Shown here in pieces: positions 1 to 64,000 of a stretch of 64,000 nt of DNA (positions are counted from its first letter, which is position 1; each line of letters opens with the position of its first letter). Source of the DNA: an uncultured Bacilli bacterium (GTDB lineage: Bacteria > Bacillota_I > Bacilli_A > RF39 > UBA660); the NCBI GenBank assembly GCA_934177995.1, contig CAKPPW010000001.1:11378-75377 (forward strand). The letters run 5' to 3'. A program made the translations under genes and the position numbers. Below the pieces are notes generated by a model, which was given only the letters and a program-made list of their open reading frames with translations, did not search any database and was not told the DNA's origin.

Positions 1-324
1 AGTGATTTATTTGACCATGAAATAGATAAAATATATTTAAACTTTTCTGATCCTTGGCCTAAAAATCGACATGAAAATAGAAGATTAACTAGTAAGCTAT
101 TCCTAGAAAAATATAAAAATATTTTTAAAGATAAGGAAAGGATAGAAGTAAGAACTGATAATAGAGATTTCTTCTTGTATTCAGTAGAATCACTTGGTGA
201 TATGGGTTACTTATTAAACGATGTATCATTTAATTATCAGTCACCTGATTTAATAATGACTGAATATGAGAGTAAATTTAGGGGAAAAGGTGCAAATATT
301 TATCATCTTTTTGCAGAAAAATGA
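1..324 (+). CDS. trmB: tRNA (guanine-N7)-methyltransferase, C-terminal part (gene starts upstream of the window)
   Basis: Frame-1 translation SDLFDHEIDKIYLNFSDPWPKNRHENRRL... matches the conserved TrmB 'FPDPWPKKRHHKRR' region. Stop codon at 322-324. Confidence 0.6.
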   Translation, partial: SDLFDHEIDKIYLNFSDPWPKNRHENRRLTSKLFLEKYKNIFKDKERIEVRTDNRDFFLYSVESLGDMGYLLNDVSFNYQSPDLIMTEYESKFRGKGANIYHLFAEK

Positions 325-373
325 TTTAAAAAGTCAATATTATTTGTTATAATAAGATAAGAGTAGGTGAAAT

Positions 374-1054
374 ATGAAAAAGAAAATACTATTTCTTTCA
401 CTTCTTTGTTTTGTAGTAACTGGTTGTAGTAATCTCTCTAATAAAAGTATAGATTCTTTATTACCAATATTACTTAAAGAAAATAATAAACATTATAATG
501 TTGTTTATGATGGATATAAATACTATATTCCAAAAGGGATAAGATTTACCTCTAAGAAAGATTATAATGCTGTTTTACTTGATGAGAAAAATAGAAGTTA
601 TTATTTCTATAGTGATGTAATTCGTTATTATAATAAAGAGAAGTTGGATTATAAAGTTAATAAGGATGCATACTATTCTAAAAAATTAAATTATAATGGT
701 AAGAGTGGTTACTTGGAGATAACTAAGCTTGATAAAGATGATTCATATTTTATTGAATTTATGTATAATTATGGAAAGATAGAAGCGATAGTTAAAGAAA
801 AAGAGATAACAGAAGTATTACCATATATGAGTTCTATTTTAAATTCTATAACGTATAACAGAGTAGTTTTAGATACTTTAATTGGTACTAAAGTTCTTAA
901 TTATAAAGAAGAAACTTATAATGTTATGAAACCTAAAGGTAATGAAAAAACTAAAGAAAGTTATCTTGACTATGAAGAAAAATATGGTACTTATGAAGGA
1001 TATACTGAAAAGAATACAGATGAAGATAAAATAGATATTGAAGAGTCAGAATAA
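374..1054 (+). CDS. putative lipoprotein (hypothetical)
   Basis: N-terminus MKKKILFLSLLCFVVTGCS is a signal peptide plus lipobox Cys. Lys/Tyr-rich; no recognisable domain. Confidence 0.45.
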   Translation: MKKKILFLSLLCFVVTGCSNLSNKSIDSLLPILLKENNKHYNVVYDGYKYYIPKGIRFTSKKDYNAVLLDEKNRSYYFYSDVIRYYNKEKLDYKVNKDAYYSKKLNYNGKSGYLEITKLDKDDSYFIEFMYNYGKIEAIVKEKEITEVLPYMSSILNSITYNRVVLDTLIGTKVLNYKEETYNVMKPKGNEKTKESYLDYEEKYGTYEGYTEKNTDEDKIDIEESE

Positions 1055-2012
1055 TGAGGTGAATAAAGTGAAAATACTAGATAAGTTAAAGAATGCTCTT
1101 TTTGAAGAAGAGTATGTAGAAGTAGAAGAAAAAAAGGATAAAAAGGAAAAACCTATTGCTAAGAAGATAGTTTTACCAGAAACTAGAAGAGAAAGAAGAG
1201 AAGAAGCTGTCTTTGAAGAAGATGAGGTAAAGGAAGAATTACCAAAAGAAGAAAAGAAGACTTTTAAGTTTCCAGCTATTAGTGAAGATGATTTTGTTGA
1301 TATTAGAGAAAAAACACCTACAAGAGTTGAGGAAAAACCAAAACCTGTAGAAAGAAGAGAAGTACCACAAGATTTTCATCCAGCTTATCCACCAAGACCT
1401 GTGGAAAAAAAGCCTGAGAAGCTTCCTTATGGAAATAAAAAAGATGAGATTAAGATTGAAAGTTATGGAACTTATGAGAAGAAAGAAACAAAGAAAACTT
1501 TTCATCCATCACCTGTTATTTCACCAATTTATGGTTTAATTGATTCTGGTGAAACGAAAGAAGAAGTTACAACAAAGAAGGAAGTTAGAATAACAAGTAG
1601 TTATTCATCTAAAAAATTAGATGTAGATAGTGTTAGAGCTAAAGCTTATGGTGGTAATGATGATATTTTTGATGAAGAGTTAACATCTAGTGCTAAAGAA
1701 AAAAAAGATGATGATTATTTAGATGATAGAAAAAAGTATAAAGAAATTAGTGAGGAAGAAGCAGATACTAATTCTATGTTAGAAGATATTACTGATAATA
1801 CTCCTGCTGTTCCAAAGGTAACTGTAGGAGATGCTGAGGAATATTTTGAAGATTTAGGATTAGAATATAATGTTGACTATAAAGATATTTCTCATGAAAG
1901 AAAAACTGGTAGAAGAAGTGATTTAAGACATAAAGAAGATACAGAACCAGAACTTGAAGATAATTTATTTGATTTATTTGATTCAATGTATGAAGATTCT
2001 AATAAAGATTAG
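1038..2012 (+). CDS. low-complexity K/E/P-rich hypothetical protein
   Basis: 324-aa ORF overlapping the upstream gene by 17 nt. Charged, repetitive composition; no family assignment possible. Confidence 0.35.
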   Translation: MKSQNNEVNKVKILDKLKNALFEEEYVEVEEKKDKKEKPIAKKIVLPETRRERREEAVFEEDEVKEELPKEEKKTFKFPAISEDDFVDIREKTPTRVEEKPKPVERREVPQDFHPAYPPRPVEKKPEKLPYGNKKDEIKIESYGTYEKKETKKTFHPSPVISPIYGLIDSGETKEEVTTKKEVRITSSYSSKKLDVDSVRAKAYGGNDDIFDEELTSSAKEKKDDDYLDDRKKYKEISEEEADTNSMLEDITDNTPAVPKVTVGDAEEYFEDLGLEYNVDYKDISHERKTGRRSDLRHKEDTEPELEDNLFDLFDSMYEDSNKD

Positions 2013-2038
2013 TTATAATAGAGAAAGGAAGACTGATT

Positions 2039-2335
2039 ATGGAATTTGTCAATGTGTTTTTACCAGCAGTAATGTATAGTCTTTTAATTGTTCTTATTAT
2101 TGTACTGATTATCTTAGGTATTAGAGCAATAGAAACAGTTACTAGAATTAATACACTCTTAGATGATTTAGAAAAGAAAATGGACTCTATGAGTGGACTA
2201 TTTAATGTAATGGATTTTATTACTACTAAGGCAACTGTTGTTACTGATACTATCGCATCAACAATAATGGGGACAATTAAAAGTTTGGTAAAAAAAAGAA
2301 AACAGAAAAAGGAGGATGTTGAAGATGAGTTGTGA
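2039..2335 (+). CDS. DUF948/YtxG-like small membrane protein
   Basis: N-terminal TM helix followed by a coiled-coil. Architecture is typical of the DUF948 general-stress family and it is paired with a YtxH-like gene. Confidence 0.4.
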   Translation: MEFVNVFLPAVMYSLLIVLIIVLIILGIRAIETVTRINTLLDDLEKKMDSMSGLFNVMDFITTKATVVTDTIASTIMGTIKSLVKKRKQKKEDVEDEL

Positions 2336-2741
2336 AAAAAATAAAAGTGGACTAGGTAAGTTCATTGCAGGAGCTGCTATTGGAGCAGGATTAGGTATTT
2401 TATTCGCTCCTAAAAAAGGTAGTGAGACTAGAAGAGAATTAAAAGAAAAGATGGATGAATTAGTTAATAAAGCTAAGGACATCGATATGGATGAAGTTAA
2501 AGAGACTTTTGAAAGAAAAGTTGATGAAATCAAGGAAGAATTAGAAGACCTTGATAAAGAAAAGGCTTTAAAGATAGCTAAAAAGAAAGCAGCAGATATT
2601 AAGAAAAAATGTCAAGAGTTAGTTAATCTTGCTGTAGAAAAAGGAACACCTGTTTTAGAAAAAGCAGCAGAAGATATGCGTCTTAAAGCTATTGATGTTA
2701 CTAATGAAGTGTTAGAAAAATTAGAAGCAGCAGGAAAATAA
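2316..2741 (+). CDS. YtxH-like protein
   Basis: Motif GKFIAGAAIGAGLGILFAPKKGSETRREL is characteristic of the YtxH family, followed by charged coiled-coil. Confidence 0.5.
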   Translation: MLKMSCEKNKSGLGKFIAGAAIGAGLGILFAPKKGSETRRELKEKMDELVNKAKDIDMDEVKETFERKVDEIKEELEDLDKEKALKIAKKKAADIKKKCQELVNLAVEKGTPVLEKAAEDMRLKAIDVTNEVLEKLEAAGK

Positions 2742-2852
2742 AAATGTTTAAGAAAGTAGAGGTGTCCCACTCATGAACAATATAAGTTTACATCTAGTTA
2801 ACATAGGGGGGTATTAAGTAACAAAACTACTTTCTTTTATTGTGTAGTAATA

Positions 2853-2890
2853 AAGATAGAGCTATGAGACTAGTCCTATCTTTTTTGCTA
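2853..2890 (+). terminator. putative rho-independent terminator after the ytxH-like gene
   Basis: Hairpin aaagatag...ctatcttt followed by a T-run. Confidence 0.4.
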
Positions 2891-3102
2891 TGCTCCAAAA
2901 ATGGTTATATAGCCAAATGTCTAAATACAATTTTTATGATATGATTAAAATGTCAAGAATAATGATATTTATAAAATAAAGAATGGAAGGTGTGAGACAG
3001 TGATGAGAGCAGTAATATCAAACTGTCAAAGTAATAAATTAACGATAAAAAGGTATGAATCTATCATTTTGAGTAATACTAAAATAAAAGAGGTGGTAGA
3101 AG

Positions 3103-5001
3103 ATGAATAAGGGAAAGCTAAAAAATATATTAACGGTAGCAACATCAATATTTTTATTAATAATTGTAATAGGAATCAGTTATTCAGCCTTTATCTATAG
3201 TGGAATAGGTAAGAAAGAAAATACAATTACAACAGGTGCAATAACAATGCTTTATACTGAAAGTAATAATACTATCTCTATTAATAATGCCCTACCAACC
3301 ACAGATAATACCGGTAAAACTAGAAAAAATAGTGGAGAGTATTTTGACTTTTCTGTTAAGTCGTCTATCATTGGAAATACAGATATTAACTATGAAATAG
3401 CAGCTAAAGAAGAAACAGGTAATACTTTTAGTGGCAATAATATTAAGTATTATTTAACTACTGTAGATAGTACTGGAAAAGAAAAAGAAGTAATGGCACC
3501 AAGAACATACTATGAGGAGCCATCTGGTAATGTTTATACTGGAAGACCTTCTGATATGATGAGTTTATATGTAGGTAATTTAAAAGAGCAGGGAGAGACA
3601 ACAATTAATTATCGATTAAGAATCTGGGTAGATGAAAGTTATAATCCACAGAATGATAATGGAGGATTAACTTATAAAGTAAGAGTAAATGTTTATGGAC
3701 AAACTTCAGATACTGTAGCACAAGCAGAAGATACTTATTGTAAAGACAATGGCTTTACTACTTTATCAGATTGCATGTTAGTAATGAATAATCATGAAAC
3801 AACAGTAGAGTCTGCTAAAATCGCTATAAAGGCAAAAGGGACACCTGATTTTAATAAAATAGCACCAAACGATACAGAAACTGATGGACTATATATGGCC
3901 GAAGATGATGATGGAGAAAGCTACTATTATCGTGGAGCAGTTAAAAATAACTATGTATCATTTGCCGGATTCATTTGGAGAATAATTAGACGTAATGGTG
4001 ATGGTAGTGTCAGAATGATTTATTCTGGCAAGAGTACATCTGATACTGGAGATAATACTATGATAGGTACTTCTAAATTTAATGATAAGTACTGGGATCC
4101 AACTTATGTCGGATATAAATATAATGAAAGTTTTTCACTACATGAAAATAATGGAACTACAACATATAATTGGTTTACCAATAATCAAAAATATAATTAT
4201 GGAACAGGATACACTTTTGATGAGTCAACTAAAAAATTTACTTTAACAGGAGATATAAAACAATTAACCTGGACTGATAATCACGATGAGATAGTAAATA
4301 ATCAGTTATATAGTTGTTTGAATACTAGTTGTAATGTAGCATATAAAGTAACGGGATATAGTAATGCTACTACAATGGTAGTAAAACCAATAAGTTATAG
4401 TTCTAATAGTTTGGCAGATGCACAGACTAATACGACAGATTCAACAATCAAAGAAAAAATAGATAGTTGGTATCAAAACAATCTTGTAAACTATACTTCA
4501 TATTTAGCAGATACAACTTTTTGTAATGACAGAAGTATAGCTGGTGGTTCAGGATATTTGACATCATCTGGTACAGGCTATTCAGTTTATAGGCACCTTA
4601 CACAGGATAATAAGGCTCCAAGCTTAAAATGTAGTCAGGAAAATGATAGATTTAAAGTGTCAAATGAAAATGCTAAACTAAACTATCCTATAGGATTGAT
4701 CTTGGCAGATGAAGCAGCCCTTGCTGGTAGTAGATCTTTTTATCAAGAGGAGTATTCATCAAATACTAATTATTACCTATATAACGGAAAATATTATTGG
4801 ACGCTTTCACCTGCTCATTTTGAACAAAATATAACAGAGGCACGAATGTTTACTGTAATGAGTATAGGTGGTTTACATCCATGGTATGGTACATCAGGAA
4901 CGGCTGGTATCAGACCGGTTATTAATTTAAAACAAGATATGACTATATCTAAAGGTGATGGAACATCACTTAATCCTTACTCAATAAGATTAGGTTCATA
5001 A
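3103..5001 (+). CDS. membrane-anchored surface protein (hypothetical, Ser/Thr/Asn/Tyr-rich)
   Basis: 632 aa with an N-terminal signal-anchor helix and a large extracellular region. No confident family. Confidence 0.4.
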   Translation: MNKGKLKNILTVATSIFLLIIVIGISYSAFIYSGIGKKENTITTGAITMLYTESNNTISINNALPTTDNTGKTRKNSGEYFDFSVKSSIIGNTDINYEIAAKEETGNTFSGNNIKYYLTTVDSTGKEKEVMAPRTYYEEPSGNVYTGRPSDMMSLYVGNLKEQGETTINYRLRIWVDESYNPQNDNGGLTYKVRVNVYGQTSDTVAQAEDTYCKDNGFTTLSDCMLVMNNHETTVESAKIAIKAKGTPDFNKIAPNDTETDGLYMAEDDDGESYYYRGAVKNNYVSFAGFIWRIIRRNGDGSVRMIYSGKSTSDTGDNTMIGTSKFNDKYWDPTYVGYKYNESFSLHENNGTTTYNWFTNNQKYNYGTGYTFDESTKKFTLTGDIKQLTWTDNHDEIVNNQLYSCLNTSCNVAYKVTGYSNATTMVVKPISYSSNSLADAQTNTTDSTIKEKIDSWYQNNLVNYTSYLADTTFCNDRSIAGGSGYLTSSGTGYSVYRHLTQDNKAPSLKCSQENDRFKVSNENAKLNYPIGLILADEAALAGSRSFYQEEYSSNTNYYLYNGKYYWTLSPAHFEQNITEARMFTVMSIGGLHPWYGTSGTAGIRPVINLKQDMTISKGDGTSLNPYSIRLGS

Positions 5002-5044
5002 AAGTGTTCTAAAATGCTTGCTATCTTCATAAGAAAATGTTATA

Positions 5045-5265
5045 GTAATTCTAGATTTCTGTGAAGAATGATAGTAGTTTAGAACGATTATTTTTAAGAG
5101 ACTTAGTGGTTGGTGAAAACTAAGATAATATTTTAGATGAAATACACATTTGGAGAAAGAATCGTGTTAGAGCGTTAATCTATTAAGAGCATAGTTTCTA
5201 TGAAATAAGGTGGTACCGCGGAAGAATCCGTCCTTATATTTGTAGAAACTTTTTATATTTTAAGG
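5045..5265 (+). promoter_or_regulatory. T-box riboswitch leader of tyrS
   Basis: Conserved T-box sequence AAGGTGGTACCGCGG at 5207-5221 followed by a terminator/T-run. Possible UAC specifier in 'gaaATACAca'. Confidence 0.7.
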
Positions 5266-5275
5266 AGGAATAAAA

Positions 5276-6508
5276 ATGACATTATATGAAGATTTAAAAT
5301 GGAGAGGTTTAATTAAAGATGTGACATCTCCAGAGTTAGAAGAAAAACTAAATAAAGGTGGAATGACTTTCTATATAGGAGCTGATCCAACGGCAGAAAG
5401 CCTTCATATTGGTCAATTTCCTACTTTCTTAGTTGCTGAAAGATTAAGAAGAGCAGGACATAAACCAATAATCTTAGTGGGAGGTGCTACAGGAAGAGTT
5501 GGAGATCCTAGAGGAACTGGAGAAAGAGAAAAAGCTGATATTAAAGTTATAGAGAGTAATTTTGTAAAGATTAAAAAACAAATGCAAAAATTATTTGGTG
5601 AAGACACATTAGTAGTTAATAACTATGATTGGTTTAAAGACTATAACTATATTGATTTTTTAAGAGATGTTGGAAAGTATGTAAATGTATCTTACATGAT
5701 TAATAAAGATTTAGTAAAAAGACAGATGGATATTGGTATTTCTTATGCTGAATTTTCTTATATGTTAATTCAAGGATATGATTTTAAATATATTCATGAT
5801 CATTATGGAGCTGATTTACAGTTTGGTGGATCTGATCAATGGGGTAACTTGACTACAGGAATAGAATTAATAAGAAAACTAAATAATGAAGAAGTTTATG
5901 CTTTTTCTGTACCACTTATTGTTGATTCTACTGGTAAGAAGTTAGGTAAGAGTTATGGAAATGCTTTATGGTTAGATGAAGAAAAGACTACTAGCTATGA
6001 AATGTATCAATATATACTAAACTTTGAAGATATAATGATGGAAGAATATCTTAAGAAATATACCTTCTTAAATAAAGAAGAGATAGAAGCTATTATGAAG
6101 GAACATAATGAAACACCAGAAAAACGAATTGCTCAGAAGAGATTGGCTTATGAGGTAATAACATATCTTCATGGAGAAGATGCCTATAAACAAGCTGTTA
6201 AGATAAGTGAATCATTATTTAGTGGTGATATAGCATCTTTAACTTCTAAAGAAATAGAACAAGCCTTTAAGGGAATAGAACAACAAGAAATAGATAAAGA
6301 ATATTTGTTAGTAGATTTATTAGTAGAAATGGGAATTTGTAAAAGTAAAAGAGAAGCTCGTGAATTTATTACTAATGGAAGTATTAGCATAAATGGTAAA
6401 AAAATAACAGATTTAGAATTTATGGTTACAAAAGAAGTTGCAATTGAAGATAAATATATTATAATTAGAAGAGGAAAGAAGAAGTACTTCATTATAGTAT
6501 TTAAGTAG
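5276..6508 (+). CDS. tyrS: tyrosine--tRNA ligase
   Basis: HIGH-like motif (AESLHIGQ), KMSKS-like motif (KKLGKS), C-terminal S4 domain. N-terminus resembles Bacillus TyrS. Confidence 0.9.
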   Translation: MTLYEDLKWRGLIKDVTSPELEEKLNKGGMTFYIGADPTAESLHIGQFPTFLVAERLRRAGHKPIILVGGATGRVGDPRGTGEREKADIKVIESNFVKIKKQMQKLFGEDTLVVNNYDWFKDYNYIDFLRDVGKYVNVSYMINKDLVKRQMDIGISYAEFSYMLIQGYDFKYIHDHYGADLQFGGSDQWGNLTTGIELIRKLNNEEVYAFSVPLIVDSTGKKLGKSYGNALWLDEEKTTSYEMYQYILNFEDIMMEEYLKKYTFLNKEEIEAIMKEHNETPEKRIAQKRLAYEVITYLHGEDAYKQAVKISESLFSGDIASLTSKEIEQAFKGIEQQEIDKEYLLVDLLVEMGICKSKREAREFITNGSISINGKKITDLEFMVTKEVAIEDKYIIIRRGKKKYFIIVFK

Positions 6509-6516
6509 GTGAAAAG

Positions 6517-7779
6517 ATGGAAAAAAATAAAAAATTATTAAAATGGTTAAAATTTTTGGTGATAGTGTGTATTGCTATTATAGTAGTAGAAGGTATTTAT
6601 ATAGGAGTTAAAATTTATCAAGCTAATAATAATACTGTTTATGTTGATACCTTAAGTTCAATTGAAAAACTAAAAGATGGTTATCTTGGTAGCGGTAGTA
6701 GTGACTTTAAACATAGTAAATATAATAAGTATAGTAAAGACTACCAAAAAGCTAAGTTAGTTAAGTATGATAAGAATGAAAGAATAGTATTTGAAAGTGC
6801 TTATACTAAAGGATATGATTCTTATTTCTATGATGCTAAACAAACTAAAGATGGTTATATTGCTGTAGGTTCTGCCGCTTATACTAAGACTCAAGTTAAG
6901 GAAAAGACTAAGGATGGTTTAATTGTTATCTATGATAAAAATGGTAAACAAATAAATTCTAAGACTTTACAAATAGCAGGTGATACTAAGTTTACTAAAG
7001 TAGTAGTAATGGATGATGGGTATTTAGTTATTGGACAAAGCATTTTAGAGAATATGACTATTGGAAATGATCCTGATGGTGGAGCTATTATGGTTAAATA
7101 TGACTTTGATTTGAAAGAAAAATGGCGTACTAATTATGGTGGTAGTAAATCAGGAATATTTAATGATGTAGTAGTAGATGATGATGCCATTTATCTTGTC
7201 GGAAAAGACGCTACTAGATATGGATTCTTTGCTAAATTTAGTAAAACTGGAGAAAAAGAATTTATCAAGACTTATGAATATACTGATGTAGTTGGTTTCT
7301 CATCAATGGCTAAAATAGATGATGATTTTGTAGTAGTAGGTGGAAAAACAACTAATATAGAAGCAGATGATAAAGATAAGAAAACAGAAGCAGTCTTACT
7401 AAGATATGATAAAGATGGTAACATCAAATATGAAAAGAGATATAGAGTTAATAGTTCCGCTAGATTTAATAAAGTAGTAGTAGATGGTGATAATATAGTA
7501 GCTATTGGTCATACAGCTAAGAAAGATAAAAAAGAATCAACTGATTCTTATAATGTCTTTAGATATAGTGGTATCTTTGCTAAATATAAGAAAGATGGAG
7601 AAGAAATTACTAAGAAGACAGAGACTGGTAGTAGGGATATTTACTTTAGTGATATGTTAGTAACAAAAGATGGCTGTATGATTGTTGGACAAACATCTTC
7701 TAAAGAATTAGGTGGTAATAATAAAGATTTAATCCCTTACTTCTTGAAGTATAATAAGAATGGAAAGATAGTTAAATAA
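6517..7779 (+). CDS. membrane-anchored repeat protein (beta-propeller-like, hypothetical)
   Basis: N-terminal TM. About six ~50-aa repeats with a DGY[IL].[IV]G-type signature (DGYIAVGSA, DGYLVIGQS, DDAIYLVGK, DDFVVVGG, GDNIVAIGHT, DGCMIVGQT). Confidence 0.4.
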   Translation: MEKNKKLLKWLKFLVIVCIAIIVVEGIYIGVKIYQANNNTVYVDTLSSIEKLKDGYLGSGSSDFKHSKYNKYSKDYQKAKLVKYDKNERIVFESAYTKGYDSYFYDAKQTKDGYIAVGSAAYTKTQVKEKTKDGLIVIYDKNGKQINSKTLQIAGDTKFTKVVVMDDGYLVIGQSILENMTIGNDPDGGAIMVKYDFDLKEKWRTNYGGSKSGIFNDVVVDDDAIYLVGKDATRYGFFAKFSKTGEKEFIKTYEYTDVVGFSSMAKIDDDFVVVGGKTTNIEADDKDKKTEAVLLRYDKDGNIKYEKRYRVNSSARFNKVVVDGDNIVAIGHTAKKDKKESTDSYNVFRYSGIFAKYKKDGEEITKKTETGSRDIYFSDMLVTKDGCMIVGQTSSKELGGNNKDLIPYFLKYNKNGKIVK

Positions 7780-8135
7780 TGAAATATTATTTATTAGAAC
7801 CATTTGCTAAAGATTTATCTGTTGAAAAGAATCCTCCTTTAAGTGAGAAAGGAATAAGAATGGCTAGAGTTTTGGCTCTAACTATGAAAGGTATTTCAAT
7901 TGATTATTGTTATACTGATACTTCTATAGCTTCTTTTGGAACAGCTTTATTATTAGTAGGTGATAAGCTTATAGTAAATAAAGTAGCTGCTTTAGATAAA
8001 GAATTAGAAGAAAATGTTACTTCTTTTATAAAGGAACTTAATAACAAATATAAAGAAGGAACAGTTTTAATTATAGCAGAAAAAAGTGTACTATCTATTA
8101 TTGATAAGTACACTGATGCTATATTTATTTCATAA
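7779..8135 (+). CDS. hypothetical protein
   Basis: 118-aa ORF abutting the upstream gene. Weak resemblance to the N-terminus of histidine-phosphatase proteins but no RHG motif. Confidence 0.3.
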   Translation: MKYYLLEPFAKDLSVEKNPPLSEKGIRMARVLALTMKGISIDYCYTDTSIASFGTALLLVGDKLIVNKVAALDKELEENVTSFIKELNNKYKEGTVLIIAEKSVLSIIDKYTDAIFIS

Positions 8136-8166
8136 GAAAAAAGACTTTGTTAATAAGTCTTTTTAC
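8136..8166. terminator. bidirectional rho-independent terminator between convergent genes
   Basis: aaaaagact...agtcttttt hairpin flanked by A/T runs. Confidence 0.5.
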
Positions 8167-8765
8167 TTGTTATAGAATTCAACGATTAATGATTCATTGA
8201 TATCTGCATTTAATTCACTACGTTCAGGATATCTAACGTAAGTACCTTCTAATTTATTTTCATCAAAAGTAATGTACTCTACACGGTTAGTAACCTTAGA
8301 AATAGCTTCAAGTGCAGCTTTATGATCTTTAGAATTTTCCTTTAAAGCAATCTTGCTTCCTGGTTTAACTCTATATGAAGGAATATCAACTTTCTTACCA
8401 TTAACAGTAATATGTCCATGGTTTACAAGTTGTCTAGCTCCACGACGAGTAGTAGCAAATCCCATACGATAAACTAAGTTATCAAGACGAGATTCAAGTA
8501 AGATTAAGAAATTAGTACCGTGAACTCCAGCCATTTTACTAGCTTCATCAAATGTCTTACGGAATTGTCTTTCGTTAACACCATACATGAAACGTAATTT
8601 TTGCTTTTCTTTTAATTGATTAGAGTAATCACTAGGTTTACCTTTTCTATCTTTACCATGTTGACCAGGTCCATAAGGACGTTTAGCTAATTCTTTACCA
8701 GTTTCAGTTAAAGAAAAACCAACACGACGAGATTGTTTATAACTAGGTCCAGTATATCTTGCCAT
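8163..8765 (-). CDS. rpsD: 30S ribosomal protein S4
   Basis: [19 protein letters not shown]... is canonical S4. Start chosen at the ATG preceded by GGAGGA rather than the upstream in-frame Met. Confidence 0.9.
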
Positions 8766-9023
8766 AAAAATCCTCCTTTCTTTTATAAATTGCATCTTCT
8801 TGAAATATTATTTCCAATACTTTCTATGGGAGTTTTGTTTTGTTCTTTCGCTTCACAGCAACGAAGGTACTTGAAACTTTCAAAAAACACATATAAAAAG
8901 GCGAAATATTGCTGTTCAAGTAAAATTGCAGATTTATTGTAATATAAAATTGTAGATTTGTCAAATATTTTGTAGCTAAAAAACTAGGATTATGGTATTA
9001 TTAAATAGTAGGTGGTGAGCTAT

Positions 9024-10736
9024 ATGAAAGGAACATTACTATATGTTTTGACCGGAATTTTAATTGTAATCATTCTTATTATTGTGCTTATCGTTGTTTT
9101 AAAGAAAAAAAGGAAAAAATATTATTTAAAATTATGTAAAAATTTAGATACAGAAAAAAACTTAATTGGAAGTACTCCTGTACTTCTTGAACTTTCTAAA
9201 CTAGAACCGATTATAAAGAATGAAAAGATGGAAGAGAAGTATCAGAAATGGCAAGATGAATTTGCTTATATTAAAGATGAAGAACTTCCTAAAATAGATG
9301 ATTTGTTAATTGAACTTGATACATTGATTGATAAAAAGGAATATAATCTTGCTAAGAGTAAAATAAGTAAATGTGAGATAGGATTATATAAAGCAAAAGA
9401 ACGGGCAAATTATTTACTTGACCAGATTAAAGAAATCACTCTTAGTGAAGAAAAATATCGAAATATAATTACTAAATTAAAAACTAAATATAGAGAATTA
9501 AATAAAGAATATCAAGAACATAAAAATCTTTATGAAGAGATGGCTGAAGCGATAGAATTACAGTTAGAGAATATTGAAAAAAGATTCTTAGAGTTTGAAA
9601 CAGCTATGGATCAGAATCAGTATACCGATGTAGTTCATATTGTAAAAGCACTTGATACTATGATTGAACATATGGAGATAGTTATTTCTGAGGTACCTGA
9701 TTTGTTAATGATGTGTAAACAGATGGTTCCTAAGAGAGTAAAAGAAATAGAAGATACTAAAGAAAAGATGGAAAGTGAAGGATATCCATTAGACTTTTTA
9801 AGTATTGATGATAATATGGCGGAAGCTAAAAAGAATGTAAGTGTTATTCTAGATAGGATTAAAGTCTTGAACTTAGAAGACTGTATGTTTGAGCTTAAGA
9901 CAATATTGGACTATTTAGATAGTATTTTTGTGGCCTTTGAAAAAGAGAGATTATCACGAAAAGTATATGAAGAAGCAAGTAAAGATTTTGAAAAAAAACT
10001 AAATAAAACAGTTAAACTAGTAACTGATATATATGAACAATTAGATGATATTGAGAATATGTATGATTTAAATAAAGAAGATGTAAAAATAATAGATGAG
10101 GTTAATAAAGATTTAACAGTTATAAAAGATGATCATCATAAGATGTTAGAAAAAGTTAAGAATAAAGCGACACCTTATTCTAGTGTTAATGATGAAGTGG
10201 AGAAATTATCTAATAGATTAAAACAAGTAGAATCAACTCTAGATATTGCTTTAAAATCACTTGGTAATATGTATGAAGATGAACAAAGAGCAAGGGAACA
10301 ACTAGAAGAGATTGAAAGACTGTTAAAAGAATGTAAAGAAAAAATGAGAGAGTATAAATTACCAGTTATTGAAGATAGATACTTTGTTGAACTTAGTGAA
10401 GCTAATGAAGCTATCTTAGAGGTGATAAAAGAACTATCTAAAAAACCAATTGCTATTAAAACATTAAATACTAGAGTAGATACAGCTAGAGATTTAGTTC
10501 TAAAACTTTATAATACAACTGTTTCAATGATTAAAACTGCTAAGATGAGTGAAATGGCTATTGTTTATGGCAATAGATATATTCCTCTTCATGAAGATAT
10601 AGAAGAAGGAATTAATAGAGCAAGAAATCTTTTCTTTAAAGGCGACTATACATCATCACTAAAAGTTAGTGTTGATACCATAAAATTAGTAGATGATAAT
10701 TTTGAAAGAAAGTTGTTGGCGTATGAAAAAGAATAA
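9024..10736 (+). CDS. ezrA: septation ring formation regulator EzrA
   Basis: N-terminal TM followed by ~550 aa of coiled-coil. Conserved position divergent from rpsD as in Bacillus. ATG at 9024 with a GGTGGTGA RBS. Confidence 0.8.
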   Translation: MKGTLLYVLTGILIVIILIIVLIVVLKKKRKKYYLKLCKNLDTEKNLIGSTPVLLELSKLEPIIKNEKMEEKYQKWQDEFAYIKDEELPKIDDLLIELDTLIDKKEYNLAKSKISKCEIGLYKAKERANYLLDQIKEITLSEEKYRNIITKLKTKYRELNKEYQEHKNLYEEMAEAIELQLENIEKRFLEFETAMDQNQYTDVVHIVKALDTMIEHMEIVISEVPDLLMMCKQMVPKRVKEIEDTKEKMESEGYPLDFLSIDDNMAEAKKNVSVILDRIKVLNLEDCMFELKTILDYLDSIFVAFEKERLSRKVYEEASKDFEKKLNKTVKLVTDIYEQLDDIENMYDLNKEDVKIIDEVNKDLTVIKDDHHKMLEKVKNKATPYSSVNDEVEKLSNRLKQVESTLDIALKSLGNMYEDEQRAREQLEEIERLLKECKEKMREYKLPVIEDRYFVELSEANEAILEVIKELSKKPIAIKTLNTRVDTARDLVLKLYNTTVSMIKTAKMSEMAIVYGNRYIPLHEDIEEGINRARNLFFKGDYTSSLKVSVDTIKLVDDNFERKLLAYEKE

Positions 10737-11364
10737 GAAAAAGAAGAAAAAAAATAATAAAGGTTTTGGAGCATATGAGTTTTTAACAGTAGCAGTTGTT
10801 TGCTTAGTATTAACAGCTATTTTGTTAGTAGCAATACTTAAACTAAGTAATAAAGAAAAATATCAAGTATTTAACTTTAATGCTAGAGTCATGGCTATGA
10901 ATGCTATTAATTATAATTTTAAGGATGAAGGCACAATATATTTATATGAGATGTTAAATTTAGATTTGATATCACCAATTAAAAATCCTTTCAATGGCAA
11001 AAGTTGTGATCTTTATGAATCAAAAGTGGAATTTCTAAAAGATGGAAAGAGAGTAACACTTAAATGTGGGGAATATCTAATAGATAGAGAATTAATAGGA
11101 AATAAAAGTTATACTCTTTATAGAGTAACAGACTGGAATGATGATAAAGAGTATGAAGCTAATGATAGTAAAACAATTTATAATCTTTCTAAGAAGGGAA
11201 AATTAGTTCTTAATAACTATTATGAGAAAGATTTGTTAGTTACTATGCTAAATGAAAAGGTAGATAAAAAGTATGATAGTATTAAACAGATAGAAAAAGA
11301 TTATAAATTAGTTAGTAAAAAAGTATATAGAAGAAAAACCAAAATAAGAGAAGTCGCTAATTAA
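10723..11364 (+). CDS. prepilin-type N-terminal (pseudopilin / ComGC-like) protein
   Basis: Basic leader MKKNKKKKKKNNKG followed by FGAYEFLTVAVVCLVL: Gly at -1, Phe at +1, Glu at +5, then a hydrophobic helix, as in a type IV prepilin cleavage motif. Start overlaps the ezrA stop. Confidence 0.4.
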   Translation: MKKNKKKKKKNNKGFGAYEFLTVAVVCLVLTAILLVAILKLSNKEKYQVFNFNARVMAMNAINYNFKDEGTIYLYEMLNLDLISPIKNPFNGKSCDLYESKVEFLKDGKRVTLKCGEYLIDRELIGNKSYTLYRVTDWNDDKEYEANDSKTIYNLSKKGKLVLNNYYEKDLLVTMLNEKVDKKYDSIKQIEKDYKLVSKKVYRRKTKIREVAN

Positions 11365-11389
11365 TATTAAATAAAAAGAAGGTGTTTGT

Positions 11390-12043
11390 ATGAAAGATAG
11401 TAAAGAAAAAGATTGGTTTGATAGTCCAAGACTAGTCACTTATGTTATTATTGGGTTGTTAGTGGTGTTAATAATTTTATCACAGTCATTTGCAATTAAT
11501 AGTCAGTTAGGTACTACTGATATTATTAGATCCATTTTAAATCATAATAGTATTTATGTTTTAACATTAATCTATTTTGCTCTACTTCACTTTAAAGTAG
11601 GGAAGAAATATTTTGATCATTTAAATGTAATTATGCTTATATTCTTTGGTTTAATTACCTTAGCAAGTATGTTTACTGTATTTCAATCATTTGGCTTAGC
11701 TTCTCTTTTGCAGTTAGGAATTAATATACTATTTACAGTTTATTTTCTATATGCCTTTATTTCAAATACAGTAATTGGTAAAGAGTTTCATTTAAGTACT
11801 AGTGTGATAGTAGAGTTAAAAAATGAACAGTATTTCTATTTGATTACTACTTTGTTAGTTATTCATTTAGTAGTAGCTCTTATTAATTCAACATCATTTG
11901 AAAGTATAGTTATTTCTCTATTGGAAGTTTTATTCTATTTTCTATTTGCTAGATATATATCATTATATAAAGAATATGATGATATGAAAGTATCTTCTTC
12001 TAAAAAGAAAAGAATAAAAAAAGAAGAGGAGAGTGATAAATAA
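11390..12043 (+). CDS. polytopic membrane protein (hypothetical)
   Basis: About 6 predicted TM helices; no family assignment. Confidence 0.4.
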   Translation: MKDSKEKDWFDSPRLVTYVIIGLLVVLIILSQSFAINSQLGTTDIIRSILNHNSIYVLTLIYFALLHFKVGKKYFDHLNVIMLIFFGLITLASMFTVFQSFGLASLLQLGINILFTVYFLYAFISNTVIGKEFHLSTSVIVELKNEQYFYLITTLLVIHLVVALINSTSFESIVISLLEVLFYFLFARYISLYKEYDDMKVSSSKKKRIKKEEESDK

Positions 12044-12375
12044 TGAAAGATTTATTTGATGAGATAGAAATGGAAAAGAAACCACTTCCTAAGTTAAAAA
12101 AGATTAGTAAAGAGGTAACTAAGACTAGAGAACATAACTTCTATCAAAAATTAGCTTACTTATTATTTGCTTTCTTCTTTATAATTGGTATTATTTTAGG
12201 TAATATTTTTCCAGCTTGTACGGAAACATCTACACTGTTTAAAACCTGTACTAATACAGAATATAATCTTGCTTTAACTTTAATATTTTGGTTAGTTAGT
12301 TTTGTATTTTGTTCCTTAATATATGGTTTTGGTGAAATTATAAAACTTTTAACAATAATTAGTGAAAAGAAATAG
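12043..12375 (+). CDS. small membrane protein (hypothetical)
   Basis: Two TM segments with several Cys. Start overlaps the upstream stop (ATGA). Confidence 0.35.
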   Translation: MKDLFDEIEMEKKPLPKLKKISKEVTKTREHNFYQKLAYLLFAFFFIIGIILGNIFPACTETSTLFKTCTNTEYNLALTLIFWLVSFVFCSLIYGFGEIIKLLTIISEKK

Positions 12376-13338
12376 GTGATAGTAATGATAAGAAATTTAG
12401 AAGTAAATCAATCTAAAATTATTGATTTAAATAAGAAAAAAAGATTAATGGCTCAAAGAAAAGCTAGAGCTAGAAGAAGGTTTAAGACAAGAGTAGGTAT
12501 GGCTCTTTTTGCCCTTGCTATACCAATTGGAGCTGTTTCAATAAATTCAATGAGGGAAAGTGAAGATACTAAATCAGTAGTGGAGAATATGGAAACTAAT
12601 ATAGCTGCTGATAATACTATTTATGCAGATATTACTGATTTAAATGATTTGAATTTAGTACTAGTAAATGATGGTGTAAATAGTGATTTCTTTAGTTCTC
12701 TTTCGGCTAATCTTGAAGAAAAAGGTGTTTCTTTTGAAACAACAAATGATTCGGCTACTATAGAAAATATGGATGGTAGTGAGACTTATATAAGTTTTAT
12801 AGACTACAATAGTGATGGTAAAACTAAGGTTATAGGAGAATACACAGAAAGAGATAATCAAACCGATCCCTTAGCTATTGGAATTAATAGTTGTTTAAAA
12901 AGAAACAACTTAACAGATATGGATGTTCAATGTGGAATAAAGGGAATAGATGATAATGGTTATCAAAAATTAATACCATCTTCTCTTGAAAAATCAATTG
13001 GTGATGAAGGAGCAAACAGATTTGTAACTATTGCAGTTGATGCTAATACTGATGTTGGTAAATTTTCAACTTCACTTACAGAAGGATTACTTCGTTTTCA
13101 AAATTATGTAGCTGAAGCAAATAACTTTAATTTAATAACAAGAGTTACTGGTGGAGAAACGTTAGCAATGATTGCTCAAAAGCATGGTGTTTCTGAGACT
13201 GATTTACAGCTTTTAAATAATATAAAAGATGGTAGAATATTTGCCGATGAGACGTTAAAAGTATCTGGTTACTCAAATGTTTTAACAGATAAACCAATGG
13301 TAATAAATAATAGTAATACTATTACAAAATCATATTAA
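12376..13338 (+). CDS. membrane-anchored LysM domain protein
   Basis: Arg-rich N-terminus plus TM anchor. C-terminal LysM (TRVTGGETLAMIAQKHGVSETDLQLLNNI...). Confidence 0.55.
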   Translation: MIVMIRNLEVNQSKIIDLNKKKRLMAQRKARARRRFKTRVGMALFALAIPIGAVSINSMRESEDTKSVVENMETNIAADNTIYADITDLNDLNLVLVNDGVNSDFFSSLSANLEEKGVSFETTNDSATIENMDGSETYISFIDYNSDGKTKVIGEYTERDNQTDPLAIGINSCLKRNNLTDMDVQCGIKGIDDNGYQKLIPSSLEKSIGDEGANRFVTIAVDANTDVGKFSTSLTEGLLRFQNYVAEANNFNLITRVTGGETLAMIAQKHGVSETDLQLLNNIKDGRIFADETLKVSGYSNVLTDKPMVINNSNTITKSY

Positions 13339-13344
13339 AAATAC

Positions 13345-13851
13345 TCATTTTGTGAGTATTTTTTTTCTATCATTAAATCCGATATAATATACCTTTTGAC
13401 TAGGATCAATAACATAACTATTACTTTGTAATATATGATTAACTATATTATTTTCATTATTACTTATTGCAATTATGTTAGAATTAATTAATATTTTTTC
13501 ATAATCTTTTAAATGGTCTTCTTGCTCCATAGTATTACCTATTAATTTATGTTTTAAAATATATAATGCTTTTTTCATATAACCTTTGTTTCTTTCTTTT
13601 TCTGTTATACCAAAGTGAATAAATAAATTATTACTAGAAATATCTTTTGTTTCTAAAAATATGAATCCAATTGGTTTATGTGATTTATTACCATTAACTT
13701 CTCTATACTTTTGAATAAGAAATACAAAGGGACATCTTGGTGGTAAGTCATTATATTTTTGTAATGTTACATCTTCAAATAAGTTTATTAAGTCCCATAT
13801 GTCATCTTTATTTTTATAATCTAATAATTCTAAATTTAACCATTCATACAT
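13345..13851 (-). CDS. hypothetical protein, weak GNAT-acetyltransferase-like
   Basis: Segment IGFIFLE...LFIHFGITEKERNKGYMKKAL resembles the GNAT core; weak. Confidence 0.3.
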   Translation of the reverse strand: MYEWLNLELLDYKNKDDIWDLINLFEDVTLQKYNDLPPRCPFVFLIQKYREVNGNKSHKPIGFIFLETKDISSNNLFIHFGITEKERNKGYMKKALYILKHKLIGNTMEQEDHLKDYEKILINSNIIAISNNENNIVNHILQSNSYVIDPSQKVYYIGFNDRKKILTK

Positions 13852-13868
13852 ACTACTACACCTTACTA

Positions 13869-14933
13869 CTACTCAAATGATGGAGTCATATTAACAGGTT
13901 CTATTTGAATGAAGGTATTTCCATCATTTAGTCTAACTCTACTACCATCCATATAATTATAGATGGTTTTACCACTTCTTGAATCTTTCTTAGCAGTTAT
14001 TGGTATGGCATATCCATTTGTTATATAATATGCTTCTTTAGTACCTGTTGTATCTAAGTCTTGCCTACCATAATTATCTAAAGTTTTATTTCTAACCTTG
14101 ATAATAATAATATTTTTATAATGATATTGTTCTTTACTATCTCTATCTATATGAGCATTATGATTCATATATCTTAGATAAACTTTTTTCTCACTATCAT
14201 ATGCATAACTTCTTGTTTGACTGTTAGAATAGAGAATAGTTACTTTATTAGCTTGTACCAAACCAGTGTCGCAATCAGTATCAGTACAATTCTTATTTTT
14301 AATTTTAGTTAAGTCTACAGTGTCACTAGTTATTGGTAGAGCTTCCCATTCATCGGTAGTTGTTTGGTAGCCAAGATTTTCAGCACTTTTATATAAAGTT
14401 TCTATGTTAGTAAAAACATTATGTGGAGCAGCAATCTTTCTATCACGCCAGTAAGCACTATCTACATATAATCCATTGATATTATTTATTCTTAAAGACT
14501 TGATATCATTTTCAGCAAAAGTACTCCAACCATAGTGGGCATAAAGTGAATCATATTCTAAAGCATAATCTAAAAAGTAATGTCTAGAACTTCTAACTGG
14601 TCCTATTAATGCTGTGTTGGTATCTTTAAATATAGCCATCATTCTAGTAAGACCACCTTCTACTATTGCTTCATAAGTTACAAAAGCATCTTGTAATCCT
14701 ACTTGAGAAGAGTAACCAACATTATTGTCTATCATAACAGCAATTGGTCTTTTATTACTATCTTCATCATATATAGTTAATTTTTTCTTTTCTGTTTTAG
14801 TTGTATTAATATCAGTAAATGGAATTTTTATCTCAATTTTATTAGTTGTTGCTAGATATACTAATATAATAATTATTATAATGAAGAGTATAATAAAGGT
14901 AATAATCTTTTTTCTTTTCTTCTTCTTTTTCAT
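13869..14933 (-). CDS. DUF3048-family (YerB-like) membrane-anchored protein
   Basis: Lys-rich N-terminus plus TM. PIAVMIDN...EGGLTRMMAIF and RSSRHYF motifs are typical of DUF3048. Confidence 0.45.
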   Translation of the reverse strand: MKKKKKRKKIITFIILFIIIIIILVYLATTNKIEIKIPFTDINTTKTEKKKLTIYDEDSNKRPIAVMIDNNVGYSSQVGLQDAFVTYEAIVEGGLTRMMAIFKDTNTALIGPVRSSRHYFLDYALEYDSLYAHYGWSTFAENDIKSLRINNINGLYVDSAYWRDRKIAAPHNVFTNIETLYKSAENLGYQTTTDEWEALPITSDTVDLTKIKNKNCTDTDCDTGLVQANKVTILYSNSQTRSYAYDSEKKVYLRYMNHNAHIDRDSKEQYHYKNIIIIKVRNKTLDNYGRQDLDTTGTKEAYYITNGYAIPITAKKDSRSGKTIYNYMDGSRVRLNDGNTFIQIEPVNMTPSFE

Positions 14934-15038
14934 AAATCCTCCATCTTTATCTAAAGTTTATCATAAAGTGTTAAATAAGAAAATAAATTTCTAAAAAATC
15001 TTGTAATCTTATGATACAATAAATAAGGAAAGGATGGT

Positions 15039-15752
15039 TTGATGAGTAGAAAGAATAAAAAGTTATTAACGTCACTGTTAAGTTTAATTGTCTTAATAGC
15101 AGTAGTAAGTTATCAATATATATTACCATCTTATGCTTATAAAGATGATAGTAATAATACGAGTGATGTTATTAATATACCAAGTTATGATAATGAACCT
15201 TATAAAGAGGTAAATAATAATAAACCAACATTCACAGATAGTGAAAAAGAGTTGACAGAAGAGGAAGAATATAGTGATTTAGATTCTTTAGGTAGAGTAG
15301 GAGTAGCTTTTGCTCTTGTTAGTAAAAGTACAATGCCTACTACTAAAAGAGGTAGTATTGGTATGATTAAGCCAGCTGGATGGCATACAGTTAAGTATGA
15401 TTTTGTTGATGGAAAATATTTATATAATAGATGTCATTTAATCGCCCATCAATTAACAGGGCAAAATGCTAATCCCAAAAATTTAATGACTTGTACTAGA
15501 AGTATGAATGTAGATGGAATGTTACCTTTTGAGAATAGAGTAGCTAATTATATAAAAGAGACTAATAATCATGTTTTATATAGAGTAACCCCTGTTTTTG
15601 ATGGTGATAATTTAGTAGCAAATGGAGCATATATGGAAGCATATTCAATTGAGGATAAGGGAAAGTTATCATTTAATGTTTATGTATATAATGTTCAAAA
15701 AGGTGTTACTATAGATTATAAAACAGGAGAAAGTAAATTAGAGGAGGAGTAA
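15039..15752 (+). CDS. secreted DNA/RNA non-specific endonuclease (EndA/NucA-like)
   Basis: Signal peptide. NRCHLIAHQLTGQNANPKNLMT resembles the DRGHL active-site region of competence DNA-entry nucleases. Confidence 0.6.
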   Translation: MMSRKNKKLLTSLLSLIVLIAVVSYQYILPSYAYKDDSNNTSDVINIPSYDNEPYKEVNNNKPTFTDSEKELTEEEEYSDLDSLGRVGVAFALVSKSTMPTTKRGSIGMIKPAGWHTVKYDFVDGKYLYNRCHLIAHQLTGQNANPKNLMTCTRSMNVDGMLPFENRVANYIKETNNHVLYRVTPVFDGDNLVANGAYMEAYSIEDKGKLSFNVYVYNVQKGVTIDYKTGESKLEEE

Positions 15753-15755
15753 GAT

Positions 15756-16763
15756 ATGGATTTTATAGAAAAGATAATTGATAGAGTAAAGAAAAATGAG
15801 AAGAAAAAAATAGTTTTACCAGAAACAGACGATATTAGAACTTTAGAAGCTGCAGCTATCACTGTTAGGGAAAATATTGCGGATATTTATTTGATTGGTA
15901 AGGAAGAAGATATTTTATCTTTAGCAAGAAAGAACAATATTTCGCTTGATGGATGTAAGATAATAGAACCAGTTAAGTTTGCTGACTTTGATTTATGTGT
16001 TAATACTTATTATGAATTAAGAAAGAAAAAGGGAATGACTCTTGATAAAGCTAGGGAAATACTTGCTAATGACTATCCTTATTTTGGAGCTATGCTTGTT
16101 AAACTTAATTATGCTGATGGAATGGTTAGTGGGGCAGTTCACTCTAGTTCTGATACTTTACGTGTAGCTTTACAAATTATTAAGACAGCACCTAATACTA
16201 AGACAGCATCATCTTTCTTTTTGATGGATACTCCACAAAAGCAGTATGGTTCTAATGGAGTATTTATCTATTCAGATTGTGGATTAAATCAAAATCCTAC
16301 TAGTGAACAATTAGTAGATATTGCTAAAAGTAGTGCTGAAAGTTTTGAATTATTAGTAGAAGATACACCGAAAGTAGCTTTTCTATCTCATTCTACTTAT
16401 GGATCTTCAAAATGTCCTGATAGTGAAAAAGTAGTAAAAGCGGTAGAACTTGCTAAGGAAAGCTTAAAAGATATCACTTTAGATGGTGAATTACAGTTTG
16501 ATGCTGCTATTGTTAAAGAAATAGGAGAGCGAAAAGCACCTGGTTCAAAAGTAGCAGGTTATGCCAATGTCTTAGTATTTCCAGATTTAGATGCTGGTAA
16601 TATTGCTTATAAGATAACCGAAAGACTAGGACTAGCTAAAGCTTATGGGCCAGTTACTCAAGGACTTGCTAAACCAATAAATGATTTATCTAGAGGATGT
16701 AATGCTAGTGATATAGTTGGAGTAATTGCTATTACTGCTTTACAGTCTTCTGCTATAAAATAA
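15756..16763 (+). CDS. pta: phosphate acetyltransferase
   Basis: Full-length similarity to Pta, including the SRGCN...DIVGVIAITA C-terminal region. Confidence 0.85.
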   Translation: MDFIEKIIDRVKKNEKKKIVLPETDDIRTLEAAAITVRENIADIYLIGKEEDILSLARKNNISLDGCKIIEPVKFADFDLCVNTYYELRKKKGMTLDKAREILANDYPYFGAMLVKLNYADGMVSGAVHSSSDTLRVALQIIKTAPNTKTASSFFLMDTPQKQYGSNGVFIYSDCGLNQNPTSEQLVDIAKSSAESFELLVEDTPKVAFLSHSTYGSSKCPDSEKVVKAVELAKESLKDITLDGELQFDAAIVKEIGERKAPGSKVAGYANVLVFPDLDAGNIAYKITERLGLAKAYGPVTQGLAKPINDLSRGCNASDIVGVIAITALQSSAIK

Positions 16764-16772
16764 TTAATTAGA

Positions 16773-16808
16773 AACATCTAGTAGTTTATAATATTAGATG
16801 TTTTTTTG
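16773..16808 (+). terminator. rho-independent terminator after pta
   Basis: aacatcta...tagatgtt hairpin followed by a 7-T run. Confidence 0.55.
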
Positions 16809-16923
16809 TATTATGATGGCTATTTAGGTATTTAATTTACACATAATAACATAATTTTATAAAAAACATAATTGGTTAAATGTTATAATATAGATAAATA
16901 ATTATATCGTAAGGTGGTAGAAT

Positions 16924-17268
16924 ATGAATATAGAGCAAAAGAATCAATTAATAGAGCAGTACATTAACGAACTTGCTTTAAGTATTAATTCTAAATATAT
17001 AGGTTTAATAGATGATGAAAAGAAAAAAAGAGCAGTAGAAATGTTTAAAGATTCAAATGATGCCTTGAAATCAGAAATAATTCCTAAAATTAATGAAATT
17101 GCTAATCAAATGATAGAGAATTTTATTAAGTTTCAAAAACGGTTAGCAGAGTTTACAGGAAATGGGCAGCATAAAAATTTGGAAGGGGTGGCTTCTTTAC
17201 AACTAAATACTAGTGAAAATGGAAGCATGGGCACCATTTGGAGAAGGAAGAAATGGTTTATTTACTAA
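16924..17268 (+). CDS. hypothetical small protein (possibly a chimeric remnant)
   Basis: 114 aa with no known domain. Its 3' end overlaps, out of frame, the aldo-keto reductase fragment. Confidence 0.25.
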   Translation: MNIEQKNQLIEQYINELALSINSKYIGLIDDEKKKRAVEMFKDSNDALKSEIIPKINEIANQMIENFIKFQKRLAEFTGNGQHKNLEGVASLQLNTSENGSMGTIWRRKKWFIY

Positions 17269-17572
17269 TGAGGTATTAGTTAGTATTGGTAAAAAATATA
17301 ATAAGTCTTCCGCTCAAGTAATGCTTAGATGGCTAATCCAAAGAGGAGTTATTATCGCTTGTAAATCAACTTATATAGAAAGAATGAAAGAAAACTTTAA
17401 TGTATTTGATTTTGAACTATCAGAAGATGATATGCAAGAGATTAGTAAATTAGATACAAGTAATAGTTTGTTCTTTAATCATCAAGATCCTAAGATGGTT
17501 GAATGGTTTGATAATATTGTAAAATCAAGAAGAGAAAATGAAGACTGTCGTAATGACAAGAAAAACTGGTAA
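17213..17572 (+). pseudogene. aldo-keto reductase C-terminal fragment
   Basis: EAWAPFGEGRNGLF...SAQVMLRWLIQRGVIIACKS...FNVFDFELSEDDMQEISKLD matches the last ~110 aa of YtbE/YvgN-type AKRs. The N-terminal ~170 aa of the barrel are absent. Confidence 0.55.
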
Positions 17573-17583
17573 GGAGATTTATA

Positions 17584-18206
17584 ATGAAAAAAAGTATAAC
17601 TATAATCTTAGTAATATTATTAATTGTTATAATTGGAGCCAGTTCTTACTATGTCTTAAATGGAAATAATAAGACTAATCAAAATAGTGGTACATCTACT
17701 TCTGGTAATGATACCACCTCTTCTAATAAAAAAATTCTAGTAGTATATTATTCTGCTCAAAGTCATACTGAATCAGTTGCTAAAAAGATTGCAGGTAATT
17801 TAATGCTGATATTTTTGAAATAGTACCAAAAGATGTATATACATCAGATGATTTAGATTGGACAAATGCTAAATCAAGAGTATCAAGAGAACATGATGAC
17901 GAATCTTTAAGAAATGTTGAACTTGAAAGTACTGAAGTAGCTAATTGGGATAGTTATGATACTGTTTTAATTGGTTATCCTATATGGTGGGGAATAGCTG
18001 CTTGGCCAGTAAATACATTTGTTAAAGCTAATAACTTTGCTGGAAAGACAGTTATACCATTTTGTACATCAGCATCGTCTGATATCGGTAATAGTGGAAA
18101 ACTATTAGAGAAAGAGGCAGGTAGTGGTAATTGGCTTGAAGGTCAGAGATTCTCATCAAATCCAACGGATAAAGATATTAAAACATTTATAGGTATAAAT
18201 TATTAA
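17584..18206 (+). pseudogene. exported flavodoxin-family protein, interrupted by a -1 nt frameshift near 17800
   Basis: Frame A gives signal/TM + KKILVVYYSAQSHTESVAKKIAGNL then stops. Shifting +1 at 'aatttaATGctg' continues ADIFEIVPKDVY...LIGYPIWWGIAAWP...IPFCTSAS... to a stop at 18204-18206. Confidence 0.55.
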
Positions 18207-18388
18207 TTGCTAATATAAATATATTTTTGTTATTTATAGTGAGCATCAGTGTCAATTGTTAAAAATATGTTGCAAAATTTTTAAGAATAAGGATTATTTT
18301 TCACTACTAATAAGTTTAGTTTTTGTAGTAAATTATGGTATGATTAATGAGAAGGACTAGCAAACAATTAAAGAAAAGAGGATAATAT

Positions 18389-19711
18389 ATGCAGTTAGAA
18401 GATACCATTAAACAATTAATGATTGGTAAAAATTATGATGAAAAACTAATTGAGAATACTATAGAATTGTTACCGGAAATGATAAGTATTTTTGGCAAAG
18501 AAAAAACAGTCAAGTTTTTTGAAGAATATAATTTTGTACCAAGAAATAGAATAGGAAAGAACAGTGGTGCAACATATAAAGAAGAAAAGAAAATTGAATT
18601 TGATTGGTCTTGTAAAAGTAAACATGAAGCATTAAACTTGTTAATACATGAAGCTGGTCATGCAATTGGTTAATTAGAAACAGAAAAAAATCATTTTTTA
18701 ATGGAAGGGTATAAATATCGGGAGTCTTTCTTAAATAAAATAGAAGAGGCTGTAGTTAGTAAAAGACAAGATGAATTAGAATATGGTGATACGAATTATA
18801 CATATGTGACTATAAATAATAGAGAAAACGGGGAAGAGTTTCATCTTAATGATTTTAAAACTCAACCTTCAGGTAAATATACGATAAATAAAGTTTTTTA
18901 TCAAAACTTAATGATGATATTAGGTAAAAATAGATATTTAATTGATACATTAATGTATGCAGATAATATTGATAGCAAAAATGATATTTTAAATAGAATA
19001 ATAGAGATAACAGAAAATACCTTAAATGAAAAAGAATTAACTGCTCTTAAAGATTGTATTAACGTATTTACATTAAATTATTCATATCATGAAGATAAAA
19101 CAACTGTTGAAGACTATTTAAAAAATAAGAAAAAATTTGATGAACAACTTAGTGAGGAAGAATATAAAAATCTTTTAGTTGAAAATTTTCCTAAAAATAC
19201 AAAGTATGCAATAGAAAGGCATTTACTATCAAAAAATATATATGAATCAGTAGACGAATTGTGTGGAATTACCCTAGATGTTATTATAAGAAATTTTTCT
19301 GATAATGAACACAATGATTTTGATAACATAAAGGATACTTGTGAATACTTTTCTAAAATTTATAATACAAGTGACCAAAATTTTGAAAAAACAGAAATTC
19401 TTAAAGAATTATTTATAGAAAACGTAGTAAAAATTAATCCAACTATATACTATGATTTTATTGATGTATTTAGTAAAATTATAGCATCTAATGATTTTAA
19501 ACAAGAGTATTTAGATAAAATGATTTATGATAAAGAAAAAGAAATAATTTCTATTGATGAATTAAGCAATTTTGCTATTAACAAAGAACCAATATATTCT
19601 GATGATGTAATTGTATTTGGTGGTCAAGTGTTTGGAAATGTTAAACCAATAGGTTATGAATTAAAATTATCATCAGTTAATAAGTCTGATTTGCAAGAGA
19701 AAAAATACTAA
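18389..19711 (+). pseudogene. HExxH-motif protein interrupted by a single in-frame TAA (18671-18673)
   Basis: ORFs 18389-18673 and 18701-19711 share one frame (312 nt apart) and are separated by a single stop directly after ...LLIHEAGHAIG. Confidence 0.4.
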
Positions 19712-19783
19712 TATTGATAATTAATTATTATTTTGAAACAAATATATGTTTTATAATATAAATATATATAAGGAGTTAACAAA

Positions 19784-20101
19784 ATGAAAATTTTATCTGA
19801 AAAACTAATAGATGCTGGTTGTGGAAAAAAATATGATGAAGGATATAGAATTGTATATTTTGAAAAAGATAATAGGTATTCGCTTGGTGCTTATTGTAAA
19901 ACAATAGAAGGATTTATGATTGGCTTTGCTGATTGTAATCCAATTATTGATGAGGATGATATCCCTTCTTTTACTTCTGTAGATGATATTTTGAATAGGT
20001 CTTTAAATTTATGTGATGATGTCATTCGAGTATCAATTTACAAGACAGATGGAACGTTAATTGCTACAAAAGAAAGAAAAAATTTAAATAAATCTAAGTA
20101 A
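19784..20101 (+). CDS. hypothetical small protein
   Basis: 105 aa; no recognisable domain. Confidence 0.3.
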   Translation: MKILSEKLIDAGCGKKYDEGYRIVYFEKDNRYSLGAYCKTIEGFMIGFADCNPIIDEDDIPSFTSVDDILNRSLNLCDDVIRVSIYKTDGTLIATKERKNLNKSK

Positions 20102-20178
20102 AGTTACTTATTTAATTATCCTGTTATTATTGTGATTAAAATTGTCTAGTAAACATAAAATTTACTAGGTGTTTTTAT

Positions 20179-20844
20179 ATGTTTATTAGAAAATATAAGA
20201 GTTTAATGTTAATACTTTTTTTAACCTTATTAATATCACTTCAATTAGTGGATGCTAAAATGAATAATATATTACCACTGGAAGGAAAAATAATTACAAT
20301 TGATCCCGGGCATGGTGGTCGAGATAGTGGGACTATATCTGGTAAACTTATGGAAAAGGATTTAAATCTAGAGATATCTTATCAATTAAAAAAAGTATTA
20401 GAGGAAAATGGGGCAACTGTTTATATGACTAGGATGGTTGATGAAGATTTATCTAGTAAGTGGGATGCTAGAAAGAAAAGAGGAGACTTATATAGAAGAA
20501 TATTATTTATTCAAAATAAAAAGAGTGATTTATATCTTTCTATTCACATAAATGCAGGAAATGGTAGAGGACAAGAGGTTTTATATCATTCGATAAATAA
20601 GAATAATCTCTTATTAGCAGAAAGCATTCATAATGAATTTAAAAAAGAGTTTAAGACTAAGAGGATTATTAAGAAGACTAATCTTTATTTATATTCTAAT
20701 ACTAGAGTACCTGGTGTTTTAATAGAGTGTGGTTTCTTGTCTAATCCAAATGATAGATATTTATTGCAAAGAGAAGATTATCAAAAAAGACTAGCTTTAA
20801 GTATAACTAGAGGTGTTTATGAGTACTTTCAAAAAGAATTATAG
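20179..20844 (+). CDS. N-acetylmuramoyl-L-alanine amidase, CwlD-like (Amidase_3)
   Basis: Signal peptide. IDPGHGGRDSGT, SIHINAG and ECGFLSNPNDRYLL motifs of MurNAc-LAA / CwlD. Confidence 0.7.
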   Translation: MFIRKYKSLMLILFLTLLISLQLVDAKMNNILPLEGKIITIDPGHGGRDSGTISGKLMEKDLNLEISYQLKKVLEENGATVYMTRMVDEDLSSKWDARKKRGDLYRRILFIQNKKSDLYLSIHINAGNGRGQEVLYHSINKNNLLLAESIHNEFKKEFKTKRIIKKTNLYLYSNTRVPGVLIECGFLSNPNDRYLLQREDYQKRLALSITRGVYEYFQKEL

Positions 20845-20867
20845 AAATAATTTAAAATAAGTGTTGA

Positions 20868-20881
20868 CGAACATATGTTTT
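20868..20881 (+). promoter_or_regulatory. Cheo-type LexA (SOS) box upstream of the dinD-like gene
   Basis: CGAACATATGTTTT matches the CGAAC-N4-GTTCG consensus except in the last positions. It overlaps a TTGACG ... TATAAT promoter-like region. Confidence 0.4.
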
Positions 20882-20918
20882 TATAATATTATATATTTAA
20901 AATTTTTGGAGGTGGAAC

Positions 20919-21737
20919 ATGAATCAAATAAATGAATACAGTGAAACAATTTTTGAAAGGATTAAACATACTAATGAATATGATAAGGAATATTGGTATG
21001 CCAGAGAATTACAAGTAGCTCTACATTATAAGGAATGGAGAAAATTTTCTGGTGTTATAGAAAAAGCAAAAACTGCTTGTGACAATAGTGATATTAATAC
21101 ACATGACCATTTTGTCGGGGTCGACAAAATGGTAGATATAGGTTCTCGTGCACAGAGAAAACAAAATGATTATAAACTATCTAGATATGCTTGTTATTTA
21201 ATTGTTCAGAATGCTGATTCTAGAAAACAGGTAGTTGCTTCAGGACAAACATATTTTGCAGTGCAAACTAGAAAACAAGAGTTAACAGAAAAAGAATATG
21301 ATAATTTAACTGAAGATGAGAAAAGATTTTATCAAAGAGGTTTAACTAGAAGAGGTAATTATTCTTTAAATCAAACTGCTAAAAACTGTGGTGTTAAAAA
21401 CTTTGATAAATTTCATAATGCTGGATATAGGGGGTTGTATAATGGTGAAACTGCTGATGATATTGCTAAAAGAAAAAAATTAAGATATAGAGAAGATATT
21501 TTGGATAATATGGGCAGTGAAGAGTTAATAGCTAATCTTTTTAGAATTAGTCAGACAGAAGCAAAACTAAAAAAAGATAATATATCTAGTGAACGAGCAG
21601 CTAATGAAACACATTATAATATTGGAAAAAATATTAGAGAGGTTATTGCTAAAAATGGTGGAACTATGCCAGAAAAATTGCCAACTCCTAAGAGGTCATT
21701 AAAAGATTTAGAGAGAGATAAGAAGCAACTAAAATAA
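20919..21737 (+). CDS. DNA damage-inducible protein D (DinD) family protein
   Basis: N-terminal region (...EYWYARELQVALHYKEWRKFSGVIEKAKTACDNS...HFV...KMVDIGS) resembles E. coli DinD. A putative SOS box lies upstream. Confidence 0.5.
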   Translation: MNQINEYSETIFERIKHTNEYDKEYWYARELQVALHYKEWRKFSGVIEKAKTACDNSDINTHDHFVGVDKMVDIGSRAQRKQNDYKLSRYACYLIVQNADSRKQVVASGQTYFAVQTRKQELTEKEYDNLTEDEKRFYQRGLTRRGNYSLNQTAKNCGVKNFDKFHNAGYRGLYNGETADDIAKRKKLRYREDILDNMGSEELIANLFRISQTEAKLKKDNISSERAANETHYNIGKNIREVIAKNGGTMPEKLPTPKRSLKDLERDKKQLK

Positions 21738-21745
21738 AAAAGAAT

Positions 21746-22762
21746 CTATATTTTAGACTCTTCCTTAGTATATAATACTACATTTTGAAAATAGTATCCT
21801 AATATTTGTTTATAGTTACAATCAAGTTTAGCTAGAGCGTTTGCACCAACGATACTTAATCCATAACCATTACCAATTCCTCTAGTAATAAAAGTAAATC
21901 CTTGTTTTAAGACAAGAATAGTAATATCAGCAGAAGGTAAATCTAGTCTAGTCATTAAATCAAGTGAATTGAAAATCTTATCATTTACTTGTAATTTTAA
22001 AATTCTATTACTAGGACTTAACTGTTTAATTTCAATATTAATATTATTATCTTTGATATTTAATCTTTTTCTTAATTCTTCTACTGAAAAGTATTTTTGA
22101 TTCATATAATTAGGATATGCTAAGTCCCAAAGACTTTCTGTTTGTTTTAGATAAGGGATATTACTATTAGTCTCTGTATAACCATTACTTACTAAGTGAA
22201 TGTAGGCTTCTATTGGTTCTTTGTTATACACTAGATATTCTCCGTCAGTAGCTTTTATTACCTTTTTAAATAATGTCTCATACATCTTGTAAGTGTTTGG
22301 ATAAAGTAATTTGTAATAATTTAAATTAACATAAGAAAAGTGATGATTATCTTTAGATATCTTTTCCTTATTCTTATACTTTTTAATCAGTTCACTACGA
22401 TAGAGGATAGTTATAGCTTTTAAAGCTTCTTCTTCTAAGAAAATAGTAATGTTACTAAACAAGATGCTTAAAAGTAGTTTATCTAAAGATATTTTATCAT
22501 CGGTATCAAGAGTTAGAATAATATCTTTGTCAGACATAATTTTATCATTATCATTTAATAATACTACTTTAGTAGGAATACCATCTACAAAGATAACTAC
22601 TTTATTGCCATTAAATTGAATTCTTTGATTAATTAACCAATTTTTATCTAAATTGTCTAGATTGTAATCATCTAAATCTTTAGCAAATTCATAATTCATA
22701 GATAAGTATAAATATAAAACATCTTCATTCTTTTCCTTTACTACCTTGTATTTTTCTAGCAT
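21746..22762 (-). CDS. SpoIID/LytB-domain protein
   Basis: C-terminal half carries SNGYTETNSNIPYL and GNGYGLS motifs resembling the SpoIID family's SSGG.TE...PYL signature. Confidence 0.45.
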   Translation of the reverse strand: MLEKYKVVKEKNEDVLYLYLSMNYEFAKDLDDYNLDNLDKNWLINQRIQFNGNKVVIFVDGIPTKVVLLNDNDKIMSDKDIILTLDTDDKISLDKLLLSILFSNITIFLEEEALKAITILYRSELIKKYKNKEKISKDNHHFSYVNLNYYKLLYPNTYKMYETLFKKVIKATDGEYLVYNKEPIEAYIHLVSNGYTETNSNIPYLKQTESLWDLAYPNYMNQKYFSVEELRKRLNIKDNNINIEIKQLSPSNRILKLQVNDKIFNSLDLMTRLDLPSADITILVLKQGFTFITRGIGNGYGLSIVGANALAKLDCNYKQILGYYFQNVVLYTKEESKI

Positions 22763-22808
22763 TATATCACCTAGTAGATAGTATTTCTAAAAATTATCTA
22801 TTTATACT

Positions 22809-23789
22809 CTAAAATTCAAAATATTTTAATTCATAATCTTTGTCACAGTCTTTACCAGTTTTATAAGATAGATTTTTAAATACCTTGTTTAAGTCTACTT
22901 TCTTAGTATCTTTTATATAGTAGTTAACTTTCTTTATAATACTTAAAGCTTCTTCTAGTGCTTTATCATACAATTCGTCAAAACTATCTTCATGTTTTTT
23001 TCTTTTTAGACAAGGATGATTCCATTTAGTATGATCATTATTTAAATAATTTCTTTTATCTGTTAGAGATACATGATAAGAGATAGTTGAGAAGGGAAAC
23101 ATTGTCTTAGGTGTTATCTTTTCACAAACAGTATAAACACATTTTTTAATACCTGTTTTATCATATCTAAAATATTTAAGAGCGAAATGCATATCCTTTA
23201 AAGCTTGCTTGTAGAATTTACTCATTTCAGTTATACCAAATGTTTCTTTGAAGGCATAGTCAATTACTTCCTCAAGTTCTTTAGAAAAAAATGTAAAATC
23301 AAAACAAAAATCATAGAAAGGAAAAGAGTAAACCTTACCTTTTTCCCGTTTACTTATTAGATAATTATCAATAAATACCTCCATATTGTGATGTAATCCC
23401 TTATACTTATAAGTTTCTTTATCACCTTTTATAAATTCACCAGTCTTATAAAAAACATAAGGATGAATAGTACTATCTAAGACATAGTGGGAGATGAAAC
23501 CATAAAGATAGGCCATCACATCAGGAACTTGATAGTAATCATTATATCTTATATAGTTAACTAAATTTATAAAAAACTCCCTAGTTTTATTAGTGTGAAA
23601 ATAAAGAGCAAAGTCTTGTTGTTTCTTGCCATTTTTTAAAGAAATTTTATGATAAAAAAAGAAAGGGTCCATTCCTTGAGCGAACATTCTAATACTTTTT
23701 TTCTCATCCATTAATAATTCTTTTAGGCCAATAGGTAAATTGTTGTAAACGTCCATACCAAAATAAGCATGAGTAACTGTTGCCGGCAT
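22809..23789 (-). CDS. zinc-dependent phospholipase C-like family protein (hypothetical)
   Basis: N-terminus MPATVTHAYFGMDVY and several His are typical of proteins annotated as 'zinc dependent phospholipase C family' in Firmicutes. Confidence 0.35.
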   Translation of the reverse strand: MPATVTHAYFGMDVYNNLPIGLKELLMDEKKSIRMFAQGMDPFFFYHKISLKNGKKQQDFALYFHTNKTREFFINLVNYIRYNDYYQVPDVMAYLYGFISHYVLDSTIHPYVFYKTGEFIKGDKETYKYKGLHHNMEVFIDNYLISKREKGKVYSFPFYDFCFDFTFFSKELEEVIDYAFKETFGITEMSKFYKQALKDMHFALKYFRYDKTGIKKCVYTVCEKITPKTMFPFSTISYHVSLTDKRNYLNNDHTKWNHPCLKRKKHEDSFDELYDKALEEALSIIKKVNYYIKDTKKVDLNKVFKNLSYKTGKDCDKDYELKYFEF

Positions 23790-23890
23790 CTTTTACCACA
23801 TCCTTTACAAAAGTATATCATATATTTTCATCAAAAATTCATATTTTTTTAAGTAGTTATGTGGTATAATTACCCTAGGTAGGTGGAAAG

Positions 23891-24847
23891 ATGATAGAAA
23901 AACAGTTTAAAAACCTAGAAGAACAAATTGAAATAATGAAATATAAAGGACTTACTATCGATGATCCAGACTTTGCTAAGAGGGTATTACTTAGAGAAAA
24001 TTATTTCTTCTTAAATGGTTATCGTTATCCTTTGATGAAAAGTATGAAAGATAAAAGATTTTTAGAAGGGGCTACCTTTGAGGAATTATATAGTATCTTT
24101 TTGTTTGATCGTGGAATTAGAAATGTTTTCTTTAAGAATTTACTTATCATTGAAAATAATCTAAAATCAATTTTTTCCTATCAGTTATCTAAACGATATG
24201 GTTATAGAGAAAAAGATTATTTGAAAGCTAAGAATTTTACTCAAGATAAAACTAAATCAAGACAGGTTAATGATTTAATTCATAAGATGAAAAGGCAGAT
24301 AAGAGTTAATGGTAGAGAGCATACTGCTACTAGTCATTATATGATGAATTATGGTTATGTACCTTTGTGGATATTAGTAAAAGTTTTATCCTTTGGTATA
24401 GTTGGAGAATTATTTTCTATTTTAAAGTATGAAGATCAAAAGAAGATTTGTGATATCTATCATTTAAATGTTTCTACGATGCTAACTTATCTACCAATAT
24501 TATCTAACTATCGTAATTTATGTGCTCATGAAGATATCCTATATGAGAATAGAACACAAAAAGTCATACCTAATACCATTTATCATAAACTTTTAAATAT
24601 AGAAGAAGATGATGAAGGTTATGTTCAAGGTAAAAATGATGTCTTTGCATTAGTAATTATCATGAAAGATATGCTAAGTGAAGAAGAATTTAAAAATATG
24701 ATGTTAGAATTAGAAAGAGAGATAAATAATTTATCTTATAACCTACATACAATTAAAGTAGAGGATGTTTTAAAACGAATGGGCTTTCCTACTAACTTTG
24801 AACAAATTGAAAAAATTGAAAGGAGTTATGAATTAGATGAAAATTGA
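23891..24847 (+). CDS. Abi_2-family (AbiD/AbiF-like) abortive-infection protein
   Basis: N-terminus ...LEEQIEIMKYKGLTIDDPDFAKRVLLRENYFFLNGYRYPL... is the Abi_2 signature. Confidence 0.6.
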   Translation: MIEKQFKNLEEQIEIMKYKGLTIDDPDFAKRVLLRENYFFLNGYRYPLMKSMKDKRFLEGATFEELYSIFLFDRGIRNVFFKNLLIIENNLKSIFSYQLSKRYGYREKDYLKAKNFTQDKTKSRQVNDLIHKMKRQIRVNGREHTATSHYMMNYGYVPLWILVKVLSFGIVGELFSILKYEDQKKICDIYHLNVSTMLTYLPILSNYRNLCAHEDILYENRTQKVIPNTIYHKLLNIEEDDEGYVQGKNDVFALVIIMKDMLSEEEFKNMMLELEREINNLSYNLHTIKVEDVLKRMGFPTNFEQIEKIERSYELDEN

Positions 24848-25970
24848 TAAACTTAAAGATAGTATTTTAATAATAGTAGCTTTTATTTTAGGAGGAGTTT
24901 TAACTTATGTAGTAGTAAATGGTAACTTAACTACTTCTTCTAAAGGAACTACTAGTAGTGGAGGTGCTACTTGTAGTAGTAAAAACTGTACTAAAGTATT
25001 AGTAGATGGTTCAGGAATTAGTCAATCAGTATCTAAAGTATATGATGGTGTTGTTATTGTTAGAAATTATCAAAATAATGAATTAGCTGGATTTGGTACG
25101 GGTTTTGTCTATAAAGAAGATGATAAATATGATTATCTTATAACTAATCATCATGTAATTGATGGTAATAATAAAGTAACAGTAGTAACTAGTAAAGAAG
25201 AAGAGTTGGATGCTGAAGTATTAGGTAGTGATAGCTATGTTGATATTGCAGTAATTAGAATTAAAAAGAATAAAGATTTAACAGTATTATCTATTGGTAC
25301 TAGTGAAAATAGTAAACTAGGAGATTTAGTATTTACTATTGGTACACCTGTTAGTAATGAATATCAAGGTAGTGTTTCTACTGGTCATTTAGCCGGAAAA
25401 GATAGAATGGTAACTGTTAGTACAAGTAGTAATGGTTATGGAACTAGTTCTGGTGATTGGGTTATGAAAGTTTTGCAAACAGATGCTTCAATTAACCCAG
25501 GAAATAGTGGTGGACCACTTATGAATTCTAATGGAGAAGTAATTGGTGTTATTTCTATGAAATTAGTTAAAGAAGAAATAGAAGGTATGGGATTTGCTAT
25601 TCCAATTGAGTATGCTATGTCTAAGATTGAAACTCTAGAAAAAGGAGAAGAAATTAAATGGCCTCAATTAGGAGTACAAATGGTAAACGTATCTGATGTT
25701 AAACAATCTCGTTTTGGTAGCAATTATAATATTCCAAATGATGTTAAAACTGGAGTAGTAGTAGCAGGAATAGTAAGTGGTACTGGTGCTTCTAAATCAG
25801 ATTTAAAAGAAGGAGATATTATTACTAAACTTAATGGAGAAGAAGTAGAAAATGCGGCATATCTTCGTTATGAATTATATAAATATGCTCCAGGAGATAC
25901 AATTACACTTACTTACTTACGTGATGGTAAAGAACATGAAACTAAAGCAGTATTATCAAAAAGTGAATAA
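24837..25970 (+). CDS. htrA: HtrA/DegP-family serine protease with PDZ domain
   Basis: N-terminal TM. Catalytic-triad context HHVIDG, D..AVIRI and NPGNSGGPL, with a C-terminal PDZ. Start overlaps the Abi_2 stop by 11 nt. Confidence 0.8.
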   Translation: MKIDKLKDSILIIVAFILGGVLTYVVVNGNLTTSSKGTTSSGGATCSSKNCTKVLVDGSGISQSVSKVYDGVVIVRNYQNNELAGFGTGFVYKEDDKYDYLITNHHVIDGNNKVTVVTSKEEELDAEVLGSDSYVDIAVIRIKKNKDLTVLSIGTSENSKLGDLVFTIGTPVSNEYQGSVSTGHLAGKDRMVTVSTSSNGYGTSSGDWVMKVLQTDASINPGNSGGPLMNSNGEVIGVISMKLVKEEIEGMGFAIPIEYAMSKIETLEKGEEIKWPQLGVQMVNVSDVKQSRFGSNYNIPNDVKTGVVVAGIVSGTGASKSDLKEGDIITKLNGEEVENAAYLRYELYKYAPGDTITLTYLRDGKEHETKAVLSKSE

Positions 25971-25984
25971 GAGGAGAGGTTATT

Positions 25985-26725
25985 ATGAGAAAAGTTGTAC
26001 CTTTAGAAAAGCAAGTGGAAAGTGAAAAAAGTATAAAACTATTAGAAGATGCTTGTCAAAATGTAAACAATCATTTATCAGAGCTTGATGAAATTGATTA
26101 TCAAGATATTACTGAATTATGTCTTTATCTATTAACTGGTCATAGAAGAAAAGAAATAAACTCTAATATTTTTAAAATAATTTATCTATATATTAAAGAA
26201 AATATGGGACAGATGAATATTACATTTTCTAAAGATAATACTATCAGTAAAATAGAAATAGGGAAAATTAAGATGGGAAGTTTAGGCTTTAAAGATTTTT
26301 CTGAGGAAGAAAAGGAAAAAAGACTTGAGAAAAAAGTTAATTGTTGTGGAATTTATCCAACGATGGATAGAAAAGAAAGGATGTTTTTAACTTTAGAAGA
26401 TAAACTTATTATGGGAAATCAAGCAACTATCAAACAAACTGATTATAATAATATTTTTATAGGTCCATACTATTTTAATAGAGATACTATTTCCCCTGAT
26501 AGAGCCTCATTAACAAAATTAGAACTAATATCTGATAAATCTATTGAAGAAGATATATATGAATTTGATGACTCTGGTGAAAAAGAACTATATCAAGGAA
26601 TTATATCACTAGAAAAACATAAAGATGGTGAGTATTTCATTAAATCTTCAATAGATAGAAAGGAACTTTTTGCAAATAAGTATGGAATAAGACCTTCTAA
26701 TACCTCTTCACTTAGAGTAAAGTAA
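25985..26725 (+). CDS. hypothetical protein
   Basis: 246 aa lying 14 nt downstream of htrA; no domain recognised. Confidence 0.35.
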   Translation: MRKVVPLEKQVESEKSIKLLEDACQNVNNHLSELDEIDYQDITELCLYLLTGHRRKEINSNIFKIIYLYIKENMGQMNITFSKDNTISKIEIGKIKMGSLGFKDFSEEEKEKRLEKKVNCCGIYPTMDRKERMFLTLEDKLIMGNQATIKQTDYNNIFIGPYYFNRDTISPDRASLTKLELISDKSIEEDIYEFDDSGEKELYQGIISLEKHKDGEYFIKSSIDRKELFANKYGIRPSNTSSLRVK

Positions 26726-26730
26726 AAGAA

Positions 26731-28683
26731 CTACTTGATTGGTAGCTCTTTTCTTTTGGCGTTAAAACATCCTATATTGTTATCTTTTAGAGATTGATAT
26801 TTATTTAATAGTTGTTTTTCATCTTTAGCTACTATTTCCAAAGAAGAACCTCCTAATAAATACTTTTGTAAACTAGCTTGCTTTAAATCACTTATAGGAA
26901 GAGTAATACCTTCTGAATATTTATCCTTGTTAGTAACATCTTTTATTTTACCAAATATAGCAGCATCTTGCTTTTTAAACTCTGTTTCTATGTTGTTATC
27001 ATTATAAGTAGTTAAAACAAAGTTCAGATTATTTTGTTCACTATAATTGTCTATCTTTTTTTGCATGAACTTTAAAATATCTTTAGCAAGATTGTAAGTT
27101 ATTTCTTCATCCTTATTTCCTGTTAAAGTATAAATTGCTTCTGATAGACCAACTATATGAAAAGCTAGGGTACCATGCTTTAATAATTTTCTTAATCTAT
27201 CCTTATCCTTTAACTTTTCTCCATCGTGCCAAGTACCTAACTGATATAAAGTTGGAAAGTGGAGAATAGTTTTATCTACTTGTAGCTCAAATCTCTCCAA
27301 AAGGGCATCTTTGGCTTGTTTCAATACTTTTTCTAGTTCTTGATAGAATAATCTATAATCAGTTTCTTTTGTCTTTATATTCATACTTTTAAGGGCTATT
27401 CTAACTAGATTAATAGATATACAAGATATATTACCTTTACCACCAATAATTTTTTTATCAATAGTAGTATTATCTTCTATAACCCTTAGAGAATTGTAAC
27501 CATAATTAACATTTTCTTTAATAGCTTTATTAAAAGAAGCATCTTTATTAATAAAATATAGATTAGAGTAGTTAAGCATAGTAGTAGCAATCTCTTCAGT
27601 CATTTCTCCTTGATAGTAATATTCTATATATTTATTATTTACTAGTGATTTTATTATTAAATCCTTAGTAGAATTATTAGTTCCAAAATTTATTGCTAAG
27701 GGAAAAGATATAGTCTTAAAGAAATTTTTTAAAGAAATGGTAAAGTTTTTCTCACACTTTAGTTTAGCTTTCTTAATAATGGTAGAAAATGCTAAATATA
27801 AAGGTGTATCATTATCTATGGCAAAGTAGGCAGGGGTTATATCAAATGATGTTATGTTATCAATACCTGTTATAGTTAGATAATTAGCTAAATAATTAGC
27901 ATCTAAATATATATCAATATATTCCTTTAAGATTGATTTAAATTCTTTAAGTATGACATTTTCTAAGACTAAGTCAAAATTAATTAATGAGATACTTTGA
28001 TATACTTCTTTACTAAGACTATCTAGATATAATTTGATTCTATTTAGATAGGTATTAATTTTGTCTATAGAATTTAACTCTTTGGCAAAATCAGTATCAA
28101 GGCTAGCAAGTTCAATAAGGTCTACATCACAGGTTGCTATCATACCAAATGGTATAGTTTCTATTGAATGAAGATTAAATATTCCAGCATCTTGGCATCT
28201 TACTGTTTTAGTATCTAGTAAATAAGCTTTAGCAAACTCTGATGAGATAGTTTCTCCAAACTGTAATAGAAATGAATTAGGACGTTCCTTTAAGTTGTCA
28301 TCAATATTATCTAGACCAAGTCTTTCAATAGCTTTTAAAAACTTATGTTGTTGTTTCATAACAAAAGCAGATCTTGAAGCATTTCTATGTTCTCTATAGG
28401 TAGAAAAGGCAAGATAAACATCTTCAAAGTTATTCTCTTTTAACACCTCTTCAATTAAATCTTGAATATTTTCAATATTTATTGTTTTTCTATCTTTATA
28501 TTCTTTCTCTATCTTCTTAAGTACCTTAGAATATACTTTATTAACATCTTCATCTTTATAGGGTATATCTAGTGAATGGAAAGCTTTTTGAATAGCAAGA
28601 GCTATTTTTTCACCTTGAAAACTAGTTCTTTGACCACTTCTTTTGACAACTGTTAATGTGTCAAATGTTGACATATTTATCAT
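26731..28683 (-). CDS. ATP-cone protein, divergent NrdD-like paralog lacking the glycyl-radical/Zn-ribbon tail
   Basis: N-terminus LTVVKRSGQRTSFQGEKIALAIQKA is an ATP-cone. Internal ATCDVDL aligns with NCCLCDVGA of the adjacent NrdD. The C-terminal region aligns with NrdD (F..K....I.G..D..Y.S.....LP.S....Q....K...GG....I). The protein ends without a CxxC...CxxC Zn-ribbon or RxxGY motif. Confidence 0.45.
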   Translation of the reverse strand: MINMSTFDTLTVVKRSGQRTSFQGEKIALAIQKAFHSLDIPYKDEDVNKVYSKVLKKIEKEYKDRKTINIENIQDLIEEVLKENNFEDVYLAFSTYREHRNASRSAFVMKQQHKFLKAIERLGLDNIDDNLKERPNSFLLQFGETISSEFAKAYLLDTKTVRCQDAGIFNLHSIETIPFGMIATCDVDLIELASLDTDFAKELNSIDKINTYLNRIKLYLDSLSKEVYQSISLINFDLVLENVILKEFKSILKEYIDIYLDANYLANYLTITGIDNITSFDITPAYFAIDNDTPLYLAFSTIIKKAKLKCEKNFTISLKNFFKTISFPLAINFGTNNSTKDLIIKSLVNNKYIEYYYQGEMTEEIATTMLNYSNLYFINKDASFNKAIKENVNYGYNSLRVIEDNTTIDKKIIGGKGNISCISINLVRIALKSMNIKTKETDYRLFYQELEKVLKQAKDALLERFELQVDKTILHFPTLYQLGTWHDGEKLKDKDRLRKLLKHGTLAFHIVGLSEAIYTLTGNKDEEITYNLAKDILKFMQKKIDNYSEQNNLNFVLTTYNDNNIETEFKKQDAAIFGKIKDVTNKDKYSEGITLPISDLKQASLQKYLLGGSSLEIVAKDEKQLLNKYQSLKDNNIGCFNAKRKELPIK

Positions 28684-28991
28684 ATATAATTTACACTCCC
28701 TTTTTTCTATATTAATTATACTTGTAAATGCTTATAAAATCAATGATTTAAAAAAGCACTCAAAAAAAACATCTTAAAAAAATAAAATTTATTTTCTTTA
28801 AAGTCCTTATAAATAAAGGGTGAAAGTAAAAATATGCTTAAAAGACATAAAATGTTTTTTTTAAATAAAAAATATGTAAATCGAACAAAAATAAAAATAT
28901 AAAAACAATAAAAACTATTGCATTTAACTAAAAATAATGAGTATAATCGAGTTGTCGAATGAATAAATAAGAAAACAAAGAGGTGTAAAAA

Positions 28992-31178
28992 ATGGCAAAA
29001 GTAAAAGAGGTAAAAAAAGAGAGAAAGGAAAAAAAGAATAGATATAAAAATCCACCTATTAATATTATAAAAAAGAATGGCACTAAGCAACCATTTGATG
29101 GTGAAAAAATAAGAAGTGCAATTGAAAAAAGTGCTGAGAGAGTAATGGTTGATTTAACTGATGAAGCAAAAGATGAAGTTGTTAATATTGTAATTGATTT
29201 ATTAAAAAATCAAACTAGTGATGCTGAAGTTAGTCAAATTCATAATTGTGTAGAAGCAGCACTAGAACAAGTTAATCCTTTAGTAGCTAAAAGCTATAGA
29301 GAGTATCGTAACTATAAGAATGATTTTGTACATATCTTAGATAAAGTTTATAAAAAAGCTCAAGCAATTAATTATATTGGAGATAAAGAAAACTCTAATA
29401 CTGATAGTGCTTTAGTATCTACCCAAAGAAGTTTAGTATATGGTAACTTAAATAAAGAACTATATAAGAAATTCTTCTTAACAAAAGCTGAGATAGAAGC
29501 TTGTGAAGATGGCTATATTTATGTTCATGATATGAGTGCTAGACGTGATACTATGAACTGTTGTTTATGTGATGTTGGAGCCGTCATGAGAGATGGTTTT
29601 GAAATGGGTAATTTATGGTACAATGAACCAAAGAGCCTTGATACTGCCTATGATGTTATGGGAGATGTAATTATCAATACAGCAGCTATGCAATATGGTG
29701 GTTTTACAGTACCAGAAGTTGATACTATTTTAACTCCATATGCTAAGAAAAGTTATAATAAGTATTATGATGAATATATGGAAATAACTAATAATGAAGA
29801 TCCAGAAAAAGCTGAAGAATATGCTTGGAAAAAGACAAGACGTGAATGTGAACAAGGTTATCAAGGAATTGAATATAAATTAAATAGTGTTGGTTCTTCT
29901 CGTGGTGATTATCCATTTGTAACTTTTACTTTTGGACATGAAGAAGATAGATTTGGACAAATGATTAGTGAAGTTATTTTAAAAACTCATCAAAAAGGAC
30001 AAGGGAAACCAGGATATAGAAAGCCAACTTTATTTCCAAAATTAGTATTCTTATATGATAAAAATCTTCATGGTGAGGGTGGCAAGATGCATTATCTATT
30101 TGAAGATGCTCTAGATTGTAGTAGTAAGACAATGTATCCTGATTACTTATCATTAACAGGGGAAGGATACGTTCCTTCAATGTTTAAGAAATATGGAAAA
30201 ATTGTTAGTCCGATGGGATGTCGTGCTTTCTTATCACCTTGGTTTGAAAGAGGGGGAATGGAACCAGCTGATGAAAACGATCAACCAATCTTTATTGGAA
30301 GATTTAATATTGGAGCTATTTCTTTAAATTTACCAATGATTTTAGCTAAGTCTAGGGAAGAACAAAAAGATTTCTATGAAGTACTTGATTATTATCTAGA
30401 AATGATTCGTAAGATTCATATTCGTACTTATAACTATCTAGCTAAGAAGAAAGCATCTACTAATCCACTTGCTTACTGTGAAGGAGGATTCTATGGAGGT
30501 AGATTAAAACCAAATGAGCCTATTGAACCAATTTTAAAATCATCTACTGCTTCTTTTGGAGTAACAGCTTTAAATGAATTACAAGAGTTATATAATGGTA
30601 AAAGTCTAGTAGAAGATGGTGAATTTGCTCTTGAAGTTATGAGATATATTAATGATAAGACGCAAGAGTTTAAAAAAGAAGATGGAATTTTATATGCTAT
30701 TTATGGAACACCAGCTGAAAGTTTATGTGGTACACAAGTTGAACAATTTAGAAAGAAATATGGTATTATTAAAGGAGTATCTGATAGAGAATATGTTTCT
30801 AATAGTTTCCACTGTGGTGTGTGGGAAGATATTACTGGTATACAAAAACAAGATTTAGAAGGAAGATTCTGGGAACTATTTAAGGGTGGACGTATTCAGT
30901 ATGTTCGTTATAACTTAAACTATAATAGAAAAGCGATGGAAACTTATGTTGAAAGAGCTATGGATAAAGGTTTCTATGAAGGAGTTAACTTATCACTTTC
31001 TTACTGTAATGTTTGTGGCCATGAGGAATTAGATATGGATACCTGTCCAAAATGTGGAAGTGATGACCTTACAAAGATTGATCGTATGAATGGATATTTA
31101 TCTTATTCAAGAGTACATGGTGATACGAGACTTAATCATGCTAAGATGGTAGAAATTTCAGAAAGGAAGAGTATGTAG
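28992..31178 (+). CDS. nrdD: anaerobic ribonucleoside-triphosphate reductase (class III RNR)
   Basis: ATP-cone N-terminus, C-terminal Zn ribbon CNVCG...CPKCG and glycyl-radical motif RMNGYLSY. Confidence 0.85.
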   Translation: MAKVKEVKKERKEKKNRYKNPPINIIKKNGTKQPFDGEKIRSAIEKSAERVMVDLTDEAKDEVVNIVIDLLKNQTSDAEVSQIHNCVEAALEQVNPLVAKSYREYRNYKNDFVHILDKVYKKAQAINYIGDKENSNTDSALVSTQRSLVYGNLNKELYKKFFLTKAEIEACEDGYIYVHDMSARRDTMNCCLCDVGAVMRDGFEMGNLWYNEPKSLDTAYDVMGDVIINTAAMQYGGFTVPEVDTILTPYAKKSYNKYYDEYMEITNNEDPEKAEEYAWKKTRRECEQGYQGIEYKLNSVGSSRGDYPFVTFTFGHEEDRFGQMISEVILKTHQKGQGKPGYRKPTLFPKLVFLYDKNLHGEGGKMHYLFEDALDCSSKTMYPDYLSLTGEGYVPSMFKKYGKIVSPMGCRAFLSPWFERGGMEPADENDQPIFIGRFNIGAISLNLPMILAKSREEQKDFYEVLDYYLEMIRKIHIRTYNYLAKKKASTNPLAYCEGGFYGGRLKPNEPIEPILKSSTASFGVTALNELQELYNGKSLVEDGEFALEVMRYINDKTQEFKKEDGILYAIYGTPAESLCGTQVEQFRKKYGIIKGVSDREYVSNSFHCGVWEDITGIQKQDLEGRFWELFKGGRIQYVRYNLNYNRKAMETYVERAMDKGFYEGVNLSLSYCNVCGHEELDMDTCPKCGSDDLTKIDRMNGYLSYSRVHGDTRLNHAKMVEISERKSM

Positions 31179-31751
31179 ATGAAATATCATAATGTAACAA
31201 AAGCTGATATGTTAAATGGTGAAGGATTACGTGTTGTATTATGGGTAAGTGGTTGTTCTCATAAATGTCCAGGCTGCCAAAATACTATTACGTGGAATCC
31301 TGATGATGGTGTTAATTTTGATGATGATACAATAAAAGAGATTTATCATGAGCTTGACCAAGATTGGTGTAGTGGACTAACTTTATCAGGAGGAGATCCA
31401 CTCTTTCTTGGTAATAGAAAAACAATTAGAGATTTAGTCATGAATGTTAAACAGTTATACAAAGATAAGACCATTTGGTGCTATACTGGATATACTTGGG
31501 AAGAATTAATCGCTCAAAGAGAAGTTGATAAAAATCTAGATGATATTTTAAATTGTATTGATGTCTTATTAGAAGGTAAATTTGTTATGAAACTTCATGA
31601 TGATAGATTACATTATGTAGGTAGTAGTAACCAACGTATAATTGATGTTAAGAAAAGTGTAGAAGAAGGAAGAGTCGTTTTATATATAGATAATAGCAAT
31701 ATAGGCGATAGTGATAAAGCAGCTGTAGTACAGTGTGCAGTAAATAGTTAG
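31179..31751 (+). CDS. nrdG: anaerobic RNR activating protein (radical SAM)
   Basis: GCSHKCPGCQN radical-SAM CxxxCxxC cluster. Start abuts the nrdD stop. Confidence 0.8.
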   Translation: MKYHNVTKADMLNGEGLRVVLWVSGCSHKCPGCQNTITWNPDDGVNFDDDTIKEIYHELDQDWCSGLTLSGGDPLFLGNRKTIRDLVMNVKQLYKDKTIWCYTGYTWEELIAQREVDKNLDDILNCIDVLLEGKFVMKLHDDRLHYVGSSNQRIIDVKKSVEEGRVVLYIDNSNIGDSDKAAVVQCAVNS

Positions 31752-31759
31752 GAGAAGTT

Positions 31760-32215
31760 ATGAAAACAAGAGGATTTGAAGTAGTTAAAGGATATGAAGA
31801 TAAGGATATACATTTGCCAGTAAGAGGAACTAAACATGCTGCTGGTTATGATATAGAAGCAGCAGAAGATGTAGTTATTCCTGTTTATGAAAAAGGAATT
31901 AAACCAACTTTAGTTCCTACAGGATTAAAAGCTTATTGTATGGATGATGAATGTATTTTCTTACTTAACAGAAGTAGTGGTCCAAAGAAAGGATTTGTTC
32001 TTGCTAACAGTGTTGGTTTAGTAGATTCTGATTATTATGGTAATGAAAATAATGATGGACATATTTACTTTGCTTTCTTTAACTGTGGTAAGGAAGAATT
32101 ACATGTTAAGAAGGGTGATGTAATTGGTCAAGCAGTATTTGAAAAATATTTAACTGTTGATAGTGATATTGCTGAAGGGGTTAGAAATGGAGGATTTGGT
32201 TCTACTGATAAATAG
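31760..32215 (+). CDS. dut: dUTP diphosphatase
   Basis: dUTPase motifs (AAGYDI, NRSSG, GLVDSDYYGN, GGFGSTD). Confidence 0.75.
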   Translation: MKTRGFEVVKGYEDKDIHLPVRGTKHAAGYDIEAAEDVVIPVYEKGIKPTLVPTGLKAYCMDDECIFLLNRSSGPKKGFVLANSVGLVDSDYYGNENNDGHIYFAFFNCGKEELHVKKGDVIGQAVFEKYLTVDSDIAEGVRNGGFGSTDK

Positions 32216-32282
32216 ACCAATTCTTTTTTTATGCCATAATAAAACATTAGCCTTTTGTCTTAGACTAATGTTTTTTTGTTTT

Positions 32283-35123
32283 CTAATCAATTGTTTCTGT
32301 ATCACCAGGATCAGTAGGATCTGTTGGACTTGTACTTCCGGTTATAGTAACTGTTATATTACCAGTTTCTTTAGTTTCACCATCATAACTAAATTTATAT
32401 TTTAAAGTATAAGTACCTGGTGTTGATAGAGTAGTGGTTGATAGTGATACACCACCTGGTCCAGTGATAGATGATAATTTCCAGTTACTAGTTTTACTAG
32501 TTACATCATTACCATTTTCTGTTACAGTAACATAATTACTAATATCAGATATATTATATGAGTTACCACTTATTGTCCTGTAAGTTACCTTTAAAGTAGT
32601 ACTTACTTTCTTTAATTCATAAGTAGCAGCATTACTTTTAATTCCATCATAACTCTTATAAGTAGCGATTACTTTATAAGTACCATATGGATTACTAGGA
32701 TTGGTTACAGTGAATGATGTATTACTAGTAAATCCTAATAATGTGTTATTAAAATATACATTGTAACCAAATGTTCCATAAGAGTTATTACTTGGTGGAG
32801 TAACTGCATCCCAAGAAAGACTAACTGAATTATTACTACTGTTATAAGTAGCTTTAAGATTAGTTGGAGCACTTAAATTACTTTCCTCCGTTTGCGTATT
32901 AGTAGGCTCACTACCTTTTTTGAAGTATTCATAAGTGACTGCTCCAGAATAACCTGCACCGGCAATTCTAGCTGGATTACTTCCTACAACTACCCCTAAT
33001 TTAACTACACTATTAGGCATTTTAAATTCTTCTTTATTCTTTTCGAATACTGAGTTAGCAATAGCGGTAAATAGTTTATCTCTTTGAATTGTACATCTTA
33101 AGTTATGACAATATAATCCTTGACTAACTAAATCTCTAGTTGTGTCTTTATAACCGTACCACATACCAATAACTGTCTTAGTAGTATAACCAACTACCCA
33201 TGAATCACGAATAGCATCATCACTCATACCAAGGGTTTGTCTTGTTTTTTGATCAAAGTTTGTAGTACCAGTTTTCATAGCAATTTTATCCATATTTCCA
33301 GTACCAATAAGAGTAACATCATCTAAGATGCTGGTAATCATATAAGCAGTAGCATCACTCATTGCTTGTTTTTTAGTACCTTCGTGTTTTTTCTCTTCCC
33401 CTGTATCTCTAAAGACTACTTTACTAACTGAATAAGGTTCATTATAGTATCCTCCATTTGAGAAAGCAGCATAAGCAGCAGCCATTTGTAAAGAGTTAAC
33501 ACCGGTGAAGGCTCCTAAAGAATGAGCTTCATGAATTTTACCATTTTCTATTTCTGGTTCAATTCCAAGGTTTTGGACAAATTCAATAATCTTTTTATTA
33601 TCTACTTGCTGGAAGGCTTTTAAAGCAGGTATATTTCTAGATAAAGACAAGGCTTTTCTCATAGTTATAGCTCCCATAAAGGTTCCATCCCAGTTGTTAA
33701 TTGATTTACCATTAGTATAAGAGTAAGGCTCATCAACAAACATTTTATAGCTACCATTATCATTATATCCATAGGTAGAAGCATTGTTGTATTCAATTAG
33801 TGGTCCGTAATCAAATAGTGGTTTTGCAGTAGAACCAGGCTGTCTTTTAATTTCGTCACTAGTAGCAAGATTTAGCTCTTTAGCACCTTTTTTATTACGA
33901 CCAGCTCCAATAGCAAGTATTTTACCAGTAGCACTATCTAGAACACTTACACCACTTTGAATAGTATCATTGGCCCATTCGTATGTTTCTCCATTCATTA
34001 CTTTGTCAACACCGTCTTGTTTTGATCTATCTAAGTTAGTGTATACTTTCATAGAGACTGTATATGGATCTGCTTTATATTTGGCAATACATTCATCTAC
34101 TACAGTATCGATATATCCTTGATACTTAGATAAACCATTTTGTGCAGATACATTGTAATCTACTAAAGATTCAATTGGAATATCACTAGCCATCTTTCGC
34201 TCATCACTTGTTATGTAACCGTGTCTTTCCATTAGATATAAAACAGTGTTACGTCTTCTAGTAACTGATTTAATATTATCAGTATTAGTTGGTTTATATA
34301 GGTTAGGGGCTTTAAACATTCCTGCTAGAACAGAAGCTTCTGCTAAGTTCAAATCACCAATATCTTTGTTGAAATAGGCAAGAGCTGCTTGTTTAACTCC
34401 ATAGATATTACCACCTAAGTTATGGTTATTTACATAAAACTCAATTATTTGTTCCTTAGTATAGTTCTTTTCAAGTTTAAATACTGCTAAATAAATATCA
34501 GTAAACTTTCTAATGATTCCTTTAATACCATGGTCATCAGCTGATGTAAATGAGTTTTTGATAACTTGCATTGATAGAGTAGAAGCACCACCAGCATCAC
34601 TGTGTCCTACTGCTTGTCCTAATGATGCCTTTAAAAATCTTGGAGCATCAAATCCGTTATGTTGAAAGAATCTTGAGTCTTCAGTAGCAACAATAGCATC
34701 TACTAATACTTCAGGTAATTCATCGTAAGTTACTTTTTCTCTCATTTCCGTTCCAAGTCGTTCAAATTCATTACCATCAATATCGTAAAGAATACTTGGT
34801 TCTTTCTCGTTTAACTGATTAACGTCAAACTTAGGGGCCTTAATAACTACATAAGCTAAGAATAAAATTCCAAGAAGCATTACTAATATACCTAAGGATA
34901 ATATAACAATTATTATGATATTAAGTATCTTTTTCTGCTTTGGCTTATTTTTAACTTTATCTAGTAGTCTAGCAAGACCAACTATTATTAAAATACCTAC
35001 TCCTAAGAAAACAGTTAATAACCAGCCTATAATAAAATAACTAATAATCATTAAGACTAAGAAGCATCCTAATAATATTAAGGTTAAATTACTATTAGAC
35101 TTTTGTGTTGTCTTTTTTTTCAT
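32283..35123 (-). CDS. ponA: penicillin-binding protein 1A (bifunctional transglycosylase/transpeptidase) with long C-terminal Ig/FN3-like extension
   Basis: N-terminal TM. GT51 motifs (EDSRFFQHNGFD, RKFTD) and transpeptidase motifs (SGTAKP region 'GSTAKPL', SLSRN, KTGTT). About 250 aa of S/T-rich beta-rich C-terminal tail. Confidence 0.85.
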   Translation of the reverse strand: MKKKTTQKSNSNLTLILLGCFLVLMIISYFIIGWLLTVFLGVGILIIVGLARLLDKVKNKPKQKKILNIIIIVILSLGILVMLLGILFLAYVVIKAPKFDVNQLNEKEPSILYDIDGNEFERLGTEMREKVTYDELPEVLVDAIVATEDSRFFQHNGFDAPRFLKASLGQAVGHSDAGGASTLSMQVIKNSFTSADDHGIKGIIRKFTDIYLAVFKLEKNYTKEQIIEFYVNNHNLGGNIYGVKQAALAYFNKDIGDLNLAEASVLAGMFKAPNLYKPTNTDNIKSVTRRRNTVLYLMERHGYITSDERKMASDIPIESLVDYNVSAQNGLSKYQGYIDTVVDECIAKYKADPYTVSMKVYTNLDRSKQDGVDKVMNGETYEWANDTIQSGVSVLDSATGKILAIGAGRNKKGAKELNLATSDEIKRQPGSTAKPLFDYGPLIEYNNASTYGYNDNGSYKMFVDEPYSYTNGKSINNWDGTFMGAITMRKALSLSRNIPALKAFQQVDNKKIIEFVQNLGIEPEIENGKIHEAHSLGAFTGVNSLQMAAAYAAFSNGGYYNEPYSVSKVVFRDTGEEKKHEGTKKQAMSDATAYMITSILDDVTLIGTGNMDKIAMKTGTTNFDQKTRQTLGMSDDAIRDSWVVGYTTKTVIGMWYGYKDTTRDLVSQGLYCHNLRCTIQRDKLFTAIANSVFEKNKEEFKMPNSVVKLGVVVGSNPARIAGAGYSGAVTYEYFKKGSEPTNTQTEESNLSAPTNLKATYNSSNNSVSLSWDAVTPPSNNSYGTFGYNVYFNNTLLGFTSNTSFTVTNPSNPYGTYKVIATYKSYDGIKSNAATYELKKVSTTLKVTYRTISGNSYNISDISNYVTVTENGNDVTSKTSNWKLSSITGPGGVSLSTTTLSTPGTYTLKYKFSYDGETKETGNITVTITGSTSPTDPTDPGDTETID

Positions 35124-35694
35124 TTTTTACCTCCAAAATATTATCTATAATACTTAGATAATCTATTCTAGGCCGAAGGCCTTCTTTTAAAAGATATCCT
35201 TGCTTTACAAAATAATCATGTGGTATAGATTTTCTTTCTTCCTTATTTATATAATTCTGTAAATCAGTATTCATTAGTATATAAGTTTCCGAAAGAGTTG
35301 TAAAGCGGACAATTAGAAAACCAATTCCCCCAGCATTTGAAATATTTTCTAAATGTTTAAGTTGGTGAAGATGAATATTAGCAAGAGGAAATGATGTTTT
35401 ATTCTTTGTTTCCTTTGCTTCAAAGTCAATGTAATAGCCTTTATAAATACCATTATAGTCAGTAGTAGAAGGTTCCATATAAAAAGCTTCTTTAATAATA
35501 GCACTTTTTCCTTTAAATTCTACTTTACTAACTTTTATTGGAGTAGGTTTTTTATAGATATAAGCTATATTCTTTTCCTTATAATAGTGGTTTGATTGAT
35601 TTAGGTCATCTTCTAAATTCATTCCACGATTTTTATAATTAATAAGATGGTTATTCGTCTTTTTTATTCCACCGGGATAATTCATTTCATTCAC
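35095..35694 (-). CDS. recU: Holliday junction resolvase RecU
   Basis: RecU family similarity. Overlaps the ponA start by 29 nt, as in the Bacillus recU-ponA operon. Confidence 0.75.
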   Translation of the reverse strand: MNEMNYPGGIKKTNNHLINYKNRGMNLEDDLNQSNHYYKEKNIAYIYKKPTPIKVSKVEFKGKSAIIKEAFYMEPSTTDYNGIYKGYYIDFEAKETKNKTSFPLANIHLHQLKHLENISNAGGIGFLIVRFTTLSETYILMNTDLQNYINKEERKSIPHDYFVKQGYLLKEGLRPRIDYLSIIDNILEVKNEKKDNTKV

Positions 35695-35761
35695 CTAGTA
35701 TATATTATATATCATTTCATTTGCTTTTTCTATCTTTTAAATATAAAAAAATAGGATTTAC

Positions 35762-36448
35762 CTATTTTTTCTTCTTCATTTGATATATTTTTACTCCTTG
35801 ATTCTTCTTAGTTGTTGGACTACAATAGTTAATCATTTCATCTACTAATGGTATCTCACTAGAAATTAGTCCTGTTAAAGTAGCATATTTGTCTTCTAAA
35901 TTTAATATAGTATTATGACACAAGTCTCTTTCCTCATTTAATCTAATATTAGTCCCTTTTCCTCCTCTATAAAAATACTTTTTATTTTCAAGATTTGAAT
36001 ATTTAAAAGAAACTTCATCATTACCAAACCAACAGATAACCTCACCATCATTTTCGATTGTTCTAATACGATATTTGCTATTTCCTTTTTTATCTTTTAC
36101 CATTCGCATAGAAAAGTTTATATCTTGGTTTTCTATATCACCGGTTTGAATGTGATCAACTACATAATCATCTTCATTTTGTCTTAGACTAATAGCAGTA
36201 TCTTTTCCTTTAATACGAACTCTATTATTATCATCTTGTAAAAGAAGAACTTCCTCTTTTTTTCTACCTTTTCGCATAGTAATCCAACCATCTTCCACAG
36301 TTATAGTTTTTCCTAACATAGAAAACAATTCTTTACTTTCTTCTTTTTTTAAAAAATTATCTAAACGAACCATTATATTTTTCGCTTCCATATATATTAA
36401 CCCTCCCAAAGTAATATCAATTATAAATATATTTTTTTTCTTTGTCAA
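35762..36448 (-). CDS. hypothetical protein
   Basis: 228 aa with no recognised domain. Sits where ypsA-type genes sit in the Bacillus gpsB locus but does not look SLOG-like. Confidence 0.3.
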   Translation of the reverse strand: MTKKKNIFIIDITLGGLIYMEAKNIMVRLDNFLKKEESKELFSMLGKTITVEDGWITMRKGRKKEEVLLLQDDNNRVRIKGKDTAISLRQNEDDYVVDHIQTGDIENQDINFSMRMVKDKKGNSKYRIRTIENDGEVICWFGNDEVSFKYSNLENKKYFYRGGKGTNIRLNEERDLCHNTILNLEDKYATLTGLISSEIPLVDEMINYCSPTTKKNQGVKIYQMKKKK

Positions 36449-36659
36449 ATAAAGTAATGCTTTGTCGAATTAGTTGTCTAATAATTAAAAAATATGTAGA
36501 ATAAAATTGAGGTGAGAGAGATGAAAAGTCAAGATGTAATTGTATGTTTAAATTCTATGATTGAAAATATTTCTATTGCTAAAAAAATTGATGTATTAAT
36601 AAGGTTGAAACAATTGACAAATAAGTAGTTTTACTGCTAGAATATAGTATGTAAAGGGA

Positions 36660-37007
36660 TTGGTGATAAATATGTATCAAAACAAAATTACACTTACACC
36701 ACAAGAAATCTTAGAGAAAGATTTTAAGATTGATACTCGTGGATACAGATTAAAAGAAGTTGATGAATTCTTAGATATGATAATTTCTGATTATGAACAG
36801 TTTTATAAAATAATCGAAAGTATGGAAAAAGAAAAAACTGAATTATTAAAAGAAATTATGTCCTTAAAACAAGAATTAAGAAATGTTTCAATGGATGCTG
36901 AAATAGCAAAAAATTCTAAATCAGATACAATGGAAATCACTAATTTGGATATTTTAAGAAGACTTAGCAATTTAGAAAAAGCAGTATTTGGTAAAGACAG
37001 CGAATAA
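36660..37007 (+). CDS. gpsB: cell-cycle protein GpsB (DivIVA-domain)
   Basis: TPQEILEKDFKIDTRGYRLKEVDEFLDMIISDYEQ is the DivIVA/GpsB N-domain. Conserved position next to rnpB. Confidence 0.8.
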   Translation: MVINMYQNKITLTPQEILEKDFKIDTRGYRLKEVDEFLDMIISDYEQFYKIIESMEKEKTELLKEIMSLKQELRNVSMDAEIAKNSKSDTMEITNLDILRRLSNLEKAVFGKDSE

Positions 37008-37346
37008 TACTTGGGCAAGTGCTAGGGTAACCTAGAGGAAAGTCCATGCTCGCACTATCTGTGATGATAGTAGTGTTCGTGCTTAGGGAAAAAATAACCT
37101 AAGGTAGATTTATTCTAACGGCAAAACTTTATCTAAAGGATTAATCCCATGATGAAGTGATAACGTGCCACAGAAACGATACTTTTGGAAACGAAAGGGT
37201 GAAACGAGGTAAACCCCACGAGCGAGAAACCCAAATTTTGGTAGGGGAGTCTCCATGAAAGAAAGATAATGGATTGGAGGACTAGTAATAGTAGATAGAT
37301 ACTTGCCACCTAGTAGTAGGTACAAAACATGGCTTATAAAGTATTA
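37005..37346 (+). ncRNA. rnpB: RNase P RNA, type B (Bacillus-like)
   Basis: GAGGAAAGTCCATGCTCGCAC, AGTGTTCGTGC, GTGCCACAG, GGTAAACCCC, CGAGCGAGAAACCCAAATTTTGGTAGGGGA and ACAAAACATGGCTTA all match B. subtilis rnpB. P1 pairing aatactt/aagtatt defines the ends. Confidence 0.9.
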
Positions 37347-37372
37347 TTATTTTGTTGGAACTGAGGTTGATT

Positions 37373-37882
37373 ATGAAAGAATTAGGAGAATACTTAAAGG
37401 AAACTAGAATAAAACATGGTGTTAGTCTAGAAGAAGCAGCCAGTGATTTAAATGTTTCTACTGATTTGCTTGAAAACTTAGAAAGTGCTAATACTAAAGC
37501 CTTTAAAGATGTCTATGATATAAAAAAAATAATAAAAGAATATGCTAAGTACTTAGGACTTGATGAAGTAAAGGTCCAAGATGAGTTTAATGATTTTTTA
37601 TTTGAACATACTTCTAAGATTTCTTTAGATGATATAATGGAAGCTAAAAAGAAAAAAGAAGAAGATGATGCAAAGAAAGAGAAGAAAATATCATCTCCTT
37701 ATACAAAAGTATATAAACGAAAGAAAAAGAAATTACCTATAATAATAGGGATTATTATTTTTGTCTTTTTTGTTGTGATTGCGGTTTTATTAATTAAAGA
37801 TAAAACTAAGAAACCTGTTATTAATAGTGAATTGAAAGGAAGTAGAAAATATGAATACACCAACAAAGTTAACTGTAGCTAG
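37373..37882 (+). CDS. RodZ-like HTH (XRE) membrane protein
   Basis: N-terminal HTH_XRE (LGEYLKETRIKHGVSLEEAASDL), a Lys/Glu linker and a single TM, upstream of pgsA as for Bacillus ymfM/rodZ. Start set after rnpB. Confidence 0.5.
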   Translation: MKELGEYLKETRIKHGVSLEEAASDLNVSTDLLENLESANTKAFKDVYDIKKIIKEYAKYLGLDEVKVQDEFNDFLFEHTSKISLDDIMEAKKKKEEDDAKKEKKISSPYTKVYKRKKKKLPIIIGIIIFVFFVVIAVLLIKDKTKKPVINSELKGSRKYEYTNKVNCS

Positions 37883-38453
37883 AATATTTATGACTATAGT
37901 TATGATTTTTATGCTACTATTTCCATTCTATGATGTTGGTATTAATATGCCTAGCTTTTTAGTAGGCGGTGTTTATGTTAAGTTAGAATACTTAATTGCT
38001 GGAGTAATATTTGTAATAGCAAGTGTTACTGATTTTCTAGATGGTTATTTAGCTAGAAAGAATAATGAAGTGACTGATCTTGGTAAGATGTTAGATGCTA
38101 TTGCTGATAAAGTTTTGGTAAATAGTGCTTTAATTATTCTTGCTAGTAAAGGTTTTATTTTAACTCTTATTCCCGTTATTATTATCTTTAGAGATACTGT
38201 TGTTGATGCTATGAAAATGGAAGCAGCAAGGAAAGGAAAAGTAGTAGCAGCTATTTCTAGTGGAAAGATTAAAACTGCTAGTATGATGGTAGGAGTTACT
38301 TTAACTTTCTTTTATAACTTACCATTTGAAATGATTAATATAAGGGTTAGTGATTTCTTCTTATATTTTGCTACTATTATGTCAGTTGTTTCTATGTGTG
38401 AGTATTATAAACTTAATAAAAATTTAATTTTACCAGCTAAGGAAAAAGCCTAA
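37851..38453 (+). CDS. pgsA: CDP-diacylglycerol--glycerol-3-phosphate 3-phosphatidyltransferase
   Basis: CDP-alcohol phosphatidyltransferase motif DFLDGYLARK...DAIADK. Conserved rodZ-pgsA-(cinA)-recA order. Confidence 0.8.
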   Translation: MNTPTKLTVARIFMTIVMIFMLLFPFYDVGINMPSFLVGGVYVKLEYLIAGVIFVIASVTDFLDGYLARKNNEVTDLGKMLDAIADKVLVNSALIILASKGFILTLIPVIIIFRDTVVDAMKMEAARKGKVVAAISSGKIKTASMMVGVTLTFFYNLPFEMINIRVSDFFLYFATIMSVVSMCEYYKLNKNLILPAKEKA

Positions 38454-38550
38454 TTTTGGGCTTTTTTTGTTTGAATTTATTAAATTCAGTGATTCTTTTT
38501 AGGGAAAATAATAAATTCGGGTGAAAATTAGTCTGAAAATGGCAAATTAT

Positions 38551-38566
38551 AACAAACGATTGTTCG
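38551..38566 (+). promoter_or_regulatory. Cheo-type LexA (SOS) box upstream of recA
   Basis: AACAAACGATTGTTCG, i.e. AAAC-N4-GTTC with one mismatch to GAAC-N4-GTTC, just upstream of the recA promoter. Confidence 0.5.
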
Positions 38567-38576
38567 AAAATTTATC

Positions 38577-38605
38577 TTGACATTTAAAATTTCTACTTAT
38601 AAAAT
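38577..38605 (+). promoter_or_regulatory. sigma-A-type promoter of recA
   Basis: TTGACA, 17-nt spacer, TAAAAT. Confidence 0.5.
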
Positions 38606-38639
38606 GAGTATATAGATGTTTGCACGAGGAGGAAAATTT

Positions 38640-39671
38640 ATGAGCAAAACAATAAAAAAAGATAATAAAGATTTAGACCAGATTTTAGCTGATATTGAAA
38701 AACAGTTTGGAAAAGGCTCTATTATGTGTCTTGGAGAGGATTCACATATGAAAATTGATGTGGTATCTAGTGGATGTTTATCACTTGATATAGCATTAGG
38801 AGTAGGTGGCTATCCTAAAGGAAGAATAATTGAAATATATGGACCAGAGTCTAGTGGAAAGACAACATTTGCTTTGCAAGCTATTGCTGAAGTACAAAAA
38901 ACTGGGGGAAGAGCTGCTTTTATTGATGCCGAACATGCTCTAGATCCTGATTATGCTAGAAGACTTGGTGTTAATACTAACGAATTATTATTATCACAAC
39001 CAGATACAGGTGAACAAGCTTTAGAAATATGTGAAGCCTTAGTTAGAAGTGAAGCTATTAGTATTATTGTAATAGATTCAGTTGCAGCTTTAGTACCACA
39101 AGCAGAAATAGATGGAGAAATGGGAGACTCACATGTTGGTTTACAAGCAAGATTAATGAGTCAAGCTTTAAGAAAATTATCAGGTACTATTAATAAGACT
39201 AATACTATAGCTATCTTTATTAATCAATTAAGAGAAAAAGTAGGAGTTATGTTTGGTAATCCTGAAACTACTCCAGGTGGTCGTGCCTTAAAATTTTACT
39301 CTAGTATAAGACTAGATATTAGACGTAATGAACAAATTAAAATAGGCGATAAGATAGTTGGTAATAGAACTACTGTTAGGGTAGTTAAAAATAAAGTAGC
39401 TCCACCATTTAAATCTGCTACTGTAGAAATAATGTATGGTGAAGGAGTGTCTAAAGAAGGAGAATTAGTAGATCTTGGGGTAGAAGCAGGTATTATAGAT
39501 AAAGCAGGAGCTTGGTTTTCTTATCAAGGAGAGAAGCTAGGTCAGGGTAAAGAAAATGTTAAATTACTTCTTAGAGATAATAAAGAATTAAAAGAAGAAA
39601 TAGAAGCTAAAGTAAGAGACTTTTATGGGATAAACCTAAATAAGAATAAAGAAAAAAAGGAAAAGAAATAG
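38640..39671 (+). CDS. recA: recombinase RecA
   Basis: [20 protein letters not shown] (Walker A) and the rest of the RecA core. ATG at 38640 with a GAGGAGG RBS. Confidence 0.95.
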
Positions 39672-39702
39672 TATTTACTCATTATAAATACATTTTCTTT
39701 TC

Positions 39703-39731
39703 TTGACATTCATTTTATTGCAACGTACAAT
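39703..39731 (+). promoter_or_regulatory. sigma-A-type promoter of rny
   Basis: TTGACA (39703-39708), 17-nt spacer, TACAAT (39726-39731). Confidence 0.55.
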
Positions 39732-39765
39732 AGAATTAGATTATAAGAAAAAATTATAAATCTTA

Positions 39766-41331
39766 GTGGAGGTAAAAATGAATCAATTTATACTCTCCAC
39801 TTTACTATTGTTAGTTGGACTAGTAATTGGTTTTGGGTTAACCATGTTAATTAATACATTAAGAGGAAATAATGCATCAAAGAAAATAGAAGAGATGTTA
39901 GATGAAGCTAATAAAAAAGCTGATCAGCTAAAACGTGATTCTATAATGGAAGCAAAAGAGAAAAATTATCAATTAAAACAAGAAGTTGATAAAGAAATAA
40001 AAGAGAAAAAACAAGAATTAAAAGAGAACGAATTGCGTTTAGAAAAACGTGAAAGTAGCATGGACAAAAGAGATGAGATTTGTCAAAAAAGAGAAGCTAC
40101 TTTAGATGAGAGAGAAGAAAAACTAACCCAAAGACAAAGAGAAATTCAACAGGAACAAGCTGAAGTGGAGAACTTAAAAAAAGAACAATTAGACTTATTA
40201 GAGAAAATATCTGGATTTAGTAAGGAAAAAGCTAAAGAAGTAGTAATGCAAAAAGTAAAAGAATCTATGGCAAGAGAAGTTACTGTCTATATAAATGAAA
40301 AGGAAATGGAAGCTAAAATTACGGCTGAGAAGAAAGCAAAAGAGTTAATAGTTACTTCAATGCAAAGATATGCTGCTGATATTGCAAGTGACCAAACGGT
40401 TACTGTTGTATCCTTACCTAATGAAGATATGAAAGGAAGACTAATTGGTCGAGAAGGTAGAAATATTAGAACAATTGAAGCAGTAACAGGAGTGGATTTA
40501 ATTATCGATGATACTCCAGAAGCAGTAGTATTATCAAGCTTTGATCCGTTACGTAGAGAAATAGCTAGAGTTATGTTAGAAACTTTAATAAAAGATGGAA
40601 GAGTTCATCCTACTAGAATAGAAGAAGTATATGACAAGGTAGCTAAAGAAATGAAAGAACAAATAATGGACTATGGAAATGGGGCTTTGTTTGAACTTGG
40701 TATAACTAAAATGAATCCTGAATTAATTGAATTAGTAGGAAAACTTCATTTTAGAACTAGTTATGGTCAAAATGCTTTAAGCCATTCCGTAGAAGTAGCT
40801 GAACTTTCAGGTCTTATGGCAGCTGAGATTGGTGAAGATGTTAATCTTGCTAAAAGAGCAGGACTTTTGCATGATATAGGAAAAGCAGTTGACCATGAAA
40901 TTGAAGGAAGTCATGTAAGTATTGGCGTTGATCTTGCTAAGAAATATGGTGAAGGAGATGTAGTTATTAATGCTATTGCTTCTCATCATGGAGATACTGA
41001 TTCAACTAGTGTTATAGCTAATTTAGTAGCGATAGCCGATGCTTTATCAGCATCTCGTCCGGGAGCTAGAAACGACTCATTAGAAAACTATATAAGAAGA
41101 TTAACAGAACTAGAAGCAGTAGCTTCTGATATAGAAGGTGTTTCTAAATCTTATGCTATGCAAGCAGGACGTGAATTAAGAGTAATAGTTGAGCCTGAAA
41201 AAGTTGATGACTTACAAGCTCATCGTATTGCTAGAGAAATAAAAGAAAAGATTGAAACAACTCTAAAATATCCAGGTACTATTAAAATAGCAGTTGTTCG
41301 TGAGACAAGAGCTTTAGAAGAAGCAAAATAA
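39766..41331 (+). CDS. rny: ribonuclease Y
   Basis: N-terminal TM, coiled-coil, KH domain (LIGREGRNIRTIE) and HD domain (LLHDIGK). Confidence 0.9.
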   Translation: MEVKMNQFILSTLLLLVGLVIGFGLTMLINTLRGNNASKKIEEMLDEANKKADQLKRDSIMEAKEKNYQLKQEVDKEIKEKKQELKENELRLEKRESSMDKRDEICQKREATLDEREEKLTQRQREIQQEQAEVENLKKEQLDLLEKISGFSKEKAKEVVMQKVKESMAREVTVYINEKEMEAKITAEKKAKELIVTSMQRYAADIASDQTVTVVSLPNEDMKGRLIGREGRNIRTIEAVTGVDLIIDDTPEAVVLSSFDPLRREIARVMLETLIKDGRVHPTRIEEVYDKVAKEMKEQIMDYGNGALFELGITKMNPELIELVGKLHFRTSYGQNALSHSVEVAELSGLMAAEIGEDVNLAKRAGLLHDIGKAVDHEIEGSHVSIGVDLAKKYGEGDVVINAIASHHGDTDSTSVIANLVAIADALSASRPGARNDSLENYIRRLTELEAVASDIEGVSKSYAMQAGRELRVIVEPEKVDDLQAHRIAREIKEKIETTLKYPGTIKIAVVRETRALEEAK

Positions 41332-41370
41332 AAGTCAAGGAATTAAATTTTTTCCTTGACTTCTTTTTTT
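41332..41370. terminator. bidirectional terminator between rny and rnjA
   Basis: aagtcaagga...tccttgactt hairpin with A-run and T-run flanks. It contains the rnjA stop codon. Confidence 0.6.
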
Positions 41371-43028
41371 ACATCTAAAATTATAGGTAGTAGAAGTGGT
41401 CTTCTTCCAGTAAGTTCATATACATAGCTAGATAAATCTTGACTAATAGTTGTTTTTAAATCACTGAAGCTTACATGAGAATCATTTAACTTCTTGGTGA
41501 TTAAATTACCAGCCATATTTTCAATCTTTCTTAGAAGTTCTTCATTTTCATTAACAAGAACAAATCCTCTTGTCGTAATATTTGGTTTAATTAATAGCTT
41601 TTTAGCTTGAAAATCAATATTGACAATTACTACTAAGATACCATCATTAGCCATTATCTTACGATCGTGAATAACAGCACTTCCAACTTCTCCAACCCTT
41701 GCTCCATCTACATAAATAGGAGTATTAGGATAACTTTCTCCTTTGGTAATCTTATGTTTATTTAGAATAAGACTATCTCCATTTTTTAAGATAAAAGTAT
41801 TTTCTTTTGGAATACCACAGTCTACTCCAAGTTCAGCATGTCTTTTAAGCATACGATAATCACCATGGAATGGCATTAAATACTTAGGGTTTAATAATCT
41901 AATCATTAGTTTTAATTCCTCTTGATTAGCATGACCTGATGTATGAAGACTATTGATAGTCATATTTGTAAATACTTTAACACCTTTTAGATATAATTTG
42001 TTAATTGTTTTAGAAATACTTAAGGCATTTCCAGGAATTGCACTACTTGAGAAGATAACAACATCATCTGGTCTTAATTTAATTTGTTTATGAGTTCCAT
42101 CTGCTATTCTTGATAGAGCAGCTAGTGGTTCTCCTTGAGATCCGGTACAAAGAATGGTTACTTCTCCTGGTTTTAAATTATTAGCTTCATCTGCACGAAT
42201 TAGTAATTCTTTGTGATCGATATATCCACCTTTTATAGAAATATCAATATTATTTTCCATAGATCTTCCAAATACACAAATTTTTCGATTATGTTTATAA
42301 CAAGACTCAAAGATATGCTTTAATCTATATATATTAGAAGCGAAAGTAGCAATAATTATTCTATTATACTTATACTTATCAAATATATCAGTTAAAGTGT
42401 CATCAACTCTTGATTCACTAATACTCATTCCTTCGTTTAAAGCATTAGTAGAATCACTTATCAATAAATCAACCCCTTGATGACCAATAGTAGCCATCTT
42501 ATAAAGATCAGCCATAGGACCGATAGGTGTAAGATCAAATTTAAAATCGCCGGTTGTTACGATAGTTCCATTAGGAGTTTTTACCACTATACCATGGGAA
42601 TCTGGAATTGAGTGGGTTGTTCTAATAAAACCTATTTCAAAGTATTTAAATTTAACAATTGTTTGATCATTATAAACATAAAGATTATCATAACGAATGT
42701 TACGATCTTTTAATTTCATATCTATTAATTCTTTTGCTTGATTTGGTGCATAAATAGCAGGTATATTTACCATTTGTAATAAGAATGGTATAGCTCCAAT
42801 ATGATCTTCATGACCATGTGTTATAAATAAAGCTTTAATTTTATCTTCGTTTTGTTTCAAAAAAGAATAGTCTGGTAATACATAATCTATTCCTAATAAA
42901 TCTCCTGCAAAAGAAACACCAGCATCTAAAATAATAATTTCATCTTTATGCATAACGCAGTACATATTGCGTCCAACTTCACCTAAGCCACCTAGAACAA
43001 TAACCTTTGTTTCATCTGACTTATTCAT
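41343..43028 (-). CDS. rnjA: ribonuclease J (metallo-beta-lactamase/beta-CASP)
   Basis: HGHEDHIGA motif and beta-CASP region; 561 aa. Confidence 0.85.
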   Translation of the reverse strand: MNKSDETKVIVLGGLGEVGRNMYCVMHKDEIIILDAGVSFAGDLLGIDYVLPDYSFLKQNEDKIKALFITHGHEDHIGAIPFLLQMVNIPAIYAPNQAKELIDMKLKDRNIRYDNLYVYNDQTIVKFKYFEIGFIRTTHSIPDSHGIVVKTPNGTIVTTGDFKFDLTPIGPMADLYKMATIGHQGVDLLISDSTNALNEGMSISESRVDDTLTDIFDKYKYNRIIIATFASNIYRLKHIFESCYKHNRKICVFGRSMENNIDISIKGGYIDHKELLIRADEANNLKPGEVTILCTGSQGEPLAALSRIADGTHKQIKLRPDDVVIFSSSAIPGNALSISKTINKLYLKGVKVFTNMTINSLHTSGHANQEELKLMIRLLNPKYLMPFHGDYRMLKRHAELGVDCGIPKENTFILKNGDSLILNKHKITKGESYPNTPIYVDGARVGEVGSAVIHDRKIMANDGILVVIVNIDFQAKKLLIKPNITTRGFVLVNENEELLRKIENMAGNLITKKLNDSHVSFSDLKTTISQDLSSYVYELTGRRPLLLPIILDVKKEVKEKI

Positions 43029-43110
43029 TTTTTCTCCTTTCTTTTGAAGTTAATAATAAGAAAGAACTAACCGACATAAATTATACTATAGAAATAAATT
43101 TTTGTCTAGC

Positions 43111-43140
43111 TTGACTTTTCGGGGAAAAAGTGGTATAATC
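43111..43140 (+). promoter_or_regulatory. promoter-like element upstream of the adhesin-sortase operon
   Basis: TTGACT, 17 nt, then TGGTATAAT (extended -10). A second TGCTATAAT follows at about 43208-43217. Confidence 0.4.
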
Positions 43141-43250
43141 TAGCCACAAATATGGAGGGGTTATAGCAAACGTGATTTAACTAAAACCCTTGCTATTTTA
43201 GATGTTTGGTGCTATAATATAGGCACCAATTGAGATTAGGGGGTAAAATT

Positions 43251-45080
43251 ATGAAAAATAATCTAAAAAAAGTTGGAATGTTATCATTGATAATAATGAT
43301 GATTAGTTCGTTTTTTTCAGGATTTGTATTAAATGTAGAAGCAACTTCTGTTCCAAAGTCTTTTACAGCAACTTCTGAAAAGTATCTTGATGGTTATATT
43401 GCAGGATATCATTTTGGAAAAAAGAAAAATAGTGCTGGAGGATATGTTTACTGTAATGATATTCACAAAGGAACTCCACATGGTGAGAAGATGACTCTTG
43501 TTGGAGAAGCACCAGCAGGTATTGCTTACATTTTATCTAATGGGTATCCAAATAAGAGTATTACTGGTAATAGTGATTATGATTACTATATTACACAAGC
43601 GGCTGTTTGGTGGTATTTAGATGATACAACAGGTTCTAGTAACTTATCACAAAGTTTTAAAACAACAGGAAGTGATTCATATGGATTAAGAAAGTATGTT
43701 ACTGCTTTAGTGTCTGCAGCTAAAAAAGTTAAAAGTTATTCTACACCTAGTATTAGTGTAAACAGTAAGAGTGGTAGTATGACTTTGTCTAATGATAAAA
43801 ATTATTATGTTTCAAATGCTATTGGTGTAACAACTAAAGCAGTTAATGGAAAATATAGTGTTTCATTAACCGGTGCACCAAGTGGAACAAAGATTGTTAA
43901 TGCATCTACTTCAAAAGAAGCTAGTTCCTTTGCTACAAATGAAAAATTTAAAGTAATGGTACCAGTAGCTAGTGCACAAAATTTAAAGACAACTATTACT
44001 GTAAATATTAAAGCTACAGGAAGTATTGATAAAGCTTATGAGTATAAATCAACTGATACTTCAGTTCAAAACGTTTATGGAAAAGCTTTATACCCAACAA
44101 CTACTAGTTTATCAGCTAAAACTACTCTTAGTTTAGCTACTAGCAAAGTGTCAATTACAAAGATTGATTCAAGAACTAAGCAAGGTTTAGCTGGAGCAGA
44201 ATTTACTTTGTATGATAATTCAGGAAAGAAAATAACATCATGGACATCAACTACTAAAGCTCATATAATTCAAAATTTGCCAAATGGTACTTATACATTA
44301 AAAGAAACAAAAGCACCAGCTGGTTATAAGATAAGTAAAGAGTCAACAAAATTTACAATTACTGATACAAAGCGTAATATAACATTGAATATTGAAAATA
44401 CAATTTATAGCAAAGTATCAATTATAAAAATCGATTCTAAAACTAAAGTTGCTTTAGCAGGGGCACAATTTGTTTTATATGATAATTCAGGAAAGAAAAT
44501 AACATCATGGACATCAACTGGTAAAGCTCATGTTATTCAAAATTTACCAAATGGTACTTATACATTAAAAGAAACAAAAGCACCAGCTGGTTATAAAATA
44601 AGTAAAGAATCAACGACCTTTACAATCAGTGATACTAATCGTAATTTAACAGTTAAAGTGGAAAATACAGCTTTAACTAAATTAGTAAATATTGTTAAGA
44701 TTGATAAATCGACAGGTCAACCTCTTGCAGGAGCTCACTTAGTAGTGAAAAATGAAAAAGGGGAAACAATAGCTGACTTTGTTAGTACTGAAGAGCCTTA
44801 TACAATAAAAAATCTTGCAGATGGTAAATATAGTGTGTACGAAGTAGAAGCACCAACTGGTTATAAAAAATCAGAAGCAACTTACTATTTCACAATAAGT
44901 GATGGTAATACTGTTGCTAGTGTTACTGTAGAAAATGAAAAAAATGAACCAGAAGAGGTAGTAGAAGTTCCTAATACAGGAAGTAATGATACAGTAATTC
45001 CTATTGCCCTTGGCTCAACAGCTCTATTATCCGGTGTTGGTTTTGTATACTATAATGAAAAGAAGAGAAAACAAAAATAG
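43251..45080 (+). CDS. sortase-anchored thioester-domain adhesin with three CnaB/SpaA-type repeats
   Basis: Signal peptide. YCND Cys and TQAAVWWY Gln motifs of a thioester domain. Three ~89-aa repeats (ITKIDSRTKQGLAGAEFTLYDNSGK...). C-terminal VPNTG, a hydrophobic stretch and a KRKQK sorting signal. Confidence 0.65.
   Translation: MKNNLKKVGMLSLIIMMISSFFSGFVLNVEATSVPKSFTATSEKYLDGYIAGYHFGKKKNSAGGYVYCNDIHKGTPHGEKMTLVGEAPAGIAYILSNGYPNKSITGNSDYDYYITQAAVWWYLDDTTGSSNLSQSFKTTGSDSYGLRKYVTALVSAAKKVKSYSTPSISVNSKSGSMTLSNDKNYYVSNAIGVTTKAVNGKYSVSLTGAPSGTKIVNASTSKEASSFATNEKFKVMVPVASAQNLKTTITVNIKATGSIDKAYEYKSTDTSVQNVYGKALYPTTTSLSAKTTLSLATSKVSITKIDSRTKQGLAGAEFTLYDNSGKKITSWTSTTKAHIIQNLPNGTYTLKETKAPAGYKISKESTKFTITDTKRNITLNIENTIYSKVSIIKIDSKTKVALAGAQFVLYDNSGKKITSWTSTGKAHVIQNLPNGTYTLKETKAPAGYKISKESTTFTISDTNRNLTVKVENTALTKLVNIVKIDKSTGQPLAGAHLVVKNEKGETIADFVSTEEPYTIKNLADGKYSVYEVEAPTGYKKSEATYYFTISDGNTVASVTVENEKNEPEEVVEVPNTGSNDTVIPIALGSTALLSGVGFVYYNEKKRKQK
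44148..44945 (+). repeat. intragenic tandem repeat, ~267 bp x3 (copies 1-2 near-identical, copy 3 diverged)
   Basis: Copies starting at 44148 and 44415 are near-identical at the DNA level; a more diverged third copy runs from ~44680. Confidence 0.7.
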
Positions 45081-45696
45081 TATATTATCTTCTAATATAG
45101 TTGCTTTAATTAGTGCAATAATAATAGTTCTTGGTTTGTTTCTAATATTTTATAATTTCATTAATAAAAAACGTTTAGTTGCTTATGATTATATCAATGA
45201 GCAACTAAATACTAATGTAGAAGTTAAAAATATTACATCAACAGACGAACCAGAAGAAAAAGAAGAGGAAGATAATACTGATAATGATTTAGAACATTAT
45301 ATAGGGTATTTGGAAATACCAAAAATAGGATTTAATAGGGGCTTTTATAATATTGCTTCTCCAGAAAATACAGTGGAGAAAAATATTCAAGTTATTAATG
45401 GAAGTAAGATGCCAAATAAGAAAAATGGTAACCTAATTATAGCTGGTCACTCTGGGACTGGTTGGAAAGCTTTCTTTAATGACTTATATCAATTAAATGT
45501 TGGAGATCAAGCAATTGTTACTTATAAAGATCATAAGTATACATATCAGATCGAAGACATTTCTAAACAAGCGAAAACAGGTACTCTTACTATTAAGAGA
45601 AATAAAAATAAAACAACATTGACACTAATAACATGTACAAATAACGATAGTACTACTCAGACCATTTATGTGGCTAGTCTAGTTAATGTATCATAA
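45055..45696 (+). CDS. sortase (class B/C-like) cognate to the adhesin
   Basis: N-terminal TM. Catalytic His (IIAGHSG), the LTLITCT active-site Cys motif and a downstream Arg. Overlaps the adhesin 3' end. Confidence 0.65.
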   Translation: MKRRENKNSILSSNIVALISAIIIVLGLFLIFYNFINKKRLVAYDYINEQLNTNVEVKNITSTDEPEEKEEEDNTDNDLEHYIGYLEIPKIGFNRGFYNIASPENTVEKNIQVINGSKMPNKKNGNLIIAGHSGTGWKAFFNDLYQLNVGDQAIVTYKDHKYTYQIEDISKQAKTGTLTIKRNKNKTTLTLITCTNNDSTTQTIYVASLVNVS

Positions 45697-45708
45697 AAAT
45701 AAAAGGGG

Positions 45709-46557
45709 GTGTTGGTGATGAGTCCAGTATCGTTAGATGAAAAATTAAAAATTATTTGGAGTGTGATATCCTCATCACCTCTTTACTTAATATTCTTTGT
45801 TGCTATTGCTGTATTAGTTTTTCTATTCAGTACTACTAATAATGCAAATAAGAAGCAAAGTAGAAAAACATATTTCCTAATTTATTCAGCTTTCTTTATC
45901 TATCTTGCTATTCAATATGGTGAAAGTTTTTCTACCTTAGTAGATTATGCAGTTAATCAAGTATTCATTGGTTATTATTTTCCTAATATAGTAATATATA
46001 TATGTATGCTTTTAATAGCAACAATTATTACTTTAGTAAGTATTTTTCATAAAAATATATCTAGAATAATTAAAGTATTAAACTCAATTATTTATGGATT
46101 ACTAGTTTATTTCTTAGTATTAATGTTAAGTATTGTTAATAACTTAAAAGTAGATGTATTTGATTTAAAAGAGTTATACAGTAGTGACAAAGTTCGTAGT
46201 TTATTAGAATTTAGTATGTTTCTATTTGTAACTTGGGTACTAGTCTTGGTAGTTTACCATTTTATTCGTAAATATCAAGAAAAGAAAAGAGAAGATACTA
46301 AAGAAGAGTTTGTTAACTATAATGTTATTCATAACTTTGATGAGGAAAAAGTATTGTCGCCTCGTAAACAATATACTTATTTTGAACAACCAAAAGTGGA
46401 GAAACAAGAAGTAAAAGAAGAAAAGAAAGAAGAACCATTTACTATTGAAGAATATAAATTAATGTTAAAGGTTCTTAAAGAAGAAAAATTAAAAGAACAA
46501 CAACAAATGAATTCATTAACAGAATTAAATCGTTTATATCAGAGTATTGGAGAATAG
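45709..46557 (+). CDS. polytopic membrane protein with charged coiled-coil tail (hypothetical)
   Basis: About 5 TM segments; K/E-rich C-terminus. Confidence 0.35.
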   Translation: MLVMSPVSLDEKLKIIWSVISSSPLYLIFFVAIAVLVFLFSTTNNANKKQSRKTYFLIYSAFFIYLAIQYGESFSTLVDYAVNQVFIGYYFPNIVIYICMLLIATIITLVSIFHKNISRIIKVLNSIIYGLLVYFLVLMLSIVNNLKVDVFDLKELYSSDKVRSLLEFSMFLFVTWVLVLVVYHFIRKYQEKKREDTKEEFVNYNVIHNFDEEKVLSPRKQYTYFEQPKVEKQEVKEEKKEEPFTIEEYKLMLKVLKEEKLKEQQQMNSLTELNRLYQSIGE

Positions 46558-46642
46558 AAAAAAATCTATTCTTTTTTTTGCCTTTACTGGTATTAACTGT
46601 TAATTTAAGATATAATTAATATGGAGAGTGAGGGAAGAGAAG

Positions 46643-48736
46643 ATGGATTTAGAAAACTTAAATAAAGAGCAGAAGAAAGCAGTATTATATAACGAAGGAC
46701 CTCTTCTTATTCTAGCAGGTGCAGGTAGTGGTAAGACTAAAGTTTTAACTACTAAGATAGCATATTTAATCAAAGAAAAAGGTATATCACCTTATGAAGT
46801 ACTTGCTATAACATTTACTAATAAAGCAGCTAAAGAGATGAAGGAAAGAGTAGAAAATTTAATTGGCGAAGAAGCTCGTTTTATTCAGATATCTACCTTC
46901 CATTCCTTTGGATTAAGACTATTAAGAGAAAATTGTAAAGACTTAGGGTATGATCCTAATTTCGTTATAATGGATAGTGATGATTCATTAGTAATAGTTA
47001 AAAAAATAATGAAAGACTTGAACTATGATATAAAACAGTTTAGTCCTAAAGCTGTTAAGAATAAAATAAGTAGTTGTAAAAATGAGCTTATGACACCTAA
47101 TGATTATGAGAAATATGTAGCAGGTGACTTTGATCAAATAATATTAGATGTTTATAGAAAATATGAAGAAAAATTAAAGAGTAGTAATGCTGTTGATTTT
47201 GATGATTTGTTACTACTACCTATAAAATTATTTAGAAAACATAAAGATATTTTAGAGATGTATCAAAATAGATATAAGTATATTCTAATAGATGAGTATC
47301 AAGATACTAATGAAGCTCAATATATATTATCTAAAATGATAAGTGCTAAATATAAAAATATTTGTGTAGTAGGAGATGCTGATCAAGCCATATATGGTTT
47401 TAGAGGAGCTAATTATAAGAATATTTTAAACTTTGAAAAGGATTATCCTAATGCCTTAAGTATTAAACTAGAGCAAAATTATAGATCAACTAAAAATATC
47501 TTGGATGCAGCTAACTGTGTTATTAGAAATAATCAGAGTAGGAAAGAAAAGAATCTTTGGTCAACTAAAGGTGATGGTGAGAAAGTTACTTATTATAGAG
47601 CCTATGATCAACTAGATGAAGCTCATCAAGTAGCTAGTTTCATTAAAAAGATACAAGATAGTGGTAAAAGTCTAAGTCAAGTAGCTATACTTTATAGAAC
47701 TAATGCTCAGTCTCGTGTAATGGAAGAAGAATTACTAAAAGATAGTATTCCCTATCACATAGTAGGAGGTTTAAGTTTCTATTCAAGAAAAGAAATTAAA
47801 GACTTATTAGCATACTTAAAATTAATCTATAATGAAAAAGATGATGTTAGTTTACTAAGAGTTATTAATACACCTAAAAGAGGAATAGGACTTAAGACTA
47901 TTCAGGCTTTACAGACTAAGGCTGACATAAATAACTTTAGTTTATTTGAAGCAATTGATGGTGGTAAAGAACAACCATTTAAGGATTTAATCTTATCACT
48001 AAAGAAAGTATCAGAAACGGTAAGTCTTACAGAGTTAATTGATAAAGTCTTAGATGCTAGTGGAATTAGAAGAGAACTAGAAGCAGAAAAAAGTATAGAA
48101 GCAGAAGTTAGACTTGAAAACTTAAAGGAATTTAAATCTATCACCAAAGCTTTTGAAGAAAGACTAGGTCTAGTATCATTAGAAGACTTTCTATATGAAG
48201 TTAGTTTAGTAAATGATAAAGATGAATATAGTGAAGCTAATGATAAAGTAAGCTTGATGACTGTTCATTCTGTCAAAGGACTTGAGTTTGATATTGTATT
48301 TGTTATTGGACTTGAAGAAGGGATTTTTCCACATATGAATAGTCTATATAGTAGTTATGATGTGGAAGAAGAGCGAAGACTTTGCTATGTAGCTATAACA
48401 AGAGCAAGAGAAAAACTATATCTGTTTAATGCTAGACGAAGAGTACTGTTTGGTAATGAACAAATTAATCCACCAAGTAGATTCTTAGGAGAAATAGATA
48501 AAGATTTATTAGAAACTAATACAGTAGCAAGGAAAGAACCAGAAAAGAAGATAGATGTAAATAGTGTCTTAAGAGATGAAGAGATAGATTATCAAGTAGG
48601 AGACTATGTTGTACATGACCACTTTGGTAGAGGCAAGGTAGTAGATGTTACTAACTCTTTAGTTACAGTTGCTTTTCCACTACCATTTGGTGTTAAAAAA
48701 TTATTAAAAAATCATAAAAGTTTAGCAAAAATTTAG
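46643..48736 (+). CDS. pcrA: ATP-dependent DNA helicase PcrA (UvrD family)
   Basis: LNKEQKKAV, GPLLILAGAGSGKTKVLT, DEYQDTN and VGDADQAIYGFRGA motifs. Confidence 0.9.
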   Translation: MDLENLNKEQKKAVLYNEGPLLILAGAGSGKTKVLTTKIAYLIKEKGISPYEVLAITFTNKAAKEMKERVENLIGEEARFIQISTFHSFGLRLLRENCKDLGYDPNFVIMDSDDSLVIVKKIMKDLNYDIKQFSPKAVKNKISSCKNELMTPNDYEKYVAGDFDQIILDVYRKYEEKLKSSNAVDFDDLLLLPIKLFRKHKDILEMYQNRYKYILIDEYQDTNEAQYILSKMISAKYKNICVVGDADQAIYGFRGANYKNILNFEKDYPNALSIKLEQNYRSTKNILDAANCVIRNNQSRKEKNLWSTKGDGEKVTYYRAYDQLDEAHQVASFIKKIQDSGKSLSQVAILYRTNAQSRVMEEELLKDSIPYHIVGGLSFYSRKEIKDLLAYLKLIYNEKDDVSLLRVINTPKRGIGLKTIQALQTKADINNFSLFEAIDGGKEQPFKDLILSLKKVSETVSLTELIDKVLDASGIRRELEAEKSIEAEVRLENLKEFKSITKAFEERLGLVSLEDFLYEVSLVNDKDEYSEANDKVSLMTVHSVKGLEFDIVFVIGLEEGIFPHMNSLYSSYDVEEERRLCYVAITRAREKLYLFNARRRVLFGNEQINPPSRFLGEIDKDLLETNTVARKEPEKKIDVNSVLRDEEIDYQVGDYVVHDHFGRGKVVDVTNSLVTVAFPLPFGVKKLLKNHKSLAKI

Positions 48737-48748
48737 GAGGGTTTAAAA

Positions 48749-49459
48749 ATGGAAAATAGAATAAGACAAGGATATCAATTAGAGGTAAATAAAAATTTAG
48801 TTCATCGCTTAGAAGGGAAATTAGTAAGTAATTGTGGAAACAGTGAAATTGAACTAAGTAAGAACGAATTATCGGCATTTAATAGATTTATTGTAGTTAA
48901 AGGAAATATATTAAGTGATAAGAAACTAACAATAGATTATTCATTAGATGAAGGATTATTTACAGCAAAAATGAAAAAAACAGGGAAGAAAGGTAATGAG
49001 TATACTACTGCTTTAGTACAAAGTAATTCTTTAATTAATACACTTAATAATTTAAATGACTATTTAGCTTGGTATGGAAAAGACATAGAAAACTCTATTG
49101 ATACAATTAATACTAATTTAGATAAAGATTATAGTTTAGTACTATTAAAAGATGCTTGTAGTTTTTTAAAAGCTGATGATAATTATCAAAAGTTATTAAT
49201 TAATAGAGTAAGTGAAAGAACGGCAAGTATATTTTCAATGTTTCCTAATATTATAAAAAAAGTATCTGATAATGATTCAATGGTGATGGCTGTTGTTAAA
49301 GAAAATGAAAAATATATTGTTAAGAGTAGAGACTTTTTAACTGGTAAAGAAGAGAAAAGTGAAGAGTTTGATGATTTATTAGAAGGTTTAGTTACCGTTG
49401 ATAAAAAAATAGAAAGAGAAAAGAAGGGTAGAAAGATTTTATGCAAAAAACATTATTAG
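48749..49459 (+). CDS. hypothetical protein
   Basis: 236 aa; no family recognised. Confidence 0.3.
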   Translation: MENRIRQGYQLEVNKNLVHRLEGKLVSNCGNSEIELSKNELSAFNRFIVVKGNILSDKKLTIDYSLDEGLFTAKMKKTGKKGNEYTTALVQSNSLINTLNNLNDYLAWYGKDIENSIDTINTNLDKDYSLVLLKDACSFLKADDNYQKLLINRVSERTASIFSMFPNIIKKVSDNDSMVMAVVKENEKYIVKSRDFLTGKEEKSEEFDDLLEGLVTVDKKIEREKKGRKILCKKHY

Positions 49460-50337
49460 TAATGGCTGCTGGAATGGGGAGCCGCTTTGGAGGACTTAAA
49501 CAAATAGAACCAATGGGTCCTAATGGAGAGTTTTTAATAGACTATTCAGTTTATGATGCAAAGTTAGCAGGATTTACTAAAATTGTCTTTATTATTAAAG
49601 AAGAAAATTACGACATATTTAAAGAAACAATAGGAAAAAGAGTAGAACCTTATATTGAAACAGAATATGTTTTTCAAGATGATTCTAATCTAAAAGAAAA
49701 ATATAAAGATTTACAAACAAGAGTAAAACCACTTGGAACTGGGCATGCTATATTATGTGCAAAAGATAAAGTAAAAACACCATTTGCTATTATTAATGCA
49801 GATGACTTTTATGGAAGAGATGCCTATGTAGTAGCTAGTAAATACTTAGATAAAATTGATGATAAACATTATGCTGTAGTAGGTTATAAAGTTAGTAAAA
49901 CACTTAGTCCTAATGGAGCAGCTAAAAGAGGAATTTGTAGAGAAGAAAATGGAAAATTAAAAGATTTAATCGAGAGTAGTGTTGAAAGAATTAATAATAG
50001 AATAATTGCAAGACCATTAGATGGAGACCCTGAGTTTACAGTGGAAGATGACTCACTAGTGTCAATGAATTTACTATTATTTACACCAAAGATATTTGCA
50101 TACTTAGAAGAAAAATTAACGGAATTTCTAGAAACTAATAAGAATGATTTATCTAAATGTGAATTTTTCATACCAGATGTAGTAAAAGATGCTATAAAAG
50201 AAGATAGGGTAGAAGTTGACTTATTAAGTACAAATGCTATTTGGCATGGAGTTACTTATAAAGAAGATAAAGAAGAGGTAGTTAAGGCAATAGATGAATT
50301 AATAAAAGAAAATATTTATCCAAATAAACTATGGTAG
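49441..50337 (+). CDS. sugar-phosphate nucleotidyltransferase-family protein
   Basis: LLVMAAGMGSRFGGLKQ matches the G-x-G-T/S-R nucleotidyltransferase motif. Confidence 0.45.
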   Translation: MQKTLLVMAAGMGSRFGGLKQIEPMGPNGEFLIDYSVYDAKLAGFTKIVFIIKEENYDIFKETIGKRVEPYIETEYVFQDDSNLKEKYKDLQTRVKPLGTGHAILCAKDKVKTPFAIINADDFYGRDAYVVASKYLDKIDDKHYAVVGYKVSKTLSPNGAAKRGICREENGKLKDLIESSVERINNRIIARPLDGDPEFTVEDDSLVSMNLLLFTPKIFAYLEEKLTEFLETNKNDLSKCEFFIPDVVKDAIKEDRVEVDLLSTNAIWHGVTYKEDKEEVVKAIDELIKENIYPNKLW

Positions 50338-50343
50338 AGGTGA

Positions 50344-53002
<2,659 letters not shown>

Positions 53003-53429
53003 TTTTGATTCAGTTAAAAAGAGTAAATTAATAATTGAAACTTTATGGAAATTAGTATGGAGAATTTTATCATCACCTGGTTACTAATTACAGATTTTTA
53101 ATATTTACATTAATATTTTTATTATAATAATTAAAGAATCTAAGCAAACAACTTTTGTAATTTAAAAGTGTCCTTTCATTCCTTCCTCTTAAAATTAAGT
53201 TTTCATAGATTTTATTAATTCAAATTTCTTGTTTTTTTAGTGTTCATAAAAATTTGATGTATAATACAAAAGGCAAATGAAGTTGTGGTTTCTTTTGGTC
53301 GAGTAGCTAGAAACTCAAAGTGTTGTTTTGTTTTTTACGAAAATCAGTCATATCAAGAGTATTTAAAAAAAATTGTGAAAAACATTAAATTTAATTCTTG
53401 ATATGTTATAATAATGTGGAGGTGTTAGA

Positions 53430-53846
53430 GTGAAAAAATATAATGTAATAGTGGTTTTTGAAAAAGACTTAAATAAAACTTTGATGTGTAGAAGGACGAA
53501 AGAACCTTACAAAGGGTTGTTTAATTTAGTTGGAGGAAAAATTGATAAAGAAAATGATGGATTAAATGAAGCTTATAGAGAGTTGAGCGAAGAAACAAAT
53601 ATTAACCGCAATAATATTTCTTTAATTCACTTTATGAATATTGAATATATTACTTTGGGTAAGTCAATTGAAGTATATTATGGCATATTGAATAAAAATG
53701 TATGCCTAGTTGAAGAAGTTAATAAACTTGAATGGGTTGATATAAACGATAACTTTTTTGATATGAATAAATATGCTGGAGAAGGTAATATAGGACACAT
53801 AATTGAGGAAATAAAAATCGAATTGGATAAAAAAATTAATTTATAA
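53430..53846 (+). CDS. NUDIX hydrolase
   Basis: Nudix box GGKIDKENDGLNEAYRELSEETNI. Confidence 0.6.
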   Translation: MKKYNVIVVFEKDLNKTLMCRRTKEPYKGLFNLVGGKIDKENDGLNEAYRELSEETNINRNNISLIHFMNIEYITLGKSIEVYYGILNKNVCLVEEVNKLEWVDINDNFFDMNKYAGEGNIGHIIEEIKIELDKKINL

Positions 53847-54439
53847 TTTTTGATTTTGTTTTATACTTAATTTCAATAATATCGGGATATAAGTATCTCT
53901 AGTAAGTTAAAGATTTTATTACATAAGATTTGCACTTACTTAAATAGGTGCTTTTTCATATTAAGATTGTTCTAAACCTTATTTTTTGTTTTTATTATTA
54001 ATTTCTTTGTTATTTTCTAACAATAAAGAAGAACTTTTTTCTTCTTTAACTTTTGGTAATAATTCCTTTATAGTTTCTTTATCGTTATTAAAATACTCTA
54101 TTAATTGTGGTAGTAAATATAAAAAATAATTTATTTATATAACTACCTTATATTCTTTGAATCTCTTAGCTTCATTCCTCTAGACTTGTTTATCAAAAAT
54201 TGTGTGATATAATAAGACTGTAAGAAGACGTGTAAATGTAAATTTTATAGAAAAAGTGACTATGCATTATTTGAAAATATTTTGCTACAAAACTCAGATT
54301 TCATCTACCATAAACATAATACCTAAAGGTGAGATTACTAAGAGTTGACTGGAAGATAAGTTAGGTGGTAATGGAACTGTTACTATTGTGTAAGGATAGT
54401 CTGAAAAAAGTTTTAAAATTATCTTGTCAAACATACTAT

Positions 54440-54680
54440 TAAATGGTATATTAATTAAGAAAAACAAGTGCGAAAGACGGAAATAAGGAAAATTAGTAGA
54501 GACTTCTTGGTTGGTGAAAAAGGAGATGGAACTTATTTTAGATCACTTTCAAGTTGTGCTTTATGGATAAGATAAAGACGGGGACTAGACGTTAACTAGA
54601 ATAAGATAGATTAATCTATGAAGAAAGGTGGTACCACGGAAATATACGTCCTTTCAGCATAGATTTTTTTGTTATAAGGA
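54440..54680 (+). promoter_or_regulatory. T-box riboswitch leader of ileS
   Basis: AAAGGTGGTACCACGG at 54624-54639 followed by a hairpin and T-run. Candidate AUC specifier in 'agATCAc'. Confidence 0.7.
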
Positions 54681-54689
54681 GGAAATACT

Positions 54690-57600
54690 ATGGAATTTAA
54701 AGAATTAAAAAAAGGCGATGTACATAATATTGAATTAGAAATTGCTAAAGAATGGGAAAATGAAGATATCTTAAAGAAATGTATTGATAATAGAAAAGAC
54801 TCTGAGAACTTTGTTTTCTATGATGGACCTGCTACGGCTAATGGAATGCCTGGACTTCATCATATGATGGCAAAATTCTTAAAAGATACATTTTGTAAAT
54901 ATAAAACTATGCAAGGATATCGTGTCTTAAGAAAAGTAGGTTGGGATACGCATGGACTTCCTGTAGAGTTGCAAGTAGAAAAGGAACTAGGGTTTAACTC
55001 TAAGAAAGATATTGAAGAATACGGTATAGAAGAGTTTAATAAAAAATGTAAGGAAAGTGTTTGGAAGAATGAAAAGGCTTTCTCTGATCTTACTAAGGAA
55101 ATGGGACAGTTTATTGATTTAGAGCATCCTTATGTTACTTATGATAATAACTATATTGAAACAGAGTGGTGGATACTAAAGAAATTCTTTGATGAAGGAT
55201 TATTCTATGAAGGACATAAAATATTACCATTTTGTACAAGATGTGGAACGGGACTTGCTTCTCATGAAGTAGCTCAAGGATATAAAGAAGTTACAGCTAA
55301 TACAGTTATTGTTCCAATGAAAAAGAAAGATGAAGATGTTTACTTCTTAGTTTGGACTACTACGCCTTGGACTTTAATTAGTAATGTAGCTTTATGTGTT
55401 AATCCTAAAGAATTATATATTTTAGCTGAAAGTCGTGGTACTAAGTTTATTGTAGCTAAAGCTTTAGCTAATAAAGTATTAGGAGATGACTATACTGTCT
55501 TAGAAGAGTATAGTGGTAAGAACTTAGAATATATGGAATATGAACAGTTAATACCAAGTCTTAAAGTAGATAAGAAAGCTTTCTTTGTAACCGTAGATGA
55601 CTATGTAACAATGGATGCTGGAACTGGTATTGTTCATATTGCACCTGCTTTTGGACAAGATGATTATAATGTTGGTAAGAAATATAATTTACCAGTATTA
55701 AATCCAGTAGGAGAAGATGGATGTTATACGGCTGGACTTTGGAGAGGTAGAAATGTTTTTGATGTAGATATAGATGTTATTAAATACTTAAAAGAAAATG
55801 ATAAACTATTTAAGAAAGAAAAAATAAAACATGACTATCCACATTGTTGGCGTTGTGGAACACCACTTCTATACTATGCTAAACCATCATATTACTTGGA
55901 AGTTACTAAATTAAAAGACCAAGTAGTTAAAAATAATAATGGTGTTAACTGGTATCCATCATTTGTTGGAGAAAAAAGATTTGGTAACTGGTTATTAAAT
56001 ATGAATGATTGGGCAATTTCAAGAAACCGTTATTGGGGAACACCATTACCACTTTGGAGATGTTCTTGTGGTCATATGGAAATGATTGGTTCTCGTAAAG
56101 AATTAGTAGCAAAATCTATTGAAGAGATAGATGAATCTATAGATTTACATAGACCATATGTTGATAATGTTCATATTACTTGTCCAGATTGTGGTAAGGA
56201 AATGTCAAGAGTTAAGGAAGTAATTGATTGCTGGTTTGATTCTGGTTCTATGCCTTTTGCTCAATATCATTATCCATTTGAAAATAAAGAATTATTTGAA
56301 GAACAGTTCCCAGCTAACTTTATCTGTGAAGGAATTGATCAAACAAGAGGATGGTTCTATACCTTATTATTAATATCAACCTTTGTAACTGGTAAAGCAC
56401 CATATAAAAATGTTTTAGTAAATGACTTATTATTAGATAAGTTTGGTAAAAAGATGAGTAAGAGTAAAGGAAATATTGTAGAACCATTTACTACTATGAA
56501 AAAGTATGGAGCAGATACAATTCGTTTCTATTTACCTTATGTGTCACCAGTTTGGTCACCTATAAAGTTTGATGATGATGGATTAAAAGAAGTATATTCT
56601 AAATATTTATCAACATTTAAAAATGCCTACTCATTCTTTGAGATGTATGCGAATGCTGATAAAATTGATCCTAGAGAATATAATATTCCCGTAGCTAAAC
56701 GTGATTTAACTGATAGATGGTTATTATCTAGACTTAATCATATGGTTAAAGATGTAACTGAAGGTTATGAAAAGTATGATCTTAATATTGTTGTTCATAA
56801 GATAGTAGACTTTATTAATGATGATTTCTCTAACTGGTATATTAGAAGTAATAGAAGAAGATTCTGGGCTAGTGAATTAACTGAAGATAAAAAAGCAGTA
56901 TACTTAACAACTTACGAAACATTACTAACACTAGCTAAAGTAACGGCACCTGTTACACCATATATTTCAGAAGAGATTTATCAAAATTTAACAGGCAAGA
57001 CATCTGTTCATTTAGAAGATTTCCCTAAAGTTGATGAAGAGTTATTATCAAAAGACTTAGAACAGAGAATGGAACTTGTAAGAGATATTTGTAGTCTAGG
57101 AAGAAATGCTAGAGAAGATGCAGCTATTAAGGTAAGACAACCTCTTAACTTTATGATTTTACCACTTGTTGATGAAGCTGTTATTGAAGACTTTGAAAGT
57201 ATAATTAAAGAAGAACTTAACATTAAAGAAATCGTATATAAAGATGATATGACTGAGTATATGGATTATATCGTTAAGCCAAACTTTAAAGTAGTAGGTA
57301 AGGTATTTGGACCTAAGATGAAGGACTTTCAAGAAGCTGTTAGTAAGCTAGATATTAATGATGTTAATAAGATAAAAGCTGGATACTTTAAGATGAACTT
57401 CTTAGGAGAAGAAATTGATGTTACAGAAGATATGATATTAACAACTCTTAAGAATAAGAAAGGTTATTGTGCTGCAAGTAATGGTAAGACAAGTATTGTT
57501 CTTGATACATCATTAACAGAAGACTTAATATTAGAAGGACTTGCTAGAGAAGTAGTAAGAAAAGTACAAAATTTAAGAAAAGAAGCAGATTTTGTAATAA

Positions 57601-57776
57601 CTGATCATATTAACCTATATTATCATGGAGATGAAATGTTTGATAAGATGTTAGCATCATATGATGAATATATTAAAAATGAAACATTAGCAGATTCTTT
57701 AATTGAAGATCAAAATATTGAAAAAGATATGGAATTAAATGATATAGTTGTAGGACTAAGAGTAGAAAGAAGATAA
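54690..57776 (+). CDS. ileS: isoleucine--tRNA ligase
   Basis: HMMAKF (HIGH-class) and KMSKS (KMSKSKGN) motifs. Zn-binding Cys clusters; 1028 aa. Confidence 0.95.
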   Translation: MEFKELKKGDVHNIELEIAKEWENEDILKKCIDNRKDSENFVFYDGPATANGMPGLHHMMAKFLKDTFCKYKTMQGYRVLRKVGWDTHGLPVELQVEKELGFNSKKDIEEYGIEEFNKKCKESVWKNEKAFSDLTKEMGQFIDLEHPYVTYDNNYIETEWWILKKFFDEGLFYEGHKILPFCTRCGTGLASHEVAQGYKEVTANTVIVPMKKKDEDVYFLVWTTTPWTLISNVALCVNPKELYILAESRGTKFIVAKALANKVLGDDYTVLEEYSGKNLEYMEYEQLIPSLKVDKKAFFVTVDDYVTMDAGTGIVHIAPAFGQDDYNVGKKYNLPVLNPVGEDGCYTAGLWRGRNVFDVDIDVIKYLKENDKLFKKEKIKHDYPHCWRCGTPLLYYAKPSYYLEVTKLKDQVVKNNNGVNWYPSFVGEKRFGNWLLNMNDWAISRNRYWGTPLPLWRCSCGHMEMIGSRKELVAKSIEEIDESIDLHRPYVDNVHITCPDCGKEMSRVKEVIDCWFDSGSMPFAQYHYPFENKELFEEQFPANFICEGIDQTRGWFYTLLLISTFVTGKAPYKNVLVNDLLLDKFGKKMSKSKGNIVEPFTTMKKYGADTIRFYLPYVSPVWSPIKFDDDGLKEVYSKYLSTFKNAYSFFEMYANADKIDPREYNIPVAKRDLTDRWLLSRLNHMVKDVTEGYEKYDLNIVVHKIVDFINDDFSNWYIRSNRRRFWASELTEDKKAVYLTTYETLLTLAKVTAPVTPYISEEIYQNLTGKTSVHLEDFPKVDEELLSKDLEQRMELVRDICSLGRNAREDAAIKVRQPLNFMILPLVDEAVIEDFESIIKEELNIKEIVYKDDMTEYMDYIVKPNFKVVGKVFGPKMKDFQEAVSKLDINDVNKIKAGYFKMNFLGEEIDVTEDMILTTLKNKKGYCAASNGKTSIVLDTSLTEDLILEGLAREVVRKVQNLRKEADFVITDHINLYYHGDEMFDKMLASYDEYIKNETLADSLIEDQNIEKDMELNDIVVGLRVERR

Positions 57777-57812
57777 TCTTTCTGCTTTTGTCTATCAAAA
57801 GGGGGAATTTGT

Positions 57813-59252
57813 ATGTTTAAATCTGATTATTTAGAATTTGAATCTTTAGCAGATAAAAAAGTTAAGGAGACGGTTTTTAAATCTATTGAAATATATAAGA
57901 CTTTAGAAGATAAAAAAATTTATTATTATTCACATTCATTGGAAAAGCCAATGGATATAGTAGATAAATATTCTTTTGCTACTCTTATAGCTATCTTAGA
58001 TAATGATAAGAAATTAAATGATTATTTTAAAAAAGAAGGTATCACTATAAAAAAGATTGCTGATTATTTAGATGTTGATTTGGCTGATACTTTAGAACTA
58101 TATCCTGATCAGTTAGAATCAGAGTTTATACATGGCTATGGTAGCTTTTTACAAAGAATAACTAAGACATATGAGTGGAATCAAATAGATATAATTAATT
58201 TAGCAGGGAATGTTATTTATGAATATAATGATGATAGTGATGCTATAAAAAGTTTTTTTAAAGATAATGGTATAGATATATCAAATGTAAATAAAGGTTT
58301 ACTTTGCTTAGATGAGGATAATTCTTTAGAAGATGTTAAGCCTGTTAAAGAGAAAAGTAATTTGACTGGTTTTGGTTACTATTTAACTGGTGATATTGGT
58401 AAAAATATAAAAGGAAGAGAAAAAGAAATAAGAGATTTAGAAGCTAGTTTAATTGCTCCTGGTAATGTAATTATAACTGGTGAGGCTGGAATAGGTAAGA
58501 CAGCAGTAGTTGAACATTTAGCATATCTTATTAATAATAATAAAGTTCCTAATATACTGAAAGATAAAAAAATATTTTTCTTAGATTTAGTAAAATTAAT
58601 AGCTAATACTACCTATAGAGGAGATTTAGAAGCTAAACTTGATAAGTTAATTAGTAGTTTAGAAAAAGATAAGAATACAATACTGTTCATTGATGAAATA
58701 CATATGATTATGGGAGCAGGCAAAGGTTCTAGTGATAATATTGATGTAGCAAATATTATGAAGTCTTATTTAAGCAATAGAAGAATACAGATAATAGGGG
58801 CTACTACTACTTTAGAATATGAAAAGTATATACTAGAAGATAAAGCTTTTAGAAGAAGATTTAACAAGGTAGTTGTTGATGAACCAAATGATGAGGTTCT
58901 TTATGATATATTAAATACTAAGAGAGTAGAGTATGAAAATAAATTAAATATAAAAATGGAAGATGCTGATAAATCAATTAGATTATTAATTGAATCTACT
59001 AAAAAGAATCATAGAAATTATAGTGATAATCTTTGTAATCCAACTCTTGCCTTAAATATTCTAGGAAGAAGTTTTGCTTATACAGCAGTAGACTCTAAGA
59101 ATAGTGTAACTTTATCTTCTCTAGCAAATTCCATTCTAGCTGAAGAGACATTATATAGAGGTAGTAGAGAAGATTATGCTAATAAGTTGAAGAAAGCAAA
59201 AGTAAAGACTCTTTCTAATGACGATAAAATAATTAGATTTCCTAAAAAGTAA
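57813..59252 (+). CDS. Clp/Hsp100-like AAA+ ATPase with a single (D1-type) nucleotide-binding domain
   Basis: GEAGIGKTAVVEHLA (Walker A), LFIDEIHMIMGAG (Walker B), GATTTLEYEKY and RRFNKV are ClpA/B/C D1 signatures. There is no second AAA module and no ClpP-binding loop. Confidence 0.5.
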   Translation: MFKSDYLEFESLADKKVKETVFKSIEIYKTLEDKKIYYYSHSLEKPMDIVDKYSFATLIAILDNDKKLNDYFKKEGITIKKIADYLDVDLADTLELYPDQLESEFIHGYGSFLQRITKTYEWNQIDIINLAGNVIYEYNDDSDAIKSFFKDNGIDISNVNKGLLCLDEDNSLEDVKPVKEKSNLTGFGYYLTGDIGKNIKGREKEIRDLEASLIAPGNVIITGEAGIGKTAVVEHLAYLINNNKVPNILKDKKIFFLDLVKLIANTTYRGDLEAKLDKLISSLEKDKNTILFIDEIHMIMGAGKGSSDNIDVANIMKSYLSNRRIQIIGATTTLEYEKYILEDKAFRRRFNKVVVDEPNDEVLYDILNTKRVEYENKLNIKMEDADKSIRLLIESTKKNHRNYSDNLCNPTLALNILGRSFAYTAVDSKNSVTLSSLANSILAEETLYRGSREDYANKLKKAKVKTLSNDDKIIRFPKK

Positions 59253-59300
59253 ATGTTTATTTCTTTTTAGGTTTCGACTATACTAGTAGTAGGTGATGAT

Positions 59301-60716
59301 ATGAAAAAATTAAATGAACTTTTTAATAATATAGATAGTAATCGTGAAGTAACAGGGATAAAAATAAACTCTAAGGATGTCAAAAAAGGAGATATTTTTG
59401 TCTGTACAATGGGGGTTACTGCAGATAGACATGACTTTATAGATGAAGCTATAGAAAATGGAGCTTGTGCTGTTGTAGTATCTAAAGATGTAGGTGATAA
59501 GCCTGTTCCTATAATAAAAGTAGCAAATACTAATAACTATTTAAGGGAGTTATGTTCTAAGTATTATGATTATCCTTATAAGAAAATGGAAATGATAGGT
59601 GTTACTGGTACTAATGGCAAAACAACTGTAGCAGAAATTATTTATCAATTATTAGGAGATGATTGTGCTTATCTTGGTACTAATGGTCGTAAGTGGAAAA
59701 ATAAGTCTTTACCAATGCGTAATACTACTCCTGATGTTGATAGACTTTACATGTATCTAGATGAATTTGTAAATGATAAGTGTAAAACAACAGTGATGGA
59801 GGCGTCAAGCGAAGCTTTCTTTAGACACAGACTTGACGATATAAAGTATCATATTGCAATCCTTACTAATATTACAGAAGACCATTTAAATATTCATAAG
59901 ACTTTAGATAATTATATAGATTGTAAGTGTCAACTATTTAGACAAGTTAGTGAAGATGGTTACTCTATCCTTAATAGTATGGATGTAAACTATGAAAGGG
60001 TTTTACATAATAGTAAAGGTACTATTTTAACTTATGGTATGAATGAAAGTGATACGCTTTATATAAAGAATTATGAAGAACAAGGTAGTAAGATGAAAAT
60101 TACTTTTAGATATAATAATCAGGACTACACTGTTTTAAGTCCATTACTAGGTGAGTTTAATGTCTTTAATCTTGCTCCTGCTATTTTGACTTGTCTTGCT
60201 AAAGGTATTAATATAGATGAAGTATTAAAAAGAGTAGAAAACTTAAACCAGATAGAAGGAAGATTAGAAGTTTTATCATTCACTGATAAATATATGATTA
60301 TGTTAGATTATGCTCATACAACTGATGCTTTGGATAAGATACTTACATATTTAGATAAAATAAAGAAAAATAGAATAATTACTGTTACAGGATCAGCTGG
60401 TGGAAGAGAAAAAGAAAAAAGACCAGGTATGGGTAAAGTAGTTTTAGAAAAATCTGATTATGTTATTTTTACAATGGATGATCCAAGAGAAGAAGATGTT
60501 AATCAAATAATTGATGATTTAGTATCAAAATCAAATTTAACTAATTATGAGAGAATTATTGATAGAAAAGATGCTATATATAAGGCTTTATCGATGGCAG
60601 AAAAAGATGATATAGTATTTATTACTGGTAAAGGTAGAGATAATTATATGGCTATTGGTAAAGAATATCTTCCATATTCTGACTATGATGTTATAAAGAG
60701 TTATTTTGGTGATTAG
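59301..60716 (+). CDS. murE: UDP-N-acetylmuramoyl-L-alanyl-D-glutamate--(meso-DAP or L-Lys) ligase
   Basis: Mur ligase P-loop GVTGTNGKTT and overall MurE architecture. Confidence 0.8.
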   Translation: MKKLNELFNNIDSNREVTGIKINSKDVKKGDIFVCTMGVTADRHDFIDEAIENGACAVVVSKDVGDKPVPIIKVANTNNYLRELCSKYYDYPYKKMEMIGVTGTNGKTTVAEIIYQLLGDDCAYLGTNGRKWKNKSLPMRNTTPDVDRLYMYLDEFVNDKCKTTVMEASSEAFFRHRLDDIKYHIAILTNITEDHLNIHKTLDNYIDCKCQLFRQVSEDGYSILNSMDVNYERVLHNSKGTILTYGMNESDTLYIKNYEEQGSKMKITFRYNNQDYTVLSPLLGEFNVFNLAPAILTCLAKGINIDEVLKRVENLNQIEGRLEVLSFTDKYMIMLDYAHTTDALDKILTYLDKIKKNRIITVTGSAGGREKEKRPGMGKVVLEKSDYVIFTMDDPREEDVNQIIDDLVSKSNLTNYERIIDRKDAIYKALSMAEKDDIVFITGKGRDNYMAIGKEYLPYSDYDVIKSYFGD

Positions 60717-60782
60717 AGGTGATGGGAATAATTACTATTGCCAATTATTTATCTAACTAGTAAAATATTAATAGGTGATTGA

Positions 60783-61439
60783 ATGAAAAAATTATGTATT
60801 TTTATAGATACTTGTCTAGTTATGGCTACTATTTTAACAGTGACGACAGTAGTACCAAATAGTAAATCAATATCTGTTAAAAGGCTAGATACTTTTGTTA
60901 ATAGTAGTATAATAACTAAAGAAATAAAAGAGGATACTCCTACTGTAGAAGCTAAAGAAGAAGATAATAGTAAAGATGCAGTAGAAAAAGTTCAAGAAGA
61001 GAAAAAGGTAGTAGTTAATACTCCAAAAGAGGAAGAATCTATACCAGTTAGTAGTGATAATACTACTAACACTTCTACTAATAAGTATTATCAGGGTGAA
61101 GTTTTTACTGGAAAAATGAGTGGTTATGGTTCTGATATTGGAACACATACATCTTCAGGTTATAGAATAAATGAAAATAATATTACTTATATGGATAGTC
61201 AGTATAATGAAGTACGTATTCTAGCAGGAGATAAAAAATATCCTTTTGGGACAATTGTAAGAGTATCAAATAGTAGGGAAGGTACCTTTATTGGAATAGT
61301 ACTAGATAGAGGACCTGATATTGGAAGAGATGAAGGCAAAAAGTTTGCTTTTGATCTTTTATATGCAACTAGTAGTGAGGCTAGAAGTAAAGGTACTAGT
61401 TTAAATGCTCAATTCGAAATATTAAGACTTGGCTTTTAA
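60783..61439 (+). CDS. secreted 3D-domain (MltA-like/YocH-like) cell-wall protein
   Basis: Signal peptide. C-terminal ILAGDKKYPFGTIVRV...GIVLDRGPDIG...FDLL has the conserved acidic residues of the 3D domain. Confidence 0.45.
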   Translation: MKKLCIFIDTCLVMATILTVTTVVPNSKSISVKRLDTFVNSSIITKEIKEDTPTVEAKEEDNSKDAVEKVQEEKKVVVNTPKEEESIPVSSDNTTNTSTNKYYQGEVFTGKMSGYGSDIGTHTSSGYRINENNITYMDSQYNEVRILAGDKKYPFGTIVRVSNSREGTFIGIVLDRGPDIGRDEGKKFAFDLLYATSSEARSKGTSLNAQFEILRLGF

Positions 61440-61475
61440 AAAGATAAAAAAATTTAGACGATGCCAATTTTGTAA

Positions 61476-61506
61476 ATTCAGGGTAAAAACTATCCTGAAT
61501 TTTATT
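61476..61506 (+). terminator. rho-independent terminator
   Basis: attcagg...cctgaat hairpin followed by a T-run. Confidence 0.45.
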
Positions 61507-61633
61507 ATTTCAGGTATTCAAAATGTAAAATCACCGAAAATGTGAGCCGGAAATTTGAAAATTGGCTGTTTGCAATTAAAAAATGTATCTGCTATAGTAA
61601 TCACACTCTAAAAAAAGAAAGGAAAAATAGAAA

Positions 61634-62449
61634 ATGAACGATAACAAATTTATTAGTATTCTAGCAGATACAACTATGAAATATTTAATGAAAAAGAAAG
61701 AAACTAGAAATATTTATTTAGAATTGTTTAGTGATATAATCGGTATTGATTTAACTAACTACATCCTAGTAGATAATGAACTAAACTCTGGTAATAATAT
61801 TAAAGATTTAAGACTTGATTTACTACTTGAAAATGGTGACATACTAGTTAATATTGAAATTAATAATCAAATAGGAGAGTATTCCTCAATAAAAAATCTA
61901 ACTTATGCTTTTAGACTTGCTGGTAGTAGACATGAAAAAGGAAATAACTATTATGCTAAACAGGTAATCCAAATAAATCTAAATAGAGAAAAATTTACTA
62001 AAGGTTCTGGTGTATTGCTATATGAACTTAGAAATAAGAATTATGATTTAGTAAAGAAAGGGGTAAAAATCTATGATGTCTATCTAGAAAATTATAAGGA
62101 CATTTGTTATAATGGTGACAATAAGAACGAGATGTTATTATCGATGTTAACTGCTAAAGATAATAATAGTCTTGAAAGAATAGTAAATAGTAATAAGGAA
62201 GGAATTGTTATTATGGATGAGTTAGATAGACTAAGAAAAGATGATAAGTTTAATGCCTATTATGATGCAGAAAAAGTAAATGAAATGACAAGAGAAACTG
62301 CTTACTTGGAGGGGATTGATAAAGGCAAAGTTGAGGGTGAAAGAGAAAAGCAAATAGAAATAGCTAGAAGCTTATTAAATACAAATTTATCAAAAGAGGA
62401 AATAAGTAAACATACTGGCTTGTTATTAGAAGAGATAAACTTATTATAA
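61634..62449 (+). CDS. Rpn-family (PD-(D/E)XK) recombination-promoting nuclease / putative transposase
   Basis: DLRLDLLLENGDILVNIEIN nuclease core. The C-terminal ...GIDKGKVEGEREKQIEIARSLLNTNLSKEEISKHTGLLLEEINLL tail is typical of this family. Confidence 0.5.
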   Translation: MNDNKFISILADTTMKYLMKKKETRNIYLELFSDIIGIDLTNYILVDNELNSGNNIKDLRLDLLLENGDILVNIEINNQIGEYSSIKNLTYAFRLAGSRHEKGNNYYAKQVIQINLNREKFTKGSGVLLYELRNKNYDLVKKGVKIYDVYLENYKDICYNGDNKNEMLLSMLTAKDNNSLERIVNSNKEGIVIMDELDRLRKDDKFNAYYDAEKVNEMTRETAYLEGIDKGKVEGEREKQIEIARSLLNTNLSKEEISKHTGLLLEEINLL

Positions 62450-62498
62450 TATTTTGTAGTGTTTTTCTTTTAAAATATAAATTAAGGAGAGATGAATA

Positions 62499-62816
62499 AT
62501 GAATGACTTTTGTATGATTGAATCAGCTTTTGATAATGAAGAAGAAGTAAGTATAATTGTAAATAAATTATTAGATAATAAACTAGTATCTAGTTGTCAG
62601 GTTGTAAATAGTGAAAGTTATTGGAACTTTAAACAGCAAAGAGAATCTGCTAGAGAGCTTTTACTATTAATGAAGACAAAAAAGAAACATATAAAGGAAA
62701 TATATGAAACTATAAAATCAGTTCATAGTTATGAGTGCTTTGAATTTGCTGTTTTTGATTTAACTAGTGTAAGTAAAGATTATCTAAATTGGATTGAAGA
62801 AGAGACAACTAAATAG
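62499..62816 (+). CDS. cutA: divalent-cation tolerance protein CutA
   Basis: Matches the CutA1 fold pattern (N-terminal region ...LV.SCQVV..., conserved ...H.YE...F.). Confidence 0.5.
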   Translation: MNDFCMIESAFDNEEEVSIIVNKLLDNKLVSSCQVVNSESYWNFKQQRESARELLLLMKTKKKHIKEIYETIKSVHSYECFEFAVFDLTSVSKDYLNWIEEETTK

Positions 62817-62825
62817 GAGATTGTT

Positions 62826-63386
62826 TTGGAATTTAAAGAGATAGAAGAAAAATATAGAGATTTAATAGAAATAGCAGTTAATTATATGAAAAAAAGTAAT
62901 GATAAGAAACATAATGTAATTCATATGTTAGATGTAGTTAATTATACAAAAATTTTACTAAATATGTTAGAAATAGAAGTTAATTATGATGTTTGTATTA
63001 TTTCAGCATATTGGCATGATGTTGGCAGAGTATTTGAAGCAGAAGGACATGAAAAGAAGTCTGCAGAAATGTTATTAAAAGAGATGACTATTAGAAATTA
63101 TCCAGCTGATTTGATTAAGCAGTGCTATAAAGCAATAGAAAGTCATAAATGGAATATGATGCCAGAGACAAATGAAGGACTTATAATAAGAGATGCTGAT
63201 AAATTAGATTTTGTCGGAGTTAACCGATGGAAAAATTGCTTAGATAATAATCAGAGTATGGAAAAAATTATTGAACTACTACCTGATCTTAGAGAAAAAA
63301 TACTATACTTTGAAGAATCTAGACAAATATATGATAAAGAGATAATAAAATTAATTGATTATTTATATGGAAGAGGAGTCGTTTAA
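62826..63386 (+). CDS. HD-domain phosphohydrolase
   Basis: H...WHDVGR...RDADKLD HD motif. Confidence 0.55.
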   Translation: MEFKEIEEKYRDLIEIAVNYMKKSNDKKHNVIHMLDVVNYTKILLNMLEIEVNYDVCIISAYWHDVGRVFEAEGHEKKSAEMLLKEMTIRNYPADLIKQCYKAIESHKWNMMPETNEGLIIRDADKLDFVGVNRWKNCLDNNQSMEKIIELLPDLREKILYFEESRQIYDKEIIKLIDYLYGRGVV

Positions 63387-63387
63387 T

Positions 63388-63984
63388 ATGAGGATAGGAA
63401 TAGATTTAGATGGGGTTGTAATTGATAGTGAGACAACATTTAGAGTTTACGAAGAATTATATGATTTAATTGATTTAAAAGGAAATAATCTAGTAAATAG
63501 AGAAGAACCAAAGTTTAAGACACGTTATAATTGGACAAGAGAACAACAAAAAGATTTTACCGACAAGTATTTCTTATCAGTATCAAGAAATAGTCACTTG
63601 ATGCCAGGATTTGTTGAAGCTTATAAGTATTTAAAAAATCAAGGACATGAATTTGTTGTTATAACAGCTAGGGGACTAACTCCAGATGATGATTTTATGG
63701 AAGAAATGGAGGCAGATGCAAAAAGAATATTAAATGAAGGTAACATAGTTTTTAATAAATACTACTGGAAGCAGACTGATAAATTAGCTACTTGTAAGAA
63801 AGAAAATATAGATATTATGATAGATGATGATTATAAAATCATAGAGAAACTTTCAACTAATGGAGTTAAAACATTATATTTTAGAGACACTAATTTGAAA
63901 AGATTAGCAGAAAATGACTATGTAAAAGAAGTTAATAATTGGGGAGATGTGTGTAGATATATTTCTTCTCTTGAAAATAAATAG
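63388..63984 (+). CDS. HAD-superfamily hydrolase (5'(3')-nucleotidase-like)
   Basis: MRIGIDLDGVV N-terminal DxDG motif. Start set directly after the upstream stop. Confidence 0.45.
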   Translation: MRIGIDLDGVVIDSETTFRVYEELYDLIDLKGNNLVNREEPKFKTRYNWTREQQKDFTDKYFLSVSRNSHLMPGFVEAYKYLKNQGHEFVVITARGLTPDDDFMEEMEADAKRILNEGNIVFNKYYWKQTDKLATCKKENIDIMIDDDYKIIEKLSTNGVKTLYFRDTNLKRLAENDYVKEVNNWGDVCRYISSLENK

Positions 63985-64000
63985 GAGCACTCAGCTTCTT

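Follow-up and report, generated by a model that had tools for sequence, protein, structure and literature searches.

The Abi_2 gene analysed here encodes a HEPN protein of the AbiD/F family. It and the htrA gene behind it may be an ancient bicistronic operon that has been inherited vertically across a large lineage of uncultured gut Bacilli, and we put the probability of this reading at roughly 45%. With a similar estimate, Abi_2 would be a domesticated AbiD/F RNase that is co-expressed with HtrA, not a strain-variable phage-defence gene, although its function is something we infer. Abi_2, AbiD and AbiF proteins are regarded as mobile phage-defence toxins from which Cas13 arose in evolution, and annotation and defence-finder pipelines will call this gene 'AbiD'. 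If domestication is right, the pair would be a natural example of a HEPN toxin taken over by its host, would suggest that the Gram-positive envelope-stress response has a branch at the RNA level, and would be a reason not to score such genes as defence systems in surveys of gut microbiomes. In the original prediction the coupling of Abi_2 to an envelope protease was called undescribed; consistently, the literature search found no description of an Abi_2, AbiD or HEPN gene coupled to HtrA.

The locus and its two conserved proteins

The window (the whole 64-kb stretch of DNA that was analysed) carries the Abi_2 ORF (318 aa) at 23891-24847 on the + strand, ending in the stop codon TGA at 24845-24847. 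The htrA gene, for a membrane-anchored HtrA-family serine protease of 377 aa, lies at 24837-25970 (+ strand) and overlaps Abi_2 by 11 nt (24837-24847). A 246-aa orphan ORF (25985-26725, + strand) follows after a gap of 14 nt (25971-25984). All of these positions, strands and distances agree with the original prediction. On the other side, a Zn_dep_PLPC-like gene (Pfam; 22809-23789, - strand) is divergent from Abi_2, and a SpoIID-like gene (21746-22762) is located beyond it. The terminator scan found no terminator-like site within 23891-26724; at 26724-26752 it found a hairpin (-14.5 kcal/mol, z = -2.05) with a U-run, UUUUCUUUU, which probably serves as an intrinsic terminator in both directions, for the operon and for a convergent NrdD-like gene.

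The setting of Abi_2 and htrA is the core chromosome and not a prophage, plasmid or defence island. The core genes in the window include nrdD/nrdG, dUTPase, PBP1, recU, RNase P RNA, recA, RNase Y and RNase J. The window annotation contains no defence-island or mobile-element genes around Abi_2, no transposase, integrase or repeats were found flanking it, and the GC content is even across the region.

Abi_2 has the AbiD/F fold, belongs to the HEPN proteins and keeps an intact Rx4H catalytic motif. The ORF matched Pfam PF07751 with E = 5e-40 (138 bits, cut-off 25.6), and full-length matches were obtained to PADLOC AbiD (2e-56, residues 3-308) and PHROG 2158 (3e-66), so that the original assignment as AbiD/F-like holds. 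The HEPN motif R208-N-L-C-A-H213 (24512-24529, + strand) satisfies the pattern R-[NHD]-x3-H, and RNLCAH was intact in 80/80 relatives (the best 80 of at least 532). When Abi_2 was compared with the sequence of PDB 8vz6 (PbAbiF; 2e-18), RnlcaH was aligned with RnsccH, which contains the catalytic R210/H215 of PbAbiF (PMC12373285). The AF2 model of Abi_2 (pLDDT 87) matched 8vz6_A with E = 4.6e-11 and TM 0.75/0.79 over 315 columns, and this was the sole PDB match at E<=0.001. Abi_2 thus has its fold over the whole length, as well as the aligned R-phi-x3-H motif, in common with AbiF/AbiD type III toxin-antitoxin-like systems (PbAbiF 8vz6; C. difficile AbiFCd with the RNA RCd22). Its RNase activity, substrate and control are proposed from homology.

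The HtrA protein has an N-terminal transmembrane helix, a Ser/Thr/Gly linker, a trypsin-like domain and one PDZ domain. The Pfam matches were Trypsin_2 (1e-30) and PDZ_2 (9e-17), the N-terminal hydrophobic anchor is ILIIVAFILGGVLTYVVV, and the catalytic triad motifs are NHHV (104-107), DIAV (136-139) and GNSGGP (222-227), all of which bear out the earlier call of a membrane-anchored HtrA/PDZ protease. The serine motif G[NS]SGG was present in every complete relative among the best 80 loci. The NCBIfam HtrA/DegP models matched with 1e-71 and 4e-70, both under their equivalog cut-offs (SerProtHtrA spr2045, 241 bits versus 650; degP_htrA_DO, 237 bits versus 416), and the protein is classified by these profiles as a member of the HtrA/DegP family (S1C), not as an equivalog of characterised HtrA. 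Its N-terminal cytoplasmic tails are short, Lys-rich and variable among relatives, for which reason a docking of Abi_2 on HtrA was rejected. The variable tails offer no hint that the two proteins are physically coupled, and this counts against domestication.

Conservation of the pair and of the gene behind it

Relatives of this Abi_2 were found in at least 532 species genomes. The locus survey covered the best 80, of which 79 were assessable, and the relatives' genomes are all MAGs from uncultured organisms. htrA lies directly 3' of Abi_2 in 78 of these 79 loci, and in 75 of the 78 linked loci the two ORFs overlap by 1-26 nt. With the overlap kept in so many species-level relatives, the tight coupling noticed in one genome is real and beyond chance. 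The htrA Shine-Dalgarno AAGGAG (24820-24825, + strand) is located in the last Abi_2 codons (Glu310-Arg311); AAAGGAG was found within the 3' end of Abi_2 in nearly all 78 linked loci, and E310 and R311 are invariant in the alignment of relatives. Because the ribosome-binding site and start codon of htrA lie inside the end of Abi_2, htrA is predicted to be translationally coupled to Abi_2. The sole locus without htrA behind Abi_2 (L050) has a changed E310-R311 (E-T), and Abi_2 itself is fully kept there. Since the survey was seeded from Abi_2, the frequency of htrA without Abi_2 in the lineage is outside its reach; within it, no locus had htrA and the 246-aa gene without Abi_2, and the rule among relatives is Abi_2 and htrA without the 246-aa gene.

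In at least 78 other species, the same position is taken by an orthologue with 58-97% identity. P0136, which at 58% identity is the most divergent member of the clade, keeps the Abi_2-htrA pair with different flanks, in the gene order Amidase_3, Abi_2, HtrA. In the best 80 loci, the median identity to the window was 67% for Abi_2, 51% for HtrA, 46% for the Zn_dep_PLPC-like and 34% for the SpoIID-like protein, which makes Abi_2 the best-conserved gene of the neighbourhood. The dN/dS of Abi_2 is 0-0.04, and Abi_2 is under stronger constraint than HtrA. Most of the 79 other species of the best 80 loci have the Zn_dep_PLPC-like gene immediately upstream in divergent orientation (42-72% identity, 65 long matches), and the SpoIID-like neighbour matched with 22-55% identity (59 long matches). 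The Zn_dep_PLPC-like synteny, for which no functional role is claimed, marks the block as vertically inherited, as judged from gene order.

The htrA-linked Abi_2 proteins appear as a discrete clade in the sequence comparisons. The clade members share 58-100% Abi_2 identity. A library clustered at 50% identity contained one full-length representative at 391 bits, and the next full-length match reached at most 203 bits and at most 39% identity. Outside the clade, no Abi_2 protein, whether from a phage, a plasmid or elsewhere, exceeds 39% identity to the window Abi_2; for phage and plasmid relatives the identity is at most 31%. Five outgroup proteins were inspected, and htrA was found behind Abi_2 in none of the 4 with visible flanks. 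Two outgroup Abi_2 genes sit behind prophage endolysin or holin genes.

The 246-aa gene is probably co-transcribed with Abi_2 and htrA in this genome. Its product was said to be of no known family, and indeed no match was found in Pfam, NCBIfam, PADLOC, PHROGs or PDB sequences, nor did Foldseek with the AlphaFold/AF2 model (pLDDT 71) find a PDB fold match (best E = 0.15). Only 15 homologue clusters were found among 5.8 billion proteins. The family occurs behind htrA in 6 of the 78 linked loci (best 80 of at least 532), and the orphan in these six loci has two Rx4H motifs; in other loci, CorA, a different orphan or a convergent gene is found in its place. Compared with same-species contigs, the gene showed 61-81% nucleotide identity versus 92-100% for the flanks, and the drop falls exactly within the gene. 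Its dS was 0.86-0.89 versus 0.08-0.35 in the flanks, and within the species the 246-aa protein is 60-66% identical while Abi_2 and HtrA are 97-100% identical. These comparisons indicate a lineage-restricted, hypervariable passenger in an accessory slot, outside the conserved unit.

The promoter and the search for an antitoxin RNA

One predicted promoter with an extended -10 element and a very short leader precedes Abi_2. The extended -10 element TGGTATAAT was read at 23862-23870 (+ strand), and the Abi_2 Shine-Dalgarno AGGTGG is at 23881-23886 (+ strand; TAGGTGA is conserved in relatives). TRTGnTATAAT was found at the same place in 79/80 loci, 16-22 nt before the start codon in 77/79. With the extended -10 element so close to the start codon, the 5' UTR would be about 10-15 nt, and therefore too short for a cis ncRNA. 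A second TATAAT-like hexamer is also found in the promoter regions of relatives.

A direct repeat TTCAT-N6-TTCATA (23827-23843, + strand) at the -35 position is a putative OmpR/CssR-type response regulator site, and its pattern has this single match in the 64-kb window. TTCAY-N6-TTCAY is fixed at -38/-37 from the -10 hexamer in 38/79 species (mean of shuffles 0.09), which means that no more than about half of them carry the repeat in exact form; the consensus over 79 species is aatTTCAtaAAAaTTTCATAtTTTT. The promoters have conserved tandem TTTCAYA units at -38/-27 (11 bp apart), which resemble the B. subtilis CssR box TTTTCACA (PMC6749698); the identity of the binding protein is suggested by this resemblance only. 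Like the CssRS-controlled htrA and htrB of B. subtilis, the window gene encodes a membrane-anchored HtrA with one PDZ domain, and the units over the -35 position may be CssR-like. Unlike htrA and htrB, the promoter here would drive a HEPN RNase gene first, and htrA only by coupling. Also unlike the CssRS system, no two-component system or cssRS-like genes are encoded in the 64-kb window. In a review of Gram-positive htrA loci, the neighbours are two-component systems, transporters and parB, with no Abi gene (PMC12826053).

The promoter scan gave 55 promoter-like matches versus 56 expected, which is chance level. An RNA or promoter embedded in Abi_2 was also considered. It was rejected, because in a scan of 80 species conservation at synonymous sites rose only weakly, at codons 91-101 and 164-173, and the Abi_2/htrA junction folds no better than shuffled sequence (z = +1.0).

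The abiF RNA (RF03085) had no match at E<=10 in 22700-27000. It was also absent in 10 relatives and in L088 with Rfam at gathering and permissive thresholds, while in the positive control, a C. difficile phage abiF locus (L085), it was detected at 1391-1426. The nearest outgroups likewise have no Rfam abiF motif, and the absence here is therefore weak evidence and not distinctive by itself; an RNA of another type, or one encoded in trans, is conceivable. In contrast to canonical AbiF with its mobile or prophage context, the window Abi_2 lacks the RF03085 RNA, has a leader of about 15 nt, and lies in the core chromosome with synteny in at least 78 other species. It also differs from known AbiF in being coupled to htrA, an arrangement absent from the AbiF neighbourhood survey. 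If Abi_2 is an RNase, its control would be by means other than the known ncRNA. When a HEPN RNase of the AbiF family is made in the absence of its RNA antitoxin, it is toxic (PMC12373285). A constitutively encoded copy would thus need some safeguard, which counts against domestication.

Possible roles of Abi_2 beside HtrA

Because the tandem TTTCAYA boxes over -35 resemble the CssR boxes of Bacillus htrA, the operon is probably switched on by envelope or secretion stress. A cytoplasmic RNase would then be made together with an extracytoplasmic quality-control protease: Abi_2 would trim RNA (mRNA or tRNA), which would slow translation and lower the secretory load, and HtrA would meanwhile clear misfolded envelope proteins. 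A more specific version, which we think unlikely, is that an AbiF-type HEPN toxin was converted into the cytoplasmic RNA arm of an envelope or secretion-stress response across the whole gut Bacilli lineage. Since Abi_2 shares its mRNA with the signal-anchored HtrA, this transcript would be tethered to the membrane and Abi_2 would be synthesised near the translocon. There it might cleave mRNAs (or tRNAs) and so lower the secretory load, with HtrA degrading misfolded exported proteins in the meantime. Bacteria would then have a counterpart of Ire1-type regulated RNA decay, and a phage-defence toxin would have turned into a core stress gene that works without an RF03085-type RNA antitoxin. The proposed use of a HEPN domain for cellular RNA surveillance or stress has parallels in housekeeping HEPN RNases (Swt1; the KEN domains of Ire1 and RNase L). 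The pairing of Abi_2 with protein-folding quality control recalls the logic of Ire1, as functional speculation with homology limited to the HEPN fold. In contrast to Ire1 and RNase L, Abi_2 is not fused to a sensor domain, and the RNase and the protease are two distinct proteins located in different compartments. Genes in compact genomes can stay linked in an operon without sharing a function, and this too counts against domestication.

The same protein features fit a lineage-fixed abortive-infection system, in which the HEPN toxin stands under an htrA envelope-stress promoter, so that damage by phage adsorption, injection or lysis proteins would raise the toxin and stop growth before progeny release. 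Abi_2 is a full-length AbiD/F member with an intact catalytic motif, members of the family are toxic and confer phage resistance (PMC12373285; PMC3710099), and the promoter has a stress-regulator-like box. The nearest outgroups sit in prophage lysis modules beside holin or endolysin genes, an envelope-related context, and the slot behind htrA takes accessory genes, in six loci the orphan with two Rx4H motifs. However, defence genes are typically patchy, mobile and fast-evolving, whereas Abi_2 is syntenic in 78/79 species, has a dN/dS of at most 0.04 and is better conserved than HtrA. Moreover, no antitoxin RNA was found in the window or in 10 relatives, and no defence-island or mobile-element genes are nearby, so we regard this system as doubtful, with a chance that is modest but still real. 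The strong constraint would also suit a lineage housekeeping RNA-processing enzyme unrelated to HtrA, with which htrA merely shares a promoter and whose overlap is kept to spare htrA expression. Strong purifying selection, the invariant motif, the retention of Abi_2 in L050 although htrA is gone from behind it, and HtrA tails without a conserved cytoplasmic docking segment agree with such an enzyme, and the HEPN superfamily has housekeeping RNases such as Swt1 of the same Abi2/Swt1 group (PMC3710099). On the other hand, the overlap is kept in 75/78 loci while everything downstream and much upstream was reshuffled, which exceeds the expectation for neutral hitch-hiking, and the shared promoter resembles an htrA-type stress promoter more than a housekeeping one. 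We consider an unrelated housekeeping enzyme improbable, slightly more so than abortive infection.

The two schemes of the original prediction fare worse than domestication of a co-expressed RNase. One was a three-gene cassette of sensor, protease and effector (Abi_2, HtrA and the 246-aa protein) for phage defence or envelope stress. Its envelope-stress part stays plausible, given the promoter with a CssR-box-like repeat. The scheme itself is topologically unlikely, because the HtrA catalytic domains are extracytoplasmic while Abi_2 is cytoplasmic and, like the 246-aa protein, has no signal peptide. The three ORFs are tightly packed here, with no terminator-like site before 26724, but the third family is found in only 6/78 loci, its slot is filled otherwise elsewhere, and its divergence within the species (60-66% versus 97-100%) means that there is no co-evolution. 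The conserved unit has two genes, and a three-gene cassette is very improbable. The other scheme was a recent insertion of a mobile Abi gene upstream of a housekeeping htrA. The AbiF family is usually mobile (PMC12373285) and the nearest outgroups are prophage-borne, yet the pair is present in 78/79 assessable genomes and in P0136, orthologues hold the same position in other species, the dN/dS is at most 0.04, and neither the uniform GC nor the flanks free of transposase, integrase and repeats point to an insertion; a recent event is hardly credible. Abi_2 might conceivably have been captured long ago from a prophage lysis module, as Amidase_3 precedes Abi_2 and HtrA in P0136.

Conservation of the Abi_2-htrA pair

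All three ORFs of the original prediction were placed correctly. The Abi_2 ORF (23891-24847) belongs to the Abi_2/AbiD family (Pfam 5e-40; PADLOC AbiD 2e-56, full length). The htrA ORF (24837-25970) overlaps its end by 11 nt and encodes a typical Gram-positive HtrA. This protein is anchored in the membrane at its N-terminus and has a linker rich in Ser, Thr and Gly, a single PDZ domain and a trypsin-like domain in which the His, Asp and Ser motifs are present. The catalytic serine motif is kept in every complete HtrA copy among the relatives. The third ORF (25985-26725) starts after a gap of 14 nt, and its 246-aa product had no match in any profile library, PDB sequences or PDB folds.

One genome per GTDB species was scanned with the Abi_2 alignment, so that the sampled loci are Abi_2 carriers; all relatives are metagenome-assembled genomes. 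An Abi_2 relative was present in at least 532 species genomes, and the best 80 were inspected. In 78 of these 80 loci htrA lies directly behind Abi_2 (tblastn). The htrA start, picked in the relatives by a ribosome-binding-site heuristic, overlaps the Abi_2 end by 1-26 nt in 75 of the 78, with AAAGGAG inside the Abi_2 reading frame. This ribosome-binding site is encoded by the invariant Glu310-Arg311 of Abi_2. Of the two remaining loci, one contig (L048) stops inside Abi_2, and the other (L050, 6001-7667) is the sole inspected species whose Abi_2 (66% identity, RNLCAH motif intact) is not followed by htrA. It has a gene for a 217-aa membrane protein 57 nt past Abi_2, and its Abi_2 C-terminus lacks the Glu-Arg codons that elsewhere form the htrA ribosome-binding site. 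Most loci also retain the neighbouring ZnPLPC-like and SpoIID-like genes, and the genes behind htrA are all variable. The Abi_2-htrA pair is ancient. Gene order and overlap show that the two genes form a conserved bicistronic unit, predicted to be translationally coupled.

The htrA-linked Abi_2 genes form a discrete clade. Clustering of the library at 50% identity reduced it to fragments and one full-length representative (P0136, its most divergent member; 58%, 391 bits), and the next full-length matches reached at most 203 bits and 39% identity. At P0136 htrA is again the next gene with a 4-nt overlap, and the flanks differ (Amidase_3 upstream, UvrD downstream). Five outgroup proteins (35-39% identity) were considered, and htrA followed none of the four Abi_2 genes with readable flanks. 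Two outgroup genes are placed right behind prophage endolysin or holin genes (L091, L093), and the outgroup upstream spacers are 270-430 nt. Phage and plasmid relatives have at most 31% identity. Because the gene order in the P0136 loci (L088-L090) is Amidase_3, Abi_2, HtrA, and the nearest non-clade Abi_2 genes stand behind endolysin or holin genes, there is a hint that the clade arose by capture of an AbiF from a prophage lysis module.

Unrelated Abi_2 genes were also observed to have a tRNA gene upstream, at a distance of about 150 nt in Enterococcus phage IME197 (L086, 1270-1343) and of about 1.3 kb in an outgroup contig (L087, 2662-2743). These tRNA genes may matter, since tRNAs are among the RNAs that HEPN RNases of this superfamily can cleave.

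Abi_2 compared with AbiF systems

Abi_2 behaves like a core gene. Its median identity to the window over other species is 67% (64-77), versus 51% for HtrA, 46% for the ZnPLPC-like and 34% for the SpoIID-like protein, and its dN/dS is 0-0.04 at dS 0.03-0.34 (strains and sister species). The RNLCAH motif is kept in all 80 copies and aligns with the RnsccH motif of PbAbiF (8vz6), which contains the catalytic R210/H215 (PMC12373285). The AF2 model of Abi_2 (pLDDT 87) superposes on 8vz6 over the full length with a TM-score of 0.75-0.79. By sequence, motif and predicted fold, Abi_2 belongs to the AbiD/F family.

The locus is set in the core chromosome. The GC content is uniform across the region, and the genes in the vicinity include nrdD/nrdG, dUTPase, a class A PBP, recU, a divIVA-like gene, recA, RNase Y and RNase J, together with RNase P RNA and a T-box leader. 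The flanks contain neither integrase or transposase genes nor defence genes. The species is common in public gut metagenomes, where the gene arrangement is invariably the same. The abiF antitoxin RNA (RF03085) was not found in the window, ten relatives or the P0136 locus L088, and was detected in the C. difficile phage control. Abi_2 departs from the described AbiF systems in two ways: no abiF RNA was found with it, and its setting is not accessory or mobile. It is shown that the unit encodes an HEPN protein of the AbiF fold, strongly constrained and with its catalytic motif intact, and that both the known RNA antitoxin and a mobile context are absent.

In a survey of Abi_2 neighbourhoods the genes described belong to defence and the mobilome, and the downstream side shows no more than a vague 'posttranslational modification' signal (PMC12373285). 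A review of Gram-positive htrA loci names no Abi neighbour (PMC12826053). Targeted literature searches found nothing on an Abi_2-HtrA association.

Promoter and possible function

The architecture of the spacer of about 100 nt upstream of Abi_2 is shared by 79 of 80 loci. An extended -10 element, TRTGnTATAAT (23862-23870), mostly precedes the start codon by 17-18 nt, so the predicted leader is only about 10-15 nt long; the Abi_2 ribosome-binding site in the relatives is TAGGTGA. Two TTTCAYA units 11 bp apart lie over the -35 region (23827-23843). In 38 of 79 species the exact repeat is present at one constant position, versus 0.09 in shuffles, a comparison that overstates the significance because the species are related. 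The 79-species consensus of the region, aatTTCAtaAAAaTTTCATAtTTTT, contains units resembling the CssR box of Bacillus secretion-stress promoters, TTTTCACA (PMC6749698; PMC12826053). This likeness suggests a putative CssR-type regulator. The terminator scan of the window found no terminator-like site inside the operon, and a hairpin with a U-run lies directly 3' of the third gene.

We infer that the Abi_2 protein may be an RNase that has been domesticated and is induced together with HtrA under envelope or secretion stress. HtrA is unlikely to activate it directly, because the protease domains lie on the outer side of the membrane and HtrA has only short, variable tails in the cytoplasm. Two rival readings stand beside this one, each of lower probability: Abi_2 may be an abortive-infection gene that is fixed in the lineage and coupled to envelope stress, or a housekeeping RNase that is unrelated to HtrA and shares only its promoter.

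Genes behind htrA and around the locus

The third gene is a passenger. Only 15 clusters among 5.8 billion proteins belong to its family, and a member stands behind htrA in 6 of 78 loci. Compared with three same-species contigs (L003, L004, L005), its nucleotide identity is 61-81% versus 92-100% in the flanks, dropping sharply at the gene ends. The gene has a dS of about 0.87 versus 0.08-0.35 in the flanks, with dN/dS of 0.25-0.30. The copies are old and divergent alleles of one locus, and the hypervariability could reflect balanced polymorphism or imported alleles.

Other species have CorA, a zinc-ribbon membrane protein, or an orphan of 570-591 aa in this slot. The orphan occurs in six related species (L012, 8018-9751; L034, L047, L055, L073, L081), directly behind htrA or after CorA, and carries an RNxxAHG (Rx4H, HEPN-like) motif close to each of its two ends. 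This two-HEPN layout recalls Cas13-like proteins; Pfam, PADLOC and PDB gave no match for the orphan. In L041, L049 and L059 the gene immediately after htrA is tightly coupled to it (gaps -8 to +10 nt) and encodes a protein of 454-470 aa that has double zinc ribbons at the N-terminus and transmembrane helices at the C-terminus. This protein gave only weak PADLOC candidate matches (PDC-S64, HEC-08).

On the 5' side of Abi_2, the Zn_dep_PLPC-like and SpoIID-like genes are divergent. The convergent gene 3' of the orphan is an NrdD-like paralogue with an ATP-cone (26731-28683, minus strand, 650 aa), which scores far under all NrdD cut-offs. Its C-terminus, read by eye, lacks the glycyl-radical-type NGY end, and the closest genera retain the paralogue at 45-53% identity. 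The adjacent genuine NrdD (28992-31178) has this end and is followed by NrdG (31179-31751). Elsewhere in the window, the T-box leader (5052-5238) precedes an ORF at 5276-6508, and the class B RNase P RNA (37007-37341) lies directly 3' of a DivIVA-domain ORF (36660-37007).

Several strain differences were also observed. A DinD/Bro-N gene (20919-21737) has 88-92% identity in contigs whose neighbouring genes have 97-99%, and in strain L003 (1537-3352) it is truncated and followed by an IS605 OrfB/TnpB (Cas12f-like) gene. The stretch 5' of the Amidase_3 gene varies between the window (16924-20101) and contig L002 (42-2222). In the window, all that is present of an aldo/keto reductase is a C-terminal fragment (17213-17572), with unknown ORFs after it; L002 has a complete aldo/keto reductase at the same place, together with TetR and two flavodoxin-like genes.

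What the first reader, a model, noticed from the sequence alone, without database searches (positions are those of the whole stretch)
26731..31751. Divergent NrdD-like pseudo-enzyme (ATP-cone kept, glycyl-radical tail lost) head-to-head with genuine nrdDG-dut
The 650-aa minus-strand protein starts with a clear ATP-cone and aligns along its length with the adjacent class III RNR. Examples are ATCDVDL versus NCCLCDVGA, and a C-terminal block aligning with NrdD residues around ...ILYAIYGTPAE...FRKKYGIIKGVSDREYVSNSFH...GGRIQYV. It terminates before the Zn ribbon and RxxGY glycyl-radical motif that every functional NrdD needs. A catalytically dead but allosterically competent RNR paralog sharing a ~300-bp divergent promoter region with the real enzyme could be a regulator or dNTP sensor. 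It is not simply a broken gene, because the ORF is intact at 650 aa.
Basis: partly seen in the sequence, partly recalled or inferred. Interest (0 to 1): 0.7.

Follow-up and report, generated by a model that had tools for sequence, protein, structure and literature searches.

The report
Dead NrdD paralog keeping its ATP-cone
Next to a working anaerobic ribonucleotide reductase operon, this gut bacterium keeps a second copy of the enzyme that can no longer make DNA building blocks but has carefully preserved its ATP/dATP-sensing domain, and it belongs to a large, apparently undescribed family of such "dead" copies.

Summary
ORF 26731-28683(-) encodes 650 aa: an ATP-cone plus a full NrdD-type barrel (AF2 pLDDT 85.7; Foldseek E 1e-32 to Prevotella copri NrdD). 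It lacks every catalytic element: thiyl Cys (N397), HxHD, NxN flap, loop 2, specificity-site hairpin, Zn ribbon and glycyl-radical motif.

It is not a broken gene or an assembly artefact. The same truncated protein occurs in 27 species-level genomes of uncultured gut Bacilli. dN/dS is 0.06-0.09, lowest in the cone and linker. A profile search found 82 clusters (50% identity) of Cys-less, tail-less relatives, which form one clade.

It is not a copy of the adjacent NrdD, which is S. thermophilus-like. It descends from a P. copri-like lineage whose nearest active members encode the glycyl-radical tail as a separate 55-aa peptide.

It lies beside nrdDG in 29 of 31 distinct arrangements examined, even where nrdDG is of another subclass.

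Best reading, by inference: an ATP/dATP-sensing non-catalytic regulator of the anaerobic RNR system. Only the activity site survives; the specificity site is gone. There is no NrdR box. A conserved 100-bp dyad element lies between the two promoters, and its binder is unknown. I found no published description.

The parts
26731..28683 (-). CDS of the 650-aa non-catalytic NrdD homolog (pseudo-NrdD)
   Evidence: ORF. Pfam ATP-cone and truncated NRDD. AF2 model pLDDT 85.7. Foldseek top hits are PcNrdD structures, E 1e-32. dN/dS 0.06-0.09.
28381..28653 (-). ATP-cone domain (aa 11-101). The nucleotide-contacting residues K14, R15, Y96, R97, R100 and R104 are invariant in the family.
   Evidence: Pfam PF03477, E 1.7e-16. 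Invariant columns in A1/A2/A3. Equivalent to PcNrdD Lys7, Arg8, Tyr83, Arg87, Arg91, which bind two (d)ATP. Region omega 0.01-0.05.
28312..28356 (-). Connector helix KQQHKFLKAIERLGL (aa 110-124), invariant. The NxN active-site flap that follows it in active relatives is deleted here.
   Evidence: Alignment columns. Invariant list. Omega 0-0.07. Flap role from PMC11226230 and PMC12662201.
26890..28296 (-). Degenerate NrdD alpha/beta barrel (aa 130-598)
   Evidence: Pfam NRDD profile 4-448/562. Foldseek TM 0.78 (normalised to target) against the dATP-bound PcNrdD dimer 8p27, which lacks an ordered GRD. The N-half is poorly conserved (0.47 against 0.82 in active relatives) and the C-half better (0.60).
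27463..27504 (-). Former Cys-radical (finger) loop, YGYNSLRVIEDNTT. N397 occupies the thiyl-Cys position of YMGCRTRV.
   Evidence: Alignment. Numbering. PcNrdD Cys416. Mapping through P0117.
28123..28179 (-). Degenerate HxHD (FNLHS, aa 169-173) and first-strand Cys position (IATCDV, C185)
   Evidence: Alignment. C185 is kept only in the window's own subclade. Other family members have I, L, M, N or S there.
28715..28743 (-). Conserved sigma-70-type promoter of the pseudo-NrdD gene (TTGATT-17-TATAAT), followed by an AAGGGAG ribosome-binding site
   Evidence: Promoter scan. Conserved as TTGATTT-N17-TATAAT in 18 aligned loci.
28762..28862 (.). ~100-bp dyad element between the two promoters: AAAAAAACAT / ATGTTTTTTT arms (28763-28772 and 28852-28861) around a central CCTTATAAATAAAGG (28805-28819)
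   Evidence: Inverted repeat I6. Aligned in 18 loci. Exact composite with a constant 99-101 bp span in 25 loci. The 10-mer occurs at 5.2/kb upstream of pseudo genes against 0.03/kb background. A related pair also lies upstream of an intact nrdD in L036, with a slightly longer span (108 bp).
28918..28947 (+). Promoter-like site of nrdD (TTGCAT-18-TATAAT)
   Evidence: Read from the sequence. The -10 hexamer is conserved in the alignment of intergenic regions.
28992..31178 (+). Genuine class III RNR catalytic subunit NrdD (728 aa) with ATP-cone, both Cys, Zn ribbon and RMNGY
   Evidence: TIGR02487 565.8 bits against cut-off 326. Nearest solved structure is S. thermophilus NrdD 9d3x, E 1.7e-88.
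31179..31751 (+). NrdG activase
   Evidence: TIGR02491 175 bits against cut-off 126.
31760..32215 (+). dUTPase (dut)
   Evidence: Pfam dUTPase, E 4.5e-15.

Best explanation
The 650-aa protein is a pseudoenzyme. It descends from a Prevotella-copri-type class III ribonucleotide reductase, has lost all radical chemistry and substrate or specificity-effector binding, and is kept by selection for its N-terminal ATP-cone, its connector helix and an inert barrel scaffold.

Shown:
- It has the NrdD fold.
- It lacks the thiyl Cys, the conserved first-strand Cys, HxHD, the NxN flap, loop 2, the s-site hairpin, the ATPAE loop, the Zn ribbon and the glycyl-radical domain.
- It is under strong purifying selection, strongest on the cone and connector.
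- It is one member of a large, apparently single-origin family.
- It has a conserved promoter and is nearly always adjacent to an nrdDG operon, whatever the subclass of that operon.

Inferred: the ATP-cone still binds ATP/dATP. Probably two nucleotides bind, because all basic and aromatic contact residues of the two-nucleotide type are invariant. As in every other known ATP-cone protein, nucleotide binding would change the protein's oligomeric or conformational state. That change would be used to regulate the neighbouring anaerobic RNR system.

The most likely route is nucleotide-dependent protein-protein association with the catalytic NrdD. This would use cone-cone contacts, or cone contacts with the outer helices of the barrel's C-terminal half, of the kind seen in dATP-bound PcNrdD tetramers and StNrdD cone dimers. 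Control at the level of transcription is less likely.

The gene itself is probably co-regulated with nrdDG through the shared intergenic region.
For: Identity and loss of catalysis:
- Pfam and NCBIfam, pairwise and PDB sequence matches.
- AF2 model and Foldseek.
- Residue-level alignments against active relatives and PcNrdD, with functional residue assignments from PMC11226230.

Functional gene:
- dN/dS is 0.06-0.09 at dS 0.16-0.34, comparable to nrdG and dut.
- By region, omega is 0.01-0.05 in the cone, 0-0.07 in the connector, 0.08-0.26 in the N-half of the barrel and 0.03-0.09 in the C-half.
- The promoter and RBS are conserved.
- ORFs are intact in 27 species-level genomes.
- 82 of 91 aligned 50%-identity cluster representatives share the losses. 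They form one clade with a ladder of progressive loss.

The cone is the functional core:
- Cone conservation is 0.78 in the pseudo family against 0.72 in active relatives. N-half barrel conservation is 0.47 against 0.82.
- Four of the five columns invariant across 91 sequences lie in the cone (R15, E71, Q74, R104).

Link to nrdDG:
- Divergent from nrdD-nrdG-dut in L001-L005, L011-L024, L027-L029, L031, L033-L035, L037 and L043.
- Next to a different NrdD subclass in L006 (697 aa) and in L030/L032 (nrdG, a 782-791-aa nrdD, trxB).
- Co-directional, directly upstream of nrdG, a Trx-fused nrdD and trxB in L093.

Precedent for the mechanism: ATP-cone roof contacts with the outer C-half helices in PcNrdD dATP tetramers, and dATP-driven cone dimerisation in StNrdD.
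Against: - No experiment or complex prediction links the protein physically to NrdD.
- The catalytic NrdD in the window has its own apparently intact ATP-cone, so the need for a second sensor is unexplained.
- The partner NrdD changes subclass between genomes. This argues against a tight core-to-core heterodimer and weakens any specific-interface model.
- Two family members are not adjacent to nrd genes: L025 and L094.
- The PcNrdD residues that dock the cone are not well conserved even among active enzymes.
- Nucleotide binding by the cone is inferred from sequence only.
Confidence: 0.5

Rival explanations
1. Transcription-level regulator: a functional analogue of NrdR. The nucleotide-loaded pseudo-NrdD binds the conserved ~100-bp dyad element (AAAAAAACAT ... 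CCTTTATTTATAAGG ... ATGTTTTTTT) between the divergent promoters and controls nrdDG and its own gene.
For: - The arrangement of a divergent regulator gene and target operon is classical.
- There is no NrdR box in the window.
- The dyad element has a constant 99-101 bp span in 25 loci and is enriched about 170-fold upstream of pseudo genes.
- It persists where the nrdDG subclass differs (L030, L032, L006).
- Copies of the 10-mer lie upstream of the pseudo-nrdG-nrdD operon in L093.
Against: - The protein has no recognisable DNA-binding domain. The Zn ribbon, which is the DNA-binding part of NrdR, is exactly what has been lost.
- Family pI ranges from 5.6 to 9.0 with a mean of 7.55, so the proteins are not consistently basic.
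- A similar dyad pair (span 108 bp) precedes a catalytically intact nrdD with no adjacent pseudo gene in L036. It is absent upstream of the unlinked pseudo gene in L025. The element therefore looks like an ancestral nrd operator for some other factor, inherited by the pseudo gene.
- The A/T tracts about 12-18 bp upstream of each -35 could also simply be UP-like promoter elements.
Confidence: 0.12
2. Obligate non-catalytic partner subunit. The pseudo-NrdD forms a heterodimer with the catalytic NrdD, as yeast Rnr4 does with Rnr2. This would exploit the half-of-sites behaviour of class III RNRs.
For: - PcNrdD dimers have one active and one inactive monomer at a time.
- The first dimer-interface helix (EFAKAYLLD) is well conserved in the pseudo family.
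- The gene linkage to nrdD is tight.
- Rnr2-Rnr4 is a precedent, cited from my own knowledge.
Against: - Pseudo-NrdD and the adjacent NrdD share only about 22% identity and belong to different subclasses.
- The partner subclass varies between genomes.
- The specificity site, which is formed at the dimer interface, and loop 2 are destroyed in the pseudo protein.
- The second interface helix is poorly conserved (0.42).
Confidence: 0.08
3. Neofunctionalised for something unrelated to RNR regulation. Examples would be an adenylate-sensing scaffold for another process, or a binder of a new ligand in the former active-site barrel. On this reading the adjacency to nrdDG is only inherited synteny.
For: - The barrel is still under purifying selection, with omega 0.03-0.26.
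- The window's subclade has a specific conserved motif, RVIEDNTT, in the old finger loop.
- L025 and L094 are not next to nrd genes.
- The downstream AbiD/HtrA-like synteny is also conserved, which shows that the local gene order is simply stable in this clade.
Against: - Linkage to nrdDG survives replacement of nrdDG by other subclasses and a change of orientation. That is more than passive synteny would predict.
- No new conserved polar constellation was found across the wider family; RVIEDNTT is not conserved in alignment A3.
- No hits to defence-system models or other Pfam families.
Confidence: 0.22
4. It is a decaying pseudogene or assembly truncation of a real nrdD, or it is still catalytic with a glycyl-radical tail supplied in trans.
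For: - The closest active relatives do encode the glycyl-radical tail as a separate 49-63-aa peptide, so a trans tail is conceivable in principle.
- Databases annotate relatives as 'anaerobic ribonucleoside-triphosphate reductase' (P0048).
Against: - ORFs are intact with the same stop in 27 species, and dN/dS is 0.06-0.09.
- The thiyl Cys is absent in all 82 pseudo representatives.
- No GRD peptide is encoded in the window apart from NrdD's own C-terminus.
- The Zn ribbon, HxHD, flap and ATPAE loops are all missing.
Confidence: 0.03

Closest known systems
Prevotella copri class III RNR (PcNrdD; PDB 8P23, 8P27, 8P28, 8P2C) and the PRK07111-type NrdDs of Bacilli
   Same: Best sequence match in the PDB (E 5.8e-31) and best structural match (Foldseek E 1e-32). 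It shares the N-terminal ATP-cone of the two-nucleotide type with the same Lys/Arg/Tyr contacts. It also shares the 10-stranded barrel, the GxGN strand (Asn435 corresponds to N418), and the outer C-half helices.
   Different: It lacks the thiyl Cys (Cys416 becomes N397), the conserved Cys171 equivalent, HxHD, the NxN flap, loop 2, the s-site hairpin, the ATPAE/Glu581 loop, the Zn site and Gly711. It therefore cannot reduce nucleotides or read specificity effectors.
Split NrdD of related uncultured Bacilli (about 765-aa large ORF plus a 49-63-aa glycyl-radical peptide; e.g. P0071, 'Firmicutes bacterium CAG:822')
   Same: Nearest catalytically intact relatives (about 35% identity). They share the KQQHKFLKA(I/L)ESLGL connector and DRLRKxLKHGTL motifs and fall in the same part of the tree.
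   Different: These keep both Cys, the flap, loop 2 and the Zn ribbon, and have a trans-encoded RxxGY peptide followed by nrdG. The window protein has none of these and no such peptide gene.
NrdR (Zn-ribbon plus ATP-cone transcriptional repressor of nrd operons)
   Same: A non-catalytic protein whose only nucleotide site is an ATP-cone and which is dedicated to RNR control. This is a functional analogy for what the pseudo-NrdD may do.
   Different: NrdR is about 150 aa and has an N-terminal Zn ribbon that binds NrdR boxes. The window protein scores 16 bits against a cut-off of 125 for TIGR00244, has no Zn ribbon, and the window has no NrdR box.
Catalytically inactive RNR subunits of class I: yeast Rnr4 (beta') and beta-herpesvirus R1 homologs (M45/UL45). 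Cited from my own knowledge, not tested here.
   Same: RNR paralogs that lost catalytic or cofactor residues but are retained for non-catalytic roles, namely heterodimer partner or cofactor assembly (Rnr4) and signalling inhibition (M45).
   Different: They belong to a different RNR class, fold context and organisms, and none is built around a retained ATP-cone. I found no class III example in the literature searched.
Leeuwenhoekiella blandensis NrdB with an N-terminal ATP-cone (PDB 5OLK)
   Same: It shows that an ATP-cone can regulate RNR from a polypeptide other than the catalytic one, through dATP-driven oligomerisation. 5OLK is a weak sequence hit of the window cone (E 0.0013).
   Different: There the cone sits on an active radical-generating subunit of a class I enzyme. 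Here it sits on an inert class III barrel.

Membership tests
Functional class III RNR catalytic subunit (NrdD) | [quoted passage not shown] | tested here: met
   AF2 model pLDDT 85.7. Foldseek E 1e-32 to PcNrdD, with TM (normalised to target) up to 0.79 against GRD-less PcNrdD chains. Pfam NRDD E 9e-35.
Functional class III RNR catalytic subunit (NrdD) | Thiyl-radical Cys at the tip of the finger loop (PcNrdD Cys416; motif MGCR) | tested here: not met
   YMGCRTRV aligns to YGYNSLRV, placing N397 at the Cys position. The Cys is absent in all 82 pseudo-family representatives.
Functional class III RNR catalytic subunit (NrdD) | Second catalytic Cys on the first barrel strand (PcNrdD Cys171) | tested here: inconclusive
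   The window has C185 (IATCDV) at the homologous column. The column is I, L, M, N or S in most family members, so the Cys is not under selection.
Functional class III RNR catalytic subunit (NrdD) | C-terminal Zn ribbon and glycyl-radical motif RxxGY | tested here: not met
   The protein stops after the last barrel strand. The Pfam match ends at profile position 448/562. There are no residues in the Zn and GRD columns. No trans GRD peptide is encoded in the window.
Functional class III RNR catalytic subunit (NrdD) | Substrate-binding elements: HxHD, NxN flap, ATPAE(G) loop | tested here: not met
   IHIHD becomes FNLHS. RENANVDGD is deleted. ATPAEGLSG becomes TYNDNNIET. Roles are taken from PMC11226230.
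Functional class III RNR catalytic subunit (NrdD) | Specificity site: beta-hairpin GFxTGHG and loop 2 | tested here: not met
   The hairpin is replaced by DTDFAK. There is a 10-residue deletion at loop 2 (HNLNTMHSRAGAQ becomes KTISFP).
Functional class III RNR catalytic subunit (NrdD) | Score above the curated equivalog cut-offs (NCBIfam) | tested here: not met
   PRK07111: 214 bits against 764. TIGR02487: 111 against 326.
ATP-cone domain (PF03477), two-nucleotide type | Domain match and conservation of the nucleotide-contacting Lys/Arg at the N-terminus and Tyr/Arg in helix 4 | tested here: met
   PF03477 at 60.9 bits against cut-off 25.8. K14, R15, Y96, R97, R100 and R104 are invariant and correspond to PcNrdD Lys7, Arg8, Tyr83, Arg84, Arg87 and Arg91.
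ATP-cone domain (PF03477), two-nucleotide type | Actual binding of ATP/dATP and a nucleotide-dependent change of state | not testable with these tools
   Requires ITC or HPLC nucleotide-binding assays and SEC, GEMMA or cryo-EM.
NrdR transcriptional repressor | N-terminal Zn ribbon plus ATP-cone, about 150 aa; NrdR boxes in nrd promoters | tested here: not met
   TIGR00244 at 16.4 bits against cut-off 124.65. No Zn ribbon. No matches to ACACWATATATWGTGT with up to 3 mismatches in the window.
Pseudoenzyme (operational definition) | Clear homolog of an enzyme, catalytic residues missing, yet conserved under purifying selection | tested here: met
Split NrdD / GrcA-like trans glycyl-radical system | Barrel subunit retaining the catalytic Cys, plus a separately encoded RxxGY peptide next to it | tested here: not met
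   Present in relatives. The window protein lacks the Cys and no peptide gene is present.
Rnr4-like inactive heterodimer partner | Stable heterodimer with the catalytic paralog | not testable with these tools
   No complex prediction or biochemistry was available. Indirect evidence is against it (variable partner subclass).

The most novel reading that the evidence does not exclude
The family is a free-standing activity-site subunit. It would be an ATP/dATP sensor built from an inert RNR barrel that regulates catalytic class III RNRs of any subclass in trans, through cone-mediated hetero-oligomerisation. That would be a third mode of RNR overall-activity control, beside in-cis ATP-cones and the repressor NrdR. 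It would have evolved after the resident NrdD was functionally displaced by an incoming nrdDG.
Probability: 0.25. Interest if true: 0.85.

Novelty: new variant of a known kind. Interest (0 to 1): 0.66.

Why it matters
Ribonucleotide reductase regulation is a textbook case of allostery, and the ATP-cone is its master switch. Until now that switch has been known only on active RNR subunits and on NrdR. This finding is a large, strongly conserved bacterial family in which the cone and connector are the best-conserved parts of an otherwise dead class III RNR. It implies that the cone has an output that does not pass through its own active site.

The family also offers a natural dissection of which NrdD elements serve allostery and which serve catalysis. 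It exposes an evolutionary series that can be followed step by step: intact enzyme, then split enzyme with a trans glycyl-radical peptide, then tail-less and Cys-less protein, then flap-less and loop-2-less protein.

Practically, these proteins are annotated in databases as anaerobic RNRs. That inflates apparent RNR redundancy in gut Bacilli genomes.

Tried and rejected
- **NrdR box search.** I searched the window for ACACWATATATWGTGT with up to 3 mismatches and found none.
- **Rfam scan of the window.** It found only RNase P and a T-box, far from the locus, and nothing in the intergenic region.
- **NrdR or a trans glycyl-radical peptide in the window.** None found. A 64-kb window also cannot exclude nrdR elsewhere in the genome.
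- **Defence-system models (PADLOC).** No hit for the pseudo-NrdD.
- **Viral contigs.** No relatives, so this is not a phage-derived family.
- **Basic charge as a hint of DNA binding.** Not consistent across the family.
- **The dyad element as a pseudo-NrdD operator.** Weakened by L036, where an intact nrdD has the element without an adjacent pseudo gene, and by L025, where an unlinked pseudo gene lacks it.
- **Read-through of the stop in the split relatives.** Rejected, because the small ORF lies in all three frames.
- **AFDB structural search.** The library was unavailable.
- **Literature.** Searches for NrdD pseudoenzymes, truncated or inactive class III RNRs, NrdD-like paralogs, split NrdD/GrcA, and ATP-cone pseudoenzymes found no description. 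The library does not include most subscription journals.

Full report
**1. What is at the coordinates**

The minus-strand ORF 26731-28683 encodes 650 aa. It lies head-to-head, 308 bp apart, with a plus-strand operon of a 728-aa protein, a 190-aa protein and a 151-aa protein.

Pfam assigns the 650-aa protein an ATP-cone (residues 11-101, E 1.7e-16) and the NRDD family (residues 130-598, E 9e-35). The NRDD match stops at profile position 448 of 562. NCBIfam NrdD equivalogs match far below their cut-offs: PRK07111 at 214 bits against 764, and TIGR02487 at 111 against 326.

The neighbours are a bona fide NrdD (TIGR02487, 566 bits), NrdG (TIGR02491, 175 bits) and a dUTPase. BLASTP of the two NrdD-like proteins aligns residues 9-258 and 409-606 at 21-22% identity (E 1e-8 and 1e-6).

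**2. It is a complete NrdD barrel with every catalytic element removed**

An AlphaFold2 model built on a 48-sequence alignment is confident: mean pLDDT 85.7 and pTM 0.76. Its best structural matches are the cryo-EM structures of Prevotella copri NrdD (E 1e-32), followed by S. thermophilus, T4 and T. maritima NrdD. The TM-score is 0.78-0.79 against the dATP-bound PcNrdD chains, in which the glycyl-radical domain is disordered.

I mapped the functional residues described for PcNrdD (PMC11226230) onto the window protein. The mapping went through a close active relative (P0117) and the family alignment.

| Element in active NrdD | State in the window protein |
|---|---|
| Thiyl Cys (MGCRTRV, Pc Cys416) | N397 in YGYNSLRV |
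| HxHD phosphate motif (IHIHD) | FNLHS |
| NxN active-site flap (RENANVDGD) | Deleted |
| Specificity-site hairpin (GFxTGHG) | DTDFAK |
| Loop 2 | 10-residue deletion |
| ATPAEGLSG loop (Glu581) | TYNDNNIET |
| Zn ribbon and RxxGY | Absent; the protein ends right after the last barrel strand |

However, that column is I, L, M, N or S in most relatives, so the Cys is not under selection.

The ATP-cone, by contrast, is intact. K14, R15, Y96, R97, R100 and R104 correspond to PcNrdD Lys7, Arg8, Tyr83, Arg84, Arg87 and Arg91, which hold two (d)ATP molecules. They are invariant. So 'catalytically dead' is right. 'Allosterically competent' is true only for the activity site. The specificity site and the flap that couples the cone to the active site are gone.

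**3. Not a broken gene, not an artefact**

A protein search found graded relatives: 637-676-aa proteins at 45-97% identity, 687-715-aa proteins at 36-40%, and then catalytically intact NrdDs at about 35%.

A scan of one genome per species returned 80 loci. Of these, 27 carry the Cys-less, tail-less form with an intact ORF. The hosts are uncultured gut Bacilli from human (Hadza), rabbit and chicken. They include 'Clostridium sp. CAG:451' (94% identical) and Candidatus Onthousia faecigallinarum.

Against close relatives (dS 0.16-0.34), dN/dS of the gene is 0.06-0.09. That is similar to nrdG and dut (0.05-0.12, apart from nrdG values of 0.24 and 1.2 in the two closest pairs, where nrdG dS is below 0.02) and about four-fold higher than nrdD (0.014-0.024).

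By region, omega is 0.01-0.05 in the cone, 0-0.07 in the connector and first helix, 0.08-0.26 in the N-terminal half of the barrel and 0.03-0.09 in the C-terminal half. Column conservation tells the same story. The cone is more conserved in the dead family (0.78) than in its active relatives (0.72). The N-half of the barrel drops from 0.82 to 0.47.

The gene has a conserved TTGATTT-N17-TATAAT promoter and a ribosome-binding site.

**4. A large family with a single origin**

A profile of 24 dead members was searched against 1.84 billion 50%-identity representatives. It gave 538 hits at E<=1e-30. Of 91 sequences that I aligned (86 of the search's top hits, excluding clear fragments and proteins over about 1,000 aa, plus five reference sequences), 82 lack the thiyl Cys and the glycyl-radical tail.

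In neighbour-joining trees they form one clade nested among P. copri/PRK07111-type NrdDs. Long-branch attraction is a caveat. The branching order mirrors progressive loss:

- P0222 keeps a Zn ribbon and a degenerate tail.
- P0122 keeps the Zn ribbon only.
- P0256 keeps the flap, hairpin and loop 2; P0200, P0212 and P0224 keep the hairpin and loop 2 with a degraded flap.
- The ~700-aa forms keep loop-2 length.
- The 600-676-aa forms, including the window protein, have lost all of these.

Four of the five columns invariant across all 91 sequences are in the ATP-cone. There are no relatives on viral contigs and no names in the source databases. One relative is annotated as 'anaerobic ribonucleoside-triphosphate reductase'.

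**5. Origin: not a duplicate of the neighbour**

The adjacent NrdD is closest to S. thermophilus and T4 NrdD (E 1.7e-88 and 7.9e-83). The dead protein is closest to PcNrdD.

Its nearest active relatives are remarkable in themselves. In 34 of the 80 species loci the NrdD ORF (about 765 aa) stops after the Zn ribbon. A separate 49-63-aa ORF follows after 1-36 nt, in any of the three frames, and then nrdG. The small ORF carries the consensus GEGV.FERIRRITGYLVGT.DRFNNGKRAEE.DRVKH. The tail-less dead family plausibly arose from such a split ancestor by loss of the peptide gene.

Across genomes in which the dead protein has diverged to 38-53% identity, the adjacent catalytic NrdD stays 86-93% identical.

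**6. Genetic linkage to nrdDG**

The divergent arrangement pseudo-NrdD <-> nrdD-nrdG(-dut) is found in nearly all loci.

Linkage persists when the catalytic system is of another kind. L006 has a 697-aa NrdD plus NrdG. L030 and L032 have nrdG, a 782-791-aa nrdD, trxB and dut. In the distant member L093 the dead gene lies co-directionally, directly upstream of nrdG, a Trx/Grx-fused nrdD and trxB.

There are two exceptions. L025 lies next to an ABC transporter, and L094 lies next to HTH/MatE/Feo genes.

**7. The intergenic region**

There is no NrdR box, and Rfam finds nothing there.

An alignment of 18 intergenic regions shows both promoters conserved. Between them lies a ~100-bp dyad element of the form AAAAAAACAT - about 35 nt - CCTTTATTTATAAGG - about 30 nt - ATGTTTTTTT. 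In the window it spans 28762-28862.

The exact composite, with a constant span of 99-101 bp, occurs once in each of 25 loci. It is absent from 67 others. The 10-mer occurs at 5.2 per kb upstream of dead genes against 0.03 per kb background.

A similar pair (span 108 bp) also precedes an intact PRK07111-type nrdD with no adjacent dead gene (L036). It is absent upstream of the unlinked dead gene in L025. I therefore read it as an ancestral nrd regulatory element that the dead gene inherited and now shares with nrdDG. It is not evidence that the dead protein binds DNA. Its binder is unknown, and UP-element-like function of the T-tracts is a mundane alternative.

**8. How it most likely works**

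Every known ATP-cone acts by nucleotide-dependent repositioning or oligomerisation. In PcNrdD, dATP drives tetramers in which the cone roof docks on two outer helices of the C-terminal half of another dimer's barrel. In StNrdD, dATP dimerises the cones and pulls the flap away.

[quoted passage not shown] It has discarded the flap and the active and specificity sites. It also stays beside nrdDG regardless of subclass.

The best-supported inference is an ATP/dATP sensor that regulates the anaerobic RNR system. I give the sensor-regulator idea as a whole a probability of about 0.5. The favoured route is hetero-association with the catalytic NrdD. Transcriptional control is a weaker variant (0.12), because the protein has no DNA-binding domain, family pI ranges from 5.6 to 9.0, and the dyad-element evidence above points elsewhere. 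A strict Rnr4-like heterodimer (0.08) is disfavoured by the variable partner subclass and the destroyed dimer-interface specificity site. An unrelated new function (0.22) cannot be excluded. A relic, an artefact or trans-complemented catalysis (0.03) is effectively excluded.

An open problem for the favoured model is that the catalytic NrdD has its own intact cone.

**9. Novelty**

Full-text searches found no description of a class III RNR pseudoenzyme, a tail-less NrdD paralog, an ATP-cone pseudoenzyme or a split NrdD. The material covered includes recent RNR phylogeny papers and a 2026 review of glycyl-radical enzymes. The searchable library is incomplete.

Dead RNR subunits are known in class I: yeast Rnr4 and herpesvirus R1 homologs (from my own knowledge). 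I therefore classify this as a new variant of a known kind rather than as categorically new.

Noticed in passing
L009 8001-10481 (also L010 and 34 of the 80 species loci, e.g. L038-L040, L045-L049, L058-L061): Naturally split class III RNR. The NrdD ORF (about 765 aa) keeps both Cys and the Zn ribbon but ends before the glycyl-radical motif, often with a Cys-rich tail such as ..CGGR. A separate 49-63-aa ORF follows, then nrdG. It carries GEGV.FERIRRITGYLVGT.DRFNNGKRAEE.DRVKH and lies 1-36 nt downstream in any of the three frames. It looks like a GrcA-style replaceable glycyl-radical cofactor for RNR. I found no description in the literature searched.
   Followed up: partly
window 28762-28862 (arms 28763-28772 and 28852-28861; centre 28805-28819): Conserved ~100-bp dyad element between the divergent promoters: AAAAAAACAT ... 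CCTTATAAATAAAGG ... ATGTTTTTTT. Its span is constant at 99-101 bp in 25 loci. The 10-mer is enriched about 170-fold upstream of pseudo-NrdD genes and is also found upstream of one intact nrdD (L036). It is not an NrdR box, and the binder is unknown.
   Followed up: partly
L030 2580-5659, L032 2660-5724, L093 9102-12897, L006 4868-7626: In some relatives the catalytic nrdDG next to the pseudo gene has been exchanged for other subclasses. One is a 772-791-aa NrdD that has a thioredoxin/glutaredoxin domain fused in L093 and sits next to a thioredoxin-reductase-like gene, suggesting a thiol-dependent NrdD. The pseudo gene stays in place.
   Followed up: partly
window 23891-25970 (and 25985-26725): An AbiD-family gene (PADLOC AbiD, E 2e-56; Pfam Abi_2) overlaps by 11 nt the start of a trypsin/PDZ (HtrA-like) protease gene. 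The protease's domain resembles the protease modules of defence systems (RT-Protease, LmuA). A conserved 246-aa protein with no family hit follows. The trio is syntenic next to the pseudo-NrdD across the clade (L001, L004, L011; in L032 and L093 only the AbiD and protease pair, with no ~245-aa ORF seen).
   Followed up: no
P0199 (910 aa, alignment): An active NrdD relative carries an intein-like insertion of about 150 aa (CLAGDT...VHNSG) exactly inside the ATPAEGLSG substrate-loop motif.
   Followed up: no
window 5052-5238 and 37007-37341: A T-box leader (111 bits) and a class B bacterial RNase P RNA (272 bits). These are ordinary features consistent with a low-GC Bacilli chromosome (GC about 28%).
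   Followed up: no
L001 vs L004 vs window: The catalytic NrdD is unusually conserved (86-93% identity) between genomes whose pseudo-NrdD (38-53%) and nrdG (about 70-80%) have diverged much further; dut ranges from about 35% to over 90%. In L004 the dut gene is of a different type (DCD-like).
   Followed up: no
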